Assembly: GCA_024679065.1 (NCBI GenBank)
Contig: JAGIQG010000008.1
Span: 79,918,001-79,982,000, forward strand
DNA: 64,000 bases
Reading direction: 5' to 3'
Source of the DNA: Sphyrna mokarran
Lineage: Eukaryota
Shown piece after piece: positions 1 through 64,000 of this stretch (positions are counted from its first letter, which is position 1; every line of letters begins with the position of its first letter). The notes under the pieces are model-generated. The model saw only the letters and a program-made list of their open reading frames with translations. It had not been told where the DNA came from and made no database searches. The position numbers and the translations under genes are program-made.

Positions 1-3000
1 CCAACCCAGTTTATATAAGTCTCAATCCAACCCAGTTTATATAGTCTCAATTCAACCCAGTTTATATAGTCTCAATCCAACCCAGTTTATATAGTCTCAA
101 ACCGACCCAGTTTATTTAGTCTCAATCCAACCCAGTTTATATAAGTTACAATCCAACCCAGTTTATATAAGTTACAATCCAACCCAGTTTATATAAGTCT
201 CAATCCAACCCAGTTTATATAGTCTCAATTCAACCCAGTTTATTTAGTCTCAATCCAAACCAGTTAATATAGCCTCAATCCAACCCAGTTTATATTGTCT
301 CAATCCAACCCAGTTTATTTAGTCTCAATCCAACCCAGTTTATATAGTCTCAATCCAACCAAGTTTATATAGTCTCAATCCAACCCAGTTTATATAAGTC
401 TCAATCCAGCCCAGTTTATATAATTCTCAATCCAACCCAGTTTATTTAGTCTCAATCCAACCCAGTTTATATAAGTCTCAATCCAACCCAGTTTATATAA
501 GTCTCAATCCAACTCAGTTTATTTAGTCTCAATCCAACCCAGTTTATATAAGTCTCAATCCAACCCAGTTTATATAGTCTCAATCCAACCTGGTTTATAT
601 AGTTTCAATCCAACTCAGTTTATATAAGTCTCAATCCAACCCAATTTATACAGTCTCAATCCAACCCAGTTTATATAGGTCTCAATCCAACCCAGTTTAT
701 ATAAGTCTCGATCCAACCCAGTTTATATAAGTCTCAATCCAACCCAGTTTATATAAGTCTCCATCCAACCCAGTTTATATAAGTCTCAATCCAACCCAGT
801 TTATATAAGTCTCAATCCAACCCAGTTTATATAGTCTCAATCCAACCCAGTTTATATAGTCTCAATCCAACCCAGTTTATATCATCTCAATCCAACCCAG
901 TTTATATAGTCTCAATCCACCCCAGTATATATAGTCTCAATCCAACCCAGTTTATATAGTGTTAATCCAACCCAGTTTATATAAGCCTCAATCCAACCCA
1001 GTTTATACAGTCTCAATCCAACCCAGTTTATATAGTTTCAATCCAACCTAGTTTATATAAGTCTCAACCCAACCCAGTTTATATAAGTCTCAATCCAACC
1101 CAGTTTATACAGTCTCAATCCAACCCAGTTTATATAGTTTCAATCCAACCCAGTTTATATAAGTCTCAACCCAACCCAGTTTATATAAGTCTCAACCCAA
1201 CCCAGTTTATATAAGTCTCAATCCAACCCAGTTTATATAAGTCTCGATCCAACCCAGTTTATGTAAGTCTCAATCCAACCTAGTTTATATAGTCTCAATC
1301 CAACCCAGTTTATATAGTCTCAATCCAACCCAGTTTATATAAGTCTCCATCCAACCCAGTTTATATAAGTCTCAATCCAACCCAGTTTACATAAGTCTCA
1401 ATCCAACCCAGTTTATATAAGTCTCAATCCAACCCAGTTTATATAGTCTCAATCCAACCCAGTTTATATAATCTCAATCCAACCCAGTTTATATAGTCTC
1501 AATCCAACCCAGTTTATATAGTCTCAAACCGACCCAGTTTATTTAGTCTCAATCCAACCCAGTTTATATATCTCAATCCAACCCAGTTTATATAAATCTC
1601 AATCCAACCCAGTTTATGTAGTCTCAATCCAACCCAGTTTATATAGTCTCAATCCAACCCAGTTTATATAGTCTCAATCCAACCCAGTTTATATAGTCTC
1701 AATCCAACCCAGTTTATATAGTCTCAATCCAATCCGGTTTATATAGTATTAATGCAACGCAGTTTATATAGTCCCAAACCAACCTAATTTATATAGTCTG
1801 AATCCAATCCATTTAATATAGTTTCTATCCAATCCAGTTTATACAGTTTCAATCCAATCTGGCTTATATAGTCTCAGTCCAACCCAGTTTATATAGTCTC
1901 AATCCAACCCAGTTTATATAAGTCTCAATCCAATCCAGTTTATATAGTCTCAGTCCAACCCTGTTTATATAAGTCTCAGTCCAACCCTGTTTATATAAGT
2001 CTCAATCCAACCCAGTCTATTTAGTCTCAATCCAACCCAGTTTGTTTCGTCTCAATCCAATCCAGTTCTCTAGTCTCAATCCAATCCAGTTCTCTAATCT
2101 CAATCCAATCCAGTTTTCTAGTCTCAATCCAATCCAGTTTTCTAGTCTCAATCCAATCCAGTTCTCTAGTCTCAATCCAATCCAGTTCTCTAGTCTCAAT
2201 CCAATCCAGTTTATTTAGTTTCAATCCAATCCAGTTTATATAGTCTCAATCCAACCCAGTTTATATAGTCTCAATCCAACCCAGTTTATATAATCTCAAT
2301 CCAACCCAGTTTATATAGTCTCAATCCAACCCAGTTTATATAGTCTCAAACCGACCCAGTTTATTTAGTCTCAATCCAACCCAGTTTATATATCTCAATC
2401 CAACCCAGTTTATATAAATCTCAATCCAACCCAGTTTATGTAGTCTCAATCCAACCCAGTTTATATAGTCTCAATCCAACCCAGTTTATATAGTCTCAAT
2501 CCAACCCAGTTTATATAGTCTCAATCCAACCCAGTTTATATAGTCTCAATCCAATCCGGTTTATATAGTATTAATGCAACGCAGTTTATATAGTCCCAAA
2601 CCAACCTAATTTATATAGTCTGAATCCAATCCATTTAATATAGTTTCTATCCAATCCAGTTTATACAGTTTCAATCCAATCTGGCTTATATAGTCTCAGT
2701 CCAACCCAGTTTATATAGTCTCAATCCAACCCAGTTTATATAAGTCTCAATCCAATCCAGTTTATATAGTCTCAGTCCAACCCTGTTTATATAAGTCTCA
2801 GTCCAACCCTGTTTATATAAGTCTCAATCCAACCCAGTCTATTTAGTCTCAATCCAACCCAGTTTGTTTCGTCTCAATCCAATCCAGTTCTCTAGTCTCA
2901 ATCCAATCCAGTTCTCTAATCTCAATCCAATCCAGTTTTCTAGTCTCAATCCAATCCAGTTTTCTAGTCTCAATCCAATCCAGTTCTCTAGTCTCAATCC

Positions 3001-3551
3001 AATCCAGTTCTCTAGTCTCAATCCAATCCAGTTTATTTAGTTTCAATCCAATCCAGTTTATATAGTCTCAATCCAATCCGGTTTATATAGTCTCAATCCA
3101 ATCCAGTTTATATAGTACTAATGCAACGCAGTTTATATAGTCCCAAACCAATCTAATTTATATAGTCTGAATCCAATCCATTTAATATAGTTTCAATCCA
3201 ATCCATTTAATATAGTTTCAATCCAATCCAGTTTATACAGTTTCAATCCAATTTATGTAGATTCAACCCAGTTTATGTAGTCTCAATTCAATTAGTTTAT
3301 TTAGTGTCAATCCAATCCCCAATCCAGTCAATATAGGCTCAATCCAATCCAGTTTATTTAGCCTCAATCCATTCCTGTTTATATAGTCTCAATCCATTCC
3401 TGTTTATATAGTCTCAATCCAATCCAGTTAATATAGTTTCAATCCAATCCAGTTAATATAGTCTCAATCCAACGCAGTTTATATAGTTTGAATCCAATCC
3501 AGTTAGTACACTTTCAATCCATTCCAGTTTACATAGTCTCAATCCAACCCG
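1..3551. repeat. Satellite array of 24-26 bp units (AGTCTCAATCCAACCCAGTTTATAT[A]) in the TPH1 intron after coding exon 5; truncated by the window edge
   Basis: Directly visible tandem units (roughly 140). Includes an 822 bp higher-order duplication and decays toward the right end. Confidence 0.98.
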
Positions 3552-4006
3552 TACGATTATACTGTTGTTTTGAGGATGCACATTTGTGGCCTTAACATTG
3601 GGACAGAAAGTTTTTACATACTTGCTGTGTAAGAATTATCATATCTATCCTTACAGAACAATGCAGGTGAAATTTTACCCTTGGTGCCATTCTGGATTTG
3701 GAACTGTTTAGTGCTGATACTGGGTGTATGAAATGGAAAACTATCCAATCCCCATCTCAAAATCTCGCATAATAAGCACAAAACTCAATATGAGAAAAAA
3801 TAGATTAAAAATTCCTTCCCACTCCACACTCTGCCTCCAACCCTTTCTCTCTGCTGTAGCTTTTGCTGATTCCTGAGGAACCGTACAAAAGTTAGCCTTA
3901 TGAATTACTAAACTGCAAGTTAGCATTCTGACACAACAAAAAGAAAGGAATTCCCATCTGAGCAAATGAGATGGTTTACATCGTAGGATTGTTATCAACA
4001 CACTTA

Positions 4007-4120
<114 letters not shown>

Positions 4121-4641
4121 CTAAGAGTACCAAAGTGCATTTCAAAAGGCCTGTCAGAATGTAGTGAACTGTTTAGACCTAGGATATCCCAGGTTCAATC
4201 TCTGCCCTGTACTGAAATAGCCAATGTTGCTCCAGGCAGTAGGGTTATCAACATTGGTCACCGCACCCCAGGAATAAGATCAACACATTCCCCATCTCCA
4301 TCTATTGGCATCCCCTGCCCCCCAAACCTCTCCTCCAGCTCCAGCTGCAAAGTGGGTTTCAAATCAGAGGGGAATTAGTTCAAATGACCCATAGACTGAC
4401 ACGATTGTAGCTCACATGTGCAGGGCCCGACTTTAACTTTGTGCAAGTGGGTAGATAAAATAATAAAGTAGAACCTCAACAAAAGAGTGACCATTGGATG
4501 AAGTGAGAGAGATCTGGCTAGAAACAGTCACAATCCAGAGGAAGGGAGAAAGCACAAGCAAAGAAGAAACAAAAGCTCAGCAAAAGCAAAAAAAAGTATC
4601 AGTTTGGAATTAGCCATACTGCCACATTCTCTAAACCATGC

Positions 4642-4894
4642 CACAGAAGCATAGAATCCCTAGGTGATTTGACCCATTAAGCCTGCACCTATAAAATCCC
4701 AGTCAGACACTACATCCATAACTCCAGGTATTTACCCTTCTAATCCCCCCAACCTGCACATCTTGGGACACCACAAACGCACGCAGGCATGTGAAGAATG
4801 TGCAAACTCATACAGACAGTCACCCAAGGCCACAATTGAACCTGGGACCCTGCTATGAAGCAGCAGTGCCAGCCACTGCACTACCATGCCATCC
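4642..4894 (-). mobile_element. HE1/V-SINE-type tRNA-derived SINE, internally deleted
   Basis: Reverse complement shows a tRNA-like head with GGTTCAATT B-box, the GAGTTTGCACATTCT core and a GGGATTCTATG tail. Confidence 0.85.
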
Positions 4895-5495
4895 ATTGAG
4901 AACACTGAGACATAGACAGCTCCCAACACTGGAAGAACACATTGTAGTCATTATTGTTAATATAGTCTCTGATACCAAGGAGAAATTAGTGAATCCTCGT
5001 AGGAAGAAAGATCTGTGAATAAAATTTATCCAGTTCACTATCATATGGTTTAAAACTGGGCAAGTGCTGAATAGTTTCCTGCCCTTTCAGCTCAAAGGGT
5101 CAATTCTGCATTTTTTTAAAACACTTTATCAGAAGGGTGTTTTAATTTTTCAATTAAAATATTATCATTCATTAGATGTCTGCTGCAAAATAAAGCATTC
5201 TATTCCCAACACTGATATTCCTGAACACAGGAATTCATCTTAAAATTCAAAGTGCACCACTGTATTTATTCTTGAATGTCAGCTCTACTTCTATAACTTT
5301 TACAGAACAATTACCCGCTGGGAGAGGGGATATCAACATTAAACCATCATGAACACTTCCCAGTTCCCAACTAAGGAGTGGCATAAACATCATTGTGACA
5401 ATATTTTATGTAAAGTATCCAAACAGAGCTGAAGAAAATAAATAGGAGAAGAGATGAGTTTCCCCCCCCCACTCCACCCCCTTGGCATTTCATAC

Positions 5496-5596
5496 CGGGT
5501 GATCTGCATCTAGATCCGAGCCGTACATCAGCACCCGGTTTGCACACTTATCCAGATCTGTGATCTTCTTTGGAAACCAGGGAATATTCTCCATCT
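5496..5596 (-). CDS. TPH1: TPH1 coding exon 4 ((E)[33 protein letters not shown]); absent from the ORF track
   Basis: Hand translation. Acceptor ttgtctccctgcag|AG, donor CCG|GTATGA, 101 nt (phase 1 to 0). PWFP and DADHP motifs of aromatic amino acid hydroxylases. Confidence 0.98.
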
Positions 5597-5769
5597 CTGC
5601 AGGGAGACAAATAACTAAATTACACAGCAACTCCACAATCATATCACATTAAGCAAATGGGCAAGAAAGAAAAACAGCAGCTGCTCACCATTTACACATA
5701 TTTCAGAGAGGGGCAATATTTACACAGAGAAACGAAAGGTTTGGGAAGTTGGTGATGATTCTATAGCTC

Positions 5770-5963
5770 CCCATAATCCCAGGTATTTAGACTGCGATTT
5801 AGCATGGCCAATCAAACTAACCCACACTTAGGGGGAAATTGGAGCACCCAGAGGAAACCCAGCAGACATGGGGAGAACTTCACACAGATAGTGACCCGAA
5901 GTTGCAATCGTTGATGTTGTGAGATTTCTTGCTGTGAGGCAACAGTGCTAACCACTTTGCTGC
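5770..5963 (-). mobile_element. HE1/V-SINE-type SINE fragment
   Basis: GTGGTTAGCACTGTTGCCTCACAGC head and GGGTTTCCTCTGGGTGCTCC core on the minus strand. Confidence 0.8.
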
Positions 5964-6829
5964 TCAGGCTGGAACAAAAACTGGTGGAGTTTTGTCCACA
6001 CCCAGTCTGCCCGATCTGTGCTTGATGCTGCACTCCATCACTCTAGCCATGGGAGCAGCAGCAGCTAGGCAAGATGGGAACAAGGAACTTTCACCTCCCT
6101 AAGATGCACCTTGTACTCAAGGAAAGGAGGTACTGTTAGACATTCAGAGGGAGGAACAGTGCCATTCAGACACCTAAGCCTCTCCAAAGGTTCCTTGCTG
6201 TTCTGCCTCCCTTTTACCAGTGACACTATCACCTCCAACACGTCAGTCCAAGCATGGTGTACCTGCACCAGAGCAGTAAACCGTTAGCAAACCGGAGCCC
6301 ACTAGGCCTTGGGCTATCAGAGTCATGGTCAACAGGGTATAGCAGTCAGAGGGCTGCTTCTACCTCAGCTATGGATATCAGGGTTGCATCTAGGCATAGC
6401 AATAGAAAAAGGAAAGGAAAAAAATTGAAGGCACATAGCTGGAATGGGTGTCCAATTTTTAATTACACATGATTCACACTTCTAAAGTATGTTTAATTAC
6501 ACTGTATCCAGGTTTGTTGTATTTTCATTATGCTGCTAATTGCTCCAATAATCACATGGATTTAAGGGCTTTGCATTTCATTCCCCATTAGATCCCAATG
6601 AAGCTGTTCCACCGATACACCATTTATTATTTCACAGCGTTAGTGTCACCACTGAGTATCCCAACAAGAGTGTGTTTGAGCCTTGGAATTCATGAATGTG
6701 CAGCCTAGATGCACATCAGGCAGCCCAGCAGGTATCACTAAGCCAGTCTGGAGCACTCAGAGAATGCTGTCTACAGCCGTCATTGCATATGCAGCTGTTG
6801 TCCTGGTGTCAGTTGAGGAGAATGCAAAG

Positions 6830-7225
6830 AGGCCTCAAAGGCAGACAGACAGGTTATGTGAGTGGCCAGAAATTTGGCAGATAGAGTTTGAGGGTCAAAA
6901 GTATAAGGTTTTTCACTGTAGGCCAAGGAATGAAGAAAGCTGGAGTCTTTCCTAGATAGTGAGATAATGAAAAGTATAGCTGCCAAATGGACTGCATCAA
7001 GACCTTTTACACATCTTTAGAGGGTTGATGTTTCCCATGGCTGGGGTATTCAGAACAAGAGGACACAGTCTCAAAGTAAATGCATCATTCCTAATTAAGA
7101 TGTGTAGGAATTTCGACATTCCTAGTATGCTGAGTGTTTTGACATCTCTATCCTATTGAGCAGTGGAAACTCTGTGACTGAGTATGTTTAACAAATAGAT
7201 CAATATTTTTGTAGCTAAAGAGCCA
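6830..7225 (+). mobile_element. Old CR1/HER1 LINE fragments
   Basis: DRLCEW..IWQIEF motif followed by an RTRGHSLK-like 3' ORF2 segment. Confidence 0.7.
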
Positions 7226-8089
7226 GGACCATCAAGAATATTGTTGCCCATTCCCCCAACTCTCCTGGACTCCTTGCAATTTATCCCTGCCTCTCTCCAT
7301 CCTTTCCTGTGGTCCAGCCCCTTGTTTTCACCAGCTTGAGTTATCCATTAATTTACTGCAGCCCCTGACCGATCTGGGATCTCACTGAGACCCATAGTTG
7401 GGAAGCAAACTTGCTGCAGTGTGGGCTTCTCTTAGAGAGAACACACCTGAGCATGGTTCTTAACCTGTTTGACTTGTGATTATTAGGATGTCCCTTTAGT
7501 TAACCAGTTGTATTCAACGTTAACTCCTCCCACCCAAAACACCTCCTTCCCACCATGAAGGATCACACTTTCAGACAATGCGTCACATTTCAGACTCCGC
7601 TCTTCCGCTTGACTCACCAACTTCCCCCATCACCATTGACCCATTTAATATAACCATTCCCCTCCCTACTGTTATTCTTCAGCCTTCTCTCATTGCCCTC
7701 AAGCCTACAACCATCAGCTGACACATACCTTCTCTGCACTGTGAGTCTACACTCATTACCATTATCTTGCCCATCTTGACCCTGATCCCTAAATTCACCA
7801 CCTGTTTTATTCATTTCCTTGACCACTCTGACCCCATTAGACCATGGGCTATCTGACCATGACCCTGGATTTGCCACTGTACAACACCCCACTTCTCCCC
7901 TTCACTGTAACTGTTTCATCTGTCGTCCCCCCCCCCCACCACTGCTGCCTCCCCCCCCCCACCCCCACCCCCGCACACACACACTCAGAATCTTCAGCCT
8001 GTATTTCAACCCCAGGACTTCTCCAAAGACAGCATCAAACACACCTTTTTGGACCATCTCTACAATGTGCCCATTCATTTTCCCCCATA

Positions 8090-8460
8090 CTATTCCTATT
8101 CCAGACAGTCAGGCTTCCTTTCCCAGATTCCTTCCTCATCCCCGTCGGTCTTGCTTCTTTTCCCAGATACCATACCTATCCCAGACAATCTGTCTTCCTT
8201 TACCAGATACCATTCTAATCGGGACAGCCTATCTTCTTTTCCCAGATACCATTCCAATTGGGACAGCCTGTCTTCCTTTCCCAGATACCATTCCAGTCCC
8301 ACCAGAATGGCTTCCTTTCCCAGATACCATTCCAGTCCCACCAGAATGGCTTCCTTTCTCAGATACTATTCCAATCCTGGTCAATCTGCTTCCTTTCCCA
8401 AATACCATTTCAATCCCAGACAGTCTGGCTTCCTTTCCCAGATACTGTTCCAATTCTCTG
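8090..8460. repeat. 39 bp minisatellite (CCAGATACCATTCCAGTCCCACCAGAATGGCTTCCTTTC), about 9-10 diverged copies
   Basis: Visible tandem units; produces the 13-aa periodicity seen in the overlapping ORFs. Confidence 0.92.
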
Positions 8461-9834
8461 GGTTTAGCTGCAATCATTGATGAGTTGTTGTCTTTGTGCT
8501 TGCTTACTTAGCAACACCACCTGCATTCAGACTAGCTGGATTTCTACAGTAACAGGTCAGTGTTGCTGGCTAGAAAAAGCAGTTCAAACTGACGACCTAA
8601 TTAACTAACTGCAGCTGCCTCTCCATTAAAGAGCCTGCTTATACGTAACTAAGACTGAATTAACTTTAATAGTAAAATGTAGTTAAATACTAAATACAAA
8701 CTAGACTAGATTTTTCGAAGAGATTATTCCTTAAAATAATTTCATTCATCAAAGTCCCAAGCTCACATTCTGTCAAGCTGCACTCAGTGAGGAGCCGTTA
8801 TATTCATGCTTGCTTACAAAATGTGGTCACATTTCATATTATTATTGAAGGGTAACATTCCATATTTGTATTGCGACAGAGGCATATTACAATAGATAAT
8901 ATTTTATATTTATATAGATAAAGACACATATAGTACAGATGAACAATATTCTATATAGAGAAAAAATATATAGAGAATTATTTACAGTTCTAAAATGCAA
9001 GGCACTTATAGATGAGTACAATTCCAACTATATAAAGGGGAGACACATTATAGTTTTATTTCACATGTATAAAGAGAAAGGCACATTTTATAGGTTAGTA
9101 ATATTTAGCAGGCATAAAGTATAAGAAACACATTACAGATAGATAATATCTCATATTGATAGACACAGGTACAGATAGAATTGAGTAATATTCTATATTT
9201 GCATAGGGATGTGAACTGACATTTGGGATCAATATTATTCCATATATGAAGAAAGGCATATAAAGTAAAAGAGTAAAATGCCTTACAATTGTAAAAACAA
9301 AGATAGAGATTACAAATAATTAATATTCCTTCGTAATTTAGAGATAGGCTTATAAACATTACAAAGGGCTGACAGTCCATAATTATATGGACAGGCACTA
9401 AGATTAAAACATGCAAAATTTATATTTCAGTATAGACTGGTGCAAACACAGGGAATAATATTCCAATCTTAAATGTGGACATGCAGAGATACCACAGGCA
9501 ATTAATATTGTATATAGAGAGATAACATTGAGTAAAATTCAGAAATTTGCAGAACTGGTCTTATAGTTAATTATTATCAACTTTAAATGTTTCATTTATT
9601 GTCCTTTTACTTTACTATCCCAGCACAACCATTAGTCTTGTTTGAATTCTGCAACATTATATTGGTTGCGTTCATTTTTAAATCCCTTCACACTAACAGC
9701 TTCCTCAGCAGGCTCTATTAGCCCTACATGCCAGTTTGCTTCCAAATCTCTTGACCCTCCTTATCATTTCTCCTTAATCTCTGAGCATTTAACCTTCTCC
9801 TCTGTCCATGCTTCATAAAATCTTATCCTTCATA

Positions 9835-10100
9835 ACCTAGGAATGATGTGAGGAGAAATTTCCTCACCCAAAAAGTATTGAATGTGTAGAATTCATTACC
9901 ACAGGAAGTGTTTTGTGGCCAAAACGTTGTCTGATTTCAAGAAGAAATTAAGATATAGCTCCTGGGGATAAAGGAATCAAGGGATAGGGAGGAAAAGGGA
10001 GGATCAGGATATTGAATTTGATGACCAGCCATGATCATAGTGAATGGAGGAATAAGCTTGAAGGGTCAAATGGCTTACTCCTGCTTCTAGTTTCTGTTTC
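9835..10100 (+). mobile_element. CR1/HER1 LINE 3' end
   Basis: GAGGAGAAATTTCCTCACCCA...GAATGGAGGAATAAGCTTGAAGGGTCAAATGGCTTACTCCTGCTTCTA tail. Confidence 0.8.
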
Positions 10101-10812
10101 TTTTAGCCCCCAAAACTCTTTGTCTTTGACTCTGTTTATTGTTTTGTCCTGATATTGAACATTGATGCACGTTTGAATATTTTACGATATTAAAAGGGAT
10201 TGCATGAATATAGGTACTTGATATAACTTCCTGCTTTATATATAGTTCCTCCAATTTCTCTTGGTAGTGTACTGCAGTATTCAAAATTGAAAATGCATAC
10301 ATTTCTTTTCATTTATAGTTATATTATATCATGTGATACTTATATCTAAGTCTCAAACTATGATATGCATCATTCCTACTCAAACCATGACCTGTGATTA
10401 TCAACATTTCTATTTGTCATCCTGTAAAATTTAGAATTTATTTTGGTATATTTAGTCCGATATGTGTTTTCTATTTGTGTGTTTACTTGCAATGTATCAT
10501 TTCTATTGAGATATTTTACTCTAATATTTATCATCTCTTACACAGTTTCCAATAAAATGTAATCTTTTAATATTTAATTGATATCTAAAATTGCCATTTA
10601 TCTTTTCTATTTAACATTTCAATATGTTACATTATATTTATGCACTAACCATGCATTCAGCAATATTGATCATTTACACAATATTCCCCAGTATAAATAT
10701 ATTCTAAGTATAATTATCCATCAATTAAGTGAAGTAATCTGTATTTGTATATTCTTCTGTAAAAAATATTTCAATTAACATTTACAATGTTGACATTTGC
10801 TGTATCATATAA

Positions 10813-11110
10813 GTTGCTGAAAAGAAATACTTTTTTGTCGAAGCTTTTTGCCTTGCATTCATCAGACCTTTTCACATGAATTCAAACCCAAGGGAGATAA
10901 CAAGTTTATGCTGTACAAGAAGAGATTGCTCCATGGCAGTGTGTCTACCAATCAGCCAGCCAATCAGCACCTGCTTCTCACACAGTATAAATTTGTTATC
11001 CTCCGTGGATTTATACTTTTGCAAAATATCAGGCTGAGTGCAAGACAAAAAGCTTCAATAAAAAAGTCTCTTTTCAGCAATATTCAAGCTCTGTACTACC
11101 AAACAGCTAT
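10813..11110. mobile_element. Palindromic Penelope-like terminal repeat pair with decayed hammerhead cores
   Basis: Arms ~10813-10930 and ~10965-11082 are inverted copies; CTGATGA..GCAAG.C AAAA AGCTTC GAC on the left arm. A related single copy lies at ~13765-13915. Confidence 0.65.
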
Positions 11111-12834
11111 TATTATATATTATATTAATACTGTAATCTGTAACATTTTGTTGATCTGTCTGGCTAGCTGTCTATCTAGCTACCTGTCTACCTTTCTGTC
11201 TATCTGTCTCTTTCTTCCACAGTTCAAAATAATGTCTGATTTTGGAATAATAATGCTGTAATGTTTACAACTGAGAAATTTCCTGTGACATATACATCTT
11301 GCTGCAATTAGAATTTCAAATTATATATTTACAGTAATTAGAATTTTTATTAATAGTATAATATATAGATTTTATATTGTTAATCATTTCAACTTACAAG
11401 TTTACTATAATATTCACAATTTAAAAAATGAATGAATAATATATTATTTTCATTTCAGAATACAAGTATAAATGTATGTATTTAGAATTACATTAATATG
11501 CCTTACTAGAATATTTATATCATATTGTATTCATCATTTTGATTTACAAGTTCCTCTTTAATATTTTGCTTTTATTTTCTAATTATTTGGTTGATGAAAT
11601 ATTTCTTAAAAGGTATTTTAAATGCAGTTTCTTGTAATATATCTTATTTGTATTACATATAATTCCTATTTACACATTCGTCTCAATCATAACTTGTATG
11701 TGTTCATCTTCCTGTAATAGTCATATTTTTTGTTAACAATTCCCCCAATTGTTATTATGTCTGTTGGCATATTTATTTTGGTACATTTATATTTTCTATT
11801 CATATATTTCCTCAACATATATAAAATGCTTATTAAAACATTACTTGTGTCTTTTTATTACATATTTGCAAGTAAATTTTATAAATTGTATTCACATGTT
11901 CCCTCACAATACTTGCAATTTTTATTTGCACGTTTCCCAGAATATCAATATTTTTATGTATTTACCTACAGTACATAAATTCTATTTTAGAATTTGCCAA
12001 TAGCCTTTGCAATTTCTATTACTACGTAACACTGTACACTTTATAATTTCTTTCAAAATATTTTATTGTGTTATAATGACAAAAAAGACATCATTAATGA
12101 GTAGAATTAATTCAGAAAATAAGGTGCTTGAACCACATCAAAGGTGATATGCATTGTAATGCAGCCTCCCTATTGTTTTAGTTATCAATGTAGTCATTGA
12201 CTACATTTTAACTATTTTTTTAAGATTGCATGTTCTCTGATAATATGTTAGGCTGCAGAATGCACTCCTGTCTTAGGCAATCACTTTTTGTATTTATCAT
12301 TTTTTTCAATAACTTTGCAACATTTATTTGAATAAACAGACAGCACATTACAACAGAAAATTAATGCACATGTATACATACCATCAACAACAATGGAATA
12401 AATTTGTACATCTGTATGATAAACAAAATAATTATTTTAACTTACAAATATGCTCAATCTACAAGACCATATTCATGAAAATCTATTCTACAGATGTGGC
12501 GTTGTATATTTTGGATCATAGCTACAAAGAAGTAATTACTAAAAGATACACAAGATGCATTGTCACATAATGTACATGCATAGGTTCATATGCCATTTTA
12601 GATGCAGATTGCTCAATAATAGTGATTCAATTGCAGTGACAAACTGATTAGGATACATACTTATTGACATTCAAATTGTCATAAATTGACACACTAATAG
12701 TGATATGCATGCACACTGACATGCATGCAGATATGCTTATTGTTATTGATACATATTAATATAATTGATCTTTTGAAATGCATACAGACAGTTTCGGCAT
12801 CACACACTCAGTGAAGCATTGACATATTTCTTAC

Positions 12835-13018
12835 CATCTCCTTGTGCATAGGAGTTGTCAGGTGGGTTCGGGGCAACCACCTTAATGTGGCTTTTCAAAA
12901 TCTGGATGATTTCACTAAGCTGCTCCCTGTTACTGTCACAGTCCAAGAAGATCTCAAACTCAGAGTTCCTTCGCTTGGACTTTCGAGACTCAATGTGAAC
13001 CAAGTTCACATGTTTCTC
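12835..13018 (-). CDS. TPH1: TPH1 coding exon 3 (EKHVNLVHIESRKSKRRNSEFEIFLDCDSNREQL...QGD)
   Basis: Acceptor ttcattctctag|GAG, donor G|GTAAGA, 184 nt (phase 0 to 1). HIESRKSKRRNSEFEIF is TPH1-type and contains the RRNS PKA site. Confidence 0.98.
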
Positions 13019-13297
13019 CTAGAGAATGAATAAAGACAATACATAAAATTATGTGGTTTAATGACAAAATACTGAAAATGCACAGTGTGACTATCTTCAT
13101 TTGGAATGTTTTCTTTTCACTCAACTATAATGTTGTTCGGCTGTTTATAATAGGCAGAATGCAGACCGTCCTAACAACAAAGCCAAACAAACACCTACTG
13201 TTAGATGTGATCCTGCAATTGAACAGTACCTGTTCAACAATTCTGAGTATGCTAATAGCAACAACAAATTTAAAATCACCAGTCAAAGTCATAACAA

Positions 13298-13620
13298 GGC
13301 GGCATGGCAACACAGTGGCCAGCACTGCTTCCTCACAGCGCCAGGGACCCAGGTTCAATTCTCAGCTTGGGTCACTGACTGTATGGAATTTGCACTTTTT
13401 CCCATGTCAGTGTGGATTTCCTCCACGTGCTCCGGTTTCCTCCCACAGTCCAAAGATATGCAGGTTAGGTGGGGATTGGCCATGCTAAATTGTCCCTTAG
13501 TGTCAGGTGAATTAGTAGGGTAAACACATGGGATTATGGGGTTAGGGCCTGGGGGGGATTGTGGTCAGTGCAGACTTGAAGGACTGAATGGCCTCCTTCT
13601 GCACTATAAGATTCTATGAT
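13298..13620 (+). mobile_element. Full-length HE1/V-SINE-type SINE
   Basis: GGCGGCATGGCAACACAGTGG...GGTTCAATTC head, V-domain (TGCTCCGGTTTCCTCCCACAGTCCAAAGA), LINE-derived tail GAATGGCCTCCTTCTGCACTATAAGATTCTATGA. Confidence 0.92.
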
Positions 13621-15735
13621 AAGGCTCATTTACGCTTATTGGAAGGAAATACCCAAAGAATATGTTCAAGCCTTGTGCCTTCTGTGAATTATCCAGCAAC
13701 TTGAAATGCCTAAATTTCCCCCTTATTTTCTTTGTGGCAGCACCTCAGCAATTCAGAATCAGTTTTCCAACCAATTAGCCCTCTTTTTCAGTGGTATAAA
13801 ATGTGATTATTTGAAATTTGGCATTGTTACATTTGCCCTGATGAATGCAAGACAAAAAGTTGTAGCAGCACATTTTCCTATTCATTAATACTCAAGCTCT
13901 TGACAACCAACCAACTGAAAATATAATGTTGCACTTTGTGAAATAGTTCTTGAATGGATCGGGCAAGTATTTTTCTTCAGCTAAAGGTTAATAGAAGAAA
14001 GCCACTATGATCATGCAAATGAACACAACAGTGTTCGCTTTACATAGTCTTGTGCAATAGTTTAGTTTGAGGACTGGCCCCTACAAAGGTGCCGAAACTG
14101 GGCACGTGCCTAAACGTGGTCCCTAATGGAGAAGATTTGCCTAGACCAGTCAAGCAGAAACAGGGTTCATTAGGCTGAAATCACAGCCTGCCTGGACAGT
14201 CTCTATACCAGTGGCAGATAGTCACTGGAACTGGATTCACTGAGAGCCCTAATTGGGAAACTGCACAGTTTGCAGTGCCCCAGTGTTGCATCTGGGTGAA
14301 ATAAATTGGATGGAGCTTTTTCTTCCATTTCAGTGCTTGGCAATATTTTGCACTACTCTTAAATATTGTTAGGATATATAGCTGTAAAAAGCAACATTTG
14401 TTAACTGAATAAGAAACAAAAGCTGCAAGTGCTCAGATGGTCTAGACAGCGTCTGGGGAAAGAAACTGATTAGCGTTAGAGATTGATGGTCTTTCATCAG
14501 AACAATGCTGCTTTCTCCACAGATGCTGCCTGGCCTGCTGTGTGTTTCTAATAGTTTCTGGTTTTTTTAATTTCAGATTTAGTATGTTATCTTCCCTATT
14601 TGTTAACTACTGATTAAGCGATCTCAAATCATTCTAAAGGACAGACAAGATGAATCCTTGCACTTTTGTTCAGGGTGAATAGGGAAGATTGAGTTAATGG
14701 CTAACACTGAGGAGATTTAGAGAGAGTGCTGGGGATTTGAACACATCCACTAATTAAGCTTATTTAAGCTGGCAGTCTCTACCTTACTCATCCAGACAGA
14801 CCTTACAGCCGACAACTCTCAACTTTATTTATTTAGTGAGCTATTTATTTATTTTGAGTTTTTTTAACATTTAAAACATATTCATTCACACAAAAACCAG
14901 TCATTTTCACAATTACAATTTCTTATTTGCTGGAATCAGGTTGGTCCATATTTATCAGTAAAATTTAGGCCAGGGTGGGAGATAGGTCAGTAGGTGAGAC
15001 ACAGTCGCAACGTTGCAGAATTGAGCCCTCTAGATTCTCAGTGTTCAATCAGCTTTGTAAAATTAGATTAGCACTATACCTGAGATACTTAAAGATTTGC
15101 AGTCTTCACTACAGAATGTATATTCCCACTTCCATTTGTTTGGTACCAGTTGGATGACCAAGAAATTATAATAATAAGCACCATTATTATAGTTAGATCC
15201 TGGTGTAGTTTTTCCATTCATTGATGCTAACAAATCACTTAAGATTGAAATTTTCAGGAGAAAATTTGACCATTTGATTTGGTGCCATTATTTTCTACCA
15301 TTCAAGGGACAATGATTTGTATTCCCAAAATAAGGGAAATATACCTTATACAAGTTCAGGATTGCAGAAATACAGGAATGGACAAAAAGTCATTGAAGGG
15401 ACATAATGTTGCTGTTCGGGATTAATAATAGTCTATAGATGGCAAGGTAATCTGTCTCCAAGGCACTTGTCTGGTACTCCTAGTATCATATGTGAGAGCC
15501 CCACACTCAAAGCGGTAGCATTGATCATATACATGTATTCTGAGCAAGAGCTGGAAGCGGGAGTAGCTGTGGCACAAGCTGGATGTTTGCAATCATTTTA
15601 CTTATTGAGTATAGTTAATCGCTAATGGAGCATGTTTGTGTACCAGGCTCAGACATGAATGAGTGACTGAGTGAGAAAAGCAGAAGTGTATGATATTTCC
15701 CCCTAGTTTGCTCCAAATGTGTAAAATGATGCTAC

Positions 15736-15882
15736 CTGGAAGACTTTCAGTGCTTTCGCCAACCCTCCTATTTCATTTTTCAGTGAGAAGACAATAGCCA
15801 CTCGACCGCGCTCTGCAGATTCATTGCAATTCTCTTTATCCTCCTTATTCTCTTCAATTTTGTTGAAATTTGACTTGTTAAT
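15736..15882 (-). CDS. TPH1: TPH1 coding exon 2 (INKSNFNKIEENK...ERGRVAIVFSLKNEIGGLAKALKVFQ), start of the ACT regulatory domain
   Basis: Acceptor tttttttatatctggcag|ATT, donor CAG|GTAGCA, 147 nt. Matches human TPH1 IEDNKENK...ERGRASLIFSLKNEVGGLIKALKIFQ. Confidence 0.97.
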
Positions 15883-18049
15883 CTGCCAGATATAAAAAAA
15901 ATCAATAAAGACCACCTGCATTGAGACTAGCAGAAATACTAGAGACAAGTTAGCACTGCTGGCTAAAGAATCCAATTCAAACCGGCTAGGTAATTAACTA
16001 ACTGCAAATGCCTATTTTGACAACTTAAATAAACATAGTTTTAACTGTAAAATTTAGACAAATACTAATGCACATTAGACTAAGAGTGAGAAAAAGAGTA
16101 ACTCTTAAAATTCATTCACTCACCAAAATCCCAAGGCCATATTTTAGCTAGAATGATGTCCAATAGGAAAAGCAGTTTGGACCAATACTGTTATTTCTAA
16201 TTTGTACAGATCATTCTGGAATATAAATTACGAGTCATGGGTGGGAATGAGAGTGATTTATGCTTGAGAGGGGAACAGCTGACCAAACATGGTATCGTGA
16301 TGGTCAACTCATTAGCTATGCATATGGAGTCGGTGAAGCCTGTGGCGGGATGGACAGTAGCTCATCACCCCAACCCTTACTTCAGGGGCTTGTAGGTCTA
16401 GGCAACATATTTCAAGGGGAAGTGGACAGGGACTCACTGTCTGCATTTCAGGAGTATCAATCTAGTTGTCATTCCAGAGGATGAAACATATTACAGATTC
16501 TAGAATGTTGTAGAGCAGAAGAGTATCCCATAGTTCACTCCAGGTTTTCTTCCAGATCATCTTGGAAAACCAGGAGCTCCTGTTCCCCAGGGATGGGAGC
16601 AAGCAGCTTTCTTGTCTGACAAGGCAGCTTGGACATAGGTAGCAATGCAGATCAGTGCCAATGGGACCCACAAACAAACCTGGGTGCAGCAGTGCTGAAA
16701 ACAGATGAATGATCTGCTGTGCTTTATAAGGATAAAATGGACAAAAAGAGTCATAGTGGACCAAGATTCCCACACTGATTCCAGGGATTGTCCGATGAGG
16801 TGAGAATGGGGGAGAATGGGCCTGTATTCTAAAGAGAGAGGTTATCTCTCTATGCAAAGCAGAAAGATAGGATGGACGTTTCCCATAGACTGTGGTGTCC
16901 AGAACAAGACAGCATAATCTCGGAGTGAGAGGCCATCAAATGATTGAGTTGTGTAGGAATTTCAACATTCAGAGTATGCTAAGTGTTTGGATGTCTCCAT
17001 CCTTAGGGCAATGGATACTCGGTCACTGAGTATGCTCCAAATAGATCAATACATTTGTAATTAAAGAGCGAGGATAAAAACTGGCACACTGTTATTGTTA
17101 CCTCCCACCTCGCCCCTAGCCCTAGGGAGCTAACACTTGCCTGTCTCTTTCCATCCCTCCCACCCTCTACTCCCCCTCCCCCCCACAAGATCAACTTGAG
17201 TTGCTCTTTGGCACAGTATTTACTGCAACTCCTGGTCTTGTTTGGATTTCAATGTTGTAAGACCTTTGAGTCAGAGAGCAAAACCTATTGCTGTGAGGGC
17301 TTCACAGTTCAGCACAGTTCTCATCCAGTTGCTTCACAATTTAGTCAGTCAATTGAACCCAACCTCAACTCCAGCCATCAAAAATGATCACTCCCACTTT
17401 GAAGGGTCACATTTTCTAGAATGACCTCATTACGACCTTTGCTTGTAAATACTTTTATTTGAGTTTTTCCCTCTTTTCAAAACAAAACAACACAGCCATA
17501 AAGCTGATACAATACAGCACAATCATTTACCATAGAGAAAACAATAGAATTGGTTCATCCGACCCAGTGCTTCCACATCAAAAAAAGGATGGAGAGAAAA
17601 TGAACAAAATACAAAAAGGAGAAGGGACACATCCTCATGTACTTTAAATTAGGGGCAGGATTGCATTTTCTACAGAAAGCCTTGTAGAAGTACATCTGAC
17701 ACAATGTAACCTAGATACTTCAGATACCTTCTGGAATGAGACTGACTTACAGCAAAGTATATAAATTAGAAATTCCATTGAGATATGTTCCGTAATAATT
17801 TTCTGCCAATTCTGCATGCAAAATGATTTGTCATTAATCCAAGAACATAAAAATATTTTTCCGTGCTGCAAACGTTACAATACAATACAACATTTTCTCA
17901 TTGACAACAATTACTCGTTTATCTGGATGTCCCAGAATTAAAGGCACAGGATCCATCTCCAAGATCATATCAAATATCTTTTCCAGCTCTTTAAGTATAT
18001 CTGGTCAATAAGTTTTTTTTCAATTTTGATACAAGAATTAAGAACCTTA

Positions 18050-18390
18050 GATTTCCAACAGTGCAGTACCCAATAAGTTTGCACTGACTTTCCAAAAGAG
18101 TATCCCACAGAAGCCTTCCCTCCATCCTATCCCCATAATAACCCTGCACACTTACCATGTCTAATCCACTTAATTTACAAACCCTTGGACACTAAGGGGC
18201 AAGTTAACATGGTCAATACTCTTAACCTGCTCATCTTTGGACTGTGGGAGGAAACCAGAACATCCGGAGGAAATTCATGAAGACACGAGGAGAACATGAA
18301 AGCTCCACACAGTCAGCCACCAAGGCTGGTATAAAAAAAACACAGATCCCTACCCCTGTGAGGCAAAAGTGCTAACCACTATGCTACCAG
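18050..18390 (-). mobile_element. HE1/V-SINE-type SINE nested in the L1-like remnant
   Basis: Same head and V-domain as the 13298 copy, reverse strand. Confidence 0.85.
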
Positions 18391-20099
18391 GACTAGACAC
18401 AGTGAGTACAGTGCCCTATTACAAATTTATGTATTTGGTACAATGGACTTATGGCAAAGTCCATCCTATGTTTTAAACTTGTGTAATATTGCCTTCTGCA
18501 CTGTAGGGATTCTATGATTCTACGACTATATAAACAAGTTAGAATTTATAGTTGAATCTCCTTTACACTACTACAGAGTGAAATTTTATTTTAATTCTCT
18601 CAGATAACCCCCTGGATCTCTTTATTAGTAATCACTGTGAGATCCCTTTCCCAAATCTGCAGTACCTTAGCATCTTTTGCATGTTTGTATTGGATCTAGA
18701 ATATAACTTATCATAAAACTTACTAATAAATACTTTAGTTCCATGAACAGTAATATATTTTCTACGGTGGAGACATGGCAACAAGATGTAATGTTGTTTT
18801 AATAAAAATAAAGTCTTTAAGTTATATCTAAAAAAATGTCTGAAAATATCACATTGTTGAAAAAGTTGCTCAAAAGATAACAAGAAGGCCTCTCTAAGCA
18901 GTCCCCTCAGTCTTGTGAGTCCTCTAGCCCTCCAAATGTCAATACCATGCTCTGAATTACTCTGTATGGGAGACAGAGCAGAAGTCAACAAATGTCATCC
19001 CTCCAAATCATGGACCATCTTCCACGCTCTCAGATATTGATAATTATTAGGTTTCCACATTGGTCTGATACTTAAAATCTCTAAGAAAAAAAGTTTGTAA
19101 AGAATGTTCAGTATGACAAACCTCAATATTAAACCAAATGGGAGTGGGGTCCCTTCTTATCCATTCCCATATAAATATCAGATGAGAGGCTAGCTGATAC
19201 TGTTTTATATTCACTACCCCAGGACTCCCCTTTTGAAGTTGGATGTTGTAATTTGATTAGTTTTAAGTGAGGTCTTTTCTTATTCCACATAAAGAAGCTA
19301 AACCCAGAGTAATTTTCTTAACCAAAAGTAAAATTGGTGACAGCAACATTGGTAATTCATTCATCTTAATAAGTGTTACCCTGCCCAGCCATGATACAGG
19401 TAAACAGGTCCAACAACGTAGATTTCACTTTATAGATTTGAGTAACGGGGTAAAGTTTGGCTTACACAACTGACAGAATAAGGGGTTATAAAACTAAAAA
19501 TAAGCATAACCAGAAGGAGACAATCTGAAGAGGAATGGAATAAGGGGAGGAAGCCAGGTGAAGGAGCAACTCTCTAAATCTTCCCATAGCATAGTCTCAG
19601 ACTCACGAAGACACGAGGAGAACATGTAACCTTCACACAGTCAGCCACCAAGGCTGGTATGAAAAAAACACAGATCGCTACCCCTGTGAGGCAAAAGTGC
19701 TAACCACTGTGCTACCAGGACTAGACACAGTGAGTATAGCGCCCTATTACAAATTTACGTATTTGGTACAATGGAGATATAGCAGAGTCCATCCTATGTT
19801 TTAAACTTGTGTAATATTGCCTATAAATTTATTTTATAACCTGAGAAGGAGCCAAACCAATCAATAATGTCAATAATATCAGGAATAGAAACTTCTGGCT
19901 TAGATAAAAATAGTAATACATCAGCAGTGTACAACATAATCTAATGCTGCTTTCCATCACCTGCCAAACCAAATACTGAATGATTAAGTCTAATTGCTTC
20001 ACTAAGGGCTCAATAGCTATTGCAAACAACAACAGTGAGCAAACAGCCCTGCCTGGTCCTCCACTGATGATTAAAATTATTAAATCTGTAGATCTAATA

Positions 20100-20392
20100 T
20101 AGGATAGCACAGTGGCACAGTAGTTAATACTGCTGCCTCACAGTGCCAGGGACCTGAATGTAATCTGGCCATAGGTTACTGCCTGTGTGGAGTTTGCATG
20201 TTCCTCCCCTGCCTGTGTGGATTTCCTCCCACAGCCCAAAGATGTGTGGATTAGGTGGATTGCCATGCCAAATTGCCCCTTAGTGGTGGGGATTAAGTGG
20301 GGTTACAGGGATAGAGCCTGGCTAGGATTGTTGTCGGTGCAGGTTCAATGAGCTGAATGGCCTCATTTTGCACTATAGGGATTCTATGATCT
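20100..20392 (+). mobile_element. HE1/V-SINE-type SINE nested in the L1-like RT
   Basis: GCACAGTGGCACAGTAGTTAATACTGCTGCCTCACAG head, GGAGTTTGCATGTTC core, GGGATTCTATGA tail. Confidence 0.88.
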
Positions 20393-21339
20393 ATAACTAC
20401 CACAAGTGGATTTTATGATGTACTTGCATCCATTCAATAAAATCCACTCCACCCCAACAGCCCAAATATATCCAATGTGTAAAATAAATAGTTCCATTCC
20501 ATCCAATCAAATGTTTTTTCTACATCCATTGAAATCACCAAGCTGTTAATTGCCTGTTTTGAGAAACCTAAATGAGATTTAATAATCTCCTGATGTTACA
20601 TGAATTGCAACCTTTTATAAACCTGGTCTGATCACTATGGATAATCAAGGGAAGATTTTTTTTTCAAGATGCAACATTTAGATAATAATTTCAGATCTAC
20701 ATTTAAAAACAATTTTGGTTTTCCAGAGACACAATCTTCTGGACTTCTGCCTGTCTTCAAAATTAAAGTGATACTTCTCTAAAAGACTGAGGTAGCAGTC
20801 CTACTTCAAATGAATTGTTATAAATAACAATCAAAGGTTCTGTTAGCACGTTTTTGAATTCCTTATAAAATTCACTTCCAAAACCATCAGGTCCCAGAGC
20901 TTTACCAGATTGAAGATAATATTTCGTCTTTAGAAATGCGAGTGTTTAAGGTCAATCTTTGGTCCTCAGATATTGTTGGATATTCAAAAGAAGATAAAAA
21001 TTATTTCATGTGCATTAGTACATCTTCGGACGGATCTGCTTTATATAAATTGAAATAAAGTAATTAAATGCCTTATATCCTCTTAAACATGCTATTGTCT
21101 TATATGCCTTATACGATCTTAAACATCAAATACAGAAAGAACAGTCCAAAATCTACTCTCTTTGTAAAGAGAGCTAAGTATCCACGGCAAGCATAAAAAG
21201 ATGCGGCATATCATATTTCAGACCTACTCCACCATCTTCCACTCTCCCTCATGAGCCATCAACTTCTCCCATCACCCTTGAGCAACCCAATATAAGCGTT
21301 CCCCTCCCCTCTGTTAAGTCATGTAAAATGGTTGTTTTT

Positions 21340-22040
21340 TTTTCAAATTGGATTATGGTAGTTAGTGATATTCCTTAGGTTGATGCTAGGGCTACTCTCT
21401 TTTATAGTTTACATAAAAGATTTGGATACTGGAATAAGAGTAAAATTTCAAAATTTGCCAATGATATCAAGCTTTGAAATGTAATAAACAGCAAGGATTG
21501 TACCAAATAACTGCAACCAGACATTGATAAGTTAACAGAATGGACAAACATAAGCATCCTTATAAAGCCCTAATAACATTAATGCCTGTTTTAATGCCTA
21601 CTTCAACGTTAATGTTTTAACGTTAATGCCTGTATTACCTCAAGTTCTGTTCAACATACATCAGGAAGGATGTGAAGGTCCTTGAGCAAAGGTTTACTAG
21701 AATAGCCCCAATAATAAGAGATTTTAGTTACATGACTATGTTTGAATACTTAAGTCTTTCGTCTTGAAAGGTAGAAGGTTGAGGTTACATTTGATAAAGA
21801 TGTACAGCCTTAAATAAGGTAGACAAAGAAAAGCTGTTCCAGTTAGTTGATAGTGAAAGAACCAGAGGATATAAATTTCTGGTGGACAAGAGATACTGCA
21901 CATGAGCAGAACTTTGTTTTACACAGTGAGTGGTGGAAGTAGACTCTATCAATAATTTTGGAAATAAATTGGGAAAGAGTGGGGTAAGGGAACTTTATGG
22001 GTTGAATGGCCTCCTTCTGTACCTTAATGTTTCTATTATT
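21340..22040 (+). mobile_element. Decayed CR1 LINE RT/3' fragments
   Basis: SKISKFANDIKL (KFADDTKL-like), FTQ*VV and a GAATGGCCTCCTTCTGTAC tail. Confidence 0.75.
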
Positions 22041-23009
22041 TTAATTAGCTTTCTCCTCTACCAATAGACTTCTGAAAATGTGATCTATTGCCCAGTTAAA
22101 GATAGATGTGTAAATAATAAACTAATAAAAAGAGACATGGGACATGGACAAGCAGAATGCAAAGCAGGAATACCAAGACCAAAAAACAAACCAGTCAAGA
22201 GAAGTACATACCACAGAAGTACCCTTTGGAGATTATGATTTATAAACAGTCTGTTGCCAAGATTAAGTCGCCTAACCAGACTGAGTTGTCAGCGCACATA
22301 TGGAATCTAGCATTATGTTTTTGGATGTGTCATCCAGGGAAAACATACCTTCTTCTTACATGCAGGTGAGAAATAGAAAGGATCATATATAGATCCTTGG
22401 GGAACTACCGAGATTATGGTTCAGATCAGGAAAGAAGACATTACAGAAGAGTATCTAATTGCAATTGATAGGCAAGAGAGAAACCAGGCAAGTGAAGTAC
22501 TACGCAGCTGGACAACAGAGGAGAAGCAATGGTGGAAGATGGTATGTTTAACCACCCATGTCAAAGGTTGCAGGAAGGTCCTTCCTAGAGGAGCAACAAT
22601 TGTGCATCTCAGTTACTGTTGTTGCAATTTGTGACTTTAATTAGAGCTGTTTAAGTCTTTAGTAGATATGTCTGCGTGTCCATGCATGCTTATGTATTGG
22701 TGGATGATATATGTGTATTGAATATCTGTATGTAAAATAATGGTCTGCAAATGTAGATTTTTTGGCCCTTGTATGTACAGTATGTACAGTGTACAGTAAT
22801 TGCAGAAATGTGCACTTTTCACACACTGAAAACTAATATACAGACATCACAACCAGAAAATCTTTCGCTTTTCCCATTACCTGTTAATTTAAATGGATGA
22901 ATGTAAAATCATTGAGAACAACTCGATATTCCTCAATGTGCATTTCCAGTAGCCACTTTATTGATTAAATTGTTCCATGTCTATTAATGGACCCTTTGGC
23001 TGGAGTTGT

Positions 23010-23210
23010 TTTTAGTCTGGCATTTGTTGTCCATTCGTAGTTGCCCTTCAGAAGGTGGAAGTGAGCTGCCTTCTTAAACTGCTGCAGACCTTGAAGTTTA
23101 GGTATATCCACAATGCTGATAGGGAGGGAATTCCAAGATTTTCACATAGCAACAGTGAAGGGACAGCGATGCATTTTCAAGTCAGGATGGTGAGTGACTA
23201 AAGGGAAAGT
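23010..23210 (-). mobile_element. LINE 3' end whose tail is shared with the SINE family at 47020 and 49255
   Basis: Reverse complement ends GGGCAACTACGAATGGACAACAAATGCC; a related copy lies at ~31060-31380. Confidence 0.6.
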
Positions 23211-25724
23211 GTAATACTTTAGTGAGAGACAGCCTGCAGATACTTGCCCATGACAGTGAAATGAATGCACTGGAAAGTTTAGGAGTTTTCTTGTCTTTTA
23301 GGGAAAAAGCTTGGGTTAGGGAGCACAAAAATGGAATCTGCTTATTTGTGTCTATTAGTGGCTGTCACTGTATTAATCATTACATATGTATTAATGGACA
23401 TTTTTTATTTATCCATTCTGACAGGAGTGGTATTTATTATTGTCTATCCCTAATAGCCTTTGAGATGGAGGGGGGAGGGTGAGTCATTCTCTTGAGAACA
23501 ACTGAATGGATTTGTATTAGTGAACAAGGTGGGTTTTGTGGCAATCCTTTGGTTTCATGGCCAACGTTACTGATACTAGCTTTTTATTCAGATAAATGAA
23601 GTCAAATTCCCCAGCTCCCGTGGTGGAATTAGTCCTGGCCTCTTGATTACTTATTCCACCACACACTATGCCACTGTAGATCCTGTCTTAGATGATGGTT
23701 ATGTGTGTTGACTAGGTGGAGGAATGGAGTTAGTCAGTGCGTGTGCGTGTATGTTAGTAACCCCTTCGTGTGACTGTTCGTCCGATGCATGTTAGCCATC
23801 ACTTGTGTGTACCAGGCACTTTATGTCTGAGTGGATATTAATCATACGATGCCTGTATTAGGAACTTCCCTGTATATGCTTGTATATTACATATATTTAT
23901 CAGTGACTATGTGTATTACTAGCTGCTGTGAATGTGGACTGCATATACGTTCACCATAACTTGCTGTAAGCAGAACAATATGCTGATTATGGGTCAGACT
24001 TGCCCTTGCCCATTCACTAGCAATGATATTATGAGCCACAAGTTGCTAAAGTACAATCTGATAATGGTAGAGTGAGGGAAACTGGACATCCGGGACCGCA
24101 ATCCCAGGGAAAAAAATTGTGCATCCACTTAACCAGTCATTTTGAAAGATTGTGGAATTAATATCACAAGGATTGGGAAGGAGCGGGTGAATTCAATGTC
24201 AACTCAGAGACAGGGAGAAAGAGAAGGAAAGAAAATATGGATTAAGAGAAAGGGAGTGAAAAAGAGACAAAAAAGCAAAGACGAAATATTAAATATCCAC
24301 ATCTGCAATAATGTAAACATGGGGGGAATGAGGCTCCACACGTTATCGGCAATTGTCCTTTTCAGGGTTTATCAGGTGGCTAAATGACCTAGACTGAAAC
24401 GGACAGGATTTCTCCAGAAAGTGATAAGTAGGAACGAAGGAGTTTAATCTCACCTCAAAACGGTGAGTCTAGCAATGTGTTGCTGAATTCGCAATAAGAG
24501 AGAGCAGCATCTCCTACACCAACTTCTGGATTGCTGACTCGCCTCAACATAATGACATTTTGCGCAGAATTATCGCTTGGTGCCAGCATTCTGTCTTATT
24601 TTGACAGCAAATGTGCATTAACACAATTATTTTTGCTAACATTGGGATTTTTTGGTTGATTAGACAGTCCTTCCTCAGTGCGCATTTCCTGCGTGGGTTT
24701 TTATTGAAAGGACAACAAGTATCCAAAAGTGCTTCTGAGAGCTAGATTTGTTCTACAATCCTACTTAATTTGACAAGTGTTCAGAAGGGATCGGCTATGA
24801 ATAGCTGGCTTTACTTAATGCGTAATAAATAAGACTCTAAACACTGGATTAGAAAATCCTATCTCCAAATGACAATGAGGAGAGGCTTCGGCAGCAAGGG
24901 GCAGACTAAAAGTAAGTCTGGAACATCAGCGAAATTGTTCATCGTAAAATATCATAAACGGGCGCCTTTTATCCATTCCCAGCTCTCCAATAGATCTTTC
25001 ACCAAGACAAGCGCTAGCACAGGTAATCCTTTTACAGTCTCCAACCATCACAATGTGGTGCGGACAGCAACATCACAGCCTGAGTGCCGGTAACTAAAAC
25101 AACGTGGGAGAATCCTGTGACCTTCAGAGGTAGCGGGCAGGTGAAGAGTGCGATTGCATGACACAAATCCCTTCGTTACGCACAGATCCGGCAGCTTCAA
25201 TCCAGCAGAACAGCGGGGAGCCAGAATCTGAAATAGGATTTTCTGACCAATTGTTACTCTAACCACACTGGAGAGGTTCAGAGATTCCTGGTTTAGTTAT
25301 GTGCAATTGTGAGGGAAGGGGAAATCATATTCACCACATGTACCAGAGACTCTATCACCGTTGCGCTTAAACCGATGAACTCCCACCTTCTTCTCCAACT
25401 CATCTCTAGGTTTTAAATCCTTTATTTCAAACATTTGACATGTTAAGGGTCACCACAACATGTCAAGGCCATTGCGACCCGCACGAAATCCAGTTCAGAT
25501 ATAACCACTGGAGAGTGCCGAGACAATTCCCAAGTTTTCAGGAGAAAGGTATAACCTATTCCCAATTGGCCTTTTTTTGTGAGGAGGACAGGAAAGCATT
25601 CTCTCACCCATCACCTCCCCACCCCGTTCCCCAGCGTACCTCCACACTTCACTGTGGCTAAATCCCATGACTTTGTTCTCTGGCCTTCAGCCCTTCAAAT
25701 AATGACAAAGAAAACTCCACCAAC

Positions 25725-25814
25725 CTCATTATTCAGGTATTTCTCGTCCAAGCCGGAGTTCATAGATTCAAAGGACCGTCCTCTCCTGGGTCCCTCGTAT
25801 TTGTTGGAGTACAT
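25725..25814 (-). CDS. TPH1: Tryptophan hydroxylase 1, coding exon 1 (MYSNKYEGPRRGRSFESMNSGLDEKYLNNE)
   Basis: ATG at 25814 in AGCACCATG context; 30 codons, then donor GAG|GTTGGT (phase 0). Peptide resembles the N-terminus of non-mammalian Tph1 as I recall it (MYSxKxxGPRRGRSFDS...LNNE) and joins in frame to the next exon. Confidence 0.9.
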
Positions 25815-25879
25815 GGTGCTAAGTTCCGAACCTCTTGCTATTCGTGTCACGATGTGCCTCCTGCTCACTCCGAACGCTG

Positions 25880-26385
25880 CTCTGCCTGCTATCCTGCTCT
25901 GCACTCCTTAGTATCCTATTCTCTCAGGTATTCTGTCCTGCTCTCTCTCTCTCTCTCTGGTATCCTGCCTTCTGTGGTATCCTGCTGTGTCTCTGGTATC
26001 TTGTCCTACTCTTTCTTTGATATCCTATCCTACTCTCTCTGATCTACTATCCTGCGTTCTCTCTGATATCTTGTCCTGCTCTTTCTCTGGTATCCTGCTC
26101 TCTCTCTCTCTCTGCTATCCTGCCTTGCTCTTTGGTATCCTGCTCTATTCTAGTATCTTGTCCTACTCTCTCTCTGATATCCTTAGCTATTTTCTCTCTG
26201 ATATCCTGTCTTGCTCTGTCTCTGTGATATACTGTACTGCGCTCTTTCTGATATCCTGTCCCGCTCTTTCTCTGGTATCCTGCTCTCTCTCTCTCTACTA
26301 TCCTGCCCTGTTCTCTCTCTGGTATCCTATCCTACTGTCCCCCTGATATCCTGCCCCGCTCTCTCTGGTATTCTTGCTGTTTCTG
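25880..26385. repeat. Degenerate tandem repeat (CTCTCTCTGGTATCCTG-type, ~17-25 bp units) in the putative TPH1 5' leader
   Basis: Recurring GGTATCCTG/GATATCCTG cores separated by (CT)n runs; strongly purine-rich on the minus strand. Confidence 0.9.
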
Positions 26386-26435
26386 TGAACTGCTATGTAC
26401 AGTTGTTGTGTCGCCTCCTGAGCTGCGGCTCTGTT

Positions 26436-26745
26436 ACTTATACCAGAGCGAGAAGCCCTCCCACCTCTTCTTAATCTCCCAGGAAAGTTAGCCAAGAGCA
26501 AACATGGAAATGGGAGGAATCACGCCAGCCATTCCCAGAGCCCAGGCCGGCCTGTGTTTACAAAGTGACGGCATTGAGTGCTGGGTGACTGGAGAAGCGG
26601 GGGTGCCCGGAGGGAATTACGGTTAAGGGTGGGTTATTGTCAAGGAAGGATATGCGCAACAAGTCGCGTCAGCTTCTCACCCCCTTCCTATTGAATTTAC
26701 AAGCTGGGGAGTAAACAACAAACTATTTTTACCTGGTGACGTGAA
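26436..26745 (-). promoter_or_regulatory. Candidate TPH1 proximal promoter
   Basis: TATAAGT on the minus strand (26442-26436); TAATCT 26472-26477; forkhead-type TGTTTAC 26555-26561 and GTAAACA 26711-26717; CRE half or near sites at 26566, 26667 and 26737 (TGACGTGA). CpG is visibly more frequent over ~24.5-27.2 kb than elsewhere. Confidence 0.55.
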
Positions 26746-27959
26746 AGCTGAAAGGTGTGTGTGGTTGAGGGGGAGTTTAAACGTGTTTCAATGACAGGAG
26801 AGAGAATGAAAAGCGGCTACAACCACAGCGATTGTGGAGATCGCAAAAGTACTGGGTCCCAGCATAAAGCAACTAACCAGCAACTGGCAATCGTGATTTC
26901 AACACAATATCATAAAATGATTCACCATTCGTTCATTGCACCTCACTGTTTTGGTGTTAATAATTACAAGTATCAATTCACCGGCAGATTTTCGTTAAAA
27001 ATTGTATTATCCTGAGCTCTGTGTAAAAAGACAATTTGTGACTGTCAATTCATCAGCGCTAAACGAAATCATGGAATGTATATGTGAAATCGATATGGTT
27101 TCCTGCTTCTCACCAATGTACTGTAGCCGGCTGCTCACCTCTATCTCAACATCTCTCCCCACTTATCCTTCAATCCTTTCTTTATCTAGATCTTTTTCTC
27201 GCTTTCCATCTCTATTTCCACTTTTCCCCCTCTACATAATTTTCCTTCTGTTTCATTTTAATCTGTGGTCCTCTGTTTCGTTTCTTTTTGTTTTCCTGAT
27301 CCTTCGGTTTATTTTTTCTTTAAACTAGTTCTTTATTCTGTTTATCTCAGCTCGGCTTTCTGTCTCTTTTTATAGCTTGCCAGATTCTGTCCTAACCACT
27401 CCACACCTTGCTCTCCAGGTCTCTGCCATTTATCTGCCTAACTCGACATTTTTCCAACCCTCTGTCTCACTAATTCAGCCTTCGTTTGTCTACATCTCTC
27501 TACTCCGTTTTTAGGTGCCTCTACTTCATCTAGCCCCATCTACCAGTGCGTTTCTTTGTTATTGTAACTGACGGCGTATCCCTTCTACCTTTCTGTCTTC
27601 ACCTGTATCTGTTTCTCTGCAGATTCTTTTTATTTCTCTCTCTCTCATTATATCTGTTTATCTATCCTTGCTTGTTCCAGCTTTCAGCTAATTGATTCTT
27701 TGTTTATCAAAGGGAGCACTTTCATCAAGCGTAATAAAGGGTAAAGAGAATACCCTTTCTGGGTCCATCTCTATATTTGTCTCTTATTTGTCTGTGTCTC
27801 CTTGCTCCTACTCCAACCAGCCTGTTTAGTTCTACCTCTCCCTCATTGTTACTGCCTCTCTCTGATCGGCCCTTTGCCAAAATGTCAAAATAAAACAACC
27901 GCAAGGATTAGATCAAAGGTTTTAGAACTTTGCAACGTCCAGGAGTGTCAATCGCACAA

Positions 27960-29075
27960 TGTAATAATGGTATTAACGCTATTAGTGCCTTAAAACTCCG
28001 CAATTATAAAAGCTATGCAGGATATTAACGCTATGTTGGATTAAAACATTGCGGGTATTAACGCTATATGGCTATTAACACTATGTGGGTATTAATACTA
28101 ATACCCACTTTACCATATTAATACTAAAGCTTTATGAGTATTAATGATATGTAGGTATTAAAACTATGCAGGGATCAATGCTACGAGGGTATTAACACTG
28201 TGCAGGAATTAATGCTCTGTGGATATTGACACTGTGGCTTAAAGCTGTGTGGTTATTAAGGCTAGTGACGCTCTGCGGGGATTAACACTACTGGTATTAA
28301 TGCCATGTGAATATTGAAGCTCTGTAAGTATTAATACTATACGGCTATTAACGCTCTGCTGCTATTAATACTATGTGAACATTGAAGCTCTTGGTTATCA
28401 ACTCTATACCAGTTTTAACACTGTATGAGTATTAAAGCTCTATAAGTATGAACACTAGGTGGGTATTAAAGCACTGTGAGTATTAACATTGAGTATTAAC
28501 ACTATGCAGCTATATGGCTATGAACACCATGTGGATATTAAAGTTCTGTGGGTATTTACATTTTGTGGATATTAACACTCTACAAGTATTAAAACTATAT
28601 GAGCATTAAAGGTATGTGGCATTATGGCAATGCAGGGCTTAATGCTATGTGGAGTACTAATGCTATGTAGAAATCAATGCTTAGTGAGTATTAACACTAT
28701 GTGGTATTAAAGCTATTGCAGGTACACTCTGTGGATATTAACGGTGTGTGGATATTAATTTTCTGTGAGTATTAACACTGTGGATATTAATGCTGCATGG
28801 GTATTAATACTATGTAGTATTAACGCTATGCAGATATTAAAGCAATACTAATATTAAAGCTACGTGAGTTTTAAAACTATGTGGATATTACTGTTATATG
28901 GTATTAATGCTATGCACTAGTGTTATTAACACTAACATTAATACATATTAATGGTATGCGAGTAATGATGTTTTATGGATGTTGAAAATCTGCAGGTATT
29001 TAAACTATGTGAGTATTAATGCTGTGTGGGTATTAATGATGTGTGGGTACTAATATTATGTAGGGTGCTAACATT
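27960..29075. repeat. Degenerate ~17 bp minisatellite (GGGTATTAACACTATGT)
   Basis: Dozens of TATTAA cores at ~15-19 bp spacing. Confidence 0.92.
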
Positions 29076-29559
29076 TTTTTCTCTGTTTCACATTAGATAA
29101 TTATCCTTCCATATTTTGGAATAACTACTAAAGCTAATAGGTTGGGGTTTGGCAAAACCATTTTTGGGAAAGGTTTTGATGGTTACCATCTCATAACCAA
29201 TCAGAAAATTAGAAAACAATAAGCATTTTTGTTTTTTTCTCTGTTCTTATGCATTTTATCCAATGTCAATAATTAATAATGAAATAGGAAGGATCCAGCA
29301 AAATTACTGAAACAGAAAGATCCACTCAATCTGTATAATCACAAACTGAAATGAAAACATCTCCTATTATTATCACAGTAATAGAAATATCACAACGACT
29401 CTGACCAAATGGAAAGATCACAATTAATATCAATGAAATGAAAACCCATCTTCTGAAACTCTTCTGAAACATCAAAATTATCAGATGGCAGAAAACTCAT
29501 TATTAAATTATTCACATAATTTTAGTTTGAATAAACTATTTGTGTTTGTATATTTGTGC

Positions 29560-29935
29560 CAGTGCAACTCAGTGGTTCTCATATCACATCTCTATGGCTG
29601 TGAGGTATGGACAGCCTGCTGGCATCACATAAAACAATTAGATTAGTGTTAATACTCATACAGCTTTAATATCAGCATTGCTTTAATATCTGCACAACGT
29701 TAATACCACACAGCATTAACACCTATGCAACAATCCAACTTTGCTGTATAAAACCTATATGCAATATTGCTGATATCGAGAGCATGCTCATCAGTTTCAC
29801 TACAAAAGCCATATGATTTGAAAAAGATTCCTGTGTGCCAAAGTTAGTTTTCTACAGCTAGATGAGTATGAAAATGTGCACAATAGAGCATCCTAAACTC
29901 AGATGCATCCTGAAAACCAATCTCAGTCTGTAATT
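29560..29935 (+). mobile_element. RTE-clade LINE remnant, split by an inverted minisatellite piece
   Basis: VVLISHLYGCEVWT (LLYGCEAWT-like) and PKLVFYS motifs. Confidence 0.65.
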
Positions 29936-30234
29936 TAGACCATTTTCTATTAGGCAGTTCTTGAGATTGAGGATAACTTGCTTCCACTCTGGGTTGATGG
30001 GCTCTGAGGAGGTTGATACATCCAGTGCTTGATACCGGGCTTATAGTTTTTGAAGGGCAAATAAGGTGTTTGGAGGTTGTGCACTTTCTCCAACCCCTTG
30101 ACTTCGCCCCTGACTGCTCCCAACAAAGTCACTCAATGCATTCAGTTGCTTCCAGAATAAATTTTCCCTATTTGGTCAGCACAATCTCTTCAGTGATGCT
30201 TTGGAGACATCCCTAAAGCTTCCTGAACAAGTTT

Positions 30235-30480
30235 GTTAATCTCTTGCTGCCCTCTGCTCTATCACAGACATTGTCATTTGTTTTTTTTGCCCCTCCCCAC
30301 TCCCACTAGTTTACAAACTCTTGAATTTCTTTCTTCTGTTCTGATGAAAAGTCATCTTAACCTGAAACATGAACTCTCTTTCCCTTCCAGATGCTGCCTG
30401 ACTTGCTATGTATTTCATAGCAAGTACATGAAATTTTTTTGTTTATACTTCAGAATTCCAAATTTTGCATATTCCTTTTG
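30235..30480 (+). mobile_element. Penelope-like terminal repeat (family 2) with CTGATGA...GAAAC core
   Basis: CTGATGA 30341-30347, GAAA 30364-30367, then CCAGATGCTGCCTGACTTGCT. Relatives at ~14415-14580, 50586-50720, 52675-52740, 55450-55610 and 59975-60072. Confidence 0.7.
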
Positions 30481-33400
30481 CATAAACCAAGTCTTCTGAT
30501 TGAGAAAGTGCAGTCTGAGTACTTGCCACTTATAGCAAAAGGCATCCACCTAATAGTTGAATGGAAAATTGTCTTTAAACTCAAAGTGATATTGCAGTGT
30601 TAGAACAGTTTATGTTTACAGCTTCAGCCTAATACAATCAAATCCCACTGTACATTTAAGTTTTGAATTAATTTCAAGGATCACTGGGGAATCAGTCATC
30701 TTGTCACTGATTGATTCTTTGTTTATCAAAGGGAGCACTTTCATCAAGCGTAATAAAGAGTAAAGGGAATACCAATGACTTTTTATCAACTGGTCAGATT
30801 CTCATGTCATGGTTTTACCTACTCCTGCAGTGTACAGTGCCAAAACGAATACCTCTTCATTGGGTTCAATTTCTGAAGACACAAGATTCCTTCTCATCAC
30901 CTGTCCTGTCTGCATCTTCTCTGTTGCCAAAATCCCAACATCTGCATGTCACTACTTATCTTCAGCCAGGCCATATCTCTTCATAGTTACTCAATATGCA
31001 TTCTAGCCTCACAAGGTTTTTTTTGGATGAAGAAGCCAATTCAATTTAACTCAATTCATCTTAAGATGTTGGTAACCTGCTTTCTTGAACCACTGCCACC
31101 CATGTAATGTAAATACACCTACAGAGCTGTTCGGCAGTTCCAGGATTTTAAACAAGCAACAGTGATGGAATGGTGATGTAATTCCAAGTCAGGACCATGT
31201 GTAGCTTGGAGGGGAACTGGCAGGTGGTGATGTTTCCATGTACGTGTTGCCCCTGTTCTTCTAAGTGGTAGAGATCATGGATATGGAAGGTGCTGTCAAA
31301 GGAGACTGGCTAAGTTGCTGCAGTGCATTTTGAATATGGTACATATTGCTACTTTAATGGTGGAGAGAGTGAATGTTACTTTAATAGCAAAATTATCAGA
31401 AAGATGAGAGAAAGAAGAGTTATGAAGCCTAGTTCTGACGGGATTCAGCAAGAGATGATTTAACAACAATTTCCCCTCATCTATTAGGGCAAACCAAGAT
31501 CCTTAAATTTCTGTGGGTCCCATCTTGTCAACCAGAGAATGAGCTTTAATGAAAATGACATTAATAGCAGAATTATCAGAAAGATGAGAGGAAGAAGAGT
31601 TATAAAGCCTAGTTCTGAAGGGATTCTGCAAGGGAAGATTTTAGCAACAATTTCCCTTCAACTATTAGGGCAAACCAAAATGTTTAAATTTCTGTAGTTC
31701 TCATCTTGTCAACCAGAGAATGAGCTCCCACCAGCATTCTTCTAGTAGCTTGTAAGAAAACCTCCTCCTCACCCCTAGCCATTTCTCTCTCTCTCTTTCT
31801 CTCTCCATGACTTTCTTGCAATGCACCATCTCTGAATCAGAAAGTCTACACACAGCAAAGTCTGCTCCTTTCTTTGTGTCCAAGTGTGAAAACTAATTTT
31901 TTGATAAGACTAGCCCTGGGCTCCAGTTCATGTGGGTTAGTCACTAGGCCAGATCAGTATGTCACATATCACCCTCTACTACTACCTCAACATAAAAGAG
32001 ACAGCTCAAAACCATATTTTAAAAGCTCACACTTGTAACACCAAGCAGCTGGAAAGTTGAGGCATTTTTTCAGTGTAGGAAGTGAATTTTATGTTATTTT
32101 AAAATGAAAATAAATACTGCCTTTAGTTTACATATCAAAGTGAATGCAGACTGTTTTGTTTACTGTTCATGCATTTGTCTTATGAAGAAACAAGATTTAT
32201 TGGGTCACAGGGGAGTAGAATGAGTTACTGATCAAAAGCCAGAATAGAGAGGCTCTTCTGCATTATAAGCAATCTATAGCACTTTGTGTCCATGTAAATA
32301 AAACTTCTTGCAGTCACAAAGCCTATTTTTTTTATCTGAATCTTATTTAAGAGCATGAAGTAGCCACTGTGTAGAATTTTTAATGTTACTTGCATTAGTT
32401 GGATAGTAGGAAAGTAAAACTACATTCTAGAAAGTAGGGATTTAAAGACACTTCCAGAACTGGCCAATACTATTGGATAAAATATCATTTATGGCAAATT
32501 TTAACAAACTTTCTATTATTTTTCTCTAACAAGCTGGGTCCATGACATCTGGATCACTACAATCTTCATATCTTGTATTTTGATCCATATGTTGCCTATA
32601 ATCAGCCATTTATTATGCACACAGTACCAAAGACTAGAAATGCAACAGAGAGGCTGAATACCTGTTACACAATGACTAAATATTAGATGGCAGCATAAGC
32701 ATAAATCTGCATCAAACCCTTACCTTCTTCGGCTGGCAGAAGGCCACCAAGCTCTGCCTTATCTGTCCCCTCAATGGCCTCCAACTCATGTCAAATTGCC
32801 TGTTCAATGTAGCAACTGATATATTGCAGACTGGCTGGTTTTCCAGCGATATAGGTTTGCATCTGATGAGCACATGTGGCTTTTACCTTTGAAAGAAAGA
32901 GAAAAAAGAGAACCTTTTGAGCATTAGAACATAACACAAGTGGTACTGTAATAAGGTATACCCAATATGGGTGGGAGAGAGTTGCCAAGCTGTCTCTGAA
33001 ATCATACAGTGAGCTGGTTATAATGTATATCTGTTACATGATTGAAAGGAAGCCTATCCTTCTGGTTGCTGCCAAGTTGAAAGTACAACCTCAAATAGTG
33101 AGGTTAAAAGTCATATTGCAGATGTGAGATGTGGTGGTGGACTTTTCCCAACTTATCACAGGACGTTCAGGGACAGACTACAATAATTTATGCATGATTC
33201 AGGCATGAAGAGCACTGCTCCAGAGAAACCCTCTAAGCAACACTCTTTCTTTGCTACAACTCTTAGCTTTAATACAGCCATTTTCCCTAAGTCAGAACAC
33301 AGAACATTGTTTAATTTCAATCTTGTGTTATTAAACTTTTCAACAAAACTAGGACTGTTACTTCCTCCTTACTAGAGACTATCCATTCTTCTAACAAATT

Positions 33401-35789
33401 ATCAACCTTGCTGATGAGTTCTGCTGATCTCAAGTTCTTGGGATGTGTAAAGTTCACTGGGTATAAGCATTCAATTAATATTTGTTCTTTACTGTAATGC
33501 AGGGGTGTTTGATCTAATCCCCCCCCTTATCCACTGTACTGAGTGTATTCATTCACCTTAATATGAGATGTACTGTGAGCTGAGCGTTTGGTGTATACAG
33601 TACAGCCATTGATAGGCAAGCCCATTCCTGGTTCTCACACTCCTGATCATCCTCAATCTGCAAAGCTGATTCCTCGATTACTTCAAGGATCAATACATGA
33701 TAGTGCACAGAAAACACAGCAGGAGGTATCTAATTTGGAGGATGTTTTCTTGTCCAGAACATTTTCACATTAGAGCTGGCTCCGGCAATAATTCCTACAG
33801 GTTCCATTTTCAGAAAAAAAATGGCTGTCCTGCAGGAACAAAATGATATGATGATAGGTGGAAGGGCAGATTGTGATGAGGACATTGTGATGCCTCAAAG
33901 GGGTATAGATAGATTGGGTGATGGGTGAAAATCTGGCAAATGGAGTTTAATGTCAGAAGTGTGAGGTCATCTACAGCGCACATCTGTGTGCCTTACAATT
34001 GAGATAACAAGGAATTAAAGGAAACCTGACAATTTGCAGAAGGGAACTGATTGCTGGCAGGAGATCATATTAGGAACAGGAGGTATACAATAGGGTACGT
34101 TGTGTTAAGAGAAAACTGCTGCATTTAAATCAACAGCAAGCAGTTGTAATTGATGTCTCTAAAACCAGGGCAGTTGAGACAGTTGAAAGCCGTTCCCTGT
34201 CTCCACCCCCACCTCTACTGTATGATAAGGGAGTCTGTGAAATTAGCCATGATGCTTGCATCATCATTACTCATGATCTTTATTTGCCCAGTTGAAAGAA
34301 CACTGGACATTCAAATCAGGTTATTGTCAAAGCAGGATACTGTCCCCCGTAAGCATCATATATTCAAATAATTAGTTTGGAAGGGAATGAAAATTCATTT
34401 AATTTGAACAGCTTTGAATTTCTAAAGATTCTAAAGATTGGGTTTGAGTTTAAATAAACAAGCTGTACAAGTTTAAAAATGTGAAGGTCAGTTTGTTCCC
34501 AAAAAATACAAGCTGCAATTTAGCAGCAATTCAATTTTTAACTTTCCAAAATCTTACAGTTAGAAAATAATTGTTAAGATTCGATTAACAACACATTTGA
34601 CAAAACATTTCTTATATCTTTTATTAGGTACTGAATAATGGAAATTGAAATTGGTTTAAAGGAGCAAAAGAATAGACAAAAGAGATAAAATTTGGGCAAA
34701 ATTGATGAAAATAAAATAAGGAATTTTAAAAATTATGTGAAGTGACACAATTGCATGCCAATTTTCTCCATTCCCTTTGCCCCTTCAGGATCTGCAGAAA
34801 ATATAACCTTTTCAGCAGATGGTTGATTTTTAAAAAATCTCCACACAGTTTTGTCTTTTTAATGTAACCCAGAATTAAACATATTGGCCAGAATTCTCCA
34901 GCCCTCTGCACTGCTTGAGTAGTGCAGTGGGCCAGGAAACATGAACGGGCCAGCAGACACAAATCCCATCTTTAATGGGATTCCTGTCAGGCATCTGGGC
35001 TTTCATGCATTCCCCAGGCTAAGCTTTTTAGCAGACGGGTTCATGCAGCAAGTTAAAATGTGTTCCCATACCTTTACATATCATTAGCAAGTTTGGGATG
35101 TCAGTCTCTCCCAAGCCCCCCTTAACCATTCCCCTCCATGCGACACTCTCCTCCCCTGCCCTCCCTGCTAGCATCTCCCCCTCTCCAGCATAAAGGGGAG
35201 AGAGGGCAGAGGCAGGGGTTGCTAAGTCACTGGATGGGATGGGGAGTTTACTGAATGCTGGAAATGCTGCTCCCAGGCACACAGTCGTTTCTTTGTTCTG
35301 GATGTGGGGGTGGAGTTGGGGTGAGGGAGTTTACTGAGTGCTGTCCCCAGGCACACGATTGTTCCATTATTCTGGCAGTGGGATGGGGTGAGGGAGTTTA
35401 ATGAGTGCTGGGGTTGCTGTCCCCAGGCACACGATTGTTCCATTGTTCTGGCTTGGGAAGGACGCCATGTGCTATTTGAGGGCTCAAGTCAGGCAGCTGG
35501 TGTTCCAAGCGGGGAAGCTCATGTTAACACAGACACTCAAACTGCATGGACTCTATAGTGAATGAGAACCCATATTATGATAGCCAGGTGGTGTGCTTGA
35601 CCTGCAACATGTGACTGGAATGCAGGAGTAGCACTCATGGCAATGGCTCAATGGTTCACAATGGCCATGCCTGCACACCAACCTGTATGCCCATGCTTGC
35701 TGTGGCTACGATGTTAATGGCAGGCAACCTATTCAGGTGATGCATGGCACCTCAGATGATGCCATGTTGTCAGCATCCATAAGTGGGGA

Positions 35790-36220
35790 GGACTCTGGAT
35801 TGAGGACTCTGGGTCTGTACCGTTGGAGTTTAGAAGAATAAGGGAGGATCTTATTGAAACTTACAGGATACTGTGAGGCCTGATAGACATGGAGAGGATG
35901 TTTCCACTAATAGAAAAATCTAGAACCAGAGGGCACAACCTCAGGCTAAAGAGCCAATCCTTTAAAACAGAGATGAGGAGGAATTTCTTCAGCCAGAGAA
36001 TAGTGAATCCATGGAACTCTTTGCTCAGAAGACCAGGGAGGCCAGGTCATTGAGTGAGTTTAAGACAGAGATAGATAGATTATTGATTAATACGAGGATC
36101 AGGTGTAATGGGAAAAAGCCAGGAAAATAGGGATGAGAAAAAAAATCAGCAATGATTGAGTGGCTGATATGATGGGCCAAGTGGCCTAATTCTGCTCCTA
36201 TTACTTATGGGCTTATGGGC
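35790..36220 (+). mobile_element. CR1/HER1 LINE 3' end
   Basis: LGLYPLEFRRIR.DLIETYRIL, RTRGHNLRL, MRRNFFSQR and a GGGCCAAGTGGCCTAATTCTGCTCCTA tail. Confidence 0.88.
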
Positions 36221-36299
36221 ATTGGTATCAATAAGGGAGTGGGGGTCCTGGGGTAGTAAAAAGGAAAAATATGAATTTATCTCTCTCTCTCTCTCCCTG

Positions 36300-36780
36300 T
36301 AACTCCACCCTTACACATGGATATTGGATTCATAGACATAGATACGGCCACCATTGTGGCAGCCACTGACGAAGAAGAAGCTGAGGAGGTGGAGGGAGTC
36401 TTACGGCCACTGCAAGGCCAGCCAGTCACAGAACCTACAGGAGGGCATGGGGCTGCTGGTCAGACCCAGGAAGTGGCAATGCAGTCCCTTGCATTGGGAG
36501 CTAGGAGAAGGAGACAACAAGGAGGTCCTTTGAGAGCCTGTCTGAAGCTATGTGTTGGTGTTGACTGCAAGGAGACAATGCAGTACCTGCATCAGGTCCT
36601 TGCAGATTTGGCACCTCAAAGGAGGTGCTCCCAAAGAGAGTGAAGGTTATGGTGGCCCTACACCATAGAATCATTCCAGGCATCCAGTGGGGACATCTGT
36701 GGCATCTTGCAGGCCCACGAAGTGTCTGGGAATGTTTCCACAGATGGTGAGAGAGGCTAATGCCGTCTGTGGGGCAGGGT
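36300..36780 (+). mobile_element. PIF/Harbinger transposase 5' remnant
   Basis: VKVMVALH...SFQASSGDICGILQ (~36640-36715) matches the HARBI1-type motif ALxFYxSGSFQxxxGDxxGISQ. Confidence 0.7.
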
Positions 36781-37859
36781 GACAGGCCAGCGAGGACAGT
36801 GGAGGTGGGGAGAGGAGGGGGTGTGAGGCAAGCAACGTCAATAGGAGGGTGGTGTGGTTCGGGAGGCCAACAATGTCCGTGAGGGATGATAAGCCAGCAA
36901 TATCCGTGGAGGGGAATGGGCAAGAGATTAGCAATGTTCATAGAGGATGGGACAAATTATATGACAGCTTCCCCTCTTTTTTCTCTCCTTGTATTTAAGC
37001 ATACATGCTTAAAGCTTACTTGTACTTCCCACAGTCTTTCTCATGTGCTAACAACTGAGTTGTGTTGTATGAATTTACATTGAATAAAGCGAGAAACACT
37101 CATCGATACTTACTCTATTAGATGATGCATCTTGTCCATCACCTACTGAGTTGTTAACAATGTTAACTCCTGGTGATAGGCAAGGCAGGAAAATTATTTT
37201 GAGAAATCCCTCCCAATCACCGAAGAACATTCCAGAAAATGATGTTCAGCACGATAAATCACTAGAAGAACCTAACTAAAGTTCCACCTTCTTCCCAACC
37301 ATTATCTCTGTCCCCACTGCCATCATTATGCTTCTTATAACATAAAGCACAAGAGAAGCAGGAAACACTTGCTCTGTCACAGGACCAGCATCACAATCAC
37401 AATCTTCATATCTCACTTCACTTTTCATGTCACTCAATATCTGTCTTGAAGTTTACATCATTTTGATGCCATTGTAGGCAAACTCACAATATCATTTGTG
37501 TGAAGATTCTTGTGCATAGCGTGCAACAGTTTGAAGAAATTTGCATTTTCTCCTTTATGATTGAGTCCATGTCCTCATGTTCCTGGAGCCTTGGTTATTA
37601 TTGATTATTGTGGCACTGAGCTTTCCTATTTTTTTTCAGACCGTGAGCATCTCAAAACTTTACTTCAAACCACAAAGACTCAGATTCAAATCTAATTTTT
37701 TAACGTAACCCTAGTAATTCTCAAGGCTGAAATGTGACCACCCTCCATCAACCACCCATCTTTTTTCCCATAGCTCATTCTTTGGGGAGGAGCAGACCAT
37801 TGCATGTATAAATTAATCACCATGACCTGCCATTTATTTTCTAAAACCGAAATTGTAAA

Positions 37860-38580
37860 TTCTGACCTTCTTACTTTATCACCATGCCTGAGGCTTTTGC
37901 ATTACAAGATGTGTTTCCCAAAGAAATGAAGGCCCTCCCTTAGGTCAATTTGATTAACTGCTTGTATTTATGTATTTTCACTGTTCATTTGCTCCCCCAC
38001 AACATGATTTATAGGCATCAAAATTGATATTTCTCACTCGTTGGGCCAATTTTCCAACTTATCCAAATCCCTTTTTCCATTTATTTTATACAGATTTACA
38101 ATTCCTTCAAAACTGGGATCATTAGTCAATTTGGAGATCTTTGTTGCAGTGTATTCAGTCACATCAATAAAGTTTGGCTCCAGAGTCCAGCCTTGTGGTA
38201 CTGAGGAAGTTAGCTCTATCCATTTAGATGCTGCTTCATTAAGAAATAATCTTTGCATATTATAAGCCAATAATTAGCCTGTTCTCTCCAGTTCCATCTC
38301 TTTCTCTATTTAAAAATTTTGCTAAATTCTAGGTGTACTAAATCTATTGAGTTCCTCTCATTAACAAATTGTTGTATTCTCAAACATTGTTGGAGATTTG
38401 CTAAGCAAAATCTACCAGCTGCAACTCCATATTAAATGCTAACCATGCTAACTTTTATTCTGTAGTGCCATTGCTTCTTTCAGAGTGCTTTTTATTTTAC
38501 CTACCAAACAATGTCAAACTCATAGACCTGTAGCTTCCTAGGTTATTTTTTGTCCTTTTTATAAACTGGCAACACATTTT
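37860..38580 (-). mobile_element. Old CR1 RT fragment
   Basis: LTSSVPQGWTLEP (SGVPQGSVLGP-like), KISKLTND and NLGSYRSMSLT motifs. Confidence 0.75.
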
Positions 38581-38584
38581 CACA

Positions 38585-38908
38585 TTTTTTTTAAATGTCC
38601 AATTCAATCCAATCAAAGTCCAATTCAAAGTCTCAGCAAGCGAGATATTCCCAATCCAAGCTGACAGGACAGGCCTCCCACTTGATCTGTCCTGGGCTTG
38701 ATCTACATGATCCTGGGCTTGATCTACATGATCCAAGCTGATTGCACCTTCTCCAAGGCTTGATCTCATTTGCATCTTAGCCAAGAGGCCTAGATGCTAC
38801 TTTAAAAAATTACTTCAAATAAAGCCTCAATATAACCTCATAACTTCAACAAAGTGCAGTATGTTGACACTACTATACCTGATCTTAGCCAAAAGACCGA
38901 GAAACAAT
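38585..38908 (-). mobile_element. U2-snRNA-headed short retroelement with A-tail
   Basis: 38908-38871 matches U2 nt 1-38 at 33/38. Internal second U2-like piece (16/17), four AGATCAAG repeats, an ATGCAAAT octamer and a terminal A8 run. Confidence 0.75.
38871..38908 (-). pseudogene. U2 snRNA 5' fragment (nt 1-38)
   Basis: ATTGTTTCTCGGTCTTTTGGCTAAGATCAGGTATAGTA versus U2 ATCGCTTCTCGGCCTTTTGGCTAAGATCAAGTGTAGTA; all five mismatches are transitions. Confidence 0.92.
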
Positions 38909-39309
38909 ATTGCTTTACACCAACAGCCAATCTGTTTCAGTGCCATGTTGGATGCAATTCCTGTAGTCAGCAATTCCCTTCATTAAGGTGTAACCGATTC
39001 TATTCACCACTTACTGTTTGCTCTACTCCATATTTAAATCACAATAAGAAAGTTTATTTTTGATCTTAAGATCCCTCCTATTTAGAGACAGAAACAAAAT
39101 AATTATGTATAAAACAATGGTTTGGCCTCAACCAGGACACTGCATCTAGTTCTGGGCACCACACTTTAGGAAAGATATGAATGCATTACAAAAGCTGAAG
39201 AAAAGATTCACAGGAGTACTTACAGAGATGAAGAGCTTCAGTTAAAATTTTGAAGAACAGAACGATGAAAGGATAATTGACACAGATATTCCAAAGTCAT
39301 GAGAGATCC

Positions 39310-40990
39310 TGATACTTCACGTGGTCTCACAGGTGCCAAGTATAACTGAGGCATAACCTCCATACTCTTGTATTAAACTCCTCGTGCAATAAATGAAACA
39401 TTTCTTAGCTTTGTTAATTACTTGCTGTATCTATATACTAGTCTTTTGCAATTCATGCTTTAGAATACTCAGATCCCTCTGCATCTCAGAGCTCTGCAAT
39501 CTCTCACTATTTAGATAATATTCTTCCTTATTCATCCTGACAAAATGAATAACCTCACATTTTCTTATACTATATTTCATTTGCCAAATCTTTGTCTTCT
39601 CACACAGCCTTTCTATATCCATTTTTAGCCTCCTTATGTCCTCTCCACAATTTAATTTCCTATCTATCTTTGTGTCATTAGCAAGTTTAACAATTAGACG
39701 ATCAGTCCCTTCATCCAAATCATTTATATAAATTGTAAAAAGTTGAGGCCCAACACTGATCCCTTTGGCACACCACTTATCATATCCTCCAACCTGATAC
39801 GACCCACTTATGCCCACTCTCTGTTTCTTGTTAGCTAGCCAATTTTCAATCCTTGCCAATGTTACCCCTACATCATGACTTTTATTTTCTACAATAACCT
39901 TTGCTGAGGCATCTTATCAACTACCTTCTAAGTATATGCACCAGATCCCTGTCATCCAAAGCACATATTACTTTTACAAAAATCTTCAATAAATTGGTGT
40001 AACATGATTTCCCTATGACAAAACCACACTGATGCTATCTGATTACCTTGAATTTATCCAAGTGCCTGCTATAACATCTTTAATAATAGCTTCTAATATT
40101 TTCACTCTGACAGAGTTAAGTTAACTGGCCTATAGTTTCCTGTTTTCTATCTCCCTCCCATTTTGAATAAATTTGTTCTTTTCCAATCAATTGGAACCCT
40201 CCCCAAATCTACTGATTCTTGGAAAATTAGAGCCATTGCATCAACATTTTCACCAGCCACTTCTTTAAGGCCCTAGGATTAAATCAACCAGGACCCAGAG
40301 ACTTGACAACTCACATTTCCAACAATTTGCTAACTACCGCTTACCTAGTGATTGTCATTTTCTTCATGTTACTACCTTCCTTCCAATTTCTGACTTACAG
40401 TTGCTTTTGAGGTATTGTTTGTATGCTCTAGTGAGGATACAATGCAAAATACTTATACTCAATTCATCCGTCATCTTCTTAGCTTCCATCAGTAATCCCC
40501 AGATCCACTTATTTTAGGACCAACAGTCATTCTGTTAACTCTTTCCTTTTTCAAATACTTACAAAACTCTTTTACTATCTATGTTTATATTTATAGCCAT
40601 CTTTCTCTAGTACTCACATTTTTTCTCCCTTGTTAATCTTTTTGTCATTATTTGCTTTTTTAATATTCTGTCTAATCTTTTAACCTGCTACCTATCTTTG
40701 TGGAATTATATGCTTTTCTTTAAGTTTGATACTATCTTTAAAATTTTTAGTTAACCATGAATAAGGGATCCTTCCCTTGGAATTTTTCTTTCTTGCTGGA
40801 ATGCATCTGTTTAATGTATTGTGAAATATTCCCTCAACTGTTGTTACTGCAACTCTATTGCCCAATCCCTTAACCTAAATTACCAGTTTGTCAGCACCAC
40901 TTCCATGCCTCATAATTGCCCTTATTTAAGTTTATTTAAAATATTAGTCTTAAATGAACTTTTTTCTCCCAATACCAAAATATTATACAT
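39310..40990 (-). mobile_element. CR1 LINE ORF2 RT fragment
   Basis: ORF track 39431-39859: IENWLANKKQRVGI, GPQLFTIYINDLDEG, KLANDTKI, WQMKYSIRKCEVIHF. A small opposite-strand CR1 piece lies at ~39070-39310. Confidence 0.9.
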
Positions 40991-43900
40991 GTTGTCATTT
41001 ATCTTCAAAGATTCCTGTCAAGAATTATCAATTGCTCACATTCAAATTACTCCCTTCCCTCACACTCTCTGTGCTGATGAACAGCTAGCACCAGACTCCA
41101 TATGGACTGGAAGCACATTACCTTTATCAAAGACTTTATAATAGGACTGCCCTTGGAAGTTCAAGATAGGTCCAACAAGTGACTACAAGTGTTAGCTGCC
41201 ATGTTCATTTCCCATCAGGTTCGTACATGGATGTAGAAATTGGAGCTCTAACATTCATAGAGGAATACAAAGAAGTCTTTCCAGCAGTAGATCTTCTTGT
41301 CAGATACATTACCATCAGCAACATAGCTGGAGTATCTGAATATTTATTTTCTCTGCCTGATGCAAAGGAGTTAGTGCCCTCATGCTGATAAAGCCTCAGC
41401 AAGTTTATGCATCCTGACCTCAATCACTTGATACAGCATGATGATTAAACTTTCCTGCTTCATGTCACTCCATCCAAACAGGAGTTCTGTGTGTTCCACT
41501 GCCAAGAAAGTGCACTGCATTAATTTTCTCTAGATAACAACAAACCCGAGGATTAAATTTCAGATTTATGGTGCTGAGTCACAATTTGCTTCAACTCTAA
41601 ATACCTACAATTTAAAAGGTTCTCCTGAGTGGAGAATGATAACCTGGGGAAAGTACTGGATAACAACTAGAATCACAGCCCAGCAAGAACCTCACAATGG
41701 TGGAGAAGATGGGAAAGGAGAGAAGATTAGTTAAAATAGATGGAGGGAGCAAAAAGCAAGTCTGCTTACTTCCGCATCTTAATTCAGTAACATCTAAATA
41801 TATGGTAGGTCAAACTATACTAAGAAATAAATAAGAGTACAACTTACCCCAGGCAGTTAGGCTAGATATCGTGTGACAATAACACTGAATCAGATCATGT
41901 GCCCTCAGGTACTTTAGCTCAATGCATTAAAGAAATTGCTGTAAAAGAATAAAAGGGTAAATCTTCTCACGGACAGGAATAAGTGAAGCTAATTCCAAAT
42001 CTGTCCATTCTAATGATTGCTGATGCAAGTTTGTAACAGAGTTGTTAATCTGTTTTAGAGAAATGCCAACCTCTAGCACATTATATCAACACTGATTGAG
42101 AACTCAAGATTAGTTGTAGAACTGAGATAGTCATGCTGTATGTTTGTCACTATTAGGCACTGCTTAAACTAGAGTTCTATGTAATGAAAAATAAACAAAT
42201 CACTGGATAATTTTGCTGTCTCTTTTCAGGTCAATTGACAGATTAACATATAAAGGTGTTAGTGAGATAATATGAAATTCCTTGGCCAGTTACTGAGTGA
42301 TTAATTAAAATAATCAATCTGGATTGGCTGGAGACCAACCTGGCCTTCAATCGAGGGGAGACAGTCAGTGAAGATTGCAGCGTCAGCTAAGTCAGTGCCG
42401 AAGAATGGGGAGGAAGGGAGGGATTTGATCAGGGACAGGAAAGAGGGATTCAAATGGAGGAGGGATTATGGATCAATTAAATGTAGGGCAGAGGGGTTTA
42501 TATGAGGAGAGTTGTTTGCAGGAGGGACTGCAAGAGGAGGAATGAGCAAGTTGGTGAGTGGAGATAGAGTGGGATACCTACCTTGGCTAGCTGTATATCG
42601 TCAGAGGCCTGGGAGGGAAGCAGATGGAATTGGGTATGAGGGGATTGTGTAGGGTGAGGACAGGTGAGAGGAGGCTGGAGTTCAGAGAATGTGATAAGTG
42701 GGGGAATAGGAGGTTTTATTGTGGGAGGGGATTGAAGGGTTCAGATACTTCATGATCAGATCCTTCTGGAAAGCTATTTGAAATCAGAGCTGTGGGGGTG
42801 GAAATCAGAGATCTCAGGGAGAAGTTTTCAGGGAAGAAAAGGGGATATGGTTGTGGTCTGGTAGTGGTGGGGGAAGGGTGGGAGGGTCCAATTATGGAGG
42901 CATGTACCTGCAATCAGGAGTTGGGTGTGAGGCATTCAACTCCTGAATCCACCAAGTCCCCTCTTCACTGAAGCAGCTTCCAGACATTCGGCAACTCCAG
43001 CCAACACCAGTTAAAGTCAAAAAGCTGAATATTATTGAGGGTCATAGCCTGCAGTATTATATTTAAAGTTCCAATCCAATTAAATCCAGAAATGGGCAAT
43101 CTAGAGGCTGTTTTGTGTCAAAAAACATATTTTTCAGGCTTCAATCCCCACCCATCCCAAAGCTGCCCTTCTTTTAAGGTAAAATTCCAATTCTTATTTC
43201 CCCCTTTTATTATTGCTTTGCAATTGAGAACTTAAAGGGAGCCATAATAAAACATCTTATTTTCTTTTGGGCAGAATTTTCAGTTTTTAAGACAACATGC
43301 AGTGGCAGGTAGGAAAGACCACGTGATTCTTACTGAATAGTGGGGCAGGTGAACATGCGTGATCTTCTACTGCTCAGCTCATTATTTATGCATTTATGCA
43401 AATGTAGTTGTGGGAGCAGGCAGGAAAATGGCCACCTGTAGTTACCTGAAGGATTTGGAGATGCTAGCACTTCATTTAACCAGCATCCAAATAGACATTC
43501 AGTCATTGTAGGCCAGGAGCTCTGCATTGTTTCTCCAGAGTCCTTGTGACTATAGTTCTTACTGCAGAAGCTGGAAGATAAATAACCACATCCCAGGACA
43601 TAAAAATGTACCTCTGGTATTGATTTTTGCTCATCCCTACACAAGAGCATCGCCAGCGATACACCCATGGTTAGGCCAACGCTTGCCATTGCAGTGCTCC
43701 ATGTTTGCCAACATTTGACCCTCTAGAGTCCTTGCTACATTTTGCTGCTTAGGCCCTTGCTCCTAATGATGAGCTCTCCTCATCTGAATGAGAGCCATTT
43801 CCAAGGCAGGATGGCTTACAGCCTGTTTCATTGACAGGTGAATGGGGTCAGAGAGCAATACTGCAAGGAAACAGGCCCTTTGACCTAACTGGGCTATGCT

Positions 43901-44319
43901 AATCATAGTGCCCTCCCAGTTAGTCCCAACTGTCCACGTTTGGCCCATTTCTCTCTATACAATTGTGAGTGAACAAATCATAGTTCACACATTAGCTCAG
44001 CACGTCCTTAACAGGGTTCCCTTCTCTCAAAGCTAGCAAACCAGTGCTAAGCCCTTCATCTGGCCTCCATCTAGACATGGCATCCACATCCTATCTGGAT
44101 TTCCTGCAGGATCAGAGTATTCCTCCCATTCATATATGAACACACAAGGGGACATTGTTCTTTGACCAAGGTGATGAGAGCAATGTGCAAGTGCAACCTG
44201 GACACTTTTCCACTTATCTCCACCACCCTCAAAACTGTAACAAACTTTCTATGGCAGTATAGAAAGACTAACTGCATGATCCTTATTAGCCATGATCACT
44301 TACCCGAGTTTCGAGTCAA

Positions 44320-44745
44320 GGAACCTCTAGAGTTTAGAGGAATGAGAGATGATCACATTGAATTTTTCCAGGGCTCAATAGGGTAAAACAGGAAGGATAT
44401 TTCCCCATGCTTGGGGAATGGGGGGGGATAGGGAGAGATGGGAGAGGGCATCAAGAACCACGGAACACCGTCTGAGGGTTAGAGGAAGGCCATTTTGAAC
44501 TGAGATGAGGAGGAATTTCTTCAGTCAGAGAATGGTGAATCTTTAGAATTATCCAGCCCAAAGGTTTAATCATTGAATATGTTCAAGATAGACATTGATA
44601 GATTTCTAAGTGGTAAAGATATCAAGAAATATGGGGATAGTGTGAGAAAATGGCAATAAGGTAGAAGATCAGTTTCATTTAATTGACTGGTGGAGCAGGT
44701 CCAAGGGGCCAAATGGCCAGCTCCTGCTCCTTTCCTATGTATCCC
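44320..44745 (+). mobile_element. CR1/HER1 LINE 3' end
   Basis: CTAGAGTTTAGAGGAATGAGAGATGATCACATTGAA, GAGATGAGGAGGAATTTCTTCAGTCAGAG and a typical tail. Confidence 0.82.
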
Positions 44746-45489
44746 ATCCTCACTGACACATTTAGTGTGCCACATTCAAAGAACAACACCTGTGCTCAGT
44801 GTGCCTACTCTTGTTTTTAATATGAATATATTCAGAAGCCAGCAAATAATTACTTTGTAGCTTTAGTAGGATCCTGTACTTCTCATTTCATTGCAAAGTC
44901 AACACAGCGCAGTTCGGATAGATCAATGCCCATTGATAAATATTTTGGGGGTTGAAGAGGAAGAAAGAATTAAAAAGTTCTTAAAAATTGTTGTCAATCA
45001 AGAGTTTAGTTACAATTTCCCTATTTGGAAGAGGATCACAGCTAAAGGCTTATTTCATCTAAATAATCTTTATTAGCTTTTGCAAGTATGGAAAAAATAT
45101 TTAATAGTGTCCATAACTATCTTTAATAATAATTAACAATTCTAGGAGGTCATATTAAACCTCAGCATTTTATTCAATTAGTCTTTGCTTTTATTGCTAT
45201 GGTATATTCATTACGCTAATATATATTACATATATCAGGTCAATCGATGTGACAAACATCCTTTGTACAAATCCAGGATGAATCTCAATCACTAAAGCTT
45301 AAACAAACAGTAGATATTGTGACTGCTGTCATAAATTAAAAGGTCAAAGCAATGTGTTTAGACAGACCGACTTATAGTTTCAAAGCTATATTGAAGCAAA
45401 CTGCTCCCAATTTGACTTCAAACTAGTATTCTCACTCAGAGACAAGACTACAGCTGGCAACAAAAATTGAAAACTTTAGTTGAGGGCTG

Positions 45490-45635
45490 AGCAAAATAAA
45501 TTTCATTCTGTATCTGACCTGTGCTGTCCCTGACCTGGAGATGTACGATGAAGCAGAGTAAAGAGTGGTTCATTCTGCATCTACCAGTACTACACCTGAT
45601 CTGGAATATTTTGAAAGCAGAGGTGAGGGAACAGT
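45490..45635 (+). repeat. About two diverged copies of a ~63 bp tandem unit (TTCATTCTGTATCTGACCTGTGCTGTCCCTGACCTGGAG...)
   Basis: Second unit TTCATTCTGCATCTACCAGTACTACACCTGATCTGGAA; resembles a common shark tandem repeat (from recall). Confidence 0.6.
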
Positions 45636-46419
45636 TTAGTAGTTTAACAGCTGCAGGTCAAATTGTGGTGGGTGGAAAGCCTGATAGAAACAATTCAGTA
45701 ATTGAGAACAAAGCACTGACTCCTAGCTGAGTCTCTTCCGGTTACCATCAGTATTTCTTCACAGTCTGACTCTACCTCACACAAACTCAAGTTCTACCTC
45801 AGCGCAATAAATAACTTCTGGAGGGACTGCATGCAGAAGATCACTTTTGTACATCAATTGCGGTTGTGTCCCATCAATGTTACAATATGAAGCACCTAGT
45901 TCAACATCTTCAGCCTCGAGTGTAAGGATCCCTCTAGGAATGCAAGCTATTATCAATAGCTACATGTGAAACTTCCCACTTAGCAGAAGGAAAATGCCCA
46001 TGGAACATATCTCGATCCAAGTTCGGCCTCTCGCTGGAACTGGCAGTGTCTCAAGCTAGGACTCAAGCTAGATGGTTTATCACAATGACCCCTGCCCCAT
46101 TCCCACAAACAACCAAACCACTTCCTAGCAGTAGAAGGCAGATCAAGACATTTGGTGGAAAGGAATGGGAGGGGCAGTAGCGGGATGGGTGTGTGAAAGA
46201 GTGTGGAGAACAAAAGAGAGGAGAGAATAAGTCAACATTATTGATAAACACTTAGATGAGGGTACTTACTATAATAAGCAATACCACTAAAAAGCAGGAG
46301 CCCCTCAAAATACAACCATAGGACAAGAACAAGTACATTTCCTCATTTCTTAAATCCACACAGTCCCAGTTTAAATCCAAATGGATCAATGTACTCTATC
46401 CACAATCATCATGTAATCA

Positions 46420-47610
46420 AAATGCACAATGAATGCATTCAGTCACAGCAACATATATTTACATCACTCCCTTAACCTAAAGAAAGAAAGCATGGTAGAG
46501 AGACAGAGAGGTTTAGGGATGGAATTCCAGAGCTTAGGGGTGGATCTTGGCAGTTGACGTCAGGGTGACAAATGGTGGAAATGGGGTGTGCTCAAACATC
46601 AGAATTAGAGGAGCGCAGATAGCTCAGATAGTTGATGGGCTGGAGGAGATTATAGAGTTTAGGAAGGAGAAGGCTTTGGATGGACTGAAAAACAAGGATG
46701 AAAACTTTAAAATCAAGCTGATACTGAATTAAGAGTTAATGTAGATCAGCAAGCACCGGAGCGAATGGGTGGACAGAACATCGCAGGGCACAGATAACAG
46801 AATTTTGAATGATCTTGGGTTTTTGGAAGTAAAATGTGCGTATCTAACAAAAAATGGGTTGGAAAAGTCAAGTCTAGAGTTAACAAAGAAATGGGTGAGG
46901 AAGACAGTAGTAGGTAAGTGGAGACAGACTAAGTTGGGCAATGTTATGGAGGAGAAAATAAGCAGGGTGATGGTGCGGCTATGCATTAAGCAGTTTATCT
47001 CAGGGTACAGTATGATACCAAGATTGGTATTGTTGCTAGACTAGTAATCCAGAGATCCGGGGCAATGCGCTGAGGATCTGAGTTCAAATCCCACCATGAC
47101 AGATGGTGGAATTTGAATTTAATTAAATAAAAATGGAATTAAAAGTCCAAATGACAACCATGAAACCATGTCAATTGTCATAAAAACCCATCTGGTTTAC
47201 CAATGTCTTTTAAGGAAGGTGATCTGCTGTCCTTACCTGGTCTTGCCTCAGATCCACAATAATGTGGCTGACTCTTTAATGTCCCCCCAAAATGGTCTTG
47301 TAAGACACACAGTTCAAGGACAATTAAGGATGGGCAATAAATGCTGGCCAAGCCAATGACTTCCACATCTTATAAAATAATTTTCAAAAACAGTCTGGTT
47401 CAGCCTTGTAAATTGCCATGGAGTGGAAAGAAGCTAATGGCTCAGCAATGGAGCTGATGACCAAGGGATGTAAATAATAGCCTCAATCTTTCCAATATTT
47501 AATTGGAGGAAATTTCTGTTCATTCAGCACCCGATGTCAGAAAAGGAAGGTGTCAAGAAAGGTGGTGGTGAGGTGGAGCTGAGTGTTATAAGCATGTGTG
47601 TGAAAATTGA
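46420..47610 (-). mobile_element. L2-clade LINE 3' remnant interrupted by a SINE
   Basis: LTHFFVNSRLDFSNPFF matches the L2 motif LIHAFVTSRLDYCNSLL. Confidence 0.75.
47022..47390 (+). mobile_element. tRNA-derived SINE, second family (core AAAAACCCATCTGGTTxACxAATGTCxTTTAxGGAAGG)
   Basis: B-box GAGTTCAAATCCC, conserved core, tail GGATGGGCAATAAATGCTGGCC. Resembles SlmI/MetaSINE-like SINEs from recall. Degenerate relatives at ~23490-23680 (-) and ~55620-55955 (+). Confidence 0.82.
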
Positions 47611-49056
47611 TTATAGGCTCCCCTTACAGACATACCCCAGTCAATAAAGTTGAAAATGTCAAGCCTAAATATATTTGTAAATCTATAAGCATTTATTGAG
47701 TCCACTGGCTCTTCTATGTGGGTGAGTGCATCATGTAGTATGGGCTTGAGTTATGCAGTACAGGAGGAACTCACCTTCAATCCATGGAGTGCACTGGATT
47801 CATTTCTTTCAATAAATAGATTCAGTGTCCCCAGCATTCCAAAGCGAAAGAATTAGTCAGGCTCCCATTTCAATTTTTATATGTGCATGCTTTTGGCTGG
47901 GGTTGTGGTAGGGGTGTGCAGTTAGTGAACCTCTATGAGGACAGAACAACAATAATTTGTGATATATGCCATATGTAAATATCATCTCAATACTTAAGTG
48001 TCTGGACTCACAAATGATTGGTGTCCTTTGGACAACAATACCAAACTCCAACTCAAAGTCTTCTGTTTACTATCCAAATATAGCAGCTTAAAGGCTTCTA
48101 ACGGGTGCTCATCCTACTGACTCTGGGGGAGAAAAATGGAATAAGCTTTGTGCAACATCCAGAACAATTCAGATCCTAAGATTTGCCATTAAGATTCAGG
48201 AAGTTATATGGATCTCCAACAGGTGGAGATCCCAGAAAGTGATGCAGTTTGTGTAATTCCTGCCTTATTTCCATACTATTTGCATGTTTAGGCATTTCGA
48301 ATGCCCCTTCTGCCTCCTGGAAAATCCCAAAGGCAACCCAAAGAATTAAGTGGTGGATATCCAGCATTTCAAACCTTTGCTCCATTGCCCTTTCGTTTGG
48401 AACTGGAAAATAAACGTACAGAGCGAAAAACAGGACAAAAAAAAGCTGTTTTATTTCCAGGAGATAATAAGATGTATAAATACAGAGCTGTCTGCTAATG
48501 GCTTTGTCATACTGATCAGTAAAGGAGCAGGCGATCTGAGCAGCACTTTGAAGTGTACAAATGAACAACTCCCTGCAGGCTTTGTGCTTTTAATAAGATG
48601 TGTAAGTACAGTCATGCTGAGTCACCCATGGCCCGACCCTCTCCCGAGCGCAGCTGAAAGCACTTCAAATGATTCCAGCTAAACAGGCTCCATTTTCTCC
48701 ATACACACCAATGCAGGATCCATCTCTTTGATATTCAAGGAGCTACATACAGTATCATACCCACAGCAGTCCTCATAGGCTGCTTCGCCATCCACCGACT
48801 TTCTAAATAAAAACACCTTTGCTTTCCTATGAAAATATAACAAGATAGATTAGCCTCCATGAACAGCCATCTTAACAACTCCTTTATCAGATGGGCTACA
48901 AGCACTTAACAATGATAAGAAATATTGGGGGGAGCAGTGGTGAGAGGGCAGCAAGCGAGTGAGCTATGCTTTCAGAACAGTTAAAATGGAAAGATGCTGG
49001 GGGACCAGAAACTGAATAAAGCTTGAAGAATTAGGGTGGATTTTTCTTGAATCACA

Positions 49057-49235
49057 GGGCAAGACTTTTCAGCTACCCCAATGGGATTTCTCAGCGGCAA
49101 AGATCGGTTCGCCATGGCTGCTGGCTGGATTTTCCAGTCTTGGCACTTTGTATGGCTTGTCCACCCCAGTGCAGCGAGGTCACTTTTGGTGAACCAGGAA
49201 ATGCAGCCCGTGGCAAGAGCTGGAAAATTCCGACC
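49057..49235. mobile_element. Possible Harbinger-type MITE
   Basis: Imperfect ~18 bp terminal inverted repeats (GGGCAAGACTTTTCAGCT / AGCTGGAAAATTCCGACC) flanked by ACA on both sides, a candidate 3 bp TSD. Confidence 0.5.
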
Positions 49236-49254
49236 ACATTATCAAACCTAGCCT

Positions 49255-49613
49255 TAGTAATTTTTTTATTCATTTGTGGAACATGGACATCGCTGGCTGG
49301 CCAGCAGTTATTGCCCATCCCTAGTTGTCCAGGGGCAGTTGAGAGTCAACCACATTGCTGTGGCTCTGGAGTCACATGTAGGCCAGACCAAGTAAGAATG
49401 GCAGATTTTCTTCCCTAAAGAACAATAGTGAACCAGATGGGGTTTCTGATAATGGTTCCATGGTCAGCAATAGATTCTTAATTCCAGATATATTTTACTG
49501 AATTCAAATTCCACCATTTGCCATGGTAGGATTCAAACCCTGGTCCCCAGAACATTAGCTAAGTTTCTGGATTAATAGTCTAGCGGTAATACCATTAGGC
49601 CATCACCTCCCCG
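49255..49613 (-). mobile_element. tRNA-derived SINE, same family as 47022
   Basis: Reverse complement: GGTGATGGCCTAATGG...GGTTTGAATCC...CCCATCTGGTTCACTATTGTTCTTTAGGGAAG...GGGATGGGCAATAACTGCTGGCC. Confidence 0.85.
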
Positions 49614-49799
49614 ATAAATTACTTATTCTCCCCATTTCCAGTTTTCGCCCTTCCTTCCCTGAAGACCTGACTTCTGTTGGAATAAAGTATCAAGATTTTT
49701 TCCAATTCCTCAAATAAATGGGTCACTCAAATGCATTAGCCAAGACTGTGACTTTCAGCAGCTTTTACATCTGAGCTTAATCCTGTCCTGCATGAATCT

Positions 49800-50385
49800 G
49801 TATCTGGGGTCACCACTGCAGATGTTAGAGCAGCTTTCCTGAAGGTCAACCCATGGAAAGCATCTGGCCTGAATGGGGTACCCGGATGAGCACTCGGATC
49901 CTGCTCGAGTGATCTGGGAATATTCGCAATATCTTCAACCTCTCTTTACAACAATCTGAGGTCCTATCTGCTTCAAGAAGATGACTATAATCCTGGTACC
50001 TAAGAAAAACCAAGCAGCGTACCTTAATAACTATTGGCCAGTGGCTCTGACATCCATCATTATGGAGTTCTTTGAAAGGCTAGTCATGGCATGAATCAAT
50101 TCCAGCCTCCCAGACTACCTGGATCCATTACAGTTTGCCTATTGCTCAACAGGTCCACAGCAGATACCATTTCCCTGCTCCTGCACTCAACCCTATAATA
50201 CCTAGATAACAAGGATGCCTATATCAGACTCATATTTATTGACTACAGCTCAGTCTTCAACACCATTATTCCCACAAAATTTATCTCCAAACTCTGTGGC
50301 CTTGGCCTTGGCACTTCCCTCTGTGACTAGATCCTGAACTTCCTATATCACAGATCACAATCAGTAAGGATAGGCAACAGCACCT
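49800..50385 (+). mobile_element. Rex1/Babar-type LINE RT fragment
   Basis: [62 protein letters not shown]. Confidence 0.9.
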
Positions 50386-50739
50386 TAAATCACATTTAAA
50401 TGTAATTTAAATATTATAATCAGTCTTGTGCTCAAAATGACCTCACCAGATAGCTGATGCTGTAAGATCACAAGGGGCACAAACCTGATTTCTCGGCTCT
50501 CGTGTAATCTTACCAGCTTGTCCCACCCATTGGCCGCAGGGCTCAATGGTCCTCCTTGTGTGAGATAGCATTGGAATACATTGATAAATATAAAATACTG
50601 CAGATGCTGGAATCTGAAACAAAAACAGAAAATGCTGGAAAATTTCAGGAGTCTGACAGCATCTGTGGAGAGAGAATAGAACCAACACTGCAAGTCGGTG
50701 TGACGCTTCATCAGAGCTCATAGGGAACACATTGAGTTC

Positions 50740-51200
50740 TTCACTGATGGGGACACTCGTGGCAGAGTGCTGTAGGCTGTGCCTCCATGGCAGTATTCCC
50801 TCAGATGCAGGGTGTGATTCACTGTATCCATGTAACCATCAAAGCCCCAGGGGAGCAATCAGCAGCCATTTATAAATTGTAAGAGAACTCACTCACTCAC
50901 ATCTGGGTTGCTAGCATTCCATGTGTACAAAGTTTCCTGACAGTCGTCATGATGTCTTCATGCTATGTCAATCAAGGTCATGTGAACATACAGACTCTGT
51001 GGATGGCTGCTGTGGGCAAAGATTATCAACTGAAAAAATAACTACTAATGCCTGACCAGCACACATTTTTAGAAGAGGAGGAGGATGATGTGATGATTCT
51101 GTTGTGCTCTGCCTTCCAAACGTCCAAGCGATGTCAGATCATTGACTAGGATGTCAGGGAAGCTCAGGCTGCTATAAACCAGGGACAATTCTGATGAAGG
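50740..51200 (+). mobile_element. PIF/Harbinger DDE transposase remnant
   Basis: AVFPQMQGVIHCIHVTIKAP...FINCKRTHSL and KFPDSRHDVFML match GFPxVxGxIDCTHVxIKAP...NRKGxHS and PGSxHD. Confidence 0.8.
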
Positions 51201-54200
51201 TAGATTATCCTGGATGGCAATTGGCCCAGTACTATACATCTCCTACAGCAAGCAACCACAGATAAAATGTCTGCCATACAGAAATGTCTTCTATTTCCTC
51301 ATAATGCCTGAAAGATAGTTTGTCATTGGCAACACAGTGTCCCTCACTCCTCTCCATCTTCATGTGTTGCACATCCACTTCATCATGCTAATGCCTTAAT
51401 GCCTTCAAATCAGTGAGGTCACAAAATTCATGGTATTACCATGAATCATTTCATTACACTGAGGGGTTAAACAGTGAACAGAACATTCCCAGATTCATCT
51501 AAGTGAACGCCAAAGTGAAATTACTGAAACGGCAGAGTCCCAGTCTTGCTCCTGTAGGGTTTTGCCTGAGTGGCTGAAGTAGAAGTGGAGGTGAGCTGAT
51601 CATTTCTCTCCATATACAACCAAGATGCCCATAGCAAACATCCTTGGTATCTTGGTGCCAATGGGAACACCAGCATAAGCTGTGATGTTTGTGAGGATAC
51701 AGGGTGGTCTCAGTCACAGGAATAGTCCTGTTCACAGGAGCTTGTTATATAGATGGTTCCTGGTCAGACTGGCCAAGGGATTGGATGATAATGAAGGTGC
51801 CTGTGAAAGGTGGCCCTCTCAACCTCATCTTTGACTACTCAGACCTTTCATAGTGCACATGAACTTCAGAGGGAACCAGCAAGTGGGCATATCTGATTGC
51901 CCATCAATAAACTATCATTGTAACTGACAAGTCAGTACTGTTGAATATGACAAGCATTCTGTATATGTCATTGGGATGTTCCTTCATCTACTCAGTGCAA
52001 TGACCTGGTTGGCTGTCCAAATGGTTGGCCATTCTCTCAGTGGAAGAGTTCATGCATTCAAATGCCTGCAGAACACATCCGATGACTGGATTGTTTCATT
52101 CTCTGCATCACATCAGAGAATTCAAACATTTGGACTACAGCTTTACTGTTTCTGCTCTTGAAAGGTCCACTTTGTATGTGAGCTCTCCCGACGCTCTGCA
52201 TCTCCACTCAGCTGCCCATGGCTGTGTCTGTTCTCCATCCTCTAAGTGAGACTGTCCACATCAGCTTTTGCCTCCACCACCTCTTGGTCATAAATTAAGT
52301 GCTTCCCATGGAAATGGTTACACATTTCTCCCTCTCTTCAATGGGACACCCATCTCACCCTCATTAACTTCCTGTTACCTTATCAAGAGCTTCTTCTTCA
52401 TGATTGTGAATACACCAAGATTTACCATTCCATCACTGGAGTGAGTCTTACCTCACACTTTGTGTTTTCTTTCCCTGAAAGTAAAGAGTGAGAGTGTTAA
52501 GACCATGGTGTCCCCTGTCACCCCATCCAGCAGCTCGCTGACATATGACATCCATGGCTCCAGCATCAGCTTGTGGTGTGGATGTTGTCCATGGCTCAGG
52601 AGTGCACCAGAATGCACACATCCTCACTGTCCCTGAGCCTTATGTGCCCTCAGGCTGCTTTGCTCATAGGTACAAAAGCAAAATGTTGCAAATGCTGGAA
52701 ATCTGAAATTAAAACAAATAATGCTGGAATAAAACATCAGTCTTGCATGGGTGAATGCTACGCTGCTGCTTCACTGTGTTTCAGTCTCTGCTATTGTCCA
52801 GGATACCATCTTTCACAATCATGGCTATCAGAAATCCTTTAGCTTCCACGACCATTTGCCACACGTTCAATGCATTGACACAACTGGCAATTAATTGACC
52901 ATTTCCTTCAAGGTACTATCAGATATCTGGCAGTGTTGGCAAGTGGCATCAGGATTTGGAATGGTCTTGATGTCGAAGTTCCTGTAGTGAAAAGGATGAA
53001 TGTAAATTGACAACCTACACTAGTGAGGCAAAATCACATGACAGAGTATTCTGAGAGATAGTTCTTTGCGAAACCTCATGTAAAACATTAAACTATACAC
53101 AGTAACAAGAATGTTTAAGAAATAGAAAGGTTACTTAATAGCCTTGCCTCCAGCTAATTCTCTTGATCCTAACTAAGAAAAACCTATGCTAAGACCCACA
53201 AGAAGGTAAGAATCCCGACCCTGGAATGAAGACTCAACCAGAGTGTCCACAACAAATTGAAACAATTGGCATGTCATATCTTCCCAGGAGTCCAAGACAC
53301 TCAAGTCCCCATCTTGAGATGCCTCACTTTGCTCCTTTAAAACCTTAGCTTCACCCAATAGTTGCACCTATATTACTTCATCTTCTCTTCAAAACTTAGT
53401 CATTTGATCATTTCCTGCACAAAAATCCTTCAACTTTGTTTTGAAAATGCATTTGAATTCTCAGATTTCAGTGCAACTCCCACCAGAGGATGGATTGCAC
53501 CTGTGTTCACTGTAACTGTAATTAACTTTCATTCAGTGTACAACAAAAGCACTTTGTTACCAGTGTCATTGAAGCCTTTCAAGCCTGAGTCAAGGCACAG
53601 GCGCTCTTCAATACATTACAGCTTAGATTAATAGTGTCTCTTTCATCTCTGAACAAACTGTGGAGTAGCAGTCAGATTAATTAGATCAGGGCAGTGTGTA
53701 CTGGAAGGTGTAGGAGTGTGTGCATTTATAGGGGAGACAGCTCTAACCTCCATTCACTCAACCAATTAGTTATAAACCATTGAAGAGAATGATTCAAGAA
53801 TGTAAATCCTGGATTTGCCTGATTTCCAACAGCAAGGAGGGTAAGTACACAACAGTCATGGCCTCCCAAAATTCAAATCACCATAATATATAGAGCCCCA
53901 AGGGCCGTAATGTGTTGTGATAGTTATGTTATAGGATTTGTAAATCCAAAGGATTAGAGATTGTTCCATGATGTATAAAGTAGTTATTGCCCTAATCTTT
54001 ATTTACATTTGACCATGAGTATGATAAGCCAGTGTGCAAAGACATTTATCTAAATATCCCTCTTTTCATAAAAGTAAATAAATTGCATGTATTATCACTT
54101 GCAAGTTACTTTGCATAACTTCATTAAGAAAATTATCATATATAAACAAAAAAATTGTTTGTTCTTTCTAATATGTTCCAATTTTTTTTGTCTCCACACA

Positions 54201-54279
54201 CACATTGCACACATATGTTCAGGTTTTTTATGATACATGTATGAGTTGTTGTTGGCCATTCATCTGTATGTGCTAGTTC

Positions 54280-55030
54280 CTGGGATGATATTGCTTCTTT
54301 ATTGTTGCCGTTATGAGTGTTGTTGTTGCAGTAATCATTGCTGCTAATCTATTGCCTTTGTTGGGGAACAGTTGATCTCTGGGACTGACGGCCATTCAGT
54401 TCCTTGCTTAGGTGATGAAATAAAGTCTGCCTCATCAGTGGGTCTGTTGTGAAGGAGCTGCTTCTCCGGTTGAGTGTAAATGTCTACAGTTGCAACATTC
54501 AATCTGGTCATCCACTTTGTCGTCATATAAGTAAGATGACAATTTCTCTACGCAGGTCCCAAGTTGCCACGTGAGCTGACTTTTGTTGAATGTGTTGAAT
54601 GTCTGCTCTTTAACTCATTTCTGGCAATGATTTGGTAACATTATAAAAATGAAATTTAGTTTTCTGTTACTTCACTTTGATCTTGTCACTCACTCTCATG
54701 ATCATTTTTTGCTTCAGTAGGCTTGTAGCTAGTGGAAAAGTAGTCTAGGTGCAGTAAGATATTAATAGGTGAATTGCTATGCCTTCAATAAGTGTATTTC
54801 TCCACTCTAACATTGTCTTGTATACTCCTGTAATGAATCTTGATTTTTAATGACCCCTTTGGCAATTTTCACCATTGCTTTAGCCTTTCTATTGACTCAG
54901 GATAGCGTGGAGATGATGTGTAATGATGAATTTCTCAATCATTCATGGTGCCTGAATTCTTCATTTGTGAAATGAGGCCCATTGTCGCTCATCACAATCT
55001 TGAGAATGTGATGATAAGTGAAAGGCTGCC
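54280..55030 (-). mobile_element. Gypsy-type LTR retrotransposon integrase remnant
   Basis: IVMSDNGPHFTNEEF (~54955-55000) and TSSPRYPES (~54895-54920). The left boundary is uncertain. Confidence 0.75.
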
Positions 55031-56074
55031 CCTTACAGATCAGGGCTGGCCCATTTAAAATGGAACCCCCCCCCCCAACCTTTCTTCCTAACTCCTTGAA
55101 GCCTTAAGCCCACCAATATCCTCGTGGCTGTCTGACCCCCTTCCCCCTCCCTTGCCCAAATTGCCAGCTTTGAGGATTAATGGGCCTTCTTGCTCCCTTT
55201 ACTGTAGCCCTGAAAGCAGCTACTAACACACTTTTGGTGCTGCTGGGACTGATTGATTGGACAATTGGATTGGCCAGCAGTTCCAGAGGGTTTGGACTTT
55301 ATCCCTGGTGAACAGCAGAGAGTCCTCAGTGGCTCTTTTTAAGCCCACCTGCAGCACGTAATGGCTGCAGTGTGGGCTGGAATGAAGCTGGTCAGCTCCA
55401 GACCAACTTTGCTTCCGGGCATTGAGCCATTCGCTCCCCAGTTGTATTCAGCCCCTACTCTTTTGTCCTTTCCCTCCTTCACTGCTTCTGCTTAAAACCT
55501 GTAACAAATGTAAAACTGCAATTCTGACGAAGACACACTAACCTGAAACATTAACATGGTTTCTCTTCCCTCAGATTCCTCCTGACGTATTTCCAGCATT
55601 TTTGTTAATATTTTAGTGGTCTAGATTTGGACTAACATTCCAGGGAATGTTAATTCAAATTCCATCATGACATCATTTGAATTTAGTTTAAAAACCTGGG
55701 AATAAAAAGTTGTCTTCGGCAGAAGTGACCATGAAGGTTTATCATAAAACTCTAACCAATTAAATCTCATGAAAAAGGAAACCTATCATTCTTACCCAGA
55801 CTGACCTGCATGCGACTCAAGTCCCACACGAACGTTGTTGATGCTTAACTGCCCACTGAATGCCCTATCAAGTCATTCATTTGGCAGCTAGGGATGGACA
55901 ATAATTACCAGCCTTGCTAATGATGCTCACACCATGAGAATGAGTTATTTCAAAACATGAATTTCCTCTCAGAAAGTGATTGATTCTCAATTGTTCTTAC
56001 CAGTTCTCCCCTTTCATACATGCAAATTGATATTCTACATTAATCAGATTTTTCTTCCATTCCTTGTTATTATT

Positions 56075-56415
56075 ATAGAATCATAGAACCTTACAGTACA
56101 GAAAGAGACCTTAGGCTCATTGAGTCTTCACCGAACACAATCCCACCCAGGCCCTATCCCCATATTCCTACATATTATACCCATTAATCCCTCTAACCTA
56201 TGCATCTCTGGACACTAAGGGCCAATTTCTTAGCATGGCCAATCAACCTAACCTGCACATCTTTGGACTGTGAGACAAAACCAGAGTACCCAGAGGAAAC
56301 CCACGCAGACACGAGGAAAATGTACAAATTCCACACAGACAGTGACCCGTGCCAGGAATCGAACCCAAGACCTTGGAACTGTGAAGCAGCATTCTAACCA
56401 CTGTGCTACTGTACC
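56075..56415 (-). mobile_element. Full-length HE1/V-SINE-type SINE
   Basis: Reverse strand has a GGTTCGATTCC B-box, the V-domain and a TTCTATGATTCTAT tail. Confidence 0.92.
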
Positions 56416-56859
56416 AATTGTTATCGGCAATAACTATCTCATTTTTCTCCATAGTAATTTTCAAAGTTTAAGATCTGCCTGTTGTGCTATATTTGCTGCC
56501 ACATTACTATCCTCATTATTATCAAGCCAAATCATTACCTAGAAAGAAATCTGTTCTTCCAATAGATAATTTAGGAACCATTCCAACCATAACCATTCTG
56601 TTCACTTCTTAAATTAGCTTTATACAAAGAAACAGGTTCATCCCTTCCATTAATACACCTCACCAATACTATTTTCTTTATAAAACTTTCTGGAATACCA
56701 ATTGCATTATCAATCATCATCAATGATTGGTATGCTCATGTATCTCTCAAAATTTTGATTTGTTTACTTATTTTGTTAGACCAATAAAGGAAAGTTCCTT
56801 CCTCAGAAACAAAACATCCAGAACCAGCAATAGCTTCTTCTTTACTCCTTGGTTTCTAG

Positions 56860-58510
56860 AAGTAACCTTTTCTTTAGCTTCTATGGAGTGTGACTTCAAA
56901 AGTTGTGGAGTTGGATGCAATAGTGTGAATGAGAGCAAAAGGACAAATGCTATGGTCCTGCTGGCAACCAGGAGGTCTTCAAAGACCATCCTCAGAAGGA
57001 AATGGGAAAAGGTAACCAGGATGGTTAATTCCCAGAGACTGAATCTAAGGACCTGACAGCAGTGCAATAAGAGGTCTAATGATATTGTATGTGTGGTCAA
57101 CATTCATGAGTATATTTTAACATGAGATCTCCTGCAACACCAGTCTCTCAAAATGCTGAGTGCACCACATTACTCACCCAGTGGTTTCTTTGGCATTTAG
57201 GGCTCACATCTAACATCTAGATTCTCAAATGGCACTCCACACGGTCCAGTGCTTCCAGTCTCACAGACCCCACAAATCTCCAGCTATTCAGCTATGACAA
57301 ATAGGTCATTACATTTCACAGACATTCTGCAAGACAGGATACTACATAATAAAAGGGAGCAGAACAGCGCTGGTGAGGACAAGAACTCCTCAATCTTCTG
57401 AACTCAATAAAGATAGTGGCTGTCTGGAGATGACTGCGACAGAGCCCCAGAACCCAGTGTTGCTGAGAACATTGAGGGTGACAATATATTCCTGTCATAT
57501 TTCCTTTCTTAGCTCCCAGTACACCCTCATCTGACATGATGTGAAGCAGCAGATGATGTGGCCATGGACCCTTGCTTCCCATCTCAACCCATCCACCAAT
57601 CTTCCCCTTTTGAGTTTTAGATGCCAAGAACTGTCACCACCTAACCTGATCTGACACTCATGTCCATTTATTCACACACTGGTACTGTACTTATGTCAGA
57701 AACTAATAGAGTTGAAGTCAGCAAACGGTGAATGGTCTGGGTAAGAATGGTTTATTTGCCAGCTCAGAGAGCAAAGTGGCAGCTGAGTACTGTTGCAAAG
57801 GAATTTGCTTCATTTTTTAATGGGGCAGCATAAAGGAGATTGCGGAATGTACATGTACAGATGATGGGTACACTGACTGACCTGTCAGGAAGCCTCCTCT
57901 CACTGTTAAGGAGCATGAAGGATTTCACCTCCTACTTGATAGAGCATGAAGCAGAGTAGCTCTCTTGGAAGCCTCTGCTCCATCTCCTAATAATATTAAA
58001 ATCTCAGAGGCACTGGCACCATTGCCCCCATATCGGTTTCAGTCTTTGTGTGCACAGGTCATCTACTCCTCTCCTGAGATTGCAGCAATACTGTCTAGCA
58101 AATATTCATCACGACATCCCCACTGATTCCATGAAAACACTCCAGAGCACTTCCAGACACTTTGCATTTAAAAACCTGCAATCAGTAGTCCTCACTCATA
58201 TCCTTTAAATAACATCACTACAGAGCCCACATTGCTGCTTCATGCTTAGTTTTTTGACTAGACAACACATTCATTGCCTGGATCTGCATTGTCCCAGCTT
58301 AGGAACATGGCTGATTTAACTGTTTGGCGTCATGATAGCAACAAATCAGGTTCCAATGAACACAGACTATGCACATATATGTGCCCAGATGCTCAAAGAG
58401 CTCTAGGTTTGTTGCACAGTTGACTGTCATTGTCTGGCCCCTGGGAAATCTAGATAAGCCTTCATAATCCCACTGGAGCAATACAACACATAGGAAATTT
58501 CTGCCCCACA
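56860..58510 (+). mobile_element. Harbinger element remnant with Myb/SANT-like ORF
   Basis: RRKWEKVTRMVNSQRLNLRT*QQCNKRSND (~56995-57085) fits W..VA..VN.....RT..QC.KK..D. A weak opposite-strand transposase trace (GLSRFPRGQ) lies at ~58430-58460. Confidence 0.6.
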
Positions 58511-58585
58511 GATTTCTACAGTTTAATTCTTGTTCAGTCAGGAAACTTGGGCATCGTAGGCTAAACACGAAGCACTTATGATTAT

Positions 58586-58806
58586 TGTAATAAATTGGAA
58601 ATATGGTTTATTAATTAATATATGCACAAGATAAGGGTCTGAGAAAATTAATACACAAGTCTACTCTCTTGTCCTCTCTGGCTTCAACTAAAATTCCTCT
58701 CCGTTCCAGGACAAGTGCCCTTGCTCCCAATTGGTGTTGCTATAGTGTCCTGCCCAATCATATGATCTGCAAAGTATCATTCCCTTAAAGGAGGCACATT
58801 ACCACA
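58586..58806 (-). mobile_element. Possible solo LTR
   Basis: TG...CA termini, AATAAA near the minus-strand 3' end, flanks ATTAT/ATTGT (4/5 match, candidate TSD). Confidence 0.45.
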
Positions 58807-60692
58807 ATTGTAAATCTTTTATCTGTAAAAAAATTGTGACAGCCCCATAAGCTGGCTTACTTTTATGCTCCATACAAGTAGATTGTTTGTGTTATTTCTC
58901 AAGGAAATATATAGTATTATAACAATAATGTAATACACAGTGTCTTATTATTGGATCATTTATACATGATGACTAAGTCAGTCCATTTTTGTTTTCTAGT
59001 ACATAATATTAAAGGATTATTACATGTTTCAAGGATCAAATGCTATGATTGCCTTTTCTCCGAAAACAATAAATGAGAATGATTTTTAGGTTTTCCTTCA
59101 CTTCACTTTTACCTCATTGTATAGAAACTCAAATGACAAAGAATAATAGATAATATGTAACAGAATCAAGTTGGTATTTGTGGTTTAATGTAGTGAAGAG
59201 GAGTGGGTTGTGGGGTTTAGGAGGAGTTAGATGCAATGGAAGCGACAGATTTGTATGTGTATCCACTTATCAGTTGATTGATTTTTGGTTTCAAGAAACA
59301 CCTAGGGTTAATATTAATTTAATTTGACTTCTTATGTAGGATATAAGAATGTATACCTCATGGTTTGTTAGATTAAAATCACTTAATTTGCACCTGAGTT
59401 TTGATTCCTGTCAAACAAAGTGAATTTTTATGTACTAATATTTATTGAATGCAGAATAATGGCAATCTGTTGACTGTTGGATTAGTACAGCTAAAATTTA
59501 ATCAAGTATTTGTATTGCTTTAAAGTACTGCTCTATAGTTATGAGTGCACTCATTACTTTCATTGCGACAGATCTTCGGAAGATTTTCATGAATCAAAAA
59601 AATCACACCATCCTGAGGTGATGCACTTGATTTATACCATGTCTGGGGCTTGCCGGAGTGTCAGGGTCACTACATCTTTGCACCCTCTGTTAAAGAACAG
59701 TTTTCTATCTGGAAATTTCTCTTGGAACTGTGAACACTGAGATCAGCAGTCTATGTCCTGCAGGTAGCCTGTGTTATCACAACACTTCCATATATAAAGA
59801 GCAAACACCCAATTCGAAAGGTCAATGTGGATAACACAGAATAAGTCTCTTTATGACTTTATATATATCAAGCAGAGTAAGAACATTTGTAAACTACAAT
59901 AAATAGACCTTTAAATTGAATACTTCTCAATTAGCTATTCACTGTTAGACAAACTATCCATTCGCCAATAGCCTCAAACAAAAATAGACAATGCTGGAAA
60001 ATCTCAGCAGGTCTGACAGCATGTGTGATGAAAGAATAGAGCCAACATTTCGAGTCAGAATGATTCAGAGCCCATAGCATCAGTTGGATGGGGAACCCAT
60101 CAAAGACAAGGTAAGTTACTTGAGACACAGAGCTCAAGAAAGTCAGAGAATATAGCTATGGGAATGGAACTGAATGTATCTGAAGGCAACTTAACAACTG
60201 TTAATTTCTGACGGTAGAGTAAATGGATGATGTAATCCTGCCATGAAACAAACAATGTCAACAGAATTCTTTACAGCCTCTCCAAAGACTTACACCAGAT
60301 GGCTAGATAGCAGTCCTATCCCCGCTATGCTTTGTGCTAACATCTATGATTCCATCTCAACTGTCTCAGGAAACTCACAATTGCATCTACTTCACATGTT
60401 ACAGTCCATCTACCCCTGCAGCCTTCATCCATATCTTTATCACTTTGCCTATTCCAAAGTTCATCTGGCTTCCTATTCATCACCCTCTGTAAAAATCAGC
60501 TGCTCATTTCCTGCTCACAGCAATTACTGTGCACTCCATCATGACCCCTCTCCTCACTACAACCAACTAACTTGCCCTAGTCCACCAACTCTAACTTCAA
60601 GTTCTATTTAAGTTCCTTTTTTAAGCTCTTCAGTTCTACAACATCACTCAGACACTCCGTACCAAAAACTATAGTCTTTTCCCATTTCCCTA

Positions 60693-61145
60693 TCTCCAGG
60701 ATGTTGCCCAGAATGGAGGTATTAGATATGAGGAGATATTGAATAAACTGGGATTGTTCTCCCTGGAAAGACAGAGGCTGAGGGGTGACCTGATAGAAGT
60801 TTACAAAATTATGAGAGGTATAGAAAGCGTGAATAGTTGGAAGCTTTTTCCCAGGGCAGAAATGACAATTACAAGAGGGCACAAGTTCAAGATGGGGGCG
60901 GGGGGGAAAGGTTCAGTGGAAATATGCGAAGGAAGTATTTTTTTACACAGTGGGTAGTGGGAGATTGGAATGCACTGCTAAGTGAGGTAGTTACATTAGC
61001 CACATTTAAGATTTATCCTCATGGACATATGAACAAACGGGGAATAGAGGAATATAAGTGGTTAGTTAGATAGGTAAATGTGATTGGCGCAGGCATGGAA
61101 GGGCAAAGGGCTTGGACTTGTTCCTGTGCTGTACTGTTCTTTGTT
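60693..61145 (+). mobile_element. CR1/HER1 LINE 3' end with short 3'UTR
   Basis: NKLGLFSLERQRLRGDLIEVYKIMRG, TRGHKFK, FFTQWVVGDWNAL; tail CCTGTGCTGTACTGTTCTTTGTT. Confidence 0.92.
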
Positions 61146-62035
61146 GTTTTTGCCTACCAGTTGCTATAGTGTCTTTAGCTAATGAGGTCCACAGTCTGGA
61201 CTTTTCCCTTTGAAACCATTCGGACTCCCAGCTCTCTCTCATTCTTTTAATAGCCATAGGTGGAATTTTTAATTCTGGGACCAAGTCCAATGGGAGAGGC
61301 AGACTTCCACATTGGTCCAGACATAATCTGGACCAGTTTATGTTCCTGCTGGCGGCGTGGACAGTCAATGGGGTTAGACAATTCACATTGTCCTCTGGTG
61401 AAAACATGACCTATCATGGCAAGTAAGAGCAGAAGATCTCACCATCATTTTTACGCTGGCAGAAAACTTATTTTACAACTGTCACATTGTCCCCCTCATC
61501 CAGTATTAAACCCACCACGGAGGGAATGGAAAAGTCTGTCTCATGTCTTTGAGGATGCACGAGAGCACTCTTGCTAATATTTCCTTTTCTATTTTCTTTC
61601 TTTAAGCTTTTGTGAAGTGTCCTGGGCTGTTTTTCTACATTAAAGACATTGTATAAGTTGGTTGTTGTTGTCCATGAGCCTAGTCACCAGCATTAGTAAA
61701 ATTATCACTCTCCCTGGTATCTTGGCACGGACTGTAGACAGGCATCTGTTTTAGTTTCAGTTTCAGTTTCTGTTCTAGGCAGCCCAGAGAACCTGTTAGA
61801 GTGCAAATCATGTCTTTTCTTTTGTTTAAAACCCACAAGAATAGGAACAACAGGTATCATCTGTTACCCAGCCCTCACCCTGTTCCTCCTGGTGTTAGAA
61901 TATGAGAAATGGGATCGGTGAAGCATTAAAGCATCATGCCAGCTACAGCATACAGTGAATTCACATGCAGAAAGCTGTGTCTGGCCTGGATATTGAGAAA
62001 ATGAAAGCATTTACAGTTGATGTAAGCATGTAAGT

Positions 62036-63291
62036 CAATCCTGATAAATGTGAGGTGATGCATTTCAGGAGAAAAAATGTAGGGGGGAGGTATATGATAA
62101 AGGGTAGACCTATTAAGAGTATAGAAACACAGATGGACCTGGGGGTGCAGGTGAACAAGTCTCTGAAGGTGGCAGAGCAAGTGGAGAAGGCTGTGAAGAA
62201 AGCATATAGTATGCTAGCCTTTATAGGAAGGGGTATAGAGTACAAGAGCTGGCCTTCAATGTTGCAGTTGTATAAAACGTTGGTTAGACTTCATTTGGAA
62301 TACTGCGTCCAGTTCTGGTCGCCTTACTACCGGAAGGACGTGGAGACTCTGGAGAGAGTGCAGAGGAAGTTTACCAGGATGCTGCCTGGTATGGAAGGTC
62401 TGAGTTACGAGGAGAGATTAGGCAAATTGGGACTGTTTTCCTTAGAAAGACGTAGACTTAGAGGAGATCTGATAGAGGTGTACAAGATTTTGAAGGGATA
62501 GATAGAGTAAACAGGGCTAAGCTTTTTCCTAGGATGGACTCGAATAGCACGAGGGGTCACGGGCTTAGGGTGAGGGGGGTAAGGTATAATTTGGATGCTA
62601 GAGGGAGTTTTTTTCACACAGAGGGTGGTGGGGGTATGGAATGCGCTGCCAAGTAAAGTGGTGGAGGCAGGTAGTCTGGAGTTATTTAAGAAATACTTAG
62701 ATGGGCACATGAACAGAATGGGAATGGAGGAGTATAGAAAACTGATTTAAAATAGGGATCATGAGCTTTGGGAGTCCCTGGAAAGTGTGTAAATAGATGA
62801 TGATATTGATGTACTTGTTTTTATCCTACAGGTGCTTTGGTCCACCTTGTTGTTTAACGAGGGGCATACACGCGATGGGTCGTGAGAGGGCTGCTCTTGG
62901 ATTTTTTTCAAGAGTATCCTAGTGCTTCACATCGTTAGTGTACGCTTGACCTGGACCATTTGATGGGCAACACGACAGTGCAGTGACTATCGCTGTGCTG
63001 TGCAGATACATGGATTTGGGCCTGTGTCTGTGGGAGTTTGCGCATTCTCCCCGTGCGTGCGTGGGTTTTCTCCGGGTGCTCCGGTTTCCTCCCACATCCC
63101 AAAGATGTGCTCTTAGGCTAATTGGCAAAACAATTTCTCCCTAAATTGTCTCAAATTTGGTTTTTAATCCATAGATCTATAAACATGGACAGGGATCGCG
63201 TGTAGAAGTGGGAACATCGAGGTGGCAGCATGGGCTCGTTGGGCCGAAGGGCCTGTTTCCCGTGCTGTTTTGTTCTTTGTTCTTTGTTCTT
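62036..63291 (+). mobile_element. Young 5'-truncated CR1 LINE with a long 3'UTR containing a V-SINE core
   Basis: 148-aa open CR1 ORF2 segment (LYKTLVRLHLEYCVQFWSP) continuing through two single-base indels to TAA at 62748-62750. V-domain at ~63020-63125, (GTTCTTT)n tail, TGTAAGT at both flanks. Confidence 0.9.
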
Positions 63292-64000
63292 TGTAAGTAC
63301 ATATTAAGGTCATGCAATGATACATGGGGTGCAATCGATGTCCTTCAATCCTGGGGACGCTGTTGATTGCATATCATTGGTCCAGATTTTATGGGAACAT
63401 GGCCTGGTGTACATTTTCCTCCACCCTTCAACTCAAAAATGTTTTGTCCTATTAATTACTGGGAGTGTAGACTGATAATAGAGTGACATGGGCAACAGGG
63501 CATCTGGGATTTTCTTCAACCCATGACGTTTAAGGTTCAAGAAAGTAACAATGGAATGATGGAGAAAGAAATATGGTGAATTAAAGCCAAATCAGATACA
63601 GAAAGTGAGGGAGAAAGATTGGATTAAAGAAAGGAAAACAAAAGTCACAAAGGAAAAAAAAACTTGAATAAAAATTTGCTACTTGTATTAATGACACTCC
63701 ACATTTGAGATTGTTGGCTTTCCAGACTGCAGAGATTGAATGGCATTGTAGGAACATAACTCTCCTGATTGTCTGTATGAAGTTTAAAGTGACATGGCAT
63801 CAGAGAAAAGGTTTGTTTACAAAATTGATGTTTAAGAAATAGGAGAGAGAAAGCAGCAAGTTGCTCAGTTGTAGATGGTTGATTTTTGGATTGGAGGGTA
63901 GTAGCCAATGGGGATGCCCAAAGTCAATATCAAAGGATTACCATTCCTTTCATTGTACATAAATGGCTTTGATTTTGGAATTTGGCATAAAATATCAGAA

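Follow-up and report, generated by a model that had tools for sequence, protein, structure and literature searches.

The window, i.e. the whole 64,000-nt stretch of Sphyrna mokarran DNA analysed here, contains on its forward strand a 5'-truncated copy of a CR1 LINE, in the 3'UTR of which part of a V-SINE is embedded. The copy begins with the 3' end of ORF2 (62036..62750, assigned from translations; stop codon TAA at 62748-62750), followed by a lineage-specific post-stop spacer (62751..62805), a splice-acceptor-like motif kept in all lineages aligned (62806..62832: TTGAT, a pyrimidine tract and CAG/G, with the junction at 62831/62832), and a long predicted hairpin closed by GGTCCA/TGGACC (62838..62958, evaluated by folding against shuffled sequences). 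Downstream lie a remodelled SINE-derived tRNA-like head (62965..63014, with GGGCAAC at 62965), recognised by colinearity with the free SINE through lineage E described below, an 18-nt deletion over the B-box that was located by lineage alignment (63014/63015), and a V-domain core (about 63015-63104) with a 3' extension (63015..63142 in total), which matches the free tRNA-headed SINEs of the genome. A lineage-specific post-V spacer (63143..63223), in which the SINE tail is not recognisable, and the LINE terminal stem-loop with (TGTTCTT)n (63224..63291; 39-43/44 identical between lineages) complete the element. We take the core to be a V-domain, and the boxes of the head to be A- and B-boxes, by their motifs; the clade name CR1 likewise follows C-terminal motifs together with the ORF1 type.

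The initial annotation, made from the letters alone, had placed the ORF2 stop, the head without B-box, the V-like core and the single tail at coordinates that all hold. It had also contrasted the long UTR with one of less than 100 nt in a neighbouring CR1, and indeed this copy (60693..61149, stop at 61071-61073 by translation), which is a separate insertion and falls outside the V-bearing clade in the tree, has a UTR of only about 75 nt. The approximately 210 nt that had been called unique UTR sequence turned out to consist of a variable spacer and a conserved hairpin. The window copy is dead; its ORF2 bears two compensating one-base indels (a loss after 62497 and a gain at 62608), and the ORF2 fragment alone matched no Pfam family. 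It differs from the majority sequence of its family at 29/1248 sites, evenly spread. Six free and older V-SINE copies are also present in the window (56341-56238, 13367-13461, 18315-18229, 4818-4775, 5877-5831 and 20180-20246).

TGTAAGT is found on both sides of the copy (62029..62035 and 63292..63298) and is a probable 7-nt target-site duplication. At the position of the 5' repeat, 28 of 35 other copies read GATGGAATT, and most longer copies have the element's own TGGAATT there, so the repeat is probably host DNA; one copy, L055, is only one base away from TGTAAGT, and the first three bases of the repeat fit the tail as well, the TGT of the right repeat overlapping (TGTTCTT)n. The left flank (62020-62035) is a near-tandem of ATGTAAGC and ATGTAAGT, which slightly weakens the reading as a target duplication. 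Among 20 unbiased family copies, flanking repeats of at least 5 nt occurred in 8 (21% in shuffled sequences) and those of at least 7 nt in none, showing that the target duplications of this family are either short or missing; the flanks, cited earlier in favour of movement as a unit, are thus real but weak evidence, and we discarded target-site duplications as proof of it.

Movement as a unit was instead established from the copies themselves. A query spanning the ORF2-UTR-head junction gave 40/40 scored matches at 97-98% or better, and 28 of 29 other loci continued to the tail in one piece, one being interrupted. When ORF2 only was used as the query, 24 of 29 loci were in one piece, 3 in two pieces and 2 broken off in the UTR, with no short-UTR copy among them. 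A 22-mer of the head had 22,671 exact matches in the genome (control: 0). The 5' ends of the first 30 copies by position, which include two duplicated pairs, were scattered (26 in ORF2, 3 in the UTR and 1 at the head), indicating by the 29 that start upstream of the head that the SINE part does not move alone; another set, in which 29/29 started upstream, was biased by ranking and is not relied on. In a blind sample of 59 pieces of 10 kb (590 kb), 15/15 hairpin matches continued into the head, none of 108 other V matches had a LINE-type tail, and the counts extrapolate roughly to 70,000 modules in the genome. Starts at the head, by which an independent V-SINE would be recognised, were seen in 1/30 positional and 0/15 blind copies, and no free SINE with the LINE-borne head type was found in the 30 positional copies or the 590-kb sample. 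We therefore rejected the module as an independent V-SINE, given that its B-box is deleted in lineages A, B and C and mutated in E and that copies rarely start at the head. These data show that ORF2, spacer, hairpin, head, V, spacer and tail are copied as one unit; the proposal of a LINE subfamily that moves with a promoter-less SINE body was borne out by shared junctions and one-piece copies across loci, and the order ORF2-UTR-V-tail recurs in many copies with different flanks. Near-full-length copies are about 4.6 kb long and contain a 5'UTR, an esterase-type ORF1 and an endonuclease-RT ORF2; as expected of CR1, 5' truncation is variable and the 3' end is fixed, with a stem-loop and a microsatellite. 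The two duplicated pairs (L104/L119 and L105/L118, contig C1) are identical including their flanks and represent a segmental duplication or an assembly duplicate. In the family A copy L063, an internal deletion (about 62949-63159) removed head and V, and the tail is present.

The V-bearing elements fall into lineages A (the window family), B, C and E, each tied to its own ORF2, with further intermediates as single copies. Divergence from the own majority was 3.0% in A, 1.8% in B, 1.1% in C and 9.3% in E, figures that are low because the copies were top matches, and the distance from stop to acceptor was 81, 103, 18 and 168 nt, respectively. A tree was built from the 3'-terminal 378 nt of ORF2; in it, the 11 rows with V formed one clade with E branching first (support 94/96, just under the starred level), and its sister was a short-UTR CR1 (100/100). 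This tree comprised 25 rows selected from 140 ORF2 ends, namely the four majority sequences, individual V-bearing copies, and short-UTR copies, of which three had the TATG tail and the others did not. It superseded our first ORF2 trees, which did not place the short-UTR copy L057. Judged by their ORF2 ends, at least four ORF2-bearing lineages that carry the SINE module are one clade, a variant of CR1 with a V-bearing 3'UTR. Rather than being recent, the capture is an old one that at least four lineages have in common; the young age suggested earlier from retained CpGs does not extend to it, though the window copy does keep 29 of 34 family CpGs. Contigs of another organism cover the hairpin and head but not the spacer of A, with a different tract upstream, indicating that the V-bearing clade is not confined to this genome.

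In lineage C, 2 of 20 fetched loci had an ORF2 of 989 codons and one, L262, had both frames open. Its ORF2 matched RVT_1 (3e-34) and Exo_endo_phos (4e-14) in Pfam, and its ORF1 (313 aa) gave Lipase_GDSL_2 at E 1.3e-6, its 29.4 bits falling short of the curated cut-off of 32.9; an esterase-type ORF1 is described as a CR1 feature in the accessible text of PMC13343379. Family A copies had the same ORF2 domains, none of them unbroken in 20+20 long loci. Lineage C is probably the youngest lineage. Top matches in the C loci (L207-L220, L251-L270) were 99-100% identical, some with open frames, and these copies have A-rich terminal runs instead of (TGTTCTT)n and an AT-rich post-V spacer. A TATA-like word (GGGAGTATAAAA) occurs internally in the 5'UTRs of lineage C and family A, about 130-150 nt from their start.

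The SINE source of the module was recognised through lineage E, whose sequence aligns colinearly with the majority of the free SINE from head to V (154/199) and retains the complete tRNA head, including remnants of both the A- and the B-box, in front of the conserved core, the order of parts by which a V-SINE is defined. In E the B-box is changed to GGTCGGATCTCC, and a single 18-nt deletion over the B-box is common to A, B, C and the intermediates; by this alignment, the B-box is shown to have been first mutated, in lineage E, and later deleted. Compared with the free SINE majority of the genome, the head was 55-65% and the V core 82-88% identical (74-79/90), in agreement with the earlier impression that V was kept better than the head. 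The head had further been described as decayed; it does lack the B-box, but it was remodelled early and then remained 80-94% identical between lineages, with only the B-box loop removed. Between lineages, identity was 88-94% for the V core (79-85/90), 89-98% for the tail, 66-86% for the hairpin, 58-84% for four-fold ORF2 sites and 26-57% with many gaps for the post-V spacer. V was better conserved than the four-fold sites in A-B (85/90 vs 43/68, p 8e-7) and A-C (81/90 vs 42/63, p 7e-4), and the difference reached p<0.05 in five of the six lineage pairs, which are non-independent and have small samples of 34-79 four-fold sites (B-C: p 0.053). By the same comparison in A-C, the hairpin sequence was no better kept than four-fold sites (p 1.0). 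After insertion, V changed by 1.7% and its neighbours by 1.6-1.9% (non-CpG), indicating that V mutates like its neighbours and that low mutability does not explain its conservation.

A sister family that differs from E by 26/273 nt in ORF2 (14 of 40 scored loci) indicated the site of capture. Its UTR of ~60 nt reads TAG-TTGGACCAATGA followed by the same tail, and is predicted to form two structures, a small hairpin that spans the stop codon and, downstream of it, the terminal stem-loop. E copies have TGGACCAATTGA directly before the SINE head, and the E tail matches that of the sister LINE at 48/56 positions vs 36/57 for the free SINE, which suggests that the SINE entered the linker between two ancestral LINE stems and that the tail is the LINE's own. 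The SINE had been supposed to be captured as the 3'UTR; head and V do lie inside the UTR, but they do not form its 3' end. The end of the hairpin 3' arm, TGGACCAT, matches TGGACCAAT after the stop of the sister LINE, and spacer and hairpin appear to have been inserted just after the stop. No intermediates with only the hairpin or only the SINE were seen, and a search for the origin of spacer and hairpin gave 321 matches across the 1.81 Mb of DNA retrieved, and no other element was among them. Short-UTR CR1s were as common as V-bearing ones in the blind sample (10 vs 7 ORF2 ends), showing that the module is not needed for the success of a CR1. Free V-SINEs in a random sample (L172-L190, L311-L350) had at least two types of tails, the ATTCTATG type (74 matches) and one ending in AATAAA (20 matches), indicating tail exchange among them.

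Two parts of the module are predicted to fold, in addition to the LINE terminal stem-loop, whose consensus structure is common to the lineages. The hairpin at 62838-62958 in the window had a z score of −5.26 (0/200 shuffles), and the four lineage majorities gave −2.7 to −4.9; neither one E copy nor one mis-framed C piece exceeded the shuffles. Among 13 copies, 94% of cells pair and 5 pairs were changed on both sides, a number reached in 1/500 shuffles with relatedness not controlled, and RNAalifold on 13 single copies returned another inner hairpin fold with a small covariation term (−1.1). No fold above shuffles was obtained for 62751-62834 (z +1.5) or the post-V spacer (z +1.45). For head plus V, the same four-way junction was predicted in the A, B, C and E majorities (167/172 cells paired), with weak z scores in B (−1.4) and C (−2.0) and double-sided changes among lineages at 1/43 pairs; three head/V pairs differ on both sides between the LINE and a 9-copy free-SINE majority. 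The junction was the best predicted fold of a 14-copy free-SINE majority but not of a 30-copy one. The B-box deletion removes the tip of one predicted arm and leaves its base. An Rfam search with three loci (lineages E, B and C) gave one chance match (E 0.93) that lay beyond the module.

In every lineage the module is bordered on its 5' side by a branch-point-like word, a pyrimidine tract and CAG/G, and in lineage C this 18-nt acceptor-like motif is all that remains between stop and hairpin. Of the 65 copies in which bases ahead of the acceptor were altered, 30 were inspected and no donor exon common to them was found, using a pattern that needed AG before the junction and a reference without 5'UTR. 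A search for spliced retrocopies of lineage C gave 0 matches, and none of 13 joints listed for contigs of four runs ends at 62832; this comparison covered 62036-63020, the RNA status of two of the runs is a guess, and the contigs carry no strand or level. In L240, mid-ORF2 is joined to the acceptor position over a 7-nt microhomology, an ambiguous ORF2 join. The C 5'UTR has donor-like words, AAG/GTAAGA and ACG/GTGAGT, before the ORF1 start (L267, oriented about 1724-2050; L254, oriented about 3145-3500).

Taken together, we consider it likely that the window holds a dead, 5'-truncated copy of a CR1 clade whose 3'UTR contains a SINE head and V-domain, derived from one old capture and kept for a function as folded RNA. 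By insertion or template switch, a SINE would have come to lie in the short sequence that links the stop-codon hairpin to the terminal stem-loop, an event to which a GC(A/G)GCAC word common to the SINE start and the tail stem perhaps contributed. Once the B-box was lost, Pol III would no longer transcribe the 3' end into a competing SINE. Pairing between head and V is predicted to give a four-way junction, the third arm of which would keep its base after the deletion, and purifying selection on master elements would maintain this head-V fold. Because V was kept after loss of the Pol III promoter, a role in the RNA is favoured over one in transcription, most likely RNA stability or presentation of the tail to ORF2p. 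More tentatively, the V-domain might in general be an RNA-structure module that, paired with the tRNA-derived head in a four-way junction, raises the stability or copying of any retroposon RNA carrying it. An autonomous CR1 could have taken it from its own parasite, removed the Pol III switch at the tip of one arm and maintained the fold along successive lineages up to one that is still intact, which would make it the first LINE with a demonstrated domestication of a SINE core.

Among other readings, it seems unlikely that the module is a neutral passenger of one capture, the likeness of which was preserved not by selection but by recombination or conversion among LINE lineages or with free SINEs. 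It has been proposed that the conserved domains of SINEs act as hotspots of recombination (PMC5804259, accessible text), free V-SINEs are about seven times commoner than the module (108 vs 15), and short-UTR CR1s thrive without it; but the LINE-borne V keeps common marks that are missing from the free SINE majorities, module and ORF2 agree in joining B with C and setting E apart, the V-tail spacer is unalignable while both of its sides are kept, and spacers were trimmed from 168 to 18 nt where the module never was. We also regard as rather improbable a terminal exon in which the conserved acceptor works, either in removing the ORFs from a 5'UTR donor or in defining the 3' end, V being kept as part of the exon. 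This would account for a motif retained in every lineage behind a changing spacer, for its survival in C as the only sequence left after the stop, for contigs of another organism in which the same tract follows a different sequence (loose end at 62828), and for the two donor-like words in the C 5'UTR, but it is opposed by the lack of a common donor exon in the 30 altered copies read (L240 being ambiguous), of any lineage C match and of a listed joint at 62832.

The direction of transfer could also have been the reverse, with V native to the CR1 3'UTR and borrowed by SINEs, an origin of SINE bodies from the UTRs of LINEs having been proposed (PMC5786205, accessible text). This is very improbable, as the tRNA head of E is complete and still shows remnants of the A- and B-box, V is missing from the sister and from every outgroup CR1, and V-SINEs reach cnidarians according to the accessible part of PMC4824008. 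Practically no weight is left for a SINE that landed by chance behind or inside a CR1 at the window locus; nested insertions are common in the genome (for instance L127 and L250), but the same junctions with different flanks in tens of thousands of places refute it.

The V-domain is conserved in SINEs from cnidarians to fish. We presume the names HE1 for the V-SINE and HER1 for the CR1 of sharks and rays. HE1/HER1 are reported as a shark SINE/LINE pair (PMC3747384, accessible part) and, compared by description, resemble the present case in that a CR1 LINE and a tRNA-headed V-SINE with related stem-loop tails occur in one genome, but here head and V lie inside the LINE UTR, B-box and SINE tail are lost and the LINE tail is kept. 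Capture and spread of a V-SINE body by another mobile element is known from the MER6/MER6A MITE, which unlike the present LINE belongs to the non-autonomous DNA transposons, spreads with no RNA step, retains the SINE tail but not the SINE head and, in the accessible text, has no sign of selection on V (PMC6887750). SINE-like sequence inside a LINE is described for RTE-1_DAn (a tRNA-like sequence) and Ingi-3_AC (a Ceph-like 5'UTR piece, for which recombination with a SINE was suggested); these belong to other LINE clades and, as far as the accessible part of PMC5786205 goes, have no V-domain, no head and body in the 3'UTR and no lineage series. The stringent LINEs ZfL2-1 and ZfL2-2 similarly end in a 3' stem-loop and microsatellite, theirs bound by ORF2p, and no 270-nt folded module upstream of the stem-loop is described in the accessible text (PMC4176376). 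A LINE with a V-SINE in its 3'UTR was not found in published descriptions, with subscription journals, supplements, Repbase and Dfam lying outside the search; the accessible parts of PMC13343379 and PMC5499810 contain nothing on it, that of PMC5804259 (2016) states that no such domain was found in LINEs, and consensus sequences in the supplements of PMC5786205 and PMC13343379 may bear on novelty.

The function of the V-domain is given as unknown in the accessible text of PMC4824008. Here a conserved SINE domain sits inside a LINE and diverges more slowly than silent sites, by which its proposed function as folded RNA becomes testable; lineage C copies with both frames open, and the sister family as a control without the module, would allow a retrotransposition assay of the standard kind. 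What annotation would record as a V-SINE is, in tens of thousands of cases in this genome, the end of a LINE. Nesting of V-bearing CR1 copies within other CR1s or SINEs is frequent (L127, L250, L240 and L307), and in L127 (oriented about 1450-3220) and L133 (oriented about 4030-5330) all three frames are open over 300-570 codons, probably owing to simple repeats.
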